From an uncultured Thermus sp. (GTDB taxonomy: Bacteria > Deinococcota > Deinococci > Deinococcales > Thermaceae), in NCBI GenBank assembly GCA_947085095.1, contig CAMTVD010000002.1:1-64000 (forward strand): DNA of 64,000 nucleotides. Direction: 5' to 3'. A program made the position numbers and the translations under genes. The notes under the pieces were generated by a model. The model made no database searches. It was given only the letters and a program-made list of their open reading frames with translations, and had not been told where the DNA came from. Numbering within the stretch: position 1 is the stretch's first letter; every line of letters begins with the position of its first letter. Of this stretch, positions 1-64,000 are shown in pieces.

Positions 1-110
1 ACCATGGCGGCCCAGAGGCGGGTTTTCTTGTGGGTCTTCGGGTCCAGGGAGAGTTCCAGCAGGAGCCGGTCCTCCTCAGGGGTCAGCTGGATCTGAAGAG
101 GGGCTGCCAT
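1..110 (-). CDS. Transposase N-terminus, HTH region (partial)
   Basis: Hand translation MAAPLQIQLTPEEDRLLLELSLDPKTHKKTRLWAAMV resembles IS630-family N-terminal HTH segments. Confidence 0.7.
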   Translation of the reverse strand, partial: MAAPLQIQLTPEEDRLLLELSLDPKTHKKTRLWAAM

Positions 111-135
111 GTTGACATGATAAGGGGTTGGCACT
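1..135 (-). mobile_element. IS630-family-like insertion sequence (left end; continues beyond window start)
   Basis: The antiporter reading frame switches abruptly at C-TA|AGTGCCAACCCC (minus strand) into unrelated sequence followed by a transposase-like ORF. A TA junction is typical of IS630. Confidence 0.75.
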
Positions 136-651
136 TAGAAACCAAACCACCCCTAGGCGCAGGAGGGGGAGGAGAAGCAAAAGGGTGGCCCAGGGGGTGA
201 CCTCTTTCGTCCCGTAAAGGGTGAGGAGGCCCACGGCCACCAGGTCCTGCAGGATGAGGATGCCGATGGCAAGCCTCCCGTGATAGGTGGTGAGCTCCTT
301 CTTGTCCTCCAGGAGCTTGGCCACCAGAACCGTGCTGGAGAAGGCCAGGGCGATGGCCAGGGGGAGGCTTTTCACCAGGAGGAGGGCCAGAAGGCTGAAG
401 AGGAGGAGGTGGATGCTCCCTACCCCCAGGACCCGGGCCTCGAGGAGGTCCTTGAGCCTCAGCTTCAGCCCCACGCTGAAGAGGAGGAGGAGCACCCCGA
501 TCTCCGCCGCGTGGTGCAGGAACTCGGTTTCGCGGAAGCCCAGGGCGTGGAGGGCGAAACCCGCCCCCAGGTACCCCACCAAGGGGGGAAGACCAAGGCG
601 GTTGGCGAGGAGGCCGAAGGCGAAGGCGACGGCTACCCAGACGGCTTCCAT
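136..651 (-). pseudogene. CPA2/Kef-type cation:proton antiporter, 5' part, interrupted by IS
   Basis: Motifs GLPPLVGYL, EIGVLLLLFSVGLKL, FSSTVLVAKLL and GILILQDL are present. Only about 172 codons precede the IS junction, far shorter than a CPA2 transporter. Confidence 0.8.
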
Positions 652-719
652 GCCCCAAGGGTAGCAAAAGAAAGGAACGGGGCGGGGGGTGTGCTTCCCC
701 CGCCCCTACACCCAAAGGG

Positions 720-1355
720 CTAGGGCTTTTCCCCCAGGGCCTGGTCCAGCAGGCTCTTCCACTCCTCGTAGGGCATGAAGCCCGTGCGCTTCTCCCCGGC
801 GATGAAGAAGGTGGGGGTCCCAGTGAGGCCCAGGTCCGTGGCCGCCTTCTGGTCGGCCAGGACCCCCTGGCGCATCCGCCCGGAGGCCAGGCAGGCCTGG
901 AAGGCCCCGGTGTCCAGGCCGAGCTGGCCCGCCAGATCCACCAGGTAGCGGTCTAGGGCCGCATCCCTAAGGCCTCCCCAGGCGCTCGCCCCCCGGAAGA
1001 GGACCTGGTGGTACTCGAGGTAGCGGCCTTGTTCCTGGGCGCAGGCGGCGGCCTCGCCCGCCCGGATCACGTGGGCCTGGCCGGGGAAGGGAAAGTCGCG
1101 GAAGAGGTAGCGCACCTTTCCGGTGTCCACGTACTCGGCCTTGAGACGAGGGAGGACGTTTAGGGCGTGCTGCTGGCAGAAGCCGCAGAGGTAGTTGGAG
1201 AAGTCCACCACCACCACGGGGGCCTCTTCCGGCCCCAGGGCGAAGCGGGCCCCCTGCGCGGGGTCCAGACCCTTTTGCCCTTTGGGAACCAGAAAAATAT
1301 AGCCCAGCCCCAGGAGGGCCAGGACCAGGACTGTGGCGACTATTGCCCGTGGCAT
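720..1355 (-). CDS. DsbA-family thioredoxin-fold protein, membrane anchored
   Basis: N-terminal TM segment, DFSNYLCGFC (CxxC), RDFP and GTPTF cis-Pro loop. Confidence 0.85.
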   Translation of the reverse strand: MPRAIVATVLVLALLGLGYIFLVPKGQKGLDPAQGARFALGPEEAPVVVVDFSNYLCGFCQQHALNVLPRLKAEYVDTGKVRYLFRDFPFPGQAHVIRAGEAAACAQEQGRYLEYHQVLFRGASAWGGLRDAALDRYLVDLAGQLGLDTGAFQACLASGRMRQGVLADQKAATDLGLTGTPTFFIAGEKRTGFMPYEEWKSLLDQALGEKP

Positions 1356-1374
1356 AGGCCCACTCTACCACGCC

Positions 1375-2723
<1,349 letters not shown>

Positions 2724-2742
2724 AGGGGTTCATGTTAGCACA

Positions 2743-5322
2743 CTAGCCGAAGAAGTCCTTGAGCTCTTCCTTGGTAACGAGGACCTCCCGCGGCTTGGAC
2801 CCCCGGGCTGGCCCCACGATGCCCATGGCCTCGAGGGCGTCCATGAGCTTCCCCGCCCGGGCGTGGCCAATAGAGAGCCTGCGCTGCAGGCGGCTCACGG
2901 AGCCGTAGCCCTCCTCCACCACGATCTCCGCCGCCTTCTTGAGGAGGGGATCGGAGAAGTCCACCTCCCCCGGGCCCGTCCCTTCGGGGGCCTTAGGGGG
3001 TTCAAGGTCCTGGGCGTAGGCCTCGGCGAAGCGGTCATCAAAGCTTTGCCCCCGGAGAAAACCGGCCAGGCGGGCCACCTCTTCCTCCGAGATGTAGGGC
3101 ACCTGCAGGCGCACGGGCTTGGGCAGGCCCGGCTGGTGGAAGAGGGCATCCCCCTGGCCAATGAGCTTCTCCGCCCCCTGGGCGTCCAGGATGGTGCGGG
3201 AGTCAAAGCCGCTGGAGACGGCGAAGGCCAGGCGGGCGGGGATGTTCACCTTGATGAGGGAGGTGAGGATGTCCACGCTGGGGCGCTGGGTGGCCAGAAC
3301 GAGGTGCATCCCTGTGGCCCGGGCCATCTGGGCCAGGCGCAGGATGGCGCTTTCCACCTCCTTGGGGGCGGTCATCATGAGGTCGGCGAGCTCGTCCACC
3401 ACGATGACCAGGTAGGGAAGAGCCTCCTCGGGGCCCACCTTGGCGTTGTACTGCTCCAGGTTCCTGGCCCCCACCCCGCTCATCATCCGGTAGCGCCTCT
3501 CCATGTGGGCCACCGCCCCTTGGAGGACCCCTGCCGCCTCCTCGGGGCTGGTCACCACCGGGCGCACCAGGTGGGGGATGCCCTCGTAGGGGGTGAGCTC
3601 CACCATCTTGGGGTCAATGAGGAGGAGGCGCAAGGATGTGGGCAGGTGTTTGTAGAGGAGGCTTGTGATCAGGGTGTTGATGGCCACGCTCTTGCCGCTT
3701 CCGGTGGAGCCGGCGATGAGGAGGTGGGGCATCCTGGCCAGGTCCTTGACCCAGATCTCCCCCTCAATGCTCTTGCCCAGGATGAGGGGGAGGAGGCCCT
3801 TGGCGTTTTGGAAAGCGGGGGAGAGGACGGCCTCGGAGAAGCGCACCAGCTCCCTTCTGGGGTTCGGCACCTCCAGGCCCACGGTGTTCTTCCCGGGAAT
3901 GGGAGCCTCAATGCGCACCGCCCCCACCGCCAGGGCCCGGGCCAGGTCGTTTTGCAGGCTCTGGATGCGGCTGATCTTCTCCCCCGGGGCGGGGAGGAGC
4001 TCGTAGCGGGTCACCGAGGGTCCCCGGGCGTGCCCCACCACTTCGGCCTGGACCCCGAAGTGCCTGAGGGTTTCCCCAATGGCCCGCTTGAGCCGCTCCG
4101 CCTCCTCCTCCAGGGCGCGGCTGGTCCCCTTGGGTTCGGGGGGGTCCAGGAGGTCCGGGGTGGGCAGGGCGAGGGTAGCCACGGCCGCCCGCGGGCTCTC
4201 TTGCCGCTTGGGTTTGGTCTCCTGGACCGGCTCGGGGAAGACCAGGTCCAGGTCAAAGGGCTCGGGCTCCACCTCCTGGGCCTCCGTGGGGAGGGTTGGG
4301 GGGGCGCCTCCCGTGAGGAGGGCGCGCAAGCCCTCGCTCTGGGCCTCGGGGTGGGCCTCCAGGAAGCGGAGCCAGCGGGAAAGCTGGGAAAAGCGCGCCT
4401 CCAGGTCCTGCAAAAGGCCGGAGACCTCCTCCCAGCGGGCCCTCCTCTCCTCCAGAAGGCGGCGGCCCTGGAGGAGGCCCTTGGGGCTTGGGTGGACCCG
4501 GGGGAGGGCGTGGAGGGCCTTGAGGCGGGCCCTTAGGGCCTGGGCCTCCAGGAGGAGGGCGGCCCGCCTCTCCTCCAGGGCGTCCCTTAGGGGGCCTTCC
4601 CCGGGGATGGGGTTCTTCAGGCCCTGGAGGAGGGCCTCCAGCTTGGGCTCTAGGGGCCTTTGCGTTTCCGAAAGGCGCTTTTCCAACTCCCGGGCCCTTT
4701 CCTCCAGGAAGGCCTTGAGGGCCTTGTCCACCTCGGGAAGCTCTCCCGGGGAAAGGTCCTTTCCCAGGGTCTTGAGGGCGGTGTGCTCGGGGTAGAGGCG
4801 GGCGAGGTGGGCGATCCGGGCCCGGAGGAGGAGGGTCTTGATCCTGTAGCGGGCTTGCCGCACCCCTTCCACCCCCAGGCGAAGGAGGGTGAGGAGGAGG
4901 TGAAAGGGGCGCTTTCCCATCCAGAGGTCCAGGACCAGGCTGGCGAGGAGGGGAGGGAGGAGGAGGCCCAGGACCCCCGCCTGGACCTCGAGGGCCTGCC
5001 TCCAGAGAAGGCCCAGCCGGCCCGAGAGGGGGCCCAAAAGGGGGGTGAGGGCTAAGGCCAGAAGGTGGGCGAAGAGGAGGTGGCGGAGGAAGGGCTTCAG
5101 GGGATGGTGGCGGTAAAGGGCGTAGGCCAGAAGGAAGAGGGCGAAGGGCACCAGATAGGCGGGAAGCCCCAGGAGGCGGTAGAAGTGTTCCCGCACGGAT
5201 TCCCCCAGGAGGGCGGTGGGGAGGAGGAGGGGGGCAAGGAGGAAGAAGCCCAACGCCCCGAGAAAAGCGGCCCAGGCCTCGAGGTCGCGGTTGGGCTTGG
5301 CAGCGGGCTTCCGCTTAGCCAT
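2743..5322 (-). CDS. ftsK: DNA translocase FtsK
   Basis: N-terminal TMs, Walker [23 protein letters not shown] and C-terminal gamma domain. Start chosen 7 nt after TATAAT. Confidence 0.95.
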
Positions 5323-5383
5323 CGGAGGCATTATATAAAGCCCCCCGGGGAAAAGGGATGCCCCGGGGGAAGGAAGGAAGGGG

Positions 5384-5875
5384 CTAGCGCTTGAGTTCCC
5401 GGATGACCGCCTGGGTGAGGTCGGTGTCCTCGTCGGCGTAGACCACCAGGCCGGACTGGGCGGCCACCTGGCGGCTCATGACCACGGCGAAGCCCTGGGC
5501 CTTGGCCACCTTGGCGATGGCCGCGTCCACGTCCTCGAGGATGGGCTTCAGCAGGGTGTTCTGCCGGTCCTGCCACTTCTTCAGGGTGTCCTGGTAGCTC
5601 TTCATCAGGGCCTCGTAATCCTGCCGCTCCTTGGCGCTGGCCTGGCCAGCGCGCACCTTCTGGTCCAGGGGCTTGAGCCTCTCCTCCAGGGGGGAAAGCT
5701 CCTTGCGGGCCTGGGCCTGGAGGTCCTGCACCTTCTTGTACTCGGGGTGGGCCTGGACCAGGGCATCCGCGTCCACGAAGCCGATGCGGGTGGCCACGTT
5801 CCGGTTCTGGGCCAGCATGGGGGTGAGGAGGGTGCCGAGGGCCAGGAAGAGGGCCGCTAAGGGAAGCCACTTCAT
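5384..5875 (-). CDS. skp: OmpH/Skp outer-membrane chaperone
   Basis: Signal peptide, RIGFVD, coiled coil and C-terminal DLTQAVI. Confidence 0.85.
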
Positions 5876-5972
5876 AGGGCCAAGCTTACGGGCCAAGGGT
5901 TAGCCGGAGGTGAGAAGAGGCTTCCTTCCCTTTGAGGGGGGGAGGGAGTAGGATGCCTTAGGAGGTGGCGGG

Positions 5973-6413
5973 ATGCGCAAGACCCTGGTTCTTCTCACCC
6001 TTTTGGCCCTAGGCGGCATGGGCCTGGCCCAGCGGGCGGTCACCTTCCGCCTATCCCTGCCCCCGGCGGGGCTGGGGCTTGGCCTCGAGGCCCCTCTGGA
6101 ACGCAACCTGGCCTTCCGGGGCTATCTGGACCTCTTCCCCGCGGGCCCCAGCTTCTTGGCGGCAGGAGAGGTCCTCTTCAAGCCGGACCTGGGCCAGGTG
6201 GACCGCGACCTGAGGGGCATCCGCCCCTACTTCGGCGGGGGGTTGGGCATGCTCCTCCCCGGTGGGGGGAACGCCGATTTGGGCCTCCAGCTCTCCTTGG
6301 GGGTGGAGTTCCTCCTTGACCCCCGCACCGGCTTCTTCGTGGATGGGGAGTACTTCTACGCCTTTGGCGGCGGGCGTTTCGGCCGCACGGTGATCGGGGC
6401 CAACCTGCGTTAG
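5973..6413 (+). CDS. Secreted small beta-barrel-like outer-membrane protein
   Basis: SD GGAGG, signal peptide and alternating hydrophobic beta strands (RPYFGGGLG, FFVDGEY). Confidence 0.65.
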   Translation: MRKTLVLLTLLALGGMGLAQRAVTFRLSLPPAGLGLGLEAPLERNLAFRGYLDLFPAGPSFLAAGEVLFKPDLGQVDRDLRGIRPYFGGGLGMLLPGGGNADLGLQLSLGVEFLLDPRTGFFVDGEYFYAFGGGRFGRTVIGANLR

Positions 6414-6499
6414 CCCCAGACCTTCCTCCCCCGTCCGGGATCCCCGGATGGGGACATTTTTCACCGGGGACCAGGATAGACTGGAATCGGAGGTGGAAC

Positions 6500-7132
6500 A
6501 TGCTGGTCAGGGACTGGATGACCAAGGACCCCCTCACCGTGAGCCCGGATACCCCGGTATTGGAGGCCATCAACCTGTTGAAGCAGAAGAAGTTCCGCCG
6601 CCTTCCGGTGGTGAAGAACGGGAAGCTCTTGGGCCTGGTGACGGATAAGGACCTCAAGGACGCCATGCCCTCCAAGGCCACCACCCTCTCCGTGTGGGAG
6701 ATGAACTACCTCCTTTCCAAGCTCACGGTGGAGGAGGTGATGGCCAAGCCCGTCATCACCATCGGGGCGGATGAGCCCCTGGAAAAGGCGGCCTTGATCA
6801 TGGAGGAGAAGAAGATCGGCGGCCTCCCGGTGATGGAGGGGGAGAAGCTGGTGGGCATCATCACCGTCACCGACGTCCTCAAGGCCTTCATTGAGGTCCT
6901 GGGGCTTAGGCTCGGGGGTCTGCGCATCACCGTGGACGTGCCCGACGTGCCCGGGGCCCTGGCCCAGATGGCCCAGGCGGTCCCCCCGGCCAACATCGTC
7001 TCCATCGCCACCGCCCTGCACCTGGAAGGCTACCAGCGCCTGGTCATCCGGGTGGTGGGGGAGGACGTGAATCGGGTCCCTGAGCGGCTCAGGGCCGCTG
7101 GGGAGCGGGTGGTGGACGTGCGCCCGGGCTAG
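6500..7132 (+). CDS. CBS-pair + ACT domain protein (AcuB-like)
   Basis: Two CBS repeats (VRDWMT, RRLPVV, GGLPV, GIIT) and a C-terminal ACT domain (DVPGALA). Confidence 0.9.
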   Translation: MLVRDWMTKDPLTVSPDTPVLEAINLLKQKKFRRLPVVKNGKLLGLVTDKDLKDAMPSKATTLSVWEMNYLLSKLTVEEVMAKPVITIGADEPLEKAALIMEEKKIGGLPVMEGEKLVGIITVTDVLKAFIEVLGLRLGGLRITVDVPDVPGALAQMAQAVPPANIVSIATALHLEGYQRLVIRVVGEDVNRVPERLRAAGERVVDVRPG

Positions 7133-7950
7133 ACCCCGTTTTTGTGGGCGGGGTAGGAGCCCAGCACCTTTAAGAAGGCGGCCCGGCGAAGGAGGGCGAG
7201 GAGGGCCTGGGCAGGCCCCTGCTCCTCCACGTGCCCCTCGAGGTCCAGGTAGAAGAGGTAGCTGAAGGGCTTGTCCCGCCGGGGCCTGGACTCCAGCTTG
7301 GTGAGGTTCACCCCCGCTTCGGCGAAGACCGTCAGGGCCTCCAGAAGCCCCCCGGGCCGGTGGCGCACGGCGAAGACGATGCTGGTCTTGTGGGGGCCTT
7401 CCCCCTTTTTTGCCTCTTCCCGGCCGATGACGAAGAAGCGGGTGTAGTTGTGGGGGTAGTCCTCAATGTTCTCCGCCAGCACCTCCAGGCCGTAAAGCTC
7501 CGCGGCCCGCCTCGAGGCGATGGCCCCCACCCCTGGCTCCGGGGCCTCCGCCAGGCTCCTCGCCGCCCCGGCGGTGTCGTAGACGGGGATGGGAGTGAGG
7601 CGCATCCGGGCCAGGAAGCCGTCGCACTGGGCCAGGGCCTGGGGGTGGCTCTTCACCGCCCTCAGGTCCTTGAGCTCCGTGCCCTTGGGGGCCAGGAGGC
7701 AGTGCTCCACCCGGTGGACGATCTCCCCCACCACGTGGAGGTCGCTTTCCAGGAGGAGATCGTAGGTCTGGTTGATGCTGCCCGCGGTGGTGTTCTCCAC
7801 GGGCACCACCCCGAGCTCCGCCTCCCCCCCCTCCACCGCCTCAAAGACCTGGTGGAAGGTGGGAAAGCCTAGGGGCAAGGCCCCGGGAAAGGTCTTGAGC
7901 AGGGCCTCCTCGCTGTAGGCCCCTTCGGTGCCCTGGAAGGCGATCCTCAT
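7129..7950 (-). CDS. pheA: Prephenate dehydratase
   Basis: IAFQGTEGAYSE, PVENT, SHPQALAQC, NYTRF and LTKLESRP. Confidence 0.95.
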   Translation of the reverse strand: MRIAFQGTEGAYSEEALLKTFPGALPLGFPTFHQVFEAVEGGEAELGVVPVENTTAGSINQTYDLLLESDLHVVGEIVHRVEHCLLAPKGTELKDLRAVKSHPQALAQCDGFLARMRLTPIPVYDTAGAARSLAEAPEPGVGAIASRRAAELYGLEVLAENIEDYPHNYTRFFVIGREEAKKGEGPHKTSIVFAVRHRPGGLLEALTVFAEAGVNLTKLESRPRRDKPFSYLFYLDLEGHVEEQGPAQALLALLRRAAFLKVLGSYPAHKNGV

Positions 7951-8007
7951 ATCCTCTATGGTACATAGCCCTTTCCCGTTGTGGCTCCCTTCGTTAGCAT
8001 GGGCTTG

Positions 8008-8748
8008 GTGGCGAAGCTCTTGGTGGTGGACGACGATCCTAGGATCCGCTACCTCCTCGAGGTGCTCCTCGCTGGCTCGGGCCACGAGGTGGTTCTGGCG
8101 GAGAACGCCAAGGCGGCCCTGGAATACCTGAGGCGGGAAACCCCGGACCTCATCGTCCTGGACATCATGATGCCGGACATGGACGGCCTCACCCTCCTGG
8201 GCCGCATCCGGGCGGTGCGGCGGCTTTTCAAGGTGCCGGTGATCCTCTTCACTGGCGGCGGGCGGGAGCTGGAGGGGGCGGGAAAGGCGCTGGGGGCTGA
8301 CCTCTTCCTGGAAAAACCCATCGCTGGCCGCAGGCTAAAGCAGGCGGTGGAGGGCCTCCTTTCCCGGGAGGGGTACCTTCTCCCGGGCGGGGAGCGGGTG
8401 GCCTCCTTGGAGGAGGTGCGGGACCGCCTGGTCCAGGTCCTGCCCGAGGAGGGCCGCTACAAGGTCTTGTGGCGGAGGACTCCAAGCCGCCGGGCCCTCC
8501 TGGCCAACCTGGTGGCCAAGGGCTGGACCGAGGCCCTGTTGCGCCGGATCCTCCCAGGGGAATACGACCTTTACGATATCCTGGGCCATCTGGCCTATGG
8601 GTGGCCCCTCGTGCCCATTGGGGAGCGGGCTTCCCGGGCCCGGGATCCCCGCTTCGCCGAGGCCCTGCAGGCCTACCTCAAGGCCAAGCGGCTCCCCCTC
8701 GAGGGCGACGGCCTGGTGGAAGAGCTGGCCTCCCTTCTCTATGCTTGA
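8008..8748 (+). CDS. Response regulator receiver fused to an EcoEI-R C-terminal-like domain
   Basis: Receiver motifs VVDDD, LDIMMP and EKP. C-terminal YDLYDILGHLAYG..ERA..LLYA. Confidence 0.8.
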   Translation: MAKLLVVDDDPRIRYLLEVLLAGSGHEVVLAENAKAALEYLRRETPDLIVLDIMMPDMDGLTLLGRIRAVRRLFKVPVILFTGGGRELEGAGKALGADLFLEKPIAGRRLKQAVEGLLSREGYLLPGGERVASLEEVRDRLVQVLPEEGRYKVLWRRTPSRRALLANLVAKGWTEALLRRILPGEYDLYDILGHLAYGWPLVPIGERASRARDPRFAEALQAYLKAKRLPLEGDGLVEELASLLYA

Positions 8749-8751
8749 GGG

Positions 8752-9774
8752 GTGCCGGAGCTTCTAGAGATCACGGAACCCGAGGCCTGGAACCGCCTGG
8801 TGGCGGGCTTCCCCATCACCAGCGCCCTGCAGTCCTGGGGCTGGGGGGAGGTCAAGCGCCTTTCCGGGTGGGAACCGAGGCGCCTTTTGGTCCAGGAAGG
8901 GGGAGTGCCCCTGGGAGCGGCCCAGGTGCTCCTAAGACCCCTCCCTGGGGGCCTCCGCCTGGCCTACGCCCCCAGGGGGCCCGCCCTTCGCCGCCTGGAG
9001 GACCTCCCCCGGGTGGCCCGGGCCCTGGCCCAGGGGGTGAGGGGCACCCACCTGCTCCTGGAACCGGAGGCCGGGCTTCCCGCCGAGGAGGCCCAGCCCC
9101 TCTTCCCCGGCCTTCTCCCGGAAGAGCCCATCCAGCCTGGCCACACCCTTTGGCTGGACCTCACCCAAGGGGAGGAGGCCCTTCTAAAGGGCATGAAGGA
9201 GATGCACCGCAGGAACGCCCGCCTGGCCCTGAAGCGGGTGGAGCTTTCCATAGAAGGGGAAGAGGCCTTCCCCGAGTTCTTCCGCCTCTTTGAGGAGACC
9301 AACCGCCGGGCCAGGCTCCTTCAGCATGCCGAGGCCTACTACCGAGCCGTTTTCAAGGAGATGAACCAGCCCCAGGGTGAGGCTTTCCTGGCCCTGGCCC
9401 GCAAAGATGGGGAAGCCCTGGCGGCGGGCCTCTTCGTGGCCTTTGCCGGCAAGGTGGACTACCTCTATGGGGGGAGTGGCCGGAAGCACCCGGAGGCCAA
9501 GGCCCCCATGGGGATGCACCTGGCCGCCATCCGCCACGGGATCGCTCGGGGCTACAGGATCTACGACCTCTGGGGGATTCCCAGGACCCCGGAGGGTAGC
9601 CATGCGGAGGGCATCTGGCGCTTCAAGGAGGGGTTTGGGGGGACAAGGGTGCGCTTCCCCGCCTACACCCTACCCCTTTCCCCCTTCTACCGCCCCCTAA
9701 AGGTCCTTTTGCGCCTGCGCAAGACCTGGCTGAACCTCAGGGTGCGGGGGAACCCTCGGGATGTCTTGGGATAG
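8752..9774 (+). CDS. FemAB/FemX-family lipid II aminoacyltransferase
   Basis: LQSWGWGEVK, YAPRGP, YDLWGI and GIWRFKEGFGG. Confidence 0.9.
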   Translation: MPELLEITEPEAWNRLVAGFPITSALQSWGWGEVKRLSGWEPRRLLVQEGGVPLGAAQVLLRPLPGGLRLAYAPRGPALRRLEDLPRVARALAQGVRGTHLLLEPEAGLPAEEAQPLFPGLLPEEPIQPGHTLWLDLTQGEEALLKGMKEMHRRNARLALKRVELSIEGEEAFPEFFRLFEETNRRARLLQHAEAYYRAVFKEMNQPQGEAFLALARKDGEALAAGLFVAFAGKVDYLYGGSGRKHPEAKAPMGMHLAAIRHGIARGYRIYDLWGIPRTPEGSHAEGIWRFKEGFGGTRVRFPAYTLPLSPFYRPLKVLLRLRKTWLNLRVRGNPRDVLG

Positions 9775-9814
9775 CCATCATGTTTCTCAAGGGGGATGGG
9801 CTAAGGTAAAGGGC

Positions 9815-10363
9815 GTGGCCCGCCTTCTCCTCCTTCTCCTGGCCCTTGCCTGGCTCCTCCTCCTCGTCCGCCCACCCCAGGCCCCGGAGGTGCGGCCCGG
9901 GGTGCGCCTCATGGGGGTGGAGTTCACCCTCTTCCCCGAGGAGGAAGGGGTGGAGTGGCGGTTTCGGGCGGAGGAGATGGTGGAGGAGAGCGGGGTCTTC
10001 CGCATCCGGGGGGGGCTTTCCGGGGCCCGGTACGTGGAGGGGCGGCTGGATCTGCGCCTTTTCGCCCCCGAGGTGGTGGTGGAGGTGGGGGACAACCTCC
10101 GCGCCCCCTTCGCCCGGGTGGAGATCCTCAAGGGGTGCTACCGCCTGGAGCTTTCCGCCCCGGGGAAGGGGGAGGTGCTCATCCGGCAAAAGGAGGGCTT
10201 TCTGGCCCCCTGGGTGCGGATAGAGGCCCCAAACCTCCGGGGGGAGGCCCTGGACTTCCGGGCGGACTTCGCCCTGGAGAGGATAGAAGCGGCAAGCCCG
10301 CGGTTTGAGTTTCCCGCAGGGGGGAGGTTCGGCCCCTGCACCGTGGAAGGAGGTAGCGCGTGA
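9815..10363 (+). CDS. LptC-like membrane-anchored beta-jellyroll protein
   Basis: N-terminal TM, EWRFRAEE pattern, and position ahead of LptA-like genes. Confidence 0.55.
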   Translation: MARLLLLLLALAWLLLLVRPPQAPEVRPGVRLMGVEFTLFPEEEGVEWRFRAEEMVEESGVFRIRGGLSGARYVEGRLDLRLFAPEVVVEVGDNLRAPFARVEILKGCYRLELSAPGKGEVLIRQKEGFLAPWVRIEAPNLRGEALDFRADFALERIEAASPRFEFPAGGRFGPCTVEGGSA

Positions 10364-11217
10364 AGCGAATGACCCTGTTGTTGCTCCTGGGTGTGGCCCT
10401 GGCGGCCTCCGGCGTGCGCATCATCCAGGTGGAGGGGGGGAGGCTTTCCGGGGACCTGCGCTACGGCCCCTGGACCTTTGAGGGGGGGGTAAGGGGACGG
10501 GTCAAGGACCTGGAGATCCAGGCCCCCAGGGCTACCCTCACCGCCCCCAGGGGCAGGACCATGCAGGAGGCGGAAGGGGAGAGGGAGGCCCGCTTTGAGG
10601 GGGGCGTGGTGGCCAGGCGAGGCCGGGTGGAGGCCCGGGGGCCAGCCTTGGTTTACCGGGAAAAGACGGGGGAAGGGGAGCTTTTGGGCCCGGCGAGGAT
10701 GCGCCAGGAGCCCAAGCCCGGCGAGGACCCCGTGGAGGTGGAGGCCAGCCGCATGACCTTCCAGGTGGACACGGACACCTCTACCAGCGAAAACGCCCTG
10801 CTAAGGAGTGGCAACCAGGAGGGCCGGGCGGGCTTCGTCTACTACGAGGAGGAGAAGGGCCTAGCCGTCTTCACCGACCCCAAGGAGGTGGTCCTCCTCC
10901 GCAAGCGCAGGGAGGGGGACCTGGTGATCCGGGCCAGGGAGGTGCGGAGCCTCACCGGGTCCAAGAAGCTGATCGCCACCGGGGGGGTGAGGTTGCAGGA
11001 CGGGGACCTGGTGACCACAGGGGACAGCCTCTACTACGATGACAACACGGGGGAGGCCATCGTCTTGGGTAGGCCCGCGGTGAGCGAGAACAAGAAGGAG
11101 GGCTTCCGCCTCTCGGGCTCCACCCTGCTCCACAACGTGAACCGTCACCAGGTCAGGGTCTACGGAAGGGCCTTCCGCCTTCCCCTGGAGGAGTTTAGGC
11201 GACTTGGGGAGAAGTAG
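10360..11217 (+). CDS. LptA/OstA-family protein
   Basis: Signal peptide and repeated OstA-type strands (ATGGVRLQDG..TGDSLYYD..GEAIVLG). Confidence 0.75.
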   Translation: MKRMTLLLLLGVALAASGVRIIQVEGGRLSGDLRYGPWTFEGGVRGRVKDLEIQAPRATLTAPRGRTMQEAEGEREARFEGGVVARRGRVEARGPALVYREKTGEGELLGPARMRQEPKPGEDPVEVEASRMTFQVDTDTSTSENALLRSGNQEGRAGFVYYEEEKGLAVFTDPKEVVLLRKRREGDLVIRAREVRSLTGSKKLIATGGVRLQDGDLVTTGDSLYYDDNTGEAIVLGRPAVSENKKEGFRLSGSTLLHNVNRHQVRVYGRAFRLPLEEFRRLGEK

Positions 11218-12141
11218 ATGGGCCGCGCCCTTCTCCTGGTCCTGCTCCTGCTTGGCCTGGTCCTGGCGGAGGAGGTCTTCCGCCCCGAGGTGGAGCTGGT
11301 GCGCAAGGACAAGAGGGTGCTGGCCTGGGTGAGTGGGGAGGAGGGTAGCCTCTTTTACGCGGACTATGGGGACCTCCATGTGGGGGAACTCCTGGACCTT
11401 TCCGAGGGGCGGGTGCGGGTGGGGGAGCGGGCCTTCTTCCGGGATGGGGGAAGCGGGGTGGAGGAGGGCCTTACGGTGGGGGAAAGGGTGGAGGCGGCCT
11501 ACAACCGGGACCTGGAGCGGGAGGGCCTCCCCTACCTCATGCGCCTGAGGCGGGCGGGGGAGGGGAAGGCGGAGCGCTACCTGCGCCTGGTCCTCCATGA
11601 CCCCAAGGGGGTGGAGGTGCGCCTGGGGGAGGAGGTGGAGGCCAAGGGGTCTTTGGGGGTGGTGGAGCGGGGAGGCAAGGAGGAGCTTTTCCTCTCCGGC
11701 GGGGAGGCCCGCTTTCTGGAGGAGGAGGGGCGGCTTCTTCTGGACCCCAGGCCCGGGGAGGTGTGGGTGATCCAGGGGGCGGTGCGGGCCAAGGGGAGCC
11801 GCCTCCGCTACCGGAACGACACCGGGGAGGCCCTTTTGGCAGGCCCCCTCGAGGTCCAGAGGGAGGGGGAGAAGCCCCTAAAGGGCCGGGCGGGAAGCCT
11901 CCGCTACCTCCTGGACGAGGACCGGCTCTGGCTCCTGGATGGGGTGGAGTTCGCCCAGGGGGGGCGGACCACCAAGGCGGAAAGAGCCCTTCTTAGGGAA
12001 AAGGAGGGGTACGCCTACCTCTATGGCGGGGTGGAGAGCCGGGACGAGAGGGGGTTCGTGCGGGGGGAGAGGGTCCGCTACGCCCTAAGGACGGGGGAGG
12101 TGCTGGTCCTCTCCCGGGTCCAGGGGGAGTTTCGCGACTAG
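11218..12141 (+). CDS. LptA/OstA-family protein (second)
   Basis: Signal peptide and OstA-type strands ([31 protein letters not shown]). Confidence 0.7.
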
Positions 12142-13628
12142 GCGGGGATGCCCGCCATCAAAAGGCCCAGGCGCTCCTCTGTGGCCTCCTCGGGGGTGAG
12201 TTCCCCCATGATCCGCCCCGAGTACATGACCAGGATGCGGTCAGAGAGGGAGAGGATCTCCGAGAGGTCGGCGGAGACCAGAAGTACCCCCAGGCCCCGG
12301 TCCCGGGCCTCCACCAGTTGGCGGTGGATGAACTCAATGGCCCCCACGTCCACCCCCCGGGTGGGCTGGGCGGCGATGAGGAGTTTGGGGCCCCTAAGGA
12401 GTTCCCGCCCCACCACGATCTTCTGCTGGTTGCCCCCCGAGAAGCGCCGGGCGGAAAGCTCGGTGGAGCGGGGGCGGACGTCAAAACTCTCCACCAGGTT
12501 CCGGGCGTGGGCCTCCATGGCCCCGTCGTCCAAGAAGCCCAGGAAGCCCCGGAAGGGAGGGCGGTGCTGGTCCCCCAGGATGGCGTTTTCCCTCACGGAA
12601 AAGTCCAGGACCAGGCCCCGGGCCAGACGGTCCTCGGGAATGTGGCTCACCAGGAGTTCCCGGACCCCCCGGGCCAGGTGGGGGAGGGGCTTCCCCAGAT
12701 AGCGGGCCACCCCCCGGTGGCGGCGGAGCCCGGTGAGGGCCTCCACCAGCTCCGTCTGGCCATTCCCCTCCACCCCGGCGATCCCCACGATCTCCCCCGC
12801 CCTTACCTGGAAGCTCACCCCCTTGAGGCGGGGTGGGGCCTCGAGGCCCTCCACCTCCAGGACCACCTCTCCTGGCCTGGCGGGGCCCTTCTCCACCCTT
12901 AGGACCACCTCCCGGCCCACCATCATCCGCGCCAGGGCCTCCACGGAGGTTTCCTGGGTTTTCACCGTGCCCACCACCCTGCCGTCCCGGATCACGGTGA
13001 CGCGGTCCGAAACCTCCAGGACCTCCTTCAGCTTGTGGCTGATGAAGATGGCGGCGTTCCCCTTGGCCACGTAGGTCCTGAGGAAGCGGAAAAGCTCCTC
13101 CGCCTCCTGGGGGGTGAGGACGGCGGTGGGTTCGTCCAGGATGAGGATCCGGGCCTCCCGGTAGAGGGCCTTGAGGATCTCCACCCGCTGCTGCAGGCCC
13201 ACGGGGAGGTTTTCTATCCGCTCCTCCAGGGGGACCTGGAAACCCAGCTCCTCCATGAGGTGGGTGGCCCGCTTCCTCGCCTCCTCCAGGTTGAGGAAGA
13301 GGGGGCTTCCGGGCTCCAGGCCCAGGACCAGGTTCTCCAACACGGTAAAGGGCTCCACCAGCATGAAGTGCTGGTGCACCATACCGATCCCTGCCCGGAT
13401 GGCGTCCAGAGGGCTTTTGGGCCAGTAGGGTTTCCCCTCCACCCACATCTCTCCCTCGTCGGCGGGCTGGAGGCCGTAGACGATCTTCATGAGGGTGGAC
13501 TTGCCCGCTCCGTTTTCCCCCACCAAGGCCAGCACCTCCCCCCACTCCAGGTCCAGGCTGATGTGGTCGTTGGCCAGGACCAGGGGGAAGCGCTTGGTGA
13601 TGTCTTTGAGGGCCAGCGCCTTAGCCAC
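12138..13628 (-). CDS. CUT2/nucleoside ABC transporter ATP-binding protein (two NBDs)
   Basis: [18 protein letters not shown] and FSGGNQQK. Confidence 0.9.
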
Positions 13629-13685
13629 GGCTGAAGTATAAGGCAAAGGCCGGGGACCCCTAGGCCCCCGGCCTGGCCAAGCGCC

Positions 13686-14810
<1,125 letters not shown>

Positions 14811-14861
14811 CTTTAACCTCCCTTGGCTCGTCGCCGGAGGTTATTATACCCGTCCGGGTAA

Positions 14862-17695
<2,834 letters not shown>

Positions 17696-17744
17696 GCCCC
17701 TAAGTCTACTTGCCTCCCCGCCCTTTCCCCGCTACCCTTAGGGC

Positions 17745-17792
17745 ATGCGGGCCAGGACCCCCTTTGCCTTCAAGCGGCGCTACCGAGCCTAG
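17745..17792 (+). other. Candidate leader peptide MRARTPFAFKRRYRA upstream of trpB
   Basis: TACCCT -10-like box 6 nt before ATG; short hairpin and T-rich tail at about 17821-17842. Confidence 0.4.
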
Positions 17793-17821
17793 GCTTCCGG
17801 GGCTTAGGATGGAAAGGCTAA

Positions 17822-19845
<2,024 letters not shown>

Positions 19846-19846
<1 letters not shown>

Positions 19847-19933
19847 GTACCCCACCGCGGCTTTCGCCGCGGTGGGGGCCCCAAAAAAGCCCTCCCACGG
19901 CATCCCACGTCGCGAAACCAAAGCGCGGGCACT
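19846..19933. repeat. 88-bp intergenic element (MITE/REP-like) with a GC hairpin, probably also a bidirectional terminator
   Basis: Flanked by TA on both sides; ends AGTACCC/GGGCACT; hairpin CCCCACCGCGGC-TTTC-GCCGCGGTGGGG. Confidence 0.5.
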
Positions 19934-21060
19934 TAGGCCAGGGGGAGCTCCAAAGGTTCCTTCAGGATGGCCTCGGGGTCCGGGTAGCGGAGGATGCGGT
20001 AGAGGGGGTCCCTTTCCGCGGGCCTGAACCCGGCGTCCACGATGTGGCGCACGATCTCCCGCACCGTGGCGTGGGTGCGCCCGTGCCCCCCCGCCGCCGA
20101 GACCACGTTCTCCTCCAGCATGGTGCTCCCGAAGTCGTCCGCCCCGTAGTAGAGGGCGGTCTGGGCCACCTTGAAGCCCAGGGTGGGCCAGGAGGCCTGG
20201 AAGTGGGCGAAGTTGTCCAGGGCGAGCCGGGCCACGGCCAGGGTCTTCAGGTACTCGTGGGCCGTGGCCCCCGGGGCCTTGCCCTTGAGGCGGGTGTGCT
20301 CCACCTGGAGCGTCCAGAGGGCGAAGGCGGCAAAGCCGTTCTTGTGGCGCTCCAGGGCCCTATCCTGCTGGGCCCTTAGGCCCAGGAGGTGGGCGGTGCG
20401 CTCCTCCTTGCCCTCCCCGAAGCCGATCACCATGCTGGCCAGGGTGTAGAGGCCTAAGGCCTGGGCGGCGTCCACGATCCGGTACCAGTCCTGGGTCTTG
20501 ATGCGGGCGGGGGCCGCCTTGAGGCGCACCTCGTCCACCAGGATCTCCGCCCCCGCCCCCGGCATCCCGTCCAGCCCCGCCTCCTTCATCCTCTCCAGGA
20601 TGGCCTCGGCCCTAAGCCCGGTGAGCCTTTCCAGGCCCAGGATCTCCTCGGGGCTGAAGGCGTCTATGCGCAGGTCGGGGAAGCGGTCCTTGAGGAAGCG
20701 GAGGAGGTCCAGGTACCACTCCAGGGGGAGCTCGGGGTTCACCCCGCCCTGGAGGAGGATCCGCCTCCCCCCCACCCGGTAGAGCTCCACGATCTTCCCT
20801 GCGATCTCCTCAAAGCCCAGCGTGTAGGCGTCCTTCTGCCTCTTGGTGCGGTAGAAGGCGCAGAAGGCGCAGGCCACGGTGCAGACGTTGGTGTAGTTGA
20901 TGTTGCGGTCAATGAGGAAGGTGACCACCTGGGGGTCGGTCTTCTTGAGGCGCACCTCGTGGGCGGCGGCGGCCAGCTCGGGCAGGGGGAGGTCAAAGAG
21001 GCTTAGCACTTCCTCTTCCGCAAGCCTCTCCCCGGCCACGGCCTTCTCCAGGACGTCCAT
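19933..21060 (-). CDS. mqnC: Cyclic dehypoxanthinyl futalosine synthase (radical SAM)
   Basis: DRNINYTNVCTVACAFCAF, PGAGAEIL and GSTMLEENVVSAAG. Confidence 0.92.
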   Translation of the reverse strand: MDVLEKAVAGERLAEEEVLSLFDLPLPELAAAAHEVRLKKTDPQVVTFLIDRNINYTNVCTVACAFCAFYRTKRQKDAYTLGFEEIAGKIVELYRVGGRRILLQGGVNPELPLEWYLDLLRFLKDRFPDLRIDAFSPEEILGLERLTGLRAEAILERMKEAGLDGMPGAGAEILVDEVRLKAAPARIKTQDWYRIVDAAQALGLYTLASMVIGFGEGKEERTAHLLGLRAQQDRALERHKNGFAAFALWTLQVEHTRLKGKAPGATAHEYLKTLAVARLALDNFAHFQASWPTLGFKVAQTALYYGADDFGSTMLEENVVSAAGGHGRTHATVREIVRHIVDAGFRPAERDPLYRILRYPDPEAILKEPLELPLA

Positions 21061-21073
21061 GTTCCCCATGCTA

Positions 21074-22225
21074 TCAGAGGAGGGCACCGCCCAGTGCGGC
21101 TCCGAGAAGGGCCAGGGCCCAGGGAGGAAAGCCGAGCCGCAGGAGGCCGAAGAGGAGGAGGGCCAGGGCAAAGTCCTCCCGGCCCCGGACGGCTTCCTGA
21201 AAGAGGAGATCGTAGAGGGCGGCAAGAAGGAGGCCCGCCACCCCGGCGTTCACCCCCTGAAGGGCGCGCCGGAAAAGCGAGTTTTCCCCTAGGCGGGTCC
21301 AGAAGGGGAGGGCGGCCAGGAGGAGAAGGGTGCCCGGCAGGAAGAGGGTGAGGAGGGCAAGGAGGGCGAGGAGGGCAGAGGGTAGCCCTAGCTCCACCCG
21401 GGCACCCAGGAAGGCGGCGAAGCTGAAGAGGGGACCGGGCACGGCCTGGGCTGCCCCATAGCCCGTGAGGAAGGAACCGGCGTCCAGGAACCCGGGGACC
21501 AGGCGCTCCCCCAGGAGGGGGAGGACCACGTGGCCCCCGCCGAAGACCAGGGCTCCTGCGGTGTAGAGGGCCTTGAGGAAGCCCCAAAGGGGGTGGAGGG
21601 AGGCGAGGAGGTGGAGGAGGAGGAGTAACCCCAAGAAGGCCAGGAAGGCCAGCGCCCCGAAGGCCGCCGTGACCGGGGAAAAGAGGGCCGGGGCGAAGGC
21701 CGGGGGAGGCGGCGGGGCCTTGAGGAGGAGGCCTAGGAGCCCCGAGAGGAGGAGGGCAGGGACCTGGCCCTGGGGCCAGAGGGTGAGGAGAAAGGCGGCC
21801 AGGAGGGCGAGGGCGAAGCGGGGCCGGTCGGGGGCCAGGCTCGCCAGCATCTGCCCCACCGCCTGGGCCACCACCGCCAGGGCCAGGAGCCTGAGCCCCT
21901 GGGAGAACCCGGGGGGCGGGGACAGGGCCTCGAGGCCCACCCCGAGGAGGAAGAGGAGAAGGGCCGAGGGAAGGGTGAAACCCAGCCAGGCCAGCACCAT
22001 GCCCAGGGGTCCGGCGCGGAGGAGGCCTAAAGCCATCCCCACTTGGGAGCTGGTGGGGCCGGGCAGGGCCTGGCACAGGGCCACAAGCTGGGCGTAGCCG
22101 GCCTCGGAGAGCCATCCCCGGCGCCGGACCAGGTCCTGGTGGAAGTACCCGAGGTGGGCCAGGGGACCGCCGAAGGAGGTGAGGCCCAGGCCGAGAAAGG
22201 CGCGAAACACCTCCAGGGCCCGCAC
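21074..22225 (-). CDS. chrA: Chromate efflux transporter (CHR family)
   Basis: SFGGP, LPGPTSSQ, FGGGHVVLP and QAVPGPLF. Confidence 0.92.
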   Translation of the reverse strand: MRALEVFRAFLGLGLTSFGGPLAHLGYFHQDLVRRRGWLSEAGYAQLVALCQALPGPTSSQVGMALGLLRAGPLGMVLAWLGFTLPSALLLFLLGVGLEALSPPPGFSQGLRLLALAVVAQAVGQMLASLAPDRPRFALALLAAFLLTLWPQGQVPALLLSGLLGLLLKAPPPPPAFAPALFSPVTAAFGALAFLAFLGLLLLLHLLASLHPLWGFLKALYTAGALVFGGGHVVLPLLGERLVPGFLDAGSFLTGYGAAQAVPGPLFSFAAFLGARVELGLPSALLALLALLTLFLPGTLLLLAALPFWTRLGENSLFRRALQGVNAGVAGLLLAALYDLLFQEAVRGREDFALALLLFGLLRLGFPPWALALLGAALGGALL

Positions 22226-22247
22226 GGGGCCAGTATAAAATCAGGGC

Positions 22248-22733
22248 ATGGAGCTGAGGCTGATCCCCATTGAAAAGCCCGAAAACCTGAACGTCATTCT
22301 GGGCCAGGCCCACTTCATCAAGACGGTGGAGGACCTGCACGAGGCCCTGGTGACCGCGGTGCCCGGCATCCGCTTTGGCCTCGCCTTCTCCGAGGCCAGC
22401 GGCAAGCGCCTCATCCGGCATTCCGGCACCGACCAGGCCCTCACGGAGCTGGCGGTGAAGAACCTCCTCAACCTGGCCTCAGGCCACACCTTCCTCATCG
22501 TCCTGGGGGAGGGGTTTTACCCCATCAACGTCCTGCACGCGGTGAAGGCCTGCCCCGAGGTGGTGCGCATCTTCGCCGCCACCGCCAACCCCCTCAAGGT
22601 GGTGGTGGCCGAGGAGGGGGAGCAGAGGGCCATCCTGGGGGTCATGGACGGCTTCAAGCCCCTGGGGGTGGAGGACGAGGCCGAGGTGGCCTGGCGCAAG
22701 GACCTCCTCCGCCGCTTCGGCTACAAGCTATAA
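22248..22733 (+). CDS. DUF355 adenosine-specific kinase family protein
   Basis: NVILGQAHFIKTVEDL, FAATANP and GVMDG. Confidence 0.88.
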   Translation: MELRLIPIEKPENLNVILGQAHFIKTVEDLHEALVTAVPGIRFGLAFSEASGKRLIRHSGTDQALTELAVKNLLNLASGHTFLIVLGEGFYPINVLHAVKACPEVVRIFAATANPLKVVVAEEGEQRAILGVMDGFKPLGVEDEAEVAWRKDLLRRFGYKL

Positions 22734-22741
22734 TGCCCCCC

Positions 22742-23891
<1,150 letters not shown>

Positions 23892-23894
23892 GTG

Positions 23895-23976
23895 TACAAT
23901 GCCTGGCATGAAGGGTATGCCCCCGGGCTAGGGCGGGGGAGCCTCCCCGCCCGGGGCGCGTGCCCCGGTTTTTTTT
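23895..23976 (+). promoter_or_regulatory. metG leader: -10 TACAAT, leader ORF MKGMPPG (23908-23931), hairpins and terminator
   Basis: Two Met codons in a 7-aa ORF; CCGGGGC-GCGT-GCCCCGG followed by T8 immediately before the metG SD. Confidence 0.7.
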
Positions 23977-23978
23977 GA

Positions 23979-25844
<1,866 letters not shown>

Positions 25845-25848
25845 AGGA

Positions 25849-25882
25849 AGGGGCCGGGCAAGCCCGGCCCCTAAGCTTTTTC
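25849..25882. terminator. Bidirectional intrinsic terminator between metG and ctpA
   Basis: AGGGGCCGGGC-AA-GCCCGGCCCCT hairpin with a nearby T tract. Confidence 0.7.
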
Positions 25883-25884
25883 CC

Positions 25885-27204
25885 CTACTTCCCCAGGACC
25901 TCGAGGGCCTTCTTCAGGATGGCGTCCTTCTCCAGGTCCAGGACCGCCTGGCCCCGATCCTCGGGCAGGGGGCGCTGGCGCTGGGGCTCAGCGTAGGTGA
26001 ACTTGCCCTCTTGATCGGCCTTCAGCTTCACGGTCCTGCCGTTCAGGGTCACGGTCACCTCGGCCCCGGGCGGGGCCCCGGCCCCTTGAAGGGAGAAGGG
26101 GGTGGGGAAGCGGGTGTCCTTGACCTCTATGTCGGGCTTCAGCCCCTCCTTGTTGATGGCCCGGCGCTTGGGGGTGAGCCACTCAAAGGTGACCAGGGTG
26201 AGCTCCCCGCCGTTGGCCAGGGTGTAGGGGGTCTGGCCCACGCCCTTGCCGAAGGTCTTCTCCCCGATCACCTGGGCCCGGCCGTAGTCCTGCAGGGCCC
26301 CAGCCACGATCTCGCTGGCGGAGGCAGAGTTTCCGTTCACCAGGACCACCATGGGGCCGTCCCAGAGGGGCCTGCCCGAGGCCTCGCACCACACCCGGGT
26401 CAGGTTCTTGGTGCGGGTATAGACGATGGGACCCTCCTTGAGGAAGGCGCTGGCCACGGCGCATCCCTGGTCCAGGAGGCCGCCCCCGTTGTCCCGGAGG
26501 TCAAAGATGAGCTTCTTGACCCCTTGGTCCTTCAGCTCCTGGATGGCCTTTCTGACCTGGTCCTCTACCTTGAAGGTGCCGAAGGTCTCCAGGGCGATGT
26601 AGCCCACCTCCCCGATCCTTCCCGTGGAGACGGCGATGATCTCCACCTTCTCCCGGATGAGCTCAAAGACCAGGGGGGTGGGTACCCCTTCCCGCCGCAC
26701 CTTGATGGTGACCTTGGTACCCTCGCGCCCCCGGATGCGGGCCACCACCTCCTGCAGGGGGAGGCCCGTCACGTCCACCCCGTCCACCTCCAGGATCACG
26801 TCTCCCGCCCGCATCCCGGCCCGTTGCGCGGGCAGGCCCTTCATCACCCCCTCAATCCGGGCCCCGGTGCCATCGGGGTTGGCGGGGGTGAGGGTGGCCC
26901 CGATGCCGAAGAACTCGCCCCGGAGGTCCTCCTGCCTCAGGCTTGCCCTCTGGGGCGGGGAGTAGCTCACGAAAGGATCCTTGAGGGCGGAGATCATCCC
27001 GCCGATGGCCCCTTCCAGAAGGGCGTTGAGCCTTTCCCTGGGCAGGGACTCCAGGTAGTCCTGCTGGATCCTCTGGTAGACCTCCAAGAGGGCCTGGCCG
27101 TTAGGGTTTTGCAGAAGGTTTTCCGCCTGGGGGCGGGGGAGCTGGGCGTACACTAGGGCCAAAAGCACCCCAAGCCCCACCAAAAACCATGCGCTTCGTT
27201 TCAT
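25885..27204 (-). CDS. ctpA: S41 C-terminal processing protease with PDZ
   Basis: DLRDNGGG, SASASEI and TFGKG. Confidence 0.92.
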   Translation of the reverse strand: MKRSAWFLVGLGVLLALVYAQLPRPQAENLLQNPNGQALLEVYQRIQQDYLESLPRERLNALLEGAIGGMISALKDPFVSYSPPQRASLRQEDLRGEFFGIGATLTPANPDGTGARIEGVMKGLPAQRAGMRAGDVILEVDGVDVTGLPLQEVVARIRGREGTKVTIKVRREGVPTPLVFELIREKVEIIAVSTGRIGEVGYIALETFGTFKVEDQVRKAIQELKDQGVKKLIFDLRDNGGGLLDQGCAVASAFLKEGPIVYTRTKNLTRVWCEASGRPLWDGPMVVLVNGNSASASEIVAGALQDYGRAQVIGEKTFGKGVGQTPYTLANGGELTLVTFEWLTPKRRAINKEGLKPDIEVKDTRFPTPFSLQGAGAPPGAEVTVTLNGRTVKLKADQEGKFTYAEPQRQRPLPEDRGQAVLDLEKDAILKKALEVLGK

Positions 27205-27276
27205 CCTCTCCCTCACTCGCCTTCACTATAGCGCGTCTCCATGAGAAGGGAACGTGATTCGCCTTATAGTGGGGGC

Positions 27277-28005
27277 ATGATCGCCTTCCACCGGGTGAGC
27301 CTGGCGTACCCGCGGACGGGGACCAAGGCCCTTTACAACGTGAGCCTTGAGGTCAAGAAGGGGGAGTTCGTCTACGTGGTGGGCCACTCGGGGGCGGGGA
27401 AGTCCACCCTCCTGGCCCTCATCCTCAGGCGGCTTCTACCCACCCAGGGGGCGGTCTACGTGGCCGGGCAGAACCTGAAGGCCCTAAAGGGGGACGCCAT
27501 CGCCCTCCACCGCCGCCGCATCGGCATGGTCTTCCAGGACCACCGCCTGCTTTCCGACATGACCGTGGAGGAGAACCTGGCCTTTGTCCTCCAGGTGCAG
27601 GGGGTGCCCGCCAGAGAGTGGCCGGAAAGGGTGGCCACGGCCCTGCGCCGGGTGGGGCTATTCCACAAGAAGCGGGCCTTTCCCGAGGAGCTTTCCGTGG
27701 GGGAGGCCCAGCGGGTGGCCCTGGCCCGGGCCCTCCTCCTGGACCCCCCGGTGATCCTGGCCGATGAGCCCACGGGCAACCTGGACCCCGAGAACGCCCT
27801 CCAGGTTTTGGACATCCTCAAATCGGCTCACCAAAGGGGGGCCACGGTGATGGTGGCCACCCACAGCCGGGAGCTCCTGGAGGCCTACCCGGCCCGGGTG
27901 GTGGTGCTGAAGGCGGGCCAGGTGGTGCGGGACGAGCGTCCCGGGGAAGGTGGTAGCATAAGGGTAAGGGAAAGCCCTGACCGGGGCGGAAAGGAGGAGG
28001 CATGA
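27277..28005 (+). CDS. ftsE: Cell division ATP-binding protein FtsE
   Basis: GHSGAGKST, VFQDHRLL and ADEPTGNLDP. Confidence 0.9.
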   Translation: MIAFHRVSLAYPRTGTKALYNVSLEVKKGEFVYVVGHSGAGKSTLLALILRRLLPTQGAVYVAGQNLKALKGDAIALHRRRIGMVFQDHRLLSDMTVEENLAFVLQVQGVPAREWPERVATALRRVGLFHKKRAFPEELSVGEAQRVALARALLLDPPVILADEPTGNLDPENALQVLDILKSAHQRGATVMVATHSRELLEAYPARVVVLKAGQVVRDERPGEGGSIRVRESPDRGGKEEA

Positions 28006-28562
28006 ACGTCTACAAGCTCATCGGCCGCAACCTGGAGATCACCGACGCCATCCGGGACTACGTGGAGAAGAAGCTTTCCCGCCTGGACCGCTACCAGAAC
28101 GGCGAGCTCATGGCCAAGGTGGTTCTCTCCCTGGCAGGTAGCGCCCACGTGGAGAGGAAGGCCAAGGCCGAGGTCCAGCTTGACCTCCCCGGGGGGCTTC
28201 TAAGGGTGGAGGAGGAGGACCAGGACCTCTACGCCGCCATTGACCGCATGGTGGACCGGCTGGAAGTCCAGCTGAAGCGCTACCGGGAGCGCCGCTTCGT
28301 GGGCAAGCGCCACTCCTACCAGGGCCCCCCGCCGCCCGAGGTTCGGGACATGGAAGCCCTGCGCAAGCCCGAGGAGGAGGAGGGCCCCAGGATCGTCCGG
28401 GTCAAGCGCTTTGAGATGAGACCCATGGACCCCGAGGAGGCCGTCTTCCAGATGGAGGCCCTGGGGCACGACTTCTTCGTCTTCCGCAACGCCAAGACTG
28501 AGGAGATCAGCGTGGTCTACCGTCGCAAGGACGGGAACTACGGCCTCATTGAGCCCGCTTGA
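28002..28562 (+). CDS. hpf: Long ribosome hibernation promoting factor
   Basis: GRNLEITDAIRDY, DLYAAID and C-terminal QMEALGHDFFVF. Confidence 0.95.
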   Translation: MNVYKLIGRNLEITDAIRDYVEKKLSRLDRYQNGELMAKVVLSLAGSAHVERKAKAEVQLDLPGGLLRVEEEDQDLYAAIDRMVDRLEVQLKRYRERRFVGKRHSYQGPPPPEVRDMEALRKPEEEEGPRIVRVKRFEMRPMDPEEAVFQMEALGHDFFVFRNAKTEEISVVYRRKDGNYGLIEPA

Positions 28563-28574
28563 GTTAGAGAAGCC

Positions 28575-28608
28575 GCCCTGGGGGTCTGGCCCCCAGGGCC
28601 GTTCTTTG
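28575..28608. terminator. Intrinsic terminator between hpf and nrfA
   Basis: 10-bp stem GCCCTGGGGG/CCCCCAGGGC followed by GTTCTTT. Confidence 0.7.
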
Positions 28609-28621
28609 CTGAAAGCGGGCC

Positions 28622-29941
28622 TTAAGGCTTGGTGGCTTGGGTCCCCAGGTGGCTGCGGCGTGCTACCTCTGCGCTTAGTTGCGCCTGCCTGGCGAAGTCT
28701 ATGGCTTCGGCCAAAATCCTAGCTGCTTCCTGGGGGCTGTGGAAGCCCATGCTGTTCTCGCTGATGATGAAATCCCAACGCATCTGCGCACGGCGGTGCA
28801 AACGTTGCGCCTCCGCAAGAGCTTCCTCCGGTACCCCTGCTTCTTTGGCCGCGACAATGGTGTCTATGGCATCCTTGAGGGCTGCTTCAGACTTCTTGAG
28901 GAGTTCCGCAGTGCGCTTCTGGATGGAGAGGACCAGGTTACGGAGCTGTTCCTCAGGGATGCGGTGGCAGTTCTGGCAGGCGTTGGTCAGATTCGTGAGG
29001 GGGCTGCGGACCCAATGATCGCTAATCTTGATGCCCCCTACGCGCACGTAGGGCATATGGCAGTCGGCGCAGGCCACACCCCGCTGGTAGTGAACGCTGG
29101 TGACGAAGAGCTCGTACTCCGGATGCTGAATCTTGATCATGGGGGCTCCTGTGAGGGCGTGCTTCCAGTCAGCGAAGCCATAGGTGTCGTAGTGCTCCTC
29201 AATGGCTTCAATGGAAAGTCCCTTGGACCAGGGGAAGACGAGCTCGCGTTCAGGTCCCCTAAAGTAATACTCCACGTGGCACTGGGCACAGACCAGGCTA
29301 CGCATCTCCTGCCGGGAGAGCTTGCGCCAATCGCGTCCTTGGGCCTCCAAAGCCGCAATCAGAGCCGGGCGGGTAATGCGTAGGGCCATGGTGGTGGGAT
29401 CATGGCAGTCGGCGCATGTGATCCCGCGGAGGGAAATGCGGTCCTTTAGCTCTTTGTAAGGGGTGCGGTTAATCTCCGCCCAGTCCATTTGGGTCATGAG
29501 GTGCAGGAAATCCCCCGAGTGACAATTGACGCAAGCCCCTGGCTGGTTAAACTCGGTGGCGCGCTTGGTGTTCCTCTGGTCTATTTGCGCGTAATGGTGG
29601 CCCCGATCTTCGTTGTAATCCACGCTAAAGGGCATGTTAGCCCAGGCGATGCGCTTGAAAGGGTTGGCTTCCAGCTTGTTCTGAGGGGGATCGGTAGCGC
29701 CGCCACCGTAGGGGGTGCTACCGTAAGGCGTTTGGGTCAGCTGGTGGCGCTCAAGATGACGAGGAAAGTTGATGCCCCACTTCTCTTCATCCACCTCGTT
29801 CTCGCCAATCTCCACGAGGCGCAGGGGATACCGTTCCCCCTCGGCTTTTTGCCGGATAACGTTGGCCAGCACCAGTCCGATGCCGATGCCGACCAGCACG
29901 AAGGCGCCGATAATCCCGATAATGACCAAGCGTTGCCTCAT
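28622..29941 (-). CDS. nrfA: Pentaheme cytochrome c nitrite reductase (ammonifying), CXXCH heme-1 variant
   Basis: Five heme motifs (CVNCH, CADCH, CAQCH, CADCH, CQNCH), RGH, HVEYYF, diagnostic KIQHPEYE and ENSMGFH. Confidence 0.92.
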   Translation of the reverse strand: MRQRLVIIGIIGAFVLVGIGIGLVLANVIRQKAEGERYPLRLVEIGENEVDEEKWGINFPRHLERHQLTQTPYGSTPYGGGATDPPQNKLEANPFKRIAWANMPFSVDYNEDRGHHYAQIDQRNTKRATEFNQPGACVNCHSGDFLHLMTQMDWAEINRTPYKELKDRISLRGITCADCHDPTTMALRITRPALIAALEAQGRDWRKLSRQEMRSLVCAQCHVEYYFRGPERELVFPWSKGLSIEAIEEHYDTYGFADWKHALTGAPMIKIQHPEYELFVTSVHYQRGVACADCHMPYVRVGGIKISDHWVRSPLTNLTNACQNCHRIPEEQLRNLVLSIQKRTAELLKKSEAALKDAIDTIVAAKEAGVPEEALAEAQRLHRRAQMRWDFIISENSMGFHSPQEAARILAEAIDFARQAQLSAEVARRSHLGTQATKP

Positions 29942-29953
29942 ACTCCTCCCCTC

Positions 29954-30427
29954 CTACTTATTGGCCCGGTGCCCCACGTTGCCGTGGCAGCGCGTGCAGG
30001 CCATGCTCACCAGATCCTTGGGGTCAAGGCCCATGTGGCTCACGATTTCGCTATGGCAAGCGACGCAATTTTTGAGGGCTATATTGAGGTTAGCCTCCTT
30101 GATGAAGATGGGGTCCCTGTAGTTGCCGGTGGTAAAGGCAACGGAGTGGAACCACCCGTTGAGGGCTTTGGTATACCATTTGCCAAAGAAACCTTTCGGG
30201 GTGTGGCAGCTGTTACAGTTTGTGTGGGGGCGATGGCTGGAGTGCAGAAACGATTCGTAGTGCTCTCGCATCACGTGACAGTTGGCGCAGGCGGCGGGGT
30301 CATCGCTAAGGTATGAGTACCCACGCGCCTCATAGAAGGTGTAGGCGCCGAAGCCCAGGACGAAACCGAAGAGCGCTGCTACTATTGCGCCTGCTGCCGA
30401 TAAGCCCAGGGTCCGTTTTGTGATCAT
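29954..30427 (-). CDS. nrfH: Tetraheme quinol dehydrogenase, NapC/NirT family
   Basis: N-terminal TM, SYLSDDPAACANCHVM and four CXXCH motifs. Confidence 0.92.
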   Translation of the reverse strand: MITKRTLGLSAAGAIVAALFGFVLGFGAYTFYEARGYSYLSDDPAACANCHVMREHYESFLHSSHRPHTNCNSCHTPKGFFGKWYTKALNGWFHSVAFTTGNYRDPIFIKEANLNIALKNCVACHSEIVSHMGLDPKDLVSMACTRCHGNVGHRANK

Positions 30428-30447
30428 GAGGGCGCCTCCCAAAGGCA

Positions 30448-30490
30448 ACTATTGCGTTCAAGCCAGAGCCTGTCAAGGGACTGAAGTCCT
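30448..30490 (-). promoter_or_regulatory. Putative nrfHA promoter with adjacent inverted repeat
   Basis: Minus strand TTGACA-17 bp-AATAGT; AGGACT-TC-AGTCCC immediately upstream of the -35. Confidence 0.5.
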
Positions 30491-30592
30491 GGGTCACAGG
30501 TAAGCGTGATTCCCGGACGTGTAGGGCATTCTATGCAAGGACCTCGGTTGGTAAGGTTTCTTTGCCCGGGTTTGGGATGCAGGCTTATTGGG

Positions 30593-31831
30593 TTAGTAGT
30601 AAGCCGAGGGGTCCACGAAGCGGGTTTCCCCGCCCACCCGCACCGCCACCCGGAACTCCAGCTCCTCGGGGCGGATGAGGAGACCGCCCCCGGTGTAGCC
30701 CAGAAGCTGGCCCCGGCTCACCTTCTGGCCCTCGGCCACCAGGGGCTCCTGCAGGTTGGTGTAGACGGTGGAGAGGCTTTCCGTGTGCACCAGCATCACC
30801 GTGTAGCCCAGGTTGGGCAGGTAGAGGATGCCGGCCACGTACCCCTCCGCCGCCGCCTGCACCGGGCTTCCCGGGCTGGGCCCGGAGATCACCTGGAAGG
30901 GCCCCTCTTGCCCGTAGGCCACGGCCACCCTGCCCCCGGGCACGGGGAAGGCCAGGCGGCCTATGGTGGCGGGAAGGGGGGGTGGGGGGACCACCACCTG
31001 GAGGGCGGTCTGCCGCCGCCGCGCCTCCTCTTGGCGCCTTCTTTCCTCCTCCTGGCGCTTTAGCTCCAGAAGGCGCCTTCTTTCCGCCAGGACCTGGGCC
31101 TGGAGCTGGGCCAGGGCGCTTTGCAGGCGTTGGCGCTCGGTGAGGGCGTCCCGCAGGAGGGCCTTCTTGCCTTCTTCTTCCTGTCTAAGGGAGGCCAGGG
31201 TAGCCATGAGGTTTCTCCGCTCCCCTTCCAGCCGGGTCTGGGTTTCCGCCAGGGCCCTTTCCTTGGCTGAGAGGTCGGTGAGGAGGAGCTTAAGGCGCTC
31301 CCTCTCCTCCGTCAGGGCCTTCAGGGTGGCCTGGAGGCGGCGCACCAGGTCGGCGTCCTTCTGGGAGATGTACCCCACCCAGCGGGCCCTAACGGCCAGG
31401 TCGGTGAAGGACTCTGCCCGAAGAAGGGGTAGGTAGCGCCCCGCCCGCTCCCGGTGGAGGCTTCGCATAAGGGCCTGGAGGCGCTCCCTTAGGGCGGCCA
31501 GGTCCCTTTCCAGCTTCTGGATGCGGGCTTCCGCCTCGCCTATGGCCTGCTGCAGACGGGCGATCTCCTGGCGGAGGCCTTTCCGCTCCCTTTCCAAGCG
31601 GGCGATCTCCCCCTCGAGGCGGCCCTTTTCCGTAAGGAGGTTCTGCACCCTCTGGGAGAGGCGGGAAAGCTCCTGGTTGAGCCTCTGGATCCGGGCCTGG
31701 GCTTCCCTTTCCAGCCTTTGGGCCTGGGCGGCCTCGGCCTCGAGGCTCCTCACCCGCTTCTCCTGGGTGGCCACGTCCTGGGCCAGGGCCAGGAGGGCGA
31801 GGGGGAGGAGGAGCCAGCTCCAAAGCCGCAT
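30593..31831 (-). CDS. EnvC-like coiled-coil/M23 (LytM) murein hydrolase activator
   Basis: Signal peptide, long coiled coil, degenerate LytM domain; directly downstream of ftsX. Confidence 0.85.
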   Translation of the reverse strand: MRLWSWLLLPLALLALAQDVATQEKRVRSLEAEAAQAQRLEREAQARIQRLNQELSRLSQRVQNLLTEKGRLEGEIARLERERKGLRQEIARLQQAIGEAEARIQKLERDLAALRERLQALMRSLHRERAGRYLPLLRAESFTDLAVRARWVGYISQKDADLVRRLQATLKALTEERERLKLLLTDLSAKERALAETQTRLEGERRNLMATLASLRQEEEGKKALLRDALTERQRLQSALAQLQAQVLAERRRLLELKRQEEERRRQEEARRRQTALQVVVPPPPLPATIGRLAFPVPGGRVAVAYGQEGPFQVISGPSPGSPVQAAAEGYVAGILYLPNLGYTVMLVHTESLSTVYTNLQEPLVAEGQKVSRGQLLGYTGGGLLIRPEELEFRVAVRVGGETRFVDPSAYY

Positions 31832-31832
31832 C

Positions 31833-32687
31833 CTAGGCCTCCTTCAGATGGGCCCGGCTGGCCATGTAGGCCCCGCCTGCCCCCAGGAGAGCGGCCAGCA
31901 GGAGGACCAGGAGGGCGGTGCGGGCGAGGTCCTCCTGGCCCAGCACGGGCAGGAAGGGGAGGAGCCCCTGGAGGGCCCGGGCCAGGCCCAGGTAAAGCCC
32001 TCCTCCCGCCAGCACCGCAAGCACCCCGGCGCCCAGGGTGAGGAGGATCCCTTCCAGGACGAAGGGGGCCTGGATGAAGCGCCGGGTGGCCCCCACCAGG
32101 AGCATGATCCCCAAGGCTTCCTTGCGGCTTTCCATGGAGAGGCGGATGGCCCCCATGACGCTGAAAAAGGTGTTGAGGAGGAGAAGCCCCACCAGGAGGG
32201 CCATGGCCAGGCGGCTCCCCGAGAGCACCTGCACCAGGCGCTCGGTGAGCTCGCCCCCGTACTCCACCCCCTCCACCCCGGGAAGCCCCTTGAGGCGCTC
32301 TGCCACGGCCCGCACCGCCTCGGGGGTCTTCAGGCGGAGGCGCAGGGTGTCGGGCAGGGGGTTTTCCACCAGGTCCTTGGCCTGGGCCAGGTAGGGGTAG
32401 TCCAAGACCAGCTGGGCCAGGGCCTCTTCCTTGCCCTGGAGGCGCACCTCTCCCACCTCGGGCCAGGCCTGGATCTCGGTGAGGATGGCCTCCACGTTGG
32501 CATTTCCTTGTAAAAAAGCGGCCACTTCCAGCTCCCGCTCCAGGCTCTCCACCACCCTTTCCAGGTTCCAAAGGAGGAGGCCCAGGAAGTAGAGGAGGGC
32601 GAAGGAGACCAAGGCGGTGAAGAAGGTGGCGAGGCTGGCCGTGGGGTGGCGGAGGATCTGCCTTAGCGCCTCGCGGAGGGCGTACAC
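31833..32687 (-). CDS. ftsX: Cell division permease FtsX
   Basis: ENPLPD, IMLLVGATRRFIQAPFVLEG and four TMs. Confidence 0.92.
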   Translation of the reverse strand: MYALREALRQILRHPTASLATFFTALVSFALLYFLGLLLWNLERVVESLERELEVAAFLQGNANVEAILTEIQAWPEVGEVRLQGKEEALAQLVLDYPYLAQAKDLVENPLPDTLRLRLKTPEAVRAVAERLKGLPGVEGVEYGGELTERLVQVLSGSRLAMALLVGLLLLNTFFSVMGAIRLSMESRKEALGIMLLVGATRRFIQAPFVLEGILLTLGAGVLAVLAGGGLYLGLARALQGLLPFLPVLGQEDLARTALLVLLLAALLGAGGAYMASRAHLKEA

Positions 32688-32723
32688 GCCCCCCATCTTA
32701 CGGCCTTGGGATGAGAAGCGCCT

Positions 32724-33209
32724 TTAGCGGGCCTTGTCCCTCAAATAGGCCAGGACGGTGTCCGCGTCCTGGAAGGGGTTGACGCTCCGCCAGATGCGCT
32801 CTATCCGTCCTTCCGGGTTCAGGAGGATGGTATCCCGGCTGTAGAAGCCAAAGAGGTTCCGCACGCCGAAGGCCCGGGCCAGGCGGCCCTCGGGGTCCGG
32901 GATCATCCCCCCTTTGAGGGCCAGCTTCTCCACGAAGTCGCACTGCTCCTGGGCGGGGTCGTGGCTCACTCCGTAGACCCTGGCCCCTAGGCGGGCGAAG
33001 GCCTCGTGGAGCTCGGAGTAGCGCTTGGCCTGGGCGGTGCACCCGGGGCTTTTGGCCTTGGGGTAGAACCAGAGGACCACGTAGCTTCCCCTAAGGTCCG
33101 CGGGGCGGCCATAGCTGTCCTTGGCCTCCAGGATGGGGGCCTTGTCCCCGGGGGCGAGGGCGGCGGCCCGGAGGAACCCCAGGAAGAGGAGAAGGGCGAG
33201 GGTGCGCAT
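32724..33209 (-). CDS. Secreted Bcp-type peroxiredoxin
   Basis: Signal peptide; WFYPKAKSPGCTAQ. Confidence 0.82.
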   Translation of the reverse strand: MRTLALLLFLGFLRAAALAPGDKAPILEAKDSYGRPADLRGSYVVLWFYPKAKSPGCTAQAKRYSELHEAFARLGARVYGVSHDPAQEQCDFVEKLALKGGMIPDPEGRLARAFGVRNLFGFYSRDTILLNPEGRIERIWRSVNPFQDADTVLAYLRDKAR

Positions 33210-33335
33210 AGCCTAAGCCTAAGGGGGGTTGGGTCTGGGAAAGGTGGCGTGGTTGGCAAAGGCTGGCCTGCTCCCTTGCCGCAAAGGGGTGGGGTACCAA
33301 GGTAAGGGCATGCGGGCAGAGGTGCGCCCCTGCTC

Positions 33336-34430
33336 TTAGGGCACATTTGGCCGGAAGAGGGCCTTGCCCCTGGCCCTGAGGGCCTCTTGCCACGCCTCCA
33401 GGGGGAAGACCCCGCCCACGAGGCCCTCGAGGCCCTCAAGCTCCTTGAGGAGGGCCACCGCCTCCTTGAACTCCTCCCGGGTGTAGGTGTAGCTCCCCAG
33501 GAGGGCCACCTCCTTGAACCAGAAGGGGGAGAGGTCCGCCCACTCCAGGCCCGGGGCCCCCAGGAGGAGGACCCTCCCCCCTTCTTCCGCCAGGGTAAGG
33601 GCCTCCCGGAAGCCCTTCCCGCTTCCCGAGGCCTCCACCACCCAGGGAAAGCCCCCCCGGTGGCCCGCGAAGAGGAGGTAGCGGTAGCGCTTCGCCCTTT
33701 CCTGGAGGGCCTCCTTGGCGCTCCCGTAGACCAGGTCCGCCCCGAAGGCCCTTGCCCTCTCCGCCTGGTGGGGGTACTTGGCCACGGCGTACACCTTTCC
33801 CGCGAAGCCCAAGGCCCGGAGGAGGCGCACCGCCATGAGGCCGATGGTCCCCATGCCCAGGATGAGGACCTCCTCCGGCCAGGGCCAAAGCCTCTTGAGC
33901 CCCCGCAGGACCACGGCCAGGGGCTCGGCCAGGACCGCCCGCTCGTCCGGGACCCCGTCCGGGATGGGGTAGAGGCGCTCCTCCCGCGCGAAGACCCACT
34001 CCCCCCACCCCCCGGGCAGGTCCCGGTTGTAGCCCAGCATCCCCGGGGCCAGGACCCCTTCCGCCACGTTCTGGCAAAGCCCCTCCTCCCCCCGCTGGCA
34101 CATGGGGCAAGGGGGCAGGCCCCGGTCGGCGCAGGCGAGGAGGGGGTTCACCGCCACCCTCTCCCCCTCCACCTCCCCCAGGACCTCGTGGCCCAAAACG
34201 GCGGGAAAGGAGAAGAAGGGGCTGATGGTGGGGGGGCTTTTCCCGTAGAGGAGGGCCAGGTCCGAGCCGCAGACCCCGGAGAGGAGGACCCTGACCTTGA
34301 GGAAGCCCGGCCTCTCGGGAAGGGGGACCTCCTCCAGCTTCAAGGGTAGAAGCCCCTTGGGAAAGCGCTTTCCCAAAAGCCTGGCCCCGAAGAAGCGGGG
34401 GAGGGAGGGGGTGTAGCGGAGGGCCTTCAT
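33336..34430 (-). CDS. Zn-dependent medium-chain alcohol dehydrogenase
   Basis: GVCGSD, GHE, structural Zn cysteines and GMGTIG. Confidence 0.88.
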   Translation of the reverse strand: MKALRYTPSLPRFFGARLLGKRFPKGLLPLKLEEVPLPERPGFLKVRVLLSGVCGSDLALLYGKSPPTISPFFSFPAVLGHEVLGEVEGERVAVNPLLACADRGLPPCPMCQRGEEGLCQNVAEGVLAPGMLGYNRDLPGGWGEWVFAREERLYPIPDGVPDERAVLAEPLAVVLRGLKRLWPWPEEVLILGMGTIGLMAVRLLRALGFAGKVYAVAKYPHQAERARAFGADLVYGSAKEALQERAKRYRYLLFAGHRGGFPWVVEASGSGKGFREALTLAEEGGRVLLLGAPGLEWADLSPFWFKEVALLGSYTYTREEFKEAVALLKELEGLEGLVGGVFPLEAWQEALRARGKALFRPNVP

Positions 34431-35488
34431 GTCATGGGCACGGTGCGGATGAGCTTGCCATCAATCCTTTCCAGGATCTCCTCCAGGCTCCGGCCGGTGA
34501 TGGTGAGGCCGTGGTTCCTGAGGCCCACCACCGCCCGGGTGGGGTCAGGGGCCTCCCGCACCTTCTCCGCCACCGCCTGGGCGAGCTCATACGTGCCGCA
34601 GGGGTAGTTGAAGGGGGTGGCGGGGACTCCCTCCATCCAGGCGTGGACGTGGAGGATGGCCCCCACCCCGGGGTGTTCCCGGTAGATCATCCAGTGCTCA
34701 ATGGCGTCCACGCTCACCCGCCGGGGCTCCACCTGGGGCGGCACCGAGAGGAGGATGGCGTTTTTCTCGGGATCGTAGTCCTTCACCATGAGGATGTCCC
34801 GGCCGATCTCCTTGAGGTTCGCCTTGTCCACCCCGCTCGCCGACATCCAGAAGCGCCTTGCGTCCTTGCGCACGGAGAGGTTTCCGTAGGAAAGCCCCCC
34901 GATGCCGTAGAGCCTTTTCACGTGGCGGAGGTCCTCAGGAGGGAGGATCTCCTCTATGGGGAAGGGGGCGGGGAGGAGGTCCCACTCCTTGAGCTTCTTC
35001 CCCGCCCGGTACATGCTCTCCGTGAGCTCGTCTCCCTGCCAAAGCTCGGGCTCCAGGTCGGGGTCAAAGACGTTGGTGATGACCAGGCGGCTGCAGGCGA
35101 TGGGCCTGAGGCGGCTCGCCACCCGCTCATGGAAGCCTTCCCCCTCCATCTCCCGGTAATGGCCCAGCTCCAGGGTGAGGAAGGCCACCCCTTCCCCGGG
35201 CACGTAGGCCAGGAGGACGTTGGAGAGGGATCGGACCAGGTAAGGGTAGAGGGTCTTGATGGGCTCCTGGGGAAACTGGGGAAGCTCCAGGACCGAGGCC
35301 ACGAAGGTGGCCTGGGCCTTGCGGCGGTAGGGCTTGGGGTTCTCCTGCGTGATGGCGTTCAGGACCAGGTTGGGGGCCTCGGCATTGGGGTCATGGCGGA
35401 ACCCCTGGGCCTCCAAGGCCCGCCCCACCCCCTCCAGGAGGCTTTGAACCCTGGGTGTCGGCTCGCCGTTAATGAGGTACTTCCACAT
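34427..35488 (-). CDS. Class II aldolase/adducin-family protein with extra N-terminal domain
   Basis: YGNLSVR, SVDAIEH, ILHVH and LRNHG. Confidence 0.85.
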   Translation of the reverse strand: MWKYLINGEPTPRVQSLLEGVGRALEAQGFRHDPNAEAPNLVLNAITQENPKPYRRKAQATFVASVLELPQFPQEPIKTLYPYLVRSLSNVLLAYVPGEGVAFLTLELGHYREMEGEGFHERVASRLRPIACSRLVITNVFDPDLEPELWQGDELTESMYRAGKKLKEWDLLPAPFPIEEILPPEDLRHVKRLYGIGGLSYGNLSVRKDARRFWMSASGVDKANLKEIGRDILMVKDYDPEKNAILLSVPPQVEPRRVSVDAIEHWMIYREHPGVGAILHVHAWMEGVPATPFNYPCGTYELAQAVAEKVREAPDPTRAVVGLRNHGLTITGRSLEEILERIDGKLIRTVPMT

Positions 35489-35532
35489 GCTCCCTCCTTG
35501 TCCTGCCCTTAAGGCTACCGCATACTGGGCCT

Positions 35533-36507
35533 GTGGCGGAAGTCCTGCGGGTGCCCTTTGCGGGTCTTAGGGTGGGGCACTTCACCGACCTCGAGGCCCT
35601 CACCGGGTGCACGGTCCTCCTCCTGGAGGAGGGGGCGGTGGCGGCGGTGGATGTCCGGGGGGCGGCCCCGGGAACCAGGGAGACGGACCTCCTGGCCCCG
35701 GAGAACACGGTGGAAAGGATCCAGGCCCTCCTCCTCACCGGGGGAAGCGCCTTCGGCCTGGCGGCGGCCGAGGGGGTGGTGCGCTACCTCCGGGAAAGGG
35801 GCCTGGGGTTTCCCACCCCCGCGGGCCCGGTGCCCATCGTCCCCGCCGCCGTGCTCTACGACCTGGGGCGGGGTAAGGCTTTTAGGCCCCCGGGGGCGGA
35901 AGCGGGGTACCTGGCCGCCCTGGCCGCGGGGGAGGAGGTGGCCGAGGGGAGCGTGGGGGCGGGTACCGGGGCCCTGGCGGGCGGGGTCAAGGGGGGCCTG
36001 GGGATGGCGGGCTACCGCCTGGAGGAGGGGTACGGGGTTTGGGCCCTGGTGGCGGTGAACAGCCTGGGCCGCCCCTTTGACCCTCTCACGGGCAGGCTCT
36101 ACGCCGAGGCTTTCCTCAGCGAGGAGGAGCGGGGGCTTCTTCCTGACCTCTCCCGCTACCGGGGCCAGCCCGAAGACTACCGCTACCCCTTCTTGATGGG
36201 CCAGAACACCACCCTGGCGGCGGTGGTCACGGACGCTCCCCTCAGCAAGGCCCAGTCCAGGCGCCTGGCCATCATGGCCCAGGACGGGATCGCCCGCGCC
36301 CTCCGCCCCGCCCACACCCCTTTGGACGGGGACCTGGTCTTCGCCCTGGCCCTGGGGGACGGGCGGGGGGTGGGGCTTCCCCTCCTCCTCCGCCTGGGGG
36401 CCTACGCCGCGGATGCCCTCGCCCGGGCCATCGCCCGGGGGGTGCTCCTGGCCGAGGGCCTGGGCCTGCCCACCTACCGGGAGCTAGCGGCCGGGGAAGG
36501 GGCTTAG
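35533..36507 (+). CDS. P1/S58 family peptidase (DmpA-like)
   Basis: RGAAPGTRE, GGSAFGL, NTT and HTPLDGD. Confidence 0.9.
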   Translation: MAEVLRVPFAGLRVGHFTDLEALTGCTVLLLEEGAVAAVDVRGAAPGTRETDLLAPENTVERIQALLLTGGSAFGLAAAEGVVRYLRERGLGFPTPAGPVPIVPAAVLYDLGRGKAFRPPGAEAGYLAALAAGEEVAEGSVGAGTGALAGGVKGGLGMAGYRLEEGYGVWALVAVNSLGRPFDPLTGRLYAEAFLSEEERGLLPDLSRYRGQPEDYRYPFLMGQNTTLAAVVTDAPLSKAQSRRLAIMAQDGIARALRPAHTPLDGDLVFALALGDGRGVGLPLLLRLGAYAADALARAIARGVLLAEGLGLPTYRELAAGEGA

Positions 36508-37491
36508 CGTGACCTCCACCTGGAACACTTCCCCACCTCGGCGCACGGTGAGGCTAATGCGGTCCCCCACCTGGTGGCGGCGCACCTCGCGGAGGAGGTC
36601 TTCAAAGGTGTTGACGGGGACTCCCGCCACCTCCAGGATCACGTCGGGTACCCCGCCCGATTCCAGGCCCCGAAGCCCCGCCCGCTGGGCGGCCCCGCCC
36701 GGCACCACCTCCCCCACCACCACCCCTCCAGGGGGAAGGCCCAGCTCCCGGGCGAGCTCGGGGGTCAGGGCCCGGGGGCCCCGGAGGCCCAGGTAGGGCC
36801 AGTAGCTCCGCTCCCCCCTCTCCAGGGCCAAAAGGACCTCTCCCCGGCCGAAGAGGGGGGTGAAGTAGCTGCGGAAGCCCTCCTCCGTCTGGCCGATGGC
36901 CACGGCCACGCCGAGGACCTTGCCCTCGGCGTCCAGGACCGGCCCCCCCGAGTCCCCGGGGGAGAGGGGAAGGGAGGTCTCCACCAGCCCCTGGGGGAGA
37001 AAGGCGGAGGGGCTGGTCTGAAGGCGGATCACCCGGCCATAGCGGGGGGCGATGAACTGGCCCCGGCCGTTGCCGATGTGGAGGATGGCCTCCCCCGCCT
37101 CGGGCCGCCGCACCGTCTCCAGGGGGAGGGGCGGGGCGGGCGGGGAGGCCTCGGTGGCCAGGACCGCCAGGTCCAGGGGTTCGGCGAAGCCCAGGAGGCG
37201 GGCCTCCTTACGGGTACGGTCCGCCAGGAAGAGGGTGAAAGGCCCCCCCTCGGCCACCACGTGGTAGGCGGTGAGGACGAGGCCTTGGGCGTAGAAGAAG
37301 CCCGTGCCCCGGCCACCTTCGGGGCCCTCTATCCGCAGGACGGCGGGGTGGGCTTTGGTGTAGACCTCCTGCAGGGTTTCCGGACCCGCTTGGATGGGCT
37401 CGGTCCAGAGGACCGGGGGTCCCTTGGTGAGGAGGAGGTTCAGGGCGAGGAGGAGGGGCAGGAGGAGGATAAGGCCGCCCAGTTTCCGCAT
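36484..37491 (-). CDS. S1C (HtrA-like) serine protease with PDZ
   Basis: TAYHVV, DLAVL, PGDSGGP and a C-terminal PDZ. Confidence 0.88.
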   Translation of the reverse strand: MRKLGGLILLLPLLLALNLLLTKGPPVLWTEPIQAGPETLQEVYTKAHPAVLRIEGPEGGRGTGFFYAQGLVLTAYHVVAEGGPFTLFLADRTRKEARLLGFAEPLDLAVLATEASPPAPPLPLETVRRPEAGEAILHIGNGRGQFIAPRYGRVIRLQTSPSAFLPQGLVETSLPLSPGDSGGPVLDAEGKVLGVAVAIGQTEEGFRSYFTPLFGRGEVLLALERGERSYWPYLGLRGPRALTPELARELGLPPGGVVVGEVVPGGAAQRAGLRGLESGGVPDVILEVAGVPVNTFEDLLREVRRHQVGDRISLTVRRGGEVFQVEVTLSPFPGR

Positions 37492-37555
37492 ACCCTCATT
37501 CTGGCCCCAGGTTCTGGCAAGAGGGTGGCCCCGGGCACGTTCGGGACCCTCTGGC

Positions 37556-40500
37556 CTAAAGGCCTTCTTCCTCCACCAGGCGCAGGAAGGCGGTTACCAC
37601 TTCGGGGTCAAACTGCTTGCTCGCCTGCTCCTGGAGGTAGGCCAAGGCTTTCGCCCGGGGCCAGGCGCGGCGGTAGGGCCGGTCGGAGGTGAGGGCATCG
37701 TAGACGTCCACCACGGCGAAGATTCGGGCAGGAAACGGGATGGCTTCCCCTTTCAGGCCCCGGGGGTAGCCGGAGCCGTCCCAGCGCTCGTGGTGGGCGT
37801 AGGGGATCTCCAGGGCCTTCCTGAGGAAGGGGATGCCGGAGAGCCACTCGTGGGCGTAGACGGGGTGCTTTCTCATCACCGCCCACTCCTCCTCGGTGAG
37901 AGGGCCGGGCTTGAGGAGGATGGCGTCGGGAATCCCCAGCTTGCCCACATCGTGGAGGATGGCCCCCCGCCGGATGTGCTCCAGGTCCTCCTCGGGCACC
38001 CCCAGGGCCAGGGCCAGGCGCAGGGTGAGCTCCGTGACCCGCTCCGTGTGGCCCGCGGTTTCCTGGTCCCGGAGCTCCACGGCCTTGGCCCAGCCCCAGA
38101 GGGTGAGGTCGTACGCAGCTTCCAGTTCCCGCTGGCTCCGTTGCAGGGCCTGAAAGGTGAGGGCGTTGTCCAGGGCGATGGTCCCCTGGCCCACCAGGGC
38201 CTCGAGGAACTCCTCCTCTTCGGGGGCCAGGTCCCAGGGCCTGCGGGTGAAGGCAGCCAGGACCCCCAGAAGCCGCCCCTTGGCGAAGAGGGGGTAAGCC
38301 TCTTCGGCGACCAGACCCTCCTCCAGGGTGAAGCTGGGGTGGGCCCCCGGTTCCTGGGAAAGGTCCGCCACCTGGACCACCCGCCCCTCCAAGGCCGCCC
38401 GGCCCACGTGCCCCACCCCCAAGGGGATGCGCTGGGGTAGGCGGTCCTTGGGGGTCAGGAAGCCCTTGGCCCCCTGCAGGACCAGGGCTTTTTCCTCCTT
38501 GCGGTAGAGGAAGAGGGCCACCGCATCCAGGGGCAGGCGGAGGGCCTGGGCCAGAAAGACCTCCAGGGTGGGCCCCAGGTCCAAGGAGGCGGCGGTGGCC
38601 TGGTCCACGGCCCTGAGGGCTTCCAGATGCTCCAGCCGCTGGGCCAGCTTCTCGCGCAGGCTTGCCCTACGGAAAGCGTTGCCCATGGCCTCGGCCAGGA
38701 TCTGGGCCCGCTCCACCTCCCTGGGCCCAGGAATGTGGGGATGGGGCCAGGAGAGGAGGAGCACCCCGACGGCCTCCTTTCCCGCCAAAAGGGGGAGGGC
38801 CAGGCCGCTATGGCCCTCGGGGATGAGGGGCCGGGCGACCTCCCGGGTGCGGGGGTCGTTCTTGAGGTCGGGGCTCAGGACCACCTCCCCGGCCAGGGCC
38901 CGGGCCACCAGGCTCTTCTCGGCGGGGGTAGGGGCGGGGGGAAGGCCCTCCAGCCATCCCCGGCAGACCTCCGCGGCGAGCCTCGGGGGGTTGCCTTCGT
39001 AGAGGAGCAGGCCACCGGCCTGGGCCTCCAGGATGGCCATCGCCGTGTCCAGGCCCCGTTCCATCATCTCCTTTAGGTCCTGGCTTTGCCTTAGGGCTAT
39101 ACTCAGCCGGGCGAAGCCCTCGAGGGTGAGTTCCCGCTCCTTGGCCTCGGTGATGTCCAGGCCTATCCCCAGAATGGCGGGCTTCCCCGAAAGCTCCACC
39201 CGGGCGGCGGAGAAGTCCAGCCAGCGCACCTCCCCTTCTTTGGTCAGGATGCGGAAGGGGTAGTGGACGGGCACACCTTCCCCCCGGAGGCGGGCCAGGC
39301 CCTGCTTCCGGACCAGCTCCCGGTCCTGGGGGTGGACGAACTCCCAGATGGGCCGGGATCGCACCTCCTCCAGGGAGTACCCCGTGAGGCGCAGGGCTTC
39401 AGGGTTGACGTAGACCAGCCGGGCGGTTTCGGGCTGCTCAGCGCTTTCCGCCTGCCAGATCAGGATGAAGGCTGGGGCGGTTTCCGCCAGGGTGCGGAAG
39501 CGGGCTTCTGACTCGCGGAGGGCGGCTTCCCGCTTTTTTTCCTCGGTGGAATCCCGCTTGATGGCGATAAAGTGGGTGATTTCCCCGTTTTCTTGCACCG
39601 GGGTGATGGTCATGCGCTCCGTGTAAAGGGAGCCGTCCTTGCGGCGGTTCACGATCTCGCCCCGCCACACCTGGCCGGAAAGGATGGTGTCCCAGAGGTG
39701 TTTGAAAAAGGCCTGGTCATGAACCCCGGACTTGAGGAACCGGGGGTTCTTGCCCAAGGCCTCCTCGGGGGCGTACCCCGTCATCTGGGTGAAGGCGGGG
39801 TTTGTCCACAGGATGCGCCCCTCGCGGTCGGTGAGGAGCATGGCCTCGTGAGAGGCTTGTAGGGCCCTTTCCAGAAGCCTCCGGGTGGCCTCAGCCTGGA
39901 GCTTTTCGGTGATGTCTATGGCCACCACCAGGACGGCAGGCCGGTTGGCGTATTCTATGGCGTGGGAGTGGATTTCCACCAGGATTTCCCGGCCGTCCTT
40001 GAGCCGGTGGGTCCAGGGTCCGGAGTGTTCCAGGGGTTTTCGGGGCCCCTTGAGGTTTTCCAGCAACCTCTGCCTCTCCCTCTCTGGGCGTATCTGGAGG
40101 ATGTTCATGGAAAGGAACTCTTCCCGGGTGTACCCGTACTTGGTTGTGGCCGCCTCGTTGACCTCCAGGAAGCGGTAGGTTTCCAGGTTGTAGACCCACA
40201 TGGGCAGGGGATGGGCCTGAAAGAGGAGGCGAAAGCGCTCTTCCTGGGCTGTCTCTAGGGTTACGTCGTAGGTGTAGCCGGTGAGGAGGTGGGTTTCCGG
40301 GTAGTAGATGACCGTGTCCCGGAGCCAGACCCAGGCCCCTTTCGTTCCGTGGCGAAAGCGGTAGGTGTGAACCTGCACTTCACCTGGCTCCGCTACCGCC
40401 CGGCGGCCGGTGGCCTCGAGCCCGGCCCGGTCCTCGGGATGGACTTGGGAAAAGAAAAAGGCGGGGTCGGCGAGGAGGCGTTCCACCGGGTAGCCCAGGA

Positions 40501-41221
40501 GGGCCTCGGCTTGCTTGGAGCTGATGTAGTGGAGGGGGGCGTAGGCGGGGTCTTCTCCCTCCGCCACCTGTAGCTGGAAGACTATACCGGGGAGGGCGTC
40601 AAGGACGCTTTCCAGGCGGGCCTGGTGCCTGACCAGCTCGGTGACGTCCTGGACCTTGAGGACGATGGCACCCACCGCTTCGTCCTGGAGGAGGTTCCTG
40701 CCCCACACCCGCACCGCCCGCACCCCGCCCTCCTTGTCCAGGATGCGCAGGCGGTACTCCAGGGTGGCTCCCGGGTGGCGGAGGAGGTCCTCGAGGGCCG
40801 CTTCGCCCAGGGGTCGGTCTTCAGGATGAATGTAGTCCAGAATGAGCGGCCCTGGCCCCGGGTCTTCCCAGGGAAGGTAGCCCAGCACCCCGGTCACGTT
40901 GGGGGAGACGTAGCGGATGCGCCCCTTTTCGTCCAGGAGGTACACGATCTCCCTTCCGTTTTCCAGAAGGGCTTGGAGACGGTGGGCTGAGGTCTTTTCG
41001 GCTTTGGTTCGGGCCTGCTCCGCCCGGGTCTCCCTACGGGCCAGGAAGTACACCAGAAGCCCGGAAAGAAAGACAAAGGTGAGCCCCTTGCCCGTTTGCC
41101 AGCGGGTGAGCACCTCGGCTTCGGGAAAGAGGAGCAGAAGAAGGCGGTCGCTTCCCAGGATCCAGAACAAAGCAAAAAGACCGTAGGCCCAGGCGATTTT
41201 TCCGGCGGCGCTCAGCCCCAT
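37556..41221 (-). CDS. Membrane multi-PAS/GAF HD-GYP c-di-GMP phosphodiesterase
   Basis: Two TMs, about five PAS, two GAF; ETAGHTERV, LHDVGK and HHERWDGSGYP. Confidence 0.92.
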   Translation of the reverse strand: MGLSAAGKIAWAYGLFALFWILGSDRLLLLLFPEAEVLTRWQTGKGLTFVFLSGLLVYFLARRETRAEQARTKAEKTSAHRLQALLENGREIVYLLDEKGRIRYVSPNVTGVLGYLPWEDPGPGPLILDYIHPEDRPLGEAALEDLLRHPGATLEYRLRILDKEGGVRAVRVWGRNLLQDEAVGAIVLKVQDVTELVRHQARLESVLDALPGIVFQLQVAEGEDPAYAPLHYISSKQAEALLGYPVERLLADPAFFFSQVHPEDRAGLEATGRRAVAEPGEVQVHTYRFRHGTKGAWVWLRDTVIYYPETHLLTGYTYDVTLETAQEERFRLLFQAHPLPMWVYNLETYRFLEVNEAATTKYGYTREEFLSMNILQIRPERERQRLLENLKGPRKPLEHSGPWTHRLKDGREILVEIHSHAIEYANRPAVLVVAIDITEKLQAEATRRLLERALQASHEAMLLTDREGRILWTNPAFTQMTGYAPEEALGKNPRFLKSGVHDQAFFKHLWDTILSGQVWRGEIVNRRKDGSLYTERMTITPVQENGEITHFIAIKRDSTEEKKREAALRESEARFRTLAETAPAFILIWQAESAEQPETARLVYVNPEALRLTGYSLEEVRSRPIWEFVHPQDRELVRKQGLARLRGEGVPVHYPFRILTKEGEVRWLDFSAARVELSGKPAILGIGLDITEAKERELTLEGFARLSIALRQSQDLKEMMERGLDTAMAILEAQAGGLLLYEGNPPRLAAEVCRGWLEGLPPAPTPAEKSLVARALAGEVVLSPDLKNDPRTREVARPLIPEGHSGLALPLLAGKEAVGVLLLSWPHPHIPGPREVERAQILAEAMGNAFRRASLREKLAQRLEHLEALRAVDQATAASLDLGPTLEVFLAQALRLPLDAVALFLYRKEEKALVLQGAKGFLTPKDRLPQRIPLGVGHVGRAALEGRVVQVADLSQEPGAHPSFTLEEGLVAEEAYPLFAKGRLLGVLAAFTRRPWDLAPEEEEFLEALVGQGTIALDNALTFQALQRSQRELEAAYDLTLWGWAKAVELRDQETAGHTERVTELTLRLALALGVPEEDLEHIRRGAILHDVGKLGIPDAILLKPGPLTEEEWAVMRKHPVYAHEWLSGIPFLRKALEIPYAHHERWDGSGYPRGLKGEAIPFPARIFAVVDVYDALTSDRPYRRAWPRAKALAYLQEQASKQFDPEVVTAFLRLVEEEGL

Positions 41222-43794
41222 GGCGTACCCGGTGTATTGTACACCCTGGGGGGCCCTGGGGGGCCCAGCAGGTACCCCTGCCCCAGGGGAAAGCCCAGGC
41301 CCTTCAGGTAGGCCAGGGTGGCCTCGTCCTCTATGCCCTCGGCCACGGCGGAAAGCCCCAGGGCTTGGGCCAAGGCCAGGACGGCGGCCACCAAGCGGGC
41401 GGCGGGGCTTTGGGGGTCTGGGGGGCTTCCCAGGGCCTGCGTGAAGACCTGGCCCAGCTTGAGGCCGTCCACGGGGAAGGCCACCAGGCGCTCCAGGCTG
41501 GAGTAGCCGCTTCCGAAGTCGTCCAGGAAGACCCCGACCCCAAGTTCCCGCAGGAGGCGCAACGCCTGGGTGGCGTCCCGCCCCCTTTCGTCAGGGATGA
41601 GGGCGGTTTCCGTGACCTCCAGGACCAGGGCCTTTGGGGAACATCCCGTTTCCTCCAGGACCTGGGCCACCAGGCTGGGGTAGCCGGGCTGGAGGAGCTC
41701 CTGGGGGCTCACGTTCACGTGCACGGGAAGGCCGTGCTCCCTCCTTTCCCGGCAGGCTTGCCGCAACACCCAGGCCCCCAGCTCGGGCATGAGGTGGTGC
41801 CGCTCCGCCAGGGGGATGAACTCGCCGGGGGGCGCCTTGGGCCAGCGGATCAGGGCCTCGAGGGCTACGGTTTTCCCCGTGGCCAGGTCCACGATGGGCT
41901 GGTAGAAGAGGGTGAGTTCGCCCCCGTCCCTGGCCAGGGTCTCCCGCAGGGCCTCCACCAGGGCCATCTCCCGGCGCAGGACCTCCTGGAGCTGGGGCTC
42001 GTAGAAGGCCAGCTGGTTCTTGCCCTCGGCCTTGGCCCGGTAGAGGGCCAGGTCGGCTCGTTGCAGGAGTTCCCCGGGAGAAAGCCCCCTTTCTCCCAGG
42101 GCGATGCCGATGGAGGTGGTGAGGTGGTAGGTGCGCTTGGCCAGGGGCAGGGGGAGGCGCACCACCTGCAAAAGCCTTTTCCCCACCTGGATGGCCTCCT
42201 CCACCCCCCTGATGCCCGGCAGGAGGACCAGAAACTCGTCCCCGCCCTGCCGGGCCACCAGATCCCGGGGCCTCAGAGCGGTGCGCAAGCGGGCGGCTAC
42301 GGCGCGGATGACCTCGTCCCCGGTGGCGTGGCCCTCCAGGTCGTTCACCAGCTTCAGCCCGTCCAGGTCCAGGTACATGACCGCCAGATGGGGCCCTTGG
42401 CTAAGGGCCTGCGCCAGCTTCTCCAGGAAGTAGAGGCGGTTGGGCAGGCCGGTCAGGGGGTCGTGGTAGGCCAGGTGCTGCAGCCTGCCCTCCAGCTCCA
42501 GCCTCCTGAGGAGGAGGCCCAGCTGGCTGGCGAAGGCCTGGGCCAGCTCCAGGTCCAAGGGGGTGAAGGCGTCCTGCCGCTCCAGGTTGTCCAGGTACAA
42601 GAAGGCCTTGCACTCCCCGGCCAGGTAGACGGGCACCGCCAGGACGGCCTGGATCTCCCGCACCCTTCCCGCCTCCTCCATCACCCTTCTCCGCTTGGGG
42701 TCCAGGCGGCGGTTGAAGCGCAAAAGGTCCCTTTGGGTGAAGACCTGGGCCTCCTGGTGGCCGGTGAGGGAGAGGGGTTCTTCTGGGTGGAGGCGGACCT
42801 GGCGGAGGGCCTCGAGGTCGTACCCGTGGGCGGCCACGAAGTGGTAGTGGCCGTCCTCCTTGAGGATGGTGACGCTTCCCGCCTGGGCGCTGGGAATGGT
42901 GTTCATGGCGGCCTCGAGGATGAGGCCGAAGACGGACTCGGAAAACCCCTCGGCCACCAGGGTTTCGTAGACCCGCAGGAGGTTCCTGCGGAAGGCGCTC
43001 CAGCGGGCCTCCCTCTCTTGGGCGAGAAGCCGCTCCTTCAGGTCCACGCCCAGGGCCAGGACCTCGAGGGCCTCGCCGCCGGGGCCGGGCACCGCCAGCA
43101 GGGTCCACTCGGCGGGGTTTTCCCCGTGGGTGGTGGCCATCTGGGGCCGCCCCGGCTGGGCCAGAACGCCTTCTAAGGGCAAGGGAAGCCCCTGGGGGAA
43201 GGCCTTCTTGAAGGCAGGATTAGCCCAGAGAAGCCTGCCTTCCGGGGCCATGCGGGCCACGTAGAAGGGGGAGAGCTCCAAAAGGCGCTCCGTGAAGCGG
43301 TGGACCTCAAAGAGGTCCAGGGTGCGGGCCAGGGCCTCGGCCACCTCTTTTAAGAAGCCCGCCTCCTCCGGGGTAAAGGCCCTTTCCCGCTCACAGTCGT
43401 CCACCCCCAAAAAGCTCCAAAGCCTCTCCTCCACCCAAATGGGCACCGCCAGGAGGCTTTGGATCTCCTGGGCCTCCAGAAGGGGCCTTTCTTCTTCGGG
43501 GAAGGTGCGCACGGGCCCGCTTATGGCCCCGTCCCGCAAAAAGGCCTCCAGCCAGCGGCCGTAGCCCGCTTCTCCCAGGGGCAGGTTCTGCAGGGCGGGG
43601 TTCTGGATCTGGGGAGCGGCCCCGGGGCCCGCCCACTCCGCCAGCTGGGAGGTGTACCAGCGCCCCTCCCGCTCCTCCAGGCGAAAGAGGTAGGCCCGGT
43701 GGGCCTGGAGGGCCTGGCCCAGGGCCTCTAGGGTTAAAGGAAGGCCGGAGAGACCTTGCCGCAAAAGGGGCAGGAGGACCTGGTGCCGGTCCAT
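41212..43794 (-). CDS. GAF/PAS/GAF-GGDEF-EAL protein
   Basis: DPLTGLPNR, GGDEF, EALIRW, DDFGSGYSS, AEGIE and QGY. Confidence 0.93.
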   Translation of the reverse strand: MDRHQVLLPLLRQGLSGLPLTLEALGQALQAHRAYLFRLEEREGRWYTSQLAEWAGPGAAPQIQNPALQNLPLGEAGYGRWLEAFLRDGAISGPVRTFPEEERPLLEAQEIQSLLAVPIWVEERLWSFLGVDDCERERAFTPEEAGFLKEVAEALARTLDLFEVHRFTERLLELSPFYVARMAPEGRLLWANPAFKKAFPQGLPLPLEGVLAQPGRPQMATTHGENPAEWTLLAVPGPGGEALEVLALGVDLKERLLAQEREARWSAFRRNLLRVYETLVAEGFSESVFGLILEAAMNTIPSAQAGSVTILKEDGHYHFVAAHGYDLEALRQVRLHPEEPLSLTGHQEAQVFTQRDLLRFNRRLDPKRRRVMEEAGRVREIQAVLAVPVYLAGECKAFLYLDNLERQDAFTPLDLELAQAFASQLGLLLRRLELEGRLQHLAYHDPLTGLPNRLYFLEKLAQALSQGPHLAVMYLDLDGLKLVNDLEGHATGDEVIRAVAARLRTALRPRDLVARQGGDEFLVLLPGIRGVEEAIQVGKRLLQVVRLPLPLAKRTYHLTTSIGIALGERGLSPGELLQRADLALYRAKAEGKNQLAFYEPQLQEVLRREMALVEALRETLARDGGELTLFYQPIVDLATGKTVALEALIRWPKAPPGEFIPLAERHHLMPELGAWVLRQACRERREHGLPVHVNVSPQELLQPGYPSLVAQVLEETGCSPKALVLEVTETALIPDERGRDATQALRLLRELGVGVFLDDFGSGYSSLERLVAFPVDGLKLGQVFTQALGSPPDPQSPAARLVAAVLALAQALGLSAVAEGIEDEATLAYLKGLGFPLGQGYLLGPPGPPRVYNTPGTPWG

Positions 43795-43839
43795 AACCGA
43801 ATCCCCTCTAGTATACGCCTCGGGCATCTGGGAAACCCC

Positions 43840-44184
43840 TCAGGGCCCCACCTGGAGGCGCACCCGGCCTCCCGGGGGCACCTCCAGGGTGAGGGTCAGC
43901 CTGCCCCGGCCCGAGAGGACGTGGGTGCCCGCCTGCAGGGGCAGGTTGGCCACAAGGGCCTGGCCCTCCACCTCCACCCTAAGCTCCCACTGGGTGTTGG
44001 CCACCAGCCTGAGGGTGTGGACCCCGGGCCCAAGCTCCAGCGCGGACACCCTAGGGCCTTCCGCCTCCGCCAGGCGGATCCCCACCACGGCGGGGATACG
44101 GATGCCCACGCCCACGCTAGCGGCGCTTTGGGCCAGGGCCACGCCCCCCACCAGGATCAGGAGGGCTAAGACCAGGTGCCGCAT
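43840..44184 (-). CDS. Small secreted beta-rich protein of unknown function, riboswitch-preceded
   Basis: SD GGAGG 5 nt before ATG; signal peptide ending ALA-Q. Confidence 0.75.
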   Translation of the reverse strand: MRHLVLALLILVGGVALAQSAASVGVGIRIPAVVGIRLAEAEGPRVSALELGPGVHTLRLVANTQWELRVEVEGQALVANLPLQAGTHVLSGRGRLTLTLEVPPGGRVRLQVGP

Positions 44185-44237
44185 ACCCACCTCCTCGGGG
44201 GAGGTGGCGCAAGGGTCGGCGGCATAGCCAAGCTATA

Positions 44238-44317
44238 GCGTCCGGCCGGTTGCGCCACTGGCTCCCCGTGTCCCTTGGCGCCCATCTTGGGATTCACGGT
44301 TCCTCGCCTCCGAACGC
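44238..44317 (-). ncRNA. c-di-GMP-II riboswitch aptamer (downstream copy)
   Basis: CGG-A-GGC-GAG-GA-stem with UGGGCGCC loop-GA-GCC-AGU-GGCGC-AA-CCGG-CCG matches the class II architecture (kink-turn, GCGCC/GGCGC pseudoknot). Confidence 0.85.
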
Positions 44318-44385
44318 CCTAAAAACCTTAGGGCCAGGCTGGGCGCCTGGCCGGCAGAGGGGAAAAAAGAACAAACCCTAGCTGC

Positions 44386-44460
44386 CCTCGGCCGGTTGCG
44401 CCACTGGCTCCACCTGCCCCAGGCGCCCAGATTGCAGGGCAGGCTTCCTCGCCTCCGAGG
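44386..44460 (-). ncRNA. c-di-GMP-II riboswitch aptamer (upstream copy)
   Basis: Same conserved core with a different, covarying internal stem (CCUGCCC/GGGCAGG) and P1 (CCUCGG/CCGAGG). Confidence 0.85.
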
Positions 44461-44490
44461 TGCCTTTAGGGGGCTAGCGCCCCTAGCCTT

Positions 44491-44519
44491 AGGATACTCC
44501 CGGAGCCGCTCTTTGGGAA
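44491..44519 (-). promoter_or_regulatory. Putative promoter of the riboswitch transcript
   Basis: Minus strand TTCCCA-17 bp-TATCCT. Confidence 0.45.
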
Positions 44520-44561
44520 GGGGTCTCCCACCCCACCGCGGCGGGGCCCGTCCTTTGGGGC

Positions 44562-46802
44562 CTAGGCCAGCACCGCGACCCCCTGGGCCTTGGCCTGGTA
44601 CATGCGGGTGTCGGCGGCGGAGAGGAGCTCGTCCGCCGTTTTCCCATCCTCGGGGAAGGTGGCGAGGCCGATGTTGACCCCGAGGCAGAGGCCGTCAAAG
44701 CAGAGTTTCCCGATGGCCTTGGCGTAGCGGAAGGCGGCCTTTATAGCCCCTTCCTTCCCGGTGTGGGGAAAGAGGGCGGCGAACTCGTCCCCGCCCCAGC
44801 GGAAAATCTTGTCCCCGTTCCGCCTTTCCCCCAGGAGGGCCTCGGCCACCTTCCTTAAGGCGAGGTCCCCCACGGCGTGGCCCAGTCGGTCGTTCAGCTT
44901 CTTGAAGCCCGTAAGGTCCAAAACGGCCAGGGAAAGAGGGTAGCCGTAGCGCTCGGCCCGCTTCAGCTCCTCCAGGAAGGCCTGCTCAAAGGCCCTCCGG
45001 TTGGGGAGGCCCGTCAAGGGGTCGGTGAGGGCGGCTTCCAAGAGGAGCTTCCGGGTGCGGCTTTCGTGAAGCAGGGTGGCCAAGGGGGCGGCAAAGAAAC
45101 GCGCCGCTTCCAGGGAATCTTCGCCAAAGGCCTGGGGGTCGTGGAGGTTATCCAGGTTCAGGTAGGCCAGGACCTGGCCCTTATGGGGAATGGGGAGGCA
45201 GAGGTTGGCCTGGATCTCCGTGGCCCTTCCCGCGGTGTCCATGACCTCGGGGGGGGCGGTCTCGTGGCTGATCTCGGCGATGGGGCGCTCCGTGGCGCTC
45301 AGGACCCGGGGCTCGCCCCTCAGGGCCTCCTCCCGGCTCCGGCCGTACCAGAGGAGCTGGGCCTCGAGGCCGAAGGTCACCCCCTTGAGGCCCTTCAGGT
45401 CGTACCCCACCGCCGCCCGGAAGCGGTAGACGCCCTCCTCCAGCACGAGGAGGCTTCCCGCCTCCGCCCCGGGCACATACCGAACGGCCACCTCCAGGAC
45501 CTCCGGGTAAAGCGCCTCCAGGGGCTTTTCCAAAAGGTCCAGGAAGAGGCGGTTCACCGCCTGGTGCCGGGCTCTTTCCGTGAGGCGCTCCAGCCCCAGG
45601 CTCAGGGTGCGGCAGGCAGAAAGGAGGAGGTCCACCTCCGCCCTGCGCCAAGGGCGCGCTTCCCGCTGGCCCAGGACCAGCACCCTGCGGCTTCTCGGGG
45701 CGCCTGGGGAGGGGACGGGCAGGGCGGCGAGGGTACGCCAGTCCAGGGCCTGGAGGGCGGGAACCCCCTGGCTTTCCTCGGGGTAGCGGGCGGTGAAGAG
45801 GGGGCTTCCCGTCTCGTAGACCCGCCAGGCGAGGCTCACCCCAAAGGGCAGGCCCTCCTCCAGCACCCGGAGGAGGCTTGCCTCCCGCACGCCGTGGGAG
45901 GCCAGGGTCTGCATCCGCGCGCCCCGGACTTCCCAGAGGGTCCCCGACTCCAGGCCTAAGGAGGTTACGAGAAGGGCGAGGGCTCCCTCTGCCGCCTCCT
46001 CCAGGGTCTCGGCCCTCGCCAATCCTTCGGCAAGCTCGGCCAGGATTCTCCGCTCCTTAAGGTCCGCCAGGCGGGAAAGCTGGAGGCTGACCGCCTGGGC
46101 AAAGCGCCTAAGGCCCGCTACCTCCTCGGGGAGGAAGGGTTTTGGGCGCTCCAGGTTGAGCACCGCCACCGCGTCGCCCTGCTCAAAAAGGGGCAGGGCG
46201 AGCTCGGAAAGCACCTCCTGACCGGGGGGAGCGATGTAGGCGGGTTCTTTGCGCACGTCGGGGATGTAAATGGGCCGCCCCTCCCGGAAGGCCCGGCCCA
46301 CCACCCCGGTTCCCGGAATCCAGTCCAAGCCTATGGGCGGTCGGCTGGCAAGCCGGCGAAACCCACCCCCCTGGGGCACCCAGACCCCCACGTGCCCCCT
46401 TTCCCCCAGGGCAAAGAGGCGCTCCGGGAGGCTTTTTAGCAGGGCCTCCCGGTCCTCCGCCTGGGGGAGGGCCTCGAGGGCCGAGGCCAAAAGCCTCTCT
46501 ACCCGGGCCAGGCTTTGGGCGCGGCGGTGGGCCCTCCGCAGGCTTTTCCCCACCTGGTGGGCGAGGAGGGCCGAGAGGAGGAGGAGGGCCAGGGCTACCC
46601 CGCTGAAGGGGGGAAAGAGGGCCAGGGCGCTTGCGGCGAGGGCGCTGGCCAGAAGCCCCCAGGGGAGGCCGTACACGCTGGCCACCACCGCCACCGCGAT
46701 CATGAACCAGGGGAGGATGTAGGGATCCGTGTAGCCCAAAACCCCAGCCAGGAGCCCCATAAAGAGGGAGCCCAAGGCGATCACGGGGTAGGGCAGGACC
46801 AT
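44562..46802 (-). CDS. Membrane three-GAF diguanylate cyclase
   Basis: N-terminal TMs, three GAF domains, RNGD I-site and an intact GGDEF. Confidence 0.92.
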   Translation of the reverse strand: MVLPYPVIALGSLFMGLLAGVLGYTDPYILPWFMIAVAVVASVYGLPWGLLASALAASALALFPPFSGVALALLLLSALLAHQVGKSLRRAHRRAQSLARVERLLASALEALPQAEDREALLKSLPERLFALGERGHVGVWVPQGGGFRRLASRPPIGLDWIPGTGVVGRAFREGRPIYIPDVRKEPAYIAPPGQEVLSELALPLFEQGDAVAVLNLERPKPFLPEEVAGLRRFAQAVSLQLSRLADLKERRILAELAEGLARAETLEEAAEGALALLVTSLGLESGTLWEVRGARMQTLASHGVREASLLRVLEEGLPFGVSLAWRVYETGSPLFTARYPEESQGVPALQALDWRTLAALPVPSPGAPRSRRVLVLGQREARPWRRAEVDLLLSACRTLSLGLERLTERARHQAVNRLFLDLLEKPLEALYPEVLEVAVRYVPGAEAGSLLVLEEGVYRFRAAVGYDLKGLKGVTFGLEAQLLWYGRSREEALRGEPRVLSATERPIAEISHETAPPEVMDTAGRATEIQANLCLPIPHKGQVLAYLNLDNLHDPQAFGEDSLEAARFFAAPLATLLHESRTRKLLLEAALTDPLTGLPNRRAFEQAFLEELKRAERYGYPLSLAVLDLTGFKKLNDRLGHAVGDLALRKVAEALLGERRNGDKIFRWGGDEFAALFPHTGKEGAIKAAFRYAKAIGKLCFDGLCLGVNIGLATFPEDGKTADELLSAADTRMYQAKAQGVAVLA

Positions 46803-46836
46803 GTTTGGTCCATTTTACAAGAGCCTTGCCCTTTGC

Positions 46837-48192
46837 CTAGGGGGTAGGGGCCAGGGCCAGGTAGCCCAGGGCCCTTTCCGCCGCCTTCCTACCCGAGCGC
46901 ACCACCTCGGGGAGGCCGACCCCCTCCAGGTAGTTCCCGGCCAGAAAGAGCCCCGGGGCCTTGAGGAGGGCCATTTCCAACCTTTCCCTCCGCTCCAGGT
47001 GCCCCACCCGGTAGGCGGGCATGCCCTCGGGGAAGCGGAAGACAAAGGTGCGTTCCGCCCGCACCTCCTGGCCCAGGAAACGGCGCAGGTCCTCCAGGGC
47101 CACCCTGGCCAGCTCCCCCTCGGAAAGCCTGGCCACCTCCCCCGAGAAATAGGCCCGCACCAGGGACCAGTCCTCCGGGGCCCTCCCCGGCCATTTGTTA
47201 TGGGTCCAGGTAAAGCCCCTCACCCTGTACCCTTCCCCCGGAGCCACGAGAAGCCCGTGCCCCTGCACGGGCAAGGCCTCGGGGAAGGCCAGGCTCACGG
47301 TGGCGGCCGGGGTGTGGGGGATGCCCTTAAGAAGGGCGGTGGCCTCGGGGAGGAAGGGCCTCATGAGGCTTGCCGCCACGGGGGCAGGGGTGGCCAGGAT
47401 CACTGCCTCCACCTCCAGGGGTCCCCTGGGGGTGTGGAGGCGGTACCGGCCACCCAGGGGCTCGAGGGCTAATAAAGGGGTGGCCAGGAGGATTCTTTCC
47501 GCCACCTCCTCGGCAAGCTTCCGCGTTAGGGCGGAAAGCCCCTCTTGGAAGGAAAAGAACAGGCTTCCCCCTTCCCGGCTTCCCCGCATTTTTTTCGCCC
47601 GCATGGCCCCCAGGATGAGGCTTCGGTGCTTCCGCTCCAGGTCCAAAAGCTGGGGGAAGGCCGCTCGCATGGAGAGTTCCTCGGGTTCCCCTCCATAGAT
47701 GCCTCCCGCCAGGGGTGCCACCAGGGCGGCGAAGACCTCGGGGCCAAGCCTCCGTTCCACGAACTCCTTCAGGCTCTCGTCCTCCTTGGCCCCCCGGGGG
47801 AGGAAAAGGTCGTATAGGGCCCTGAGCTTCCCGGAAAGGGAGAGGAGGGAGGTGCGGGAGAGCCCCTTGAGGTCCCCCGGGATGATCTGCAGAAGCCCCT
47901 CGGGGAGGGGGTGGGCCTTTCCCTTGCGCAGGATGTAGGCCGCGGGCTTGGCGGGGAGGGTGCCGATGGGCGTGAGGCCGAAGCGCTCCCCTAACTCCAG
48001 GACCTCCTTCTTGTAGCGCACGCTGGCGTCCGGGCCCCCTTCCACCAGGAAGCCCTCCCCCTTGTGGGTGCGCACCTTGCCCCCCAGGCGGGGGCTTGCC
48101 TCCAGGAGGAGGAAGTCCACCCCCGCCTCCTTCAGGGCCAAGGCGGCGGAAAGCCCCGCCCATCCTCCTCCCACCACGGCTACCTGAGCCAC
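46837..48192 (-). CDS. hemY: Coproporphyrinogen/protoporphyrinogen oxidase (HemY/CgoX)
   Basis: GGGWAGL FAD motif, RLGGKV, EGGPD and GIYGG. Confidence 0.92.
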   Translation of the reverse strand: MAQVAVVGGGWAGLSAALALKEAGVDFLLLEASPRLGGKVRTHKGEGFLVEGGPDASVRYKKEVLELGERFGLTPIGTLPAKPAAYILRKGKAHPLPEGLLQIIPGDLKGLSRTSLLSLSGKLRALYDLFLPRGAKEDESLKEFVERRLGPEVFAALVAPLAGGIYGGEPEELSMRAAFPQLLDLERKHRSLILGAMRAKKMRGSREGGSLFFSFQEGLSALTRKLAEEVAERILLATPLLALEPLGGRYRLHTPRGPLEVEAVILATPAPVAASLMRPFLPEATALLKGIPHTPAATVSLAFPEALPVQGHGLLVAPGEGYRVRGFTWTHNKWPGRAPEDWSLVRAYFSGEVARLSEGELARVALEDLRRFLGQEVRAERTFVFRFPEGMPAYRVGHLERRERLEMALLKAPGLFLAGNYLEGVGLPEVVRSGRKAAERALGYLALAPTP

Positions 48193-49133
48193 GCTGCCTC
48201 CACCAGCTCCTTAAGCACCTGGATGTAGTCCAGATCGGCGTTGAGGCTCCGGGCCCGGATGAGCCTTAGTCCCACCTCCTGGGCGGTGGCCTGGGCCTCG
48301 AGGTCCAGGTCGTAGTAGACCTCCAGGTGGTCGGCGGGGAAGCCCACCGCCTGGACCACCACCTCCTCAAAGCCCTCCTCCCTTAGGGCCCTTAAGTGCT
48401 CGTTGATGTCGGGCCCAAGCCAGGGCTCGGGGGTGCGCCCCGCGGACTGGTAGGCCACGCTAAAGCGGGGCAGGGCAAGCCTCTTGGCGATGAGCTCCGC
48501 CGTCCTCTCCACCTGCCGGGGGTAGGGGTCGCCCCGTTCCACCGCCGAGAGGGGGATGGAGTGGGCGGTGAAGACGTAGGCGGCCTTCCTGGGCTCCCTA
48601 AGCCGCCATATGGCCTCCTCCAGCCTCCTGGCGTAGGCGGCAATCAGGCTGGGATGGGCCTCGTAGCTTTCCACCCAGACCATCTCGATGGGCTCGGGGA
48701 GGGACTTTAGGGCGGCTTCCACCTTCTCCTGGTACTCCGCCACGCTCCTTAGGGAGTAATGGGGGGCGGCCACGATGGCCACCGCCCGCCTCACCCCATC
48801 CTCGTGCATGGCGGCGATGGCCTCCCCGATGGAGGGATGCCAGTGCTTGGTGCCCACGTAGACCCGGGCCGGCCCCTGGGGGATGCGGGGGCCGAAGGGG
48901 CCCAGGAGGCGCTTGGGGTAGGCGGGGGCCTCGAGGTTCAAAAGCGCCTGGAGCCTGATGGCCTGAACCAGGGTGATTTCGTTCAGGGGGCTTTTGCCGA
49001 TGGCGTGGTAGCGCTCTTCCAGCTCCCTCACCAGCTCCTCGGAAGGACGCCTTCCCCGGCGGATGTCCGTGTAGTAGGGTTCGATCTCTTCCGGGGTGTA
49101 GGGGGTGCCGTAGGCCATGAGGAGTACGTTCAT
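48180..49133 (-). CDS. hemH: Ferrochelatase (HemH/CpfC)
   Basis: LLMAYGTP, FTAHSIP, WLGPD and DHLEVYYDLD. Confidence 0.95.
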   Translation of the reverse strand: MNVLLMAYGTPYTPEEIEPYYTDIRRGRRPSEELVRELEERYHAIGKSPLNEITLVQAIRLQALLNLEAPAYPKRLLGPFGPRIPQGPARVYVGTKHWHPSIGEAIAAMHEDGVRRAVAIVAAPHYSLRSVAEYQEKVEAALKSLPEPIEMVWVESYEAHPSLIAAYARRLEEAIWRLREPRKAAYVFTAHSIPLSAVERGDPYPRQVERTAELIAKRLALPRFSVAYQSAGRTPEPWLGPDINEHLRALREEGFEEVVVQAVGFPADHLEVYYDLDLEAQATAQEVGLRLIRARSLNADLDYIQVLKELVEAAWLR

Positions 49134-50152
49134 GCTGCTTCCTCCTTTTCCTTGAGGAGTTCTACCACATAGCGCACGTGTTCCACCGGGGTGCCGGGCA
49201 GGATCCCGTGGCCCAGGTTGAAGATGTGCCCGGGCCGGGAGGCGTTTTCCGCAAGGATCCTTTCCACCTCCCGCCGGATTACCTCCTTGGGGGCGAAGAG
49301 GATCACGGGGTCCAGGTTGCCCTGGATGGGGGTTTCCCCCAGCGCCTCCCGGGCCCAGGGGAGGGGGGTGTGGTGGTCCAGGCCCATCACGTCCCCTCCG
49401 GCCTCCTGCATCTCCTTAAGAAGGCCCATGGTCCCCACCCCGAAGTGGATCACGGGCACCCCAAGGGGCCTTAGCTCCTGGAAGAGCCTGGCCATGTGGG
49501 GCTTCACGTAGCGCCGGTAGTCCGCAGGGGATAAAGCCCCCACCCAGGAGTCGAAGACCTGGAGGAGATCGGCCCCCGCCTCCACCTGGGCCTTCAGGTA
49601 GCGGGCCATGGCCTGGGTGAGCTTGGTGAGAAGCCGGTGCCAGAGGGCTTCCTCCCGGTACATAAAGGCCTTGACCTCCTTGAACTGGCGGCTCGGCCCG
49701 CCCTCGATGAGGTAGCTGGCCAGGGTGAAAGGAGCCCCGGCGAAGCCGATGAGGGGCACCTCAAGCTCCCTTTTCAGGAGGCGGATGGTTTCCAGCACGA
49801 AGGGCACGGCCTCCTCCGGCTCCAGGGGCCTTAGGGCCTCCACCCCCTTGGAGTCCCGGATGGGCCGGTGGATGACGGGGCCTTTGCCCTCCACCAGGTC
49901 CAGCTCCACCCCCATCCCGTAGAGGGGGGTGGTGATGTCCGCAAAGAGGATGGCGGCGTCCACGCCAAGCTGCTTCACCGGAAGAAGGGTTACCTCGGCG
50001 CAGACCTCAGGGTTCTGCACGATCTCCGGTAGGGTGTAGCGCCGCCGGATCTCCTGGTACTCCTTCTGGTAGCGCCCCGCCTGGCGCATGAACCAGACGG
50101 GGGGCCTCGAGGTGGGCCTGCCCCGGGCCGCCTGGAGGATGAGGTCGTTCAC
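49130..50152 (-). CDS. hemE: Uroporphyrinogen decarboxylase
   Basis: PVWFMRQAGRY, GFAGAPFTLA and FNLGHG. Start is GTG 50152 or ATG 50161. Confidence 0.96.
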   Translation of the reverse strand: MNDLILQAARGRPTSRPPVWFMRQAGRYQKEYQEIRRRYTLPEIVQNPEVCAEVTLLPVKQLGVDAAILFADITTPLYGMGVELDLVEGKGPVIHRPIRDSKGVEALRPLEPEEAVPFVLETIRLLKRELEVPLIGFAGAPFTLASYLIEGGPSRQFKEVKAFMYREEALWHRLLTKLTQAMARYLKAQVEAGADLLQVFDSWVGALSPADYRRYVKPHMARLFQELRPLGVPVIHFGVGTMGLLKEMQEAGGDVMGLDHHTPLPWAREALGETPIQGNLDPVILFAPKEVIRREVERILAENASRPGHIFNLGHGILPGTPVEHVRYVVELLKEKEEAA

Positions 50153-50174
50153 GCCCTCCATGCTAGCATGGGGC

Positions 50175-51098
50175 ATGCGCTTCCTTTTTTTCCTCCTAAC
50201 CTTAAGCCTAAGCTTATCCCCCTTTGCCCGAGCCCAGGAAGACCCCGTGGTGGCCCAGGTGGGGCCCGAACACATCACCAAAAGCCAGTTTGAGCTCCGC
50301 TTTGGCCTCTTCGCCAAAAGCGCACTCCGGCAGCTTGGCCTCCCCGACTCGGAGGAAACCCGCGCCCTCCTGGCTCAGTACCGGGCCCCTTACCTGGAGG
50401 CCCTGGCGGAGGAGCGGGCGCTTCTCTTGCTGGCCAGGCGCCAGGGTTTTTGGCCCATGCCCGACAGCGTGGAGGCCCGGGTGGCGGAGCTCGTGAAGGC
50501 CTTTCCCGAGGAGGAGGCCCTGCGGAAGGCCCTGGAAGGGGCAGGGGTGCCCGACCTGGCCACCTACCGCACCCTCCTGGCCGAGGCCATGGCCCTCGAG
50601 GCTCTGGAAGCCCATTACCGCATGGAGCTTAAGGTTTCCCCAGCGGCCCTGAAGGCCCTTTGGCTCCTTTCCCCGGAGTACCGCCACCCCGCCCTCTACT
50701 GCGCCCGGCACATCCTGGTGCCCACCCTGGAGGAGGCCAGAGAGGCCCTGGCCCGCCTGGAAAAAGGGGAGGCCTTCCCAGAGGTAGCCCAGGCCCTTTC
50801 CCACGACCCCGGCTCCAAGGAGGCGGGTGGGGACCTGGGGTGCGAGCCGGAGGGCACCTACATCCCCGCTTTTGAGAAGGCCCTCCTCCTCCTGAAGCCC
50901 GGCCAGGTGTCCGCCCCGGTGCAGACCGAGTACGGCTTCCACCTCATCCTCCTGGAGCGGGTGGTGCCCCCGGGCCGCTACCCTCTCGAGGCGGCCCTCC
51001 CGGAGCTGGAGGAGGCCCTCAAGGCCCGGGCCTGGGAGAAACTGGCCCAGGCCCTCGTCCGCCCCATCCCCATCCGGCTCTTTCCCGAGCGGCTATAG
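50175..51098 (+). CDS. SurA/PrsA-like parvulin peptidyl-prolyl isomerase
   Basis: Signal peptide, ARHILV, DPGSKEAGGDLG and TEYGFHLI. Confidence 0.9.
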   Translation: MRFLFFLLTLSLSLSPFARAQEDPVVAQVGPEHITKSQFELRFGLFAKSALRQLGLPDSEETRALLAQYRAPYLEALAEERALLLLARRQGFWPMPDSVEARVAELVKAFPEEEALRKALEGAGVPDLATYRTLLAEAMALEALEAHYRMELKVSPAALKALWLLSPEYRHPALYCARHILVPTLEEAREALARLEKGEAFPEVAQALSHDPGSKEAGGDLGCEPEGTYIPAFEKALLLLKPGQVSAPVQTEYGFHLILLERVVPPGRYPLEAALPELEEALKARAWEKLAQALVRPIPIRLFPERL

Positions 51099-51941
51099 GG
51101 TGAGGAGGAGGGCCTCGTCCCCCAGGGGGCTTTGCGCCAGGCATAGGGCCTCCCCGGGGGCGTAGATCCCGCTTCTCCCCTCAAAGGAGAGGGAGAGGAT
51201 CCTGCCGTTCAGCATGGGGTTCAAAAGGAGCCGCAGGTTCTCCCGGCCCAGAAGCCTCTCCCGGGCCGAGGCCAGCCAGACCTCCCCCTCTTTCCGCTTG
51301 GGGTCCCGGGGCCAGGGCCTCTCCCAGGAAGCGGGGTTGGCGGAGGGTTGCAGGAGGACCTCCGCCCCCAGGGCGTCCAGGCGGGACAGGTGCTTTTCGT
51401 AAAACCCGTCCAGGCAGATCAGGATGCCCACCCGCCCCGCCCGGGTTTCCACCAGGTGGGGGCCGAAGTGGCCCCTTAGGAGCCAGCGCTCAGGGGGCAT
51501 GAGCTCCATCTTGGGCACCTGGGCCAGGAGGCGGCCCTCTGGGTTATAGAAGAGGGCCAGGTTCTGGAAGAAGGGGGTGCGGGCGAAGCGCCCCCGGGAA
51601 AGCTCCTCCTCGTAAGGGGGAGAGAGGAGGGTCCCCGAAAGGAGATGGGTTCCGAAGGTCCTCGCGGCCTCGGCCATGACCCGGTGGAAGACCCCGTAGG
51701 CCTTCCTCGCCCGCCGCCAGGGGAGAAAGGGGTATTTGAGCAGGTCTTTCCAGCGGAACCCCTCCTCCAGGTGGAGGAGCAGGGGGAGGCCGAAGAGTTC
51801 GGGGAAGGCGGTGAGCCTGGGAGCTGGGGTTCCCTCCAGGGGTTTGAGGAGGGCGAAGACCCTCTCCCGGAAGGCTTCCTCCGTGCGGTAGGCCTCGGGC
51901 CTGACCTCTGCCTGGACCACCAGCAGGGTGCGGAAGGGCAC
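51093..51941 (-). CDS. Carbon-nitrogen hydrolase (nitrilase superfamily)
   Basis: E-K-C triad in FPE, VPKME and ICLD. Confidence 0.82.
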   Translation of the reverse strand: MPFRTLLVVQAEVRPEAYRTEEAFRERVFALLKPLEGTPAPRLTAFPELFGLPLLLHLEEGFRWKDLLKYPFLPWRRARKAYGVFHRVMAEAARTFGTHLLSGTLLSPPYEEELSRGRFARTPFFQNLALFYNPEGRLLAQVPKMELMPPERWLLRGHFGPHLVETRAGRVGILICLDGFYEKHLSRLDALGAEVLLQPSANPASWERPWPRDPKRKEGEVWLASARERLLGRENLRLLLNPMLNGRILSLSFEGRSGIYAPGEALCLAQSPLGDEALLLTL

Positions 51942-51950
51942 CCCCTAAGT

Positions 51951-52700
51951 CTAAAGGCTTTGCACCACCATGTAGGCCCCCATGACCACCAGAAAGAGGG
52001 CGAAGCCCCGCTTCAGGGATGCCTGGGGCAGCCTCACCGCCAGCCTTCCCCCAAGGAGGCTCCCCAGGGTGCCCACCAGGAGGAAAAGCCCGGCGATGGT
52101 GAAGTTCACGGAAAGCCCCTGGGCGGGGAGGAGGTGGAGGTACTTGTAAAAGCCGGCGAAGGACTTGATGGCGATGATGAAGAGGCTGGTGCCCACCGCC
52201 AGGTGCATGGGAAGCCTTCCCAGGAGGACCAAAGCCGGCACGATGAGAAACCCGCCTCCCACCCCCACGAAGCCGGTGAGGGCCCCCACCCCCGTACCCT
52301 CCAGGACGATCTTCCAAGGCTGGCGCTTTGGGGCCCCCTGGGGGCGCAAGGGGGTGGGCCGGGCCATGAAGTAGGCGGCGAGGAGCATGACCAGGGCGAA
52401 GGTGAGGAGCTGGACCTGCCCGGAGACAAACTGGGAGGACCAGGCCCCCAGGTAGGTGCCCGCCATACCAGGAAGGCCGAAGAGGAGGACGTTGCGCCAG
52501 TCCACCAGGCCCTGTTTAGCGTAGGGGATGGCCCCCAGGAGGGCGATCCCCCCCACGATGAGGAGGCTTTCGGCGATGGCCTGCTTGGGGGGCTCCCCCA
52601 GGAGGTAGACCAGGACGGGGACGGTGAGGATGGACCCTCCAGAGCCCAAGAGGCCCAGGGCAAGGCCGATGAAGAGGGCACCCAGGAGGGCCAGGCTCAT
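51951..52700 (-). CDS. TSUP/TauE-SafE sulfite exporter family
   Basis: GLLGSGGSILTVP and GFVGVGGGFLIVP repeats. Confidence 0.92.
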   Translation of the reverse strand: MSLALLGALFIGLALGLLGSGGSILTVPVLVYLLGEPPKQAIAESLLIVGGIALLGAIPYAKQGLVDWRNVLLFGLPGMAGTYLGAWSSQFVSGQVQLLTFALVMLLAAYFMARPTPLRPQGAPKRQPWKIVLEGTGVGALTGFVGVGGGFLIVPALVLLGRLPMHLAVGTSLFIIAIKSFAGFYKYLHLLPAQGLSVNFTIAGLFLLVGTLGSLLGGRLAVRLPQASLKRGFALFLVVMGAYMVVQSL

Positions 52701-53350
52701 CGTTCAATGGGAAAACCCGCGCTGGTCCAGGCGTAGGTGCCCCCCTCGAGGTTGTAAACCCTCTCCCCGGGGAAGCCCTGGGCCACCAGGAAGTCGGCGG
52801 CCACCCCGCTACGGTTCCCCGAGTTGCACACCAGGAGGATGGGCCGGTCCTGGGGAAGCTCGGCAAGCCTTGTGGGCAGGGTGGAAAGGGGGATGTTCAC
52901 CGCCTTAGGCACGTGCCCCTCCCCGTACTCCCAGGGCTCGCGCACGTCCACCACGAAGGCCTCCTGCAGGAGGGCCTTAGCCTCGTGGGGGCCCACCTCC
53001 TGGAAGGGGGTGGCCTGGTAGCCCACCTCCACCGGGGTGGTGTCCACGGGCAGGCCCGCCCGGTACCAGCGGACGATGCCCCCCTCGAGGTTCAGCACCC
53101 CCCTGTACCCCTGGGAAGAAAGCCAGGCCGCCGCCTGCCAGGAGCGGTTCCCCGTGCGGCAGTAGAGGACCACGGGCCGGTCCTTGGGGATCTCCTCATG
53201 GCGGGCCATGAACTCGGAGAGGGGGAGGAGGGAGGCCCCGGGGATCCGGGCCTGGGCGTACTCCTCCACCTCCCGCACGTCTATGAAGGGGACGCCTGCC
53301 TGGTAGAGTTCCTTGGCCTCTTCTGGGGTAAGGTCCTTGACCTGGTACAT
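52697..53350 (-). CDS. Tandem two-domain rhodanese (sulfurtransferase)
   Basis: Two DVRE motifs; active loops CRTGNRS and CNSGNRS. Confidence 0.92.
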   Translation of the reverse strand: MYQVKDLTPEEAKELYQAGVPFIDVREVEEYAQARIPGASLLPLSEFMARHEEIPKDRPVVLYCRTGNRSWQAAAWLSSQGYRGVLNLEGGIVRWYRAGLPVDTTPVEVGYQATPFQEVGPHEAKALLQEAFVVDVREPWEYGEGHVPKAVNIPLSTLPTRLAELPQDRPILLVCNSGNRSGVAADFLVAQGFPGERVYNLEGGTYAWTSAGFPIER

Positions 53351-53351
53351 C

Positions 53352-54788
53352 CTAGGCCTCCACCAGCTCCTCGCCCTTTACCACGGGGAAGCCCGCCTCC
53401 TGCCAGGCCCGGATCCCCCCGGTGAGGTTTAGGGCGTTCTTGAAGCCTTTGGCCAGGAGGGCGGAGATGGCGGTGCTGGAGCGGTCCCCCCCCACGCAGT
53501 GGACGAGGAGGGGCCGGTCCTGGGGAAGCCGCTCCAGGTGGGCCAGGACCCGGCCCGCATGGAGGTTCAGGGCCCCGGGGATGTGGCCTGCGCGGTACTC
53601 GTCCCGGGCCCGCACGTCCAGGATGAGGGCCTTCCCCGACTCCCAGAGCTCCTTGGCCTCCTTTGCGGTGATCTGGGGCACGATCTCCAGCTCGCCCTCG
53701 GCGTAGCCCTGAAGCCCGGGGATGTAGCCCACCACCTCGTCCAGACCGATGCGGATCAGGGCCCGGGTCAGGGCCTCCACCTCGGAGGGGTGGGCCAGGA
53801 GGATGAGGGGGCGGTCGTAGGGGAGGAGCCACCCGGCCCAGGTGGAGAAGTTCTTCCCCGCGGGGATGTTGATGCTCCCCGGGATATGCCCCCCGGCGAA
53901 GGCGAACTTGTCCCGGGTGTCCACCAGGAGGGCCCCTTGGGAGAGGTGGCGGTCAAACTGGGCCTTGGTGAGGCGGCCCGGGTGGGGGACCCCCCCCAGG
54001 ATGGGCATCCCGTCCCGGTTCAGCCGCTTCATCTCCTTGAAGTAGGTGGGGGCCTCGGGCTGGCCCTCCAGGAGGGCCTTTACGAACCCCTCTTCGTCCC
54101 CCCTCTCCAGGTAGTCCGCCCACCAGGCGTGGCGGCGCTCGTAGCCCACGGTGGTGGCGGGGAGGGCCCCCAGGGCCTTGCCGCAGGCCGAGCCCGCCCC
54201 GTGCCCCGGCCAGACCTGCACGTGGTCGGGGAGGGTGAGGAACTTTTCCTTGAGGCTGTGGAACATGCGCCGGGCTCCGGGGATGGCGGTGCCCTTGATC
54301 CCGGCGGCCTCCTCCAGGAGGTCAGGCCGCCCCACGTCCCCCACGAAGACGAAGTCCCCGGTGAGGAAGAGGAGGGGCTCCTCCGTCACCGCCCCGTCCG
54401 CCACCAGGAAGGAGAGGTGCTCGGGGGTGTGGCCCGGGGTGTGGACCGCCTGCACCCGGATGTTCCCCACCTTGAACACGTCCCCGTCCTTGAGGAGGAC
54501 GTAAGGGTACTCTTCCAGGCCCCGGTACTTCCAGTTCTCGTCCCCCTCGTCGGAGAGGTAGAGGGTGGCCCTGGTGGCCTTGGCCAGCTCCCGGGCCCCG
54601 GAGAGGTAGTCGGCGTGGATGTGGGTTTCGGCGATGGCGGTGATGCGGAGGCCCAGGCTCTCCGCGAGCTCCAGGTAGGTGTCCACGTCCCGCTTGGGGT
54701 CCACCACCAGGGCTTCCCCGGTGGCCGCGCAACCCACCAGGTAGCTCATCTGGGCGAGACCTTCTTCGTAGATCTGGCGGAAGATCAT
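53352..54788 (-). CDS. Persulfide dioxygenase-rhodanese fusion (CstB-like MBL)
   Basis: THIHAD, TPGHTPE, GDVGRPD, GHGAGSACG and C-terminal CVGGDRS. Confidence 0.9.
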   Translation of the reverse strand: MIFRQIYEEGLAQMSYLVGCAATGEALVVDPKRDVDTYLELAESLGLRITAIAETHIHADYLSGARELAKATRATLYLSDEGDENWKYRGLEEYPYVLLKDGDVFKVGNIRVQAVHTPGHTPEHLSFLVADGAVTEEPLLFLTGDFVFVGDVGRPDLLEEAAGIKGTAIPGARRMFHSLKEKFLTLPDHVQVWPGHGAGSACGKALGALPATTVGYERRHAWWADYLERGDEEGFVKALLEGQPEAPTYFKEMKRLNRDGMPILGGVPHPGRLTKAQFDRHLSQGALLVDTRDKFAFAGGHIPGSINIPAGKNFSTWAGWLLPYDRPLILLAHPSEVEALTRALIRIGLDEVVGYIPGLQGYAEGELEIVPQITAKEAKELWESGKALILDVRARDEYRAGHIPGALNLHAGRVLAHLERLPQDRPLLVHCVGGDRSSTAISALLAKGFKNALNLTGGIRAWQEAGFPVVKGEELVEA

Positions 54789-54833
54789 GGCTTTACCTCC
54801 AGTATGGGACGTTTGTCCCCACCGCCCAAAATA

Positions 54834-54848
54834 TACCCCACCGGGGTA
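54834..54848. promoter_or_regulatory. CsoR/RcnR/CstR-type operator 1
   Basis: TACCCC-ACC-GGGGTA lying between a minus-strand TTGACA and TATATT. Confidence 0.7.
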
Positions 54849-54929
54849 CACGGTGTCAACGGGTCTAAGACAACGTTCTCCATTTCACTATACGTCTCCA
54901 ACCCCGGTCTGCTATAGTGGCTAAGGAGG

Positions 54930-54945
54930 TACCCCTACGGGGGTA
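54930..54945. promoter_or_regulatory. CsoR/RcnR/CstR-type operator 2
   Basis: TACCCC-TACG-GGGGTA just downstream of the plus-strand TG-n-TATAGT. Confidence 0.7.
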
Positions 54946-54958
54946 TCCAGGAGGAGCC

Positions 54959-55648
54959 ATGGCGCTACTGGGACCTAAGGAACAGGAGATCGTGCGCGAG
55001 CGGCTTGCGGGCCTTACCCGGGACGTGGAGATGGTCCTTTTCACCGACACCTCCACCCTGATCGCTCCGGGCAAGGAGCCCTGCATGTACTGCAAGGAGA
55101 CCAAGCAGCTTCTGGAGGAACTGAAGGCCCTTTCCGACAAGCTCCATCTGGTGGTCTACGACCTGGCCACCCCTGAAGGGAAGGAGATGGCCAAGGCCTA
55201 CAAGGTGGAGGCGGCCCCTACCCTCATCCTGCGGGAGAAGGGATCGGAGGCCATCAACCTTCGCTACCGGGGTATCCCGGCGGGCTACGAGTTCGCAAGC
55301 CTCCTCGAGGACCTGGAGATGCTGGGCCGCGACGGCCACGGCCTTCCGGAGAACGTGGTGGAGGAGCTAAACAACCTCCCCGAGGAGGTGGTCCTCCAGG
55401 TCTTCGTCACCCCCACCTGCCCCTACTGCCCCCAGGCGGTGCGCACCGCCCACCGCATGGCCTACGCCTCCCCCAAGGTGTGGGGCGAGATGGTTGAGGC
55501 CAACGAGTTCCCCGAGCTCTCTAACCGCTACCACATCCACGGGGTGCCGGACACCATCATCAACCACGGCAAGGAGCGGGTCCTGGGGGCTCAGCCCCTC
55601 TCCCAGTTCCTCCAGGCTGTGAGGAAGGCCGTGGGGGTGAAGGCCTAG
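54959..55648 (+). CDS. Protein disulfide oxidoreductase (PDO/GlrX-arch, two Trx folds)
   Basis: CMYC and CPYC motifs; GIPAGYEF. Confidence 0.9.
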   Translation: MALLGPKEQEIVRERLAGLTRDVEMVLFTDTSTLIAPGKEPCMYCKETKQLLEELKALSDKLHLVVYDLATPEGKEMAKAYKVEAAPTLILREKGSEAINLRYRGIPAGYEFASLLEDLEMLGRDGHGLPENVVEELNNLPEEVVLQVFVTPTCPYCPQAVRTAHRMAYASPKVWGEMVEANEFPELSNRYHIHGVPDTIINHGKERVLGAQPLSQFLQAVRKAVGVKA

Positions 55649-55649
55649 C

Positions 55650-56027
55650 ATGACCCGCCGTGCCCTTTTCGCCCTTTTCCTCCTGCCCTTGGTCCTCGCC
55701 GCCTGCGGGCCCAAGGGGAGCTACCAGAACGTGGGCCCGGAGGAGCTTTACCGGGCCTTGGAGTCTGGTGCCCTGATCGTGGACGTGCGCACCCCCGAGG
55801 AGTACCAGGCGGGCCGTGTGCCGGGGGCGGTGAACCTCCCCGTGGAGGAGGTGGCCCGCTGGGCGGACACCCTTCCCAAGGACAAGCCCGTCTACCTCTA
55901 CTGCCGGAGCGGCAACCGCAGCCGCCAGGCGGCGGAGTACCTGAAGAAGAAGGGGTACAGCAACCTCTACCACGTGGAGGGCGGGGTGCTGGCCATTGAG
56001 CGGGCGGGGTACCCCTTGGTCCGCTGA
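55650..56027 (+). CDS. Rhodanese-domain lipoprotein
   Basis: Lipobox LAAC, DVRTPEEY and CRSGNRS. Confidence 0.9.
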   Translation: MTRRALFALFLLPLVLAACGPKGSYQNVGPEELYRALESGALIVDVRTPEEYQAGRVPGAVNLPVEEVARWADTLPKDKPVYLYCRSGNRSRQAAEYLKKKGYSNLYHVEGGVLAIERAGYPLVR

Positions 56028-56818
56028 TGGACGCGGTGCAAATAGGTCCCTTCGCCCTGCCCTGGGTCAGGGTCCAGGTGGCCCTGGCCCTTCTGGCCCT
56101 GGTGGTGGTGGCGGAGGTCCTGGCCCGGCGGGTGGACAGAAGGCTCTCCCCCTGGGCCTACAACGCCATCCTGGTGGGGCTTTTGGGGGCCCGTCTCGGC
56201 TTCGTGCTGGAGAACGCTTCGGTCTACGCCAAGGACCCCTGGAGCGTGCTCTACGTGTGGCAGGGAGGGTTTGACCCTTTTTGGGGTATCCTGGCGGGAG
56301 GAGGGTACACGCTCATGACCTTGCCCAAACACCTTTGGCGCTACGCCTTTACGGCCGGGGTGGCGGCCCTGTTGGTGGCGGGGCTCTTCCTCACCCGGGG
56401 GCGGGAAGAGGATGGGCAACGGCTTCCTGATCTCAGCCTGGCCACCCTAGGGGGCACGGAGGTTTCCCTGGAGAGGTTTGAGGGCAAGCCCGTGGTCCTC
56501 AACGCCTGGGCCACCTGGTGCCCGCCTTGCCGGCGGGAACTCCCCATGATGGTGCGCCTGAGCCGGGAAAACCCCGGGGTCTACTTTGTCTTCGTGAGCC
56601 AGGGGGAGGGGTCGGAGGTGGTGCGGCGCTTTCTGGAGGAGCAGGGCCTCGAGGCCGACTGGGTCCTCCTGGACCCCGATACCCGCCTTTCCCAGGCCCT
56701 GGGCATCCAGGGGCTTCCCACCACCTTCTTCTTTGACCGCGAGGGGCGGCTGGTGAGCCGCCACCTGGGCGAGCTTTCCGAGGCCCTCCTCCTGGGGTAC
56801 CTGAGGGTTTTGCGCTAG
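56027..56818 (+). CDS. TlpA-family disulfide reductase with Lgt-like membrane N-terminus
   Basis: GLLGARLGFV..VWQGG (Lgt-like) followed by WATWCPPC. Confidence 0.85.
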   Translation: MDAVQIGPFALPWVRVQVALALLALVVVAEVLARRVDRRLSPWAYNAILVGLLGARLGFVLENASVYAKDPWSVLYVWQGGFDPFWGILAGGGYTLMTLPKHLWRYAFTAGVAALLVAGLFLTRGREEDGQRLPDLSLATLGGTEVSLERFEGKPVVLNAWATWCPPCRRELPMMVRLSRENPGVYFVFVSQGEGSEVVRRFLEEQGLEADWVLLDPDTRLSQALGIQGLPTTFFFDREGRLVSRHLGELSEALLLGYLRVLR

Positions 56819-58185
56819 CCGGCGGAGAGTAGGGTTTCCTTGCCGCCCACCACCGTCTTCAGGTGCACGGGGCGGCCCCAGAGGCGGTGGAGGTTTTCCA
56901 ACACCGCCTTGGTCCTTTTGAGGTCCAGCTCCGCACCTTCGTAGAGGTGCTCTAGGTAAAGCTCGCCCCGATTGCCGTAGTTGGCGTCCAAAAGCTCCAC
57001 GATGGGATACCCCATGTTGGTCAGACGGAAGAGGAGGCCCCGCTTGGCCTCGAGGAAGCGGGGCAGGTCCTCTAAGGCCATAAGGTTCTGGCGCAGGGCG
57101 AACTCGGGGGTGAGGAACTCCTCCAGGAAGGAGATGTCCGTGTGCACGGTGCGCACCTGGAAGAGCTTCTTCCTCCCTTCTCCCGTGGGCCTTTGGTAGC
57201 GGAGCCTCTCCCCCAGGGGAAGGGCCTCGTACTCCGGGCCAAAGCGCCCCTGGTCCCATCGCTCCTCCACCTCCTTGAGGAGGAGGTACCCCAGGCGGTA
57301 GGGGTTGAAGCCGTGGGGGGCGAGGAGGCCCGCCTGGAGCTCGGCGAACTCCAGGGCTTCCTTGGGGGAGAGGAGGGGGAGGAGGAGCCGGGTGTGCCAG
57401 TAGGTGGCCCAGCCCTCGTTGAGGATCTTGGTGGCCGCCTGGGGGGCGTAGTAGAGGCTCTCCTCCCGGAGGATCTCCAGGATGCCCTTCTGCCAAGGGG
57501 CCAGGGGGGCGTGCCGGACCAGAAAGCCCAGGATGTCCCGGGTGGGCCTTGGGGGGAGGGGCCTTGGGCTCGCCCCCTCCTCGGCCTCCTTGGGGGGCTC
57601 GGGGGGCGGGTTGACGTAGGGGTCCAGGTAGGGGCGCACCCTGAGCCTAGGGGCCTGGGGCCGCTCCTCCTCTTCCCTGGGCCTTTGGATGTAGGGGGCG
57701 TGGGGATCAATGAGGTTTTCCAGGGAGAGGGCCATGTCCAGAAACTCCTCCACGCTCCTCGCCCCATGCCTCTCCATGGCCCTTTCCACGAAGGCGGCGT
57801 GGTGGGCCATCTCGTCCAGCATGTCCTTGGGGGTGGGCTGGAAGGCCAGGTTGTTGGCGAAGAAGTCGGCGTGGGCGTAGACGTGGGCCATGACCAGCTT
57901 CTGCGCCAGAAGGGTGTTCCCCTTGAGCAGGTAAGCGTGCACGGGGACGGTGTTCACCACCAGCTCGTAGATGCGTCCCAGGCCATAGCGGTAGACCTCC
58001 CGGTGGCGCAGGTACTCGCTGCCAAAGCGCCAGTGGGGGTAGCGGCGGGGAAAGCCCCCGTAGGCGGCCAGCATGGCCATCTCCTCGGGCCCCACCTCCT
58101 CAAAGAGAACGGGCGGGAAGGAGAGCCCCTCCGCCAAGGCCCTTTCCCGGAGGCGTTCGGCCCAGTACCTGAGTTCCTTCCTCAC
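56815..58185 (-). CDS. spoVR: SpoVR/YcgB family protein
   Basis: GFPRRYPHWRFG, YELVVN, AHVYAHADFF and TKILNEGWATYWH. Confidence 0.93.
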   Translation of the reverse strand: MRKELRYWAERLRERALAEGLSFPPVLFEEVGPEEMAMLAAYGGFPRRYPHWRFGSEYLRHREVYRYGLGRIYELVVNTVPVHAYLLKGNTLLAQKLVMAHVYAHADFFANNLAFQPTPKDMLDEMAHHAAFVERAMERHGARSVEEFLDMALSLENLIDPHAPYIQRPREEEERPQAPRLRVRPYLDPYVNPPPEPPKEAEEGASPRPLPPRPTRDILGFLVRHAPLAPWQKGILEILREESLYYAPQAATKILNEGWATYWHTRLLLPLLSPKEALEFAELQAGLLAPHGFNPYRLGYLLLKEVEERWDQGRFGPEYEALPLGERLRYQRPTGEGRKKLFQVRTVHTDISFLEEFLTPEFALRQNLMALEDLPRFLEAKRGLLFRLTNMGYPIVELLDANYGNRGELYLEHLYEGAELDLKRTKAVLENLHRLWGRPVHLKTVVGGKETLLSAG

Positions 58186-58186
58186 C

Positions 58187-59226
58187 TCAGCCTCCCAGAA
58201 GCCGCCTCAGGGCCAGGGGCAGGTCCTCCCGGCCCCGCACCTCCACCGCCCTAAGCTCCTCCCGCTCCCCCAGGGCTTCCTCCAGCTCGCCCAAAAAGCG
58301 CCCCTGGCCGTAGGGCCCCTGGACCTGGGCGTAGCCGTAAAGGGCCAGGCCCGGGAGGAGGCGGCCCAGGGCCTCGAGGGCCAAGGGAGTGTCCCCCTGC
58401 CAGTTCTCCCCGTCGGAGAAGTGGTAGAGGTAGCGGTTGTAGAAGGCCTCGGGGTAGGCCTTGAGGACCTCCTCCGCCAGGAGGAGGGCGCTGGAGAGCC
58501 GGGTGCCCCCGCCCTCCCGGGCGCGGAAGAACTCCTCCTCGGAGACTTCCCAGGCCTCGGCATCGTGGAGGAGGTAGCGCCTCTCCAGCCGGGGAAAGTG
58601 GCGGCGGATCCAGAGGGTGATCCAGAAGGAAAGGGTCTTGACGAGCCTTAGCTCCTCCTCCCGCATGCTCCCCGAGACATCCAGGGCAAAGACGACCACC
58701 GCCTGGGCGTGGGGCTTGGGCCTGGCCTTCGGGGCCTTGTAGCGGAGGTCCTCCCGCTCAGGGACGAGCCTCGGGTCCTCCGCCCGGTACTCCCCGGAGA
58801 GGAGGCTTCGCTTGAGGCTTTCCTTGAGGGTGCGGCGCACGTGGCGGAGGCCTCTTGGGCCCTTGCGGGCGATGGTGGTGTGGCGGAAGGCCTCCTCCGT
58901 CACCTCCCCTTCCCCCTTGGGCCTGAGGCGGGGAAGCTTTAGGGCCTCGCCCACGAGGTCCAAAAACTCCTCCAGCTCCAGCTCGGCCACCGGGATGTGG
59001 CCTCCCGGGCCCAGGCCCTCCGTCCCCGGCCCCATGCCCAGAAGGCCCTGGCCCGAAGGCTCCCCGTGGACGATCTTGGGCACCTCCAGCTGGGGGAGGG
59101 GGATGGAGACCACCCCCCCTTCCACCTGGCCGAAGAGCTCCTCCCGGGTCAGGAACTCCCGGGCCTTTTTCTTCACCTCCCCCCGGACGATCTCCTTGAA
59201 GCGCAGGAGGTCCCGCTCAATGGGCC

Positions 59227-59230
<4 letters not shown>
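58187..59230 (-). CDS. yeaH: DUF444/YeaH-YhbH vWA-domain protein
   Basis: EDLRY, DVSGSM MIDAS motif, GGTRLSSA and HFSDGEN. Confidence 0.9.
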
Positions 59231-62421
<3,191 letters not shown>

Positions 62422-62506
62422 GGGCACCCCCTTCATAGGTTTTGCTGGGATAGGTCTCTGGGTGCATTTTACCACGGACTCGGGGGAGAATGTGGCCCGG
62501 GTTTCC

Positions 62507-63070
62507 CTATCCGCCCCTCTTTGGGCCGTGCCAGGCCTCGTAAAAGCCCCGGGCGTTGTGGAGGACGTGGGCCAGGACTCCCGGGATGAGGCTTCCCGAG
62601 AGGAGGTAGGCGAGGCCCAGGAGGAGGCCCGCCGCTCCCGTGTACAGGGTGTAGGCGAAGGCCTTCTTGGGGGCGGGGTGGAGGAGGGCGAAGAGGAGGG
62701 CCTGGAGGGGTAGGGCCCAGGCCCCAAACTTCAGGAAAAAGAGGCTTTGCAAGAAGCCCCGGAAGAAGACCTCCTCCGCCACCCCGGAAAGGAGGGCCAA
62801 CAGGAGGAGGGCCGGTGGTCCGAGCCCCGAGGCCTTAAGGGCCCTTCCCAGCTCCCAGTGGAGCCTCTCCGCTTCTTGGAAGGAGGCGGGGAAGAGGCGG
62901 CGGAAGAGGGCCTCGAGGCCCCCGAGGAAAAGGAGGAGGACCATACCCCCCAGGGTTTCCGCCAAGGGGTGCCTTCCCTGGAAGGGAAAGCCCAGGAGGA
63001 GCATCCCCGAAGCCCCCAGGAGGAGGAGGCCCCCCTGGAGCAGGAGAAGAAAGCGCCAAGGGCTGAGCAC
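62507..63070 (-). CDS. CPBP/Abi-family intramembrane glutamic endopeptidase
   Basis: EEVFFRG, FALLH and HVLHN. Confidence 0.9.
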   Translation of the reverse strand: MLSPWRFLLLLQGGLLLLGASGMLLLGFPFQGRHPLAETLGGMVLLLFLGGLEALFRRLFPASFQEAERLHWELGRALKASGLGPPALLLLALLSGVAEEVFFRGFLQSLFFLKFGAWALPLQALLFALLHPAPKKAFAYTLYTGAAGLLLGLAYLLSGSLIPGVLAHVLHNARGFYEAWHGPKRGG

Positions 63071-63150
63071 CGCTCAAAAACCCCGGGAGGGGCCTCGCTC
63101 TTTGAGGATCAGGCGGGTTTTGGCCCGGGCGCCGAGGGGCAAGCGGGGGG

Positions 63151-63903
63151 TCATGGCTCCATCATAAGGGCCCTCACCAGGGCCAGGCGGCTCATCTCCC
63201 CCCCGGAGAGGTAGGCCAGGAGGCTCTCCCTGCCGAAAAGGTGGCGCACCGCCTCCTCAGGCTTCAGGCCCCTGGCCTTCAGGCGGAGGGCTTCCTCCCG
63301 CTTTCTCTCCAGAAAGTCCAGCTTGGCCCGGAGGGCCTGAAGGGGAGCCTCCACGGGCCCCGCATGGGCGCAGTAAAAGGCCTGGGGCTTCAGGGCCAGC
63401 ACCGCCCTTAGGCTTTCCAGGAGGGCCTTGAGGTCAAAGCCCGGAGGGGCCAGGCTGGCCTTCACCCCCAGGAAGAGGTCCCCGCCGAAGAGGAGGCCCC
63501 TTTCGGGGTCGTAGAGGGCCACGTGGTCCGGGGCGTGGCCCGGGGTGGGCAGGAGGTGGAGGGGGCCCACCCGCTCCACCACCGCCACCCGCAGGGGGGC
63601 GGGGTTGCCCCAGACCAGGCGGCGGTAGAGGCGCAAGGGGCTTTGGGCGGTGAGAAGCCGAGCGGTGGCCGCGCTTCCGTAAACGGGGAGCCCAAGCCGC
63701 CCCGCCCCGCCCGCGTGGTCCTCGTGGGCGTGGGTGAGGAGGGCGGCCTCGGCCCCAGGAGAAAAGGGCCTCGCCTTGGGAGGGCCCGTGTCCACCAGGA
63801 GGCCCCGGTACCGGTACACGTAGACCCCGTACCCCACCCACCGCCCGAGGGGTGTGGTCAGGTACAGGGCTTCCACCCCATGTCCCACGGGCTTCCAAAC
63901 CAT
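63151..63903 (-). CDS. MBL-fold metallo-hydrolase
   Basis: LVDTG, THAHEDH, TPGH and GGDLF. Confidence 0.88.
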   Translation of the reverse strand: MVWKPVGHGVEALYLTTPLGRWVGYGVYVYRYRGLLVDTGPPKARPFSPGAEAALLTHAHEDHAGGAGRLGLPVYGSAATARLLTAQSPLRLYRRLVWGNPAPLRVAVVERVGPLHLLPTPGHAPDHVALYDPERGLLFGGDLFLGVKASLAPPGFDLKALLESLRAVLALKPQAFYCAHAGPVEAPLQALRAKLDFLERKREEALRLKARGLKPEEAVRHLFGRESLLAYLSGGEMSRLALVRALMMEP

Positions 63904-63918
63904 GTACCAAGTATAACC

Positions 63919-64000
63919 CTAGTCCTCCTCCAGGATCATCTTGGGCCGGAAACCCAGGGCGTCGGCGGCCACCAGGTGGAGGGGGATCCCCCGGAAGGCC
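63919..64000 (-). CDS. C-terminal end of an unidentified gene (partial)
   Basis: Frame AFRGIPLHLVAADALGFRPKMILEED* with typical GC3-rich codons. Confidence 0.55.
   Translation of the reverse strand, partial: AFRGIPLHLVAADALGFRPKMILEED

Follow-up and report, generated by a model that had tools for sequence, protein, structure and literature searches.

Tandem riboswitches of the c-di-GMP-II class have been described before. Sherlock et al. (2022, RNA Biol, PMC9481103) report in their available text 59 doublets and 9 triplets, mostly 5' of COG4932 surface-anchor genes in Paraclostridium, and class them as pseudo-cooperative, with multiple expression platforms; the words Thermus, Meiothermus and Deinococc are absent from the main text of that paper. 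The same text uses the term 'bi-mechanism' for tandems such as SAM-II/SAM-V, in which termination is followed by control of translation. A 2025 survey (Microb Genom, PMC12452182) reports, in the portion available, that c-di-GMP riboswitches, single and contiguous, are enriched in Deinococcota; that portion consists of statistics only and gives neither platform anatomy nor an account of a Thermus locus. According to the available text of a 2024 paper on PilF of Thermus thermophilus (PMC11731258), which mentions riboswitches in general terms only, nothing was known on c-di-GMP effectors in that species. A literature search on Thermus, c-di-GMP and riboswitch gave no Thermus riboswitch among the matches listed, judged by their titles and abstract openings.

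The leader analysed here lies on the minus strand of the window, that is, the whole 64-kb stretch of Thermus DNA under study. Like the tandems of PMC9481103, as the available text of that paper presents them, it has two complete riboswitches of the same class, one behind the other, 5' of a single ORF that encodes a secreted or surface protein, and its dose response is expected to be sharper. As in the SAM-II/SAM-V tandems of that text, the leader is predicted to combine termination of transcription by its first unit with a block of translation initiation by its second, in response to a common ligand; it differs from them in that both aptamers belong to one structural class and that the first terminator is interrupted and, in this genome, weak. 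Both Thermus copies share with RF01786 the stems P1, P2 and P3 and the pseudoknot from loop to 3' tail, all supported by covariation. They differ from the family at large in their host, a thermophile of the Deinococci, in their G+C-rich stems, and in a conserved 5' hairpin, P0, that precedes aptamer 1 and lies outside the model.

Two c-di-GMP-II aptamers in one leader

A preliminary description had proposed two class II c-di-GMP aptamers, each with its own expression platform, and had suggested a covariance-model search as a check. Such a search with Rfam placed two RF01786 matches on the minus strand, aptamer 1 at 44465-44382 (70.9 bits, E 6.4e-14) and aptamer 2 at 44320-44235 (61.1 bits, E 3.8e-11). 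Both exceed the gathering score of the family (53.5 bits), both span the full model (positions 1-84), and the window has no other RNA match at gathering level. Four lower-scoring matches from the same clan overlapped the two sites, and the parent family outscored the clan variants. The conserved core letters of the c-di-GMP-II consensus were compared in both aptamers through the Rfam match, and the two have an identical 23-nt 3' core. Their G+C content is 73% and 67%, they are 61 nt apart with no intervening ORF, and each is followed on its 3' side by an alternative-pairing element: X' and hairpin C after aptamer 1, and an anti-pseudoknot and anti-Shine-Dalgarno (anti-SD) element after aptamer 2. 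The class assignment and the two-platform layout proposed earlier are thus borne out by the Rfam scores and by covariation in 13 related leaders, and all of the complements and hairpins then listed lie on the minus strand where they had been placed (44430-44419 with 44350-44339, 44352-44332, 44258-44250 with 44212-44204, and 44207-44187). The parts of the leader are as follows.

44491..44496, minus strand: -10-like hexamer TATCCT, found by eye, the inferred own promoter of the leader
44470..44483, minus strand: 5' hairpin P0 (GGGGC GCUA GCCCC), preceding aptamer 1; two-sided changes in relatives
44382..44465, minus strand: aptamer 1, c-di-GMP-II (RF01786); P1 44460-44455 with 44391-44386
44419..44430, minus strand: segment X, CUGGGCGCCUGG, of aptamer 1, covering its P3 loop and pseudoknot strand and running into the P3 3' strand
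44353..44385, minus strand: variable U/C-rich linker, unconserved in sequence except for a CCCU/CUC element 5' of hairpin C
44339..44350, minus strand: anti-aptamer segment X', CCAGGCGCCCAG, fully complementary to X over 12 nt (duplex -28.5 kcal/mol)
44332..44352, minus strand: hairpin C, 8 bp, GGCCAGGC GCCCA GCCUGGCC, upper stem of a putative terminator
44321..44331, minus strand: CUAAGG with U5 after it; in the putative terminator these are the 3' strand of the lower stem and the U tract
44316..44334, minus strand: hairpin D (GCCCUAA GGUUU UUAGGGC), predicted read-through alternative to hairpin C, abutting aptamer 2 P1
44235..44320, minus strand: aptamer 2, c-di-GMP-II (RF01786); P1 44317-44310 with 44245-44238
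44204..44212, minus strand: anti-pseudoknot UUGCGCCAC, complement of GUGGCGCAA (duplex -16.9 kcal/mol)
44187..44207, minus strand: anti-SD/SD hairpin CCACCUCC CCCGA GGAGGUGG, its 5' strand sharing CCAC with the anti-pseudoknot
43840..44184, minus strand: regulated gene; its 114-aa product has a signal-peptide-like N-terminus and is modelled as a beta-jellyroll

The pseudoknot of aptamer 1 joins 44426-44422 to 44402-44398, and the 3' strand of the aptamer 2 pseudoknot lies within GUGGCGCAA (44258-44250). At the 5' end of the leader, a hexamer of the form TA(T/C)(A/C)CT was found by eye 8-9 nt 5' of the first hairpin in eight Thermus leaders; a consensus promoter scan of the leader region found no promoter. 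The predicted transcription start is near 44486. The P0 stem that follows occurs in relatives as GGGAC/GUCCC, GGAGC/GCUCC, GGAGG/CCUCC and GGAAGG/CCUUCC (aligned by eye).

The fold of the whole 311-nt leader is no more stable than those of shuffled sequences (z -0.97), so the support for the leader comes from the covariance model and from its relatives rather than from folding energy. Global folding of the 311-338 nt leaders was set aside: spurious long-range pairs dominated the folds, and stability equalled that of shuffles.

Sequencing-run contigs of relatives (14-15% of sampled words) span positions 44238-44600 in pieces, with breaks at the aptamer repeats, and yielded no starts, ends or joints.

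Distribution and covariation of the tandem leader

Of 32 genomes of the genus, 15 carry RF01786 at E <= 0.001 (nine of the 32 above the cut-off); in the family the count is 35 of 68 at E <= 1e-5. In the class, 151 genomes were sampled and 111 carry it at E <= 1e-6, several of them with pairs 130-240 nt apart. The class count agrees with the enrichment in Deinococcota given in the available text of PMC12452182. A tandem leader with aptamers about 150-160 nt apart is present in seven Thermus genomes (G000, which is the genome of this window, G014, G005, G001, G008, G002 and G010), and the same tandem leader is found in two other genera of the Thermaceae, with three genomes each (G036-G038; G048, G042 and G060).

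The ligand-bound structure was counted on an alignment of these 13 tandem leaders from three genera. It pairs 94.9% of 689 cells, a value that none of 500 shuffles reached, and nine of its pairs show two-sided changes, against 0-1 in slid controls. By stem, the cells paired in aptamer 1 and aptamer 2 are 94.9% and 96.2% for P1, 97.4% and 100% for P2, and 97.1% and 83.7% for P3, with compensatory changes in P1 and P3 of aptamer 1. Both pseudoknots are paired in 100% of cells and each has one compensatory pair, C-G to U-A in three sequences for aptamer 1 and G-C to A-U in six for aptamer 2. Family membership, the pairing potentials of the leader, and their conservation and covariation are thus matters of observation. 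The locus is predicted to comprise two tandem c-di-GMP-II riboswitches, and as an RNA element it is well supported.

Three Thermus variants depart from the tandem arrangement. G019 has a single chimeric aptamer, in which the 5' part of aptamer 1 is joined to the second platform. In G002, aptamer 2 is fused to the platform of a third riboswitch and has lost its P1 partner (49.4 bits). In G006, aptamer 1 has decayed, leaving a partial match of 28.5 bits, and the sequence GGUCAUUAGGG now interrupts the U run. The single chimeric aptamer, the platform fusion and the decayed aptamer 1 provide natural controls that are already at hand. The use of G002 as a test of the logic of switch 1 was dropped, its aptamer 2 being without a P1 partner at 49.4 bits.

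The first expression platform

The first platform combines three segments: the loop strand X of aptamer 1, its complement X', and a copy of the loop strand with which X' forms hairpin C. In the absence of ligand, X' (44350-44339) would invade aptamer 1 at its P3 loop and pseudoknot strand, and the linker CCCU (44361-44358), for which the aptamer 1 P1 3' strand AGGG and the downstream AGG(G) are alternative partners, would take the freed P1 3' strand; RNA polymerase would thereby read on, and hairpin D would then form. With c-di-GMP, aptamer 1 would be locked, so that X' would fold onto CCUGGCC as hairpin C, and with the help of a lower stem (CCU..G with C..AGG) transcription would be stopped or attenuated at about 44325-44321.

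In this genome the X:X' duplex energy is reached by 0.7% of aptamer-segment shuffles, and in all seven Thermus leaders by <=1%; the six leaders of genera g3 and g5 gave no significance in the same test (5.7-49.7% of shuffles). Over the 13 leaders, helix X:X' pairs 95.5% of cells, against 28-60% when slid, and has one compensatory pair, while four of the seven counted pairs of hairpin C show two-sided changes. On these pairings, X' together with hairpin C (44352-44332) is predicted to be a genuine alternative-pairing switch, and the three-segment logic is well supported in Thermus and less firmly so outside it.

Folding agrees with two exclusive states. With aptamer 1 enforced, hairpin C has a probability of about 1.0 in all seven Thermus leaders (0.99 at 65 C); with aptamer 1 free, it falls in this genome to 0.06 at 65 C and 0.03 at 37 C. 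In unconstrained nascent RNA at 65 C, X:X' has a probability of 0.62-0.74 in five of the seven Thermus leaders and hairpin C one of <=0.14 in six. The local fold of the free leader consists of X:X' and hairpin D at 37 and 65 C, and hairpin D is also present in the minimum-energy ligand-free leader fold at both temperatures. The models therefore place the nascent RNA, by prediction, in a poised state between the X:X' and hairpin C folds at growth temperature.

Whether hairpin C would act as a terminator depends on what lies beneath it. The preliminary description had called the first switch possibly transcriptional. A consensus terminator scan of 43800-44900, which requires an uninterrupted stem, found 0 sites. 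Other parts of the window do contain ordinary terminators, such as the one at 23951-23968, where T8 follows a 7-bp G+C stem. Because the scan needs an uninterrupted stem, nascent RNA was folded separately for the seven Thermus leaders, with its 3' end at the first U of the tract. In all seven the fold closes 0-1 nt before U5 (44325-44321 in this genome). In G001, G008 and G002, CUAAGG pairs with CCUUG just 5' of hairpin C, which gives a stem of 5+8 bp with a small internal loop that ends 0 nt before U5, the U5 following directly; in these three genomes the lower stem has a probability of 0.83-0.92 (37 C, nascent RNA), and lower stem, hairpin C and U5 together would constitute an ordinary terminator. 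The probability is about 0.5 in G005 and G010 and 0.07-0.29 in G014 and G000 (0.17 at 37 C and 0.29 at 65 C in G000), where a linker hairpin competes for CCCU and so weakens the lower stem. Without that stem, 6 unpaired nt separate hairpin C from U5 in the present genome.

More distant relatives offer a comparison. G169, of the Deinococci, has an X'-containing hairpin followed by U6 just 5' of aptamer 2, and G110b, another distant member of the Deinococci, has a strong hairpin followed by U4 at the same place, with a weaker X' complement further upstream. Such apparently plain terminators at the matching place support the terminator reading. Thus the transcriptional part of the earlier proposal gains from G001, G008, G002, G169 and G110b, and for this genome it is tempered by the empty scan and the low probability of the lower stem. 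In our reading, switch 1 of the Thermus leaders would attenuate transcription, strongly in some species and probably with leakage in this one; in this genome, where the lower stem is predicted to be weak, termination at switch 1 is a likely outcome.

The weak lower stem in G000 is also what would be expected if only the second switch had a gene-control output here and the first platform were a folding relay or insulator tuning the folding of aptamer 2, by way of a chain of mutually exclusive helices (aptamer 1, X:X', C, D, aptamer 2 P1). We consider this fairly unlikely. The helices do overlap in a chain (C and D share 3 nt, D and aptamer 2 P1 share 2 nt). Hairpin D, whose conserved form in Thermus has U5 as its loop, is kept in three genera, including those lacking the U run, with a constant stem and a variable loop; and enforcing both aptamers in Thermus leaders brings C to a probability of about 1 and D to about 0, D being high when the aptamers are free. 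However, the computed coupling energy between the aptamers shows no consistent sign among the 13 leaders (at 37 C from -5.0 to +5.0 kcal/mol, at 65 C from -1.6 to +5.8), and for the full-length G000 leader it has a magnitude of about 0.45 and changes sign between 37 and 65 C, so a cooperative relay is kept only as a rival. It also leaves unexplained why all seven Thermus tandems keep U5 while the leader with a decayed aptamer 1 has lost it. If such a relay did operate, the leader would show true cooperativity rather than two independent switches. Attempts to let the freed C or D strands pair with the second platform, or X' with aptamer 2, were dropped, these pairings being unconserved across species by eye.

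The attenuator reading of switch 1 does not extend to all lineages. Genus g5 and G094 lack the U run, and in g3 it is no longer than U3, although all of these retain X, X' and hairpin C; thus termination is not the universal output of the switch. It also counts against a universal terminator that the Thermus U run doubles as the loop of hairpin D. The retention of the X/X'/C switch in lineages without the U run would also fit an output that depends on a factor, in which an exposed U/C-rich, G-poor linker of 33-45 nt serves as a Rho entry site or ribonuclease target in the bound state and is enclosed by helices formed with aptamer 1 in the free state. All 13 leaders have a pyrimidine-rich linker despite its unconserved sequence, yet it is short for a Rho site and the proposal has composition as its basis, and we judge it improbable.

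The second expression platform

At the second platform, UUGCGCCAC would pair with GUGGCGCAA in the absence of ligand, occupying the anti-SD strand and leaving the SD open. With c-di-GMP, GUGGCGCAA would be held as the pseudoknot strand inside the aptamer, so that CCACCUCC (44207-44200) would be left to pair with GGAGGUGG (44194-44187) and hide the ribosome binding site; the hairpin ends 3 nt 5' of the AUG at 44184. The complement overlaps the anti-SD strand by CCAC in Thermus, and pairing with the aptamer strand, which is available only in the ligand-free state, would therefore weaken the SD hairpin.

In this genome the energy of the UUGCGCCAC:GUGGCGCAA duplex is reached by 0.6% of shuffles. 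Eleven leaders precede this type of gene (eight from Thermus, one from genus g6 and two from genus g2), and nine of them retain a perfect 9-nt complement to the pseudoknot 3' strand, at <=0.8% of shuffles, the exceptions being G014 and G006. In the two g2 leaders, G032 and G035, complement and pseudoknot strand have changed together (GGUGCAACC with GGUUGCACC). This conservation, and the covariation in another genus, indicates that the second switch is, by prediction, a translational OFF switch, in line with the role first proposed for it.

For most leaders, equilibrium folds form the SD hairpin whether the aptamer is present or absent, so the translational step rests on the conserved and covarying complementarity. 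In G000 the SD is unpaired with a probability of 0.39 in the free state and 0.06 in the bound state at 37 C, and of 0.09 and 0.03 at 65 C; G000 is the only one of the eight Thermus leaders in which the mean free-state value exceeds 0.3 at 37 C.

Polarity and ligand of the two switches

Many described c-di-GMP-II riboswitches are ON switches, and one or both of the present switches might accordingly be turned on by c-di-GMP; alternatively, the two aptamers might sense different ligands, as the Rfam clan includes variant families and its four lower-scoring matches overlapped both sites. Either arrangement seems very improbable here. The alternative pairings at both platforms use aptamer strands that are free only in the ligand-free state and compete with a terminator-like and an SD-masking hairpin, which is the basis of the OFF logic; different ligands sit poorly with the identical 23-nt 3' core and with the parent family scoring best for both aptamers. 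Given this pairing logic and these cores, reversed polarity or different ligands are unlikely.

The interpretation that we favour, with middling confidence, is that the leader consists of two complete c-di-GMP-II riboswitches in series, both OFF with c-di-GMP, 5' of a small secreted-protein gene. For this leader we infer ligand binding, termination and translational repression, and the putative two-level OFF mechanism is plausible.

The regulated gene and its neighbourhood

The 114-aa protein matches no Pfam or NCBIfam family at E <= 0.01, and at E <= 1 it gives only two sub-threshold Pfam matches. It was not found in a protein atlas search with its sequence. Its closest database relatives are named as hypothetical proteins of Thermus aquaticus and Thermus sediminis, which identifies the genome as one of Thermus, and the six homologues found are all named hypothetical except for one UniRef name beginning 'PEGA d'. 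The AlphaFold2 model (mean pLDDT 83.7) has no Foldseek match in the PDB at E <= 0.001. With VIA-align the best Z score, 7.1, was to a de novo designed double-stranded beta-helix, and subunits of the Bacillus endospore appendage (Ena) gave Z 6.0-6.7; these matches were rejected as evidence of fold identity, the scores being too low to mean more than a common jellyroll arrangement.

The leader and its ORF stand among genes of c-di-GMP metabolism on the same strand, in the order GAF-GGDEF, riboswitch leader, 114-aa ORF, GGDEF-EAL, HD-GYP:

46802-44562, minus strand: GAF-GGDEF protein, 746 aa, a diguanylate cyclase gene immediately upstream of the leader
From 43827 (or a later ATG) to 41212, minus strand: GAF-GAF-GGDEF-EAL protein
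41221-37556, minus strand: PAS-GAF-HD-GYP protein, overlapping the GGDEF-EAL gene

The GGDEF, EAL/DDFGSG and HD/HHE/GYP motifs of the GGDEF-EAL and HD-GYP proteins are intact, and a terminator scan between the 114-aa ORF and these downstream genes found none. The tandem OFF leader could then head a transcript that continues past the small ORF and takes in the GGDEF-EAL and HD-GYP genes, a proposal to which we give little credence. High c-di-GMP would in that case shut off its own degradation, an RNA-based positive-feedback latch, and together with the upstream diguanylate cyclase gene the locus would form a self-contained bistable c-di-GMP module. A conserved -10-like box 5' of the GGDEF-EAL gene suggests, however, that this gene has its own promoter. 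Synteny of the leader with the GGDEF-EAL and HD-GYP genes is confined to G000, G005 and G019.

Significance of the tandem leader

The Thermus leader is a new example of a known device and not a new kind, and it leaves knowledge of riboswitch mechanism unchanged. It would be a compact, heat-adapted example in which two switches of one class are predicted to act at two levels. For Thermus-type bacteria, the locus represents a predicted RNA receptor for c-di-GMP.

The c-di-GMP gene island

The genes and the riboswitch leader of the c-di-GMP gene island occupy the following interval:

37556-46802, minus strand: c-di-GMP gene island

In order, these are a GAF-GGDEF gene, the riboswitch leader, a small ORF, a GAF-GGDEF-EAL gene and a PAS-GAF-HD-GYP gene, which overlaps the GAF-GGDEF-EAL gene. 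Upstream of the GGDEF-EAL gene, the genome studied here (G000) and two other Thermus genomes (G005 and G019) carry a conserved TA(T/A/G)ACT box, followed by AGAGGGGATTCGG. The small ORF encodes the regulated protein:

43840-44184, minus strand: regulated 114-aa protein, member of a small family

Members of this protein family, which has the motifs IRIP, VANT.W and GRG, were found in Thermus genomes and in one genome of genus g6. The protein is modelled as a jellyroll, and its best structural neighbors include fiber subunits of the Bacillus endospore appendage (Ena), with Z scores of 6.0-6.7 that are too weak for a fold family to be named.

Variation of the tandem leader

A short hairpin, P0, lies immediately 5' of aptamer 1, the first of the tandem, outside the Rfam model:

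44470-44483, minus strand: hairpin P0, at the equivalent position in the leaders of relatives

P0 is conserved in Thermus and two other genera, and both sides of its stem vary. A possible role of P0 is to mark the transcript's 5' end and protect it.

Recombination seems to have occurred between the repeated aptamer cores. G019 has a single chimeric aptamer (L009), the interval between aptamers 1 and 2 being deleted, while in G002 (L006) a deletion from aptamer 2 to a third aptamer has also removed the small ORF. Aptamer 1 has decayed in G006 (L011).

Two genomes of another genus of the family, G032 and G035, have single aptamers (L037 and L039, respectively) with an anti-pseudoknot design like that of the tandem's second platform. 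The downstream gene is large and of lipoprotein type; judging by sequence motifs read by eye, its product looks like a subtilisin-like protease.

A third aptamer

A third c-di-GMP-II aptamer scores 42.4 bits in G000, under the gathering cut-off:

C4:58794-58881, plus strand: third aptamer of G000 (L003)

This weaker aptamer also occurs at loci L021, L028, L014, L015, L029, L016 and L048. In G001, G008, G010 and G006 it lies immediately 3' of the tandem leader's small ORF. Two genes for secreted proteins follow the aptamer. The product of the first has about 200 aa and starts MK/MRKL..ALLA..LALAQ, and that of the second has 246 aa; neither protein has a Pfam family. The 3' strand of its P1 is CCCCU or CCCUC, located 3-15 nt upstream of the SD. 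In some species this strand can pair with the SD; the third aptamer would then be an ON switch, opposite in polarity to the tandem.
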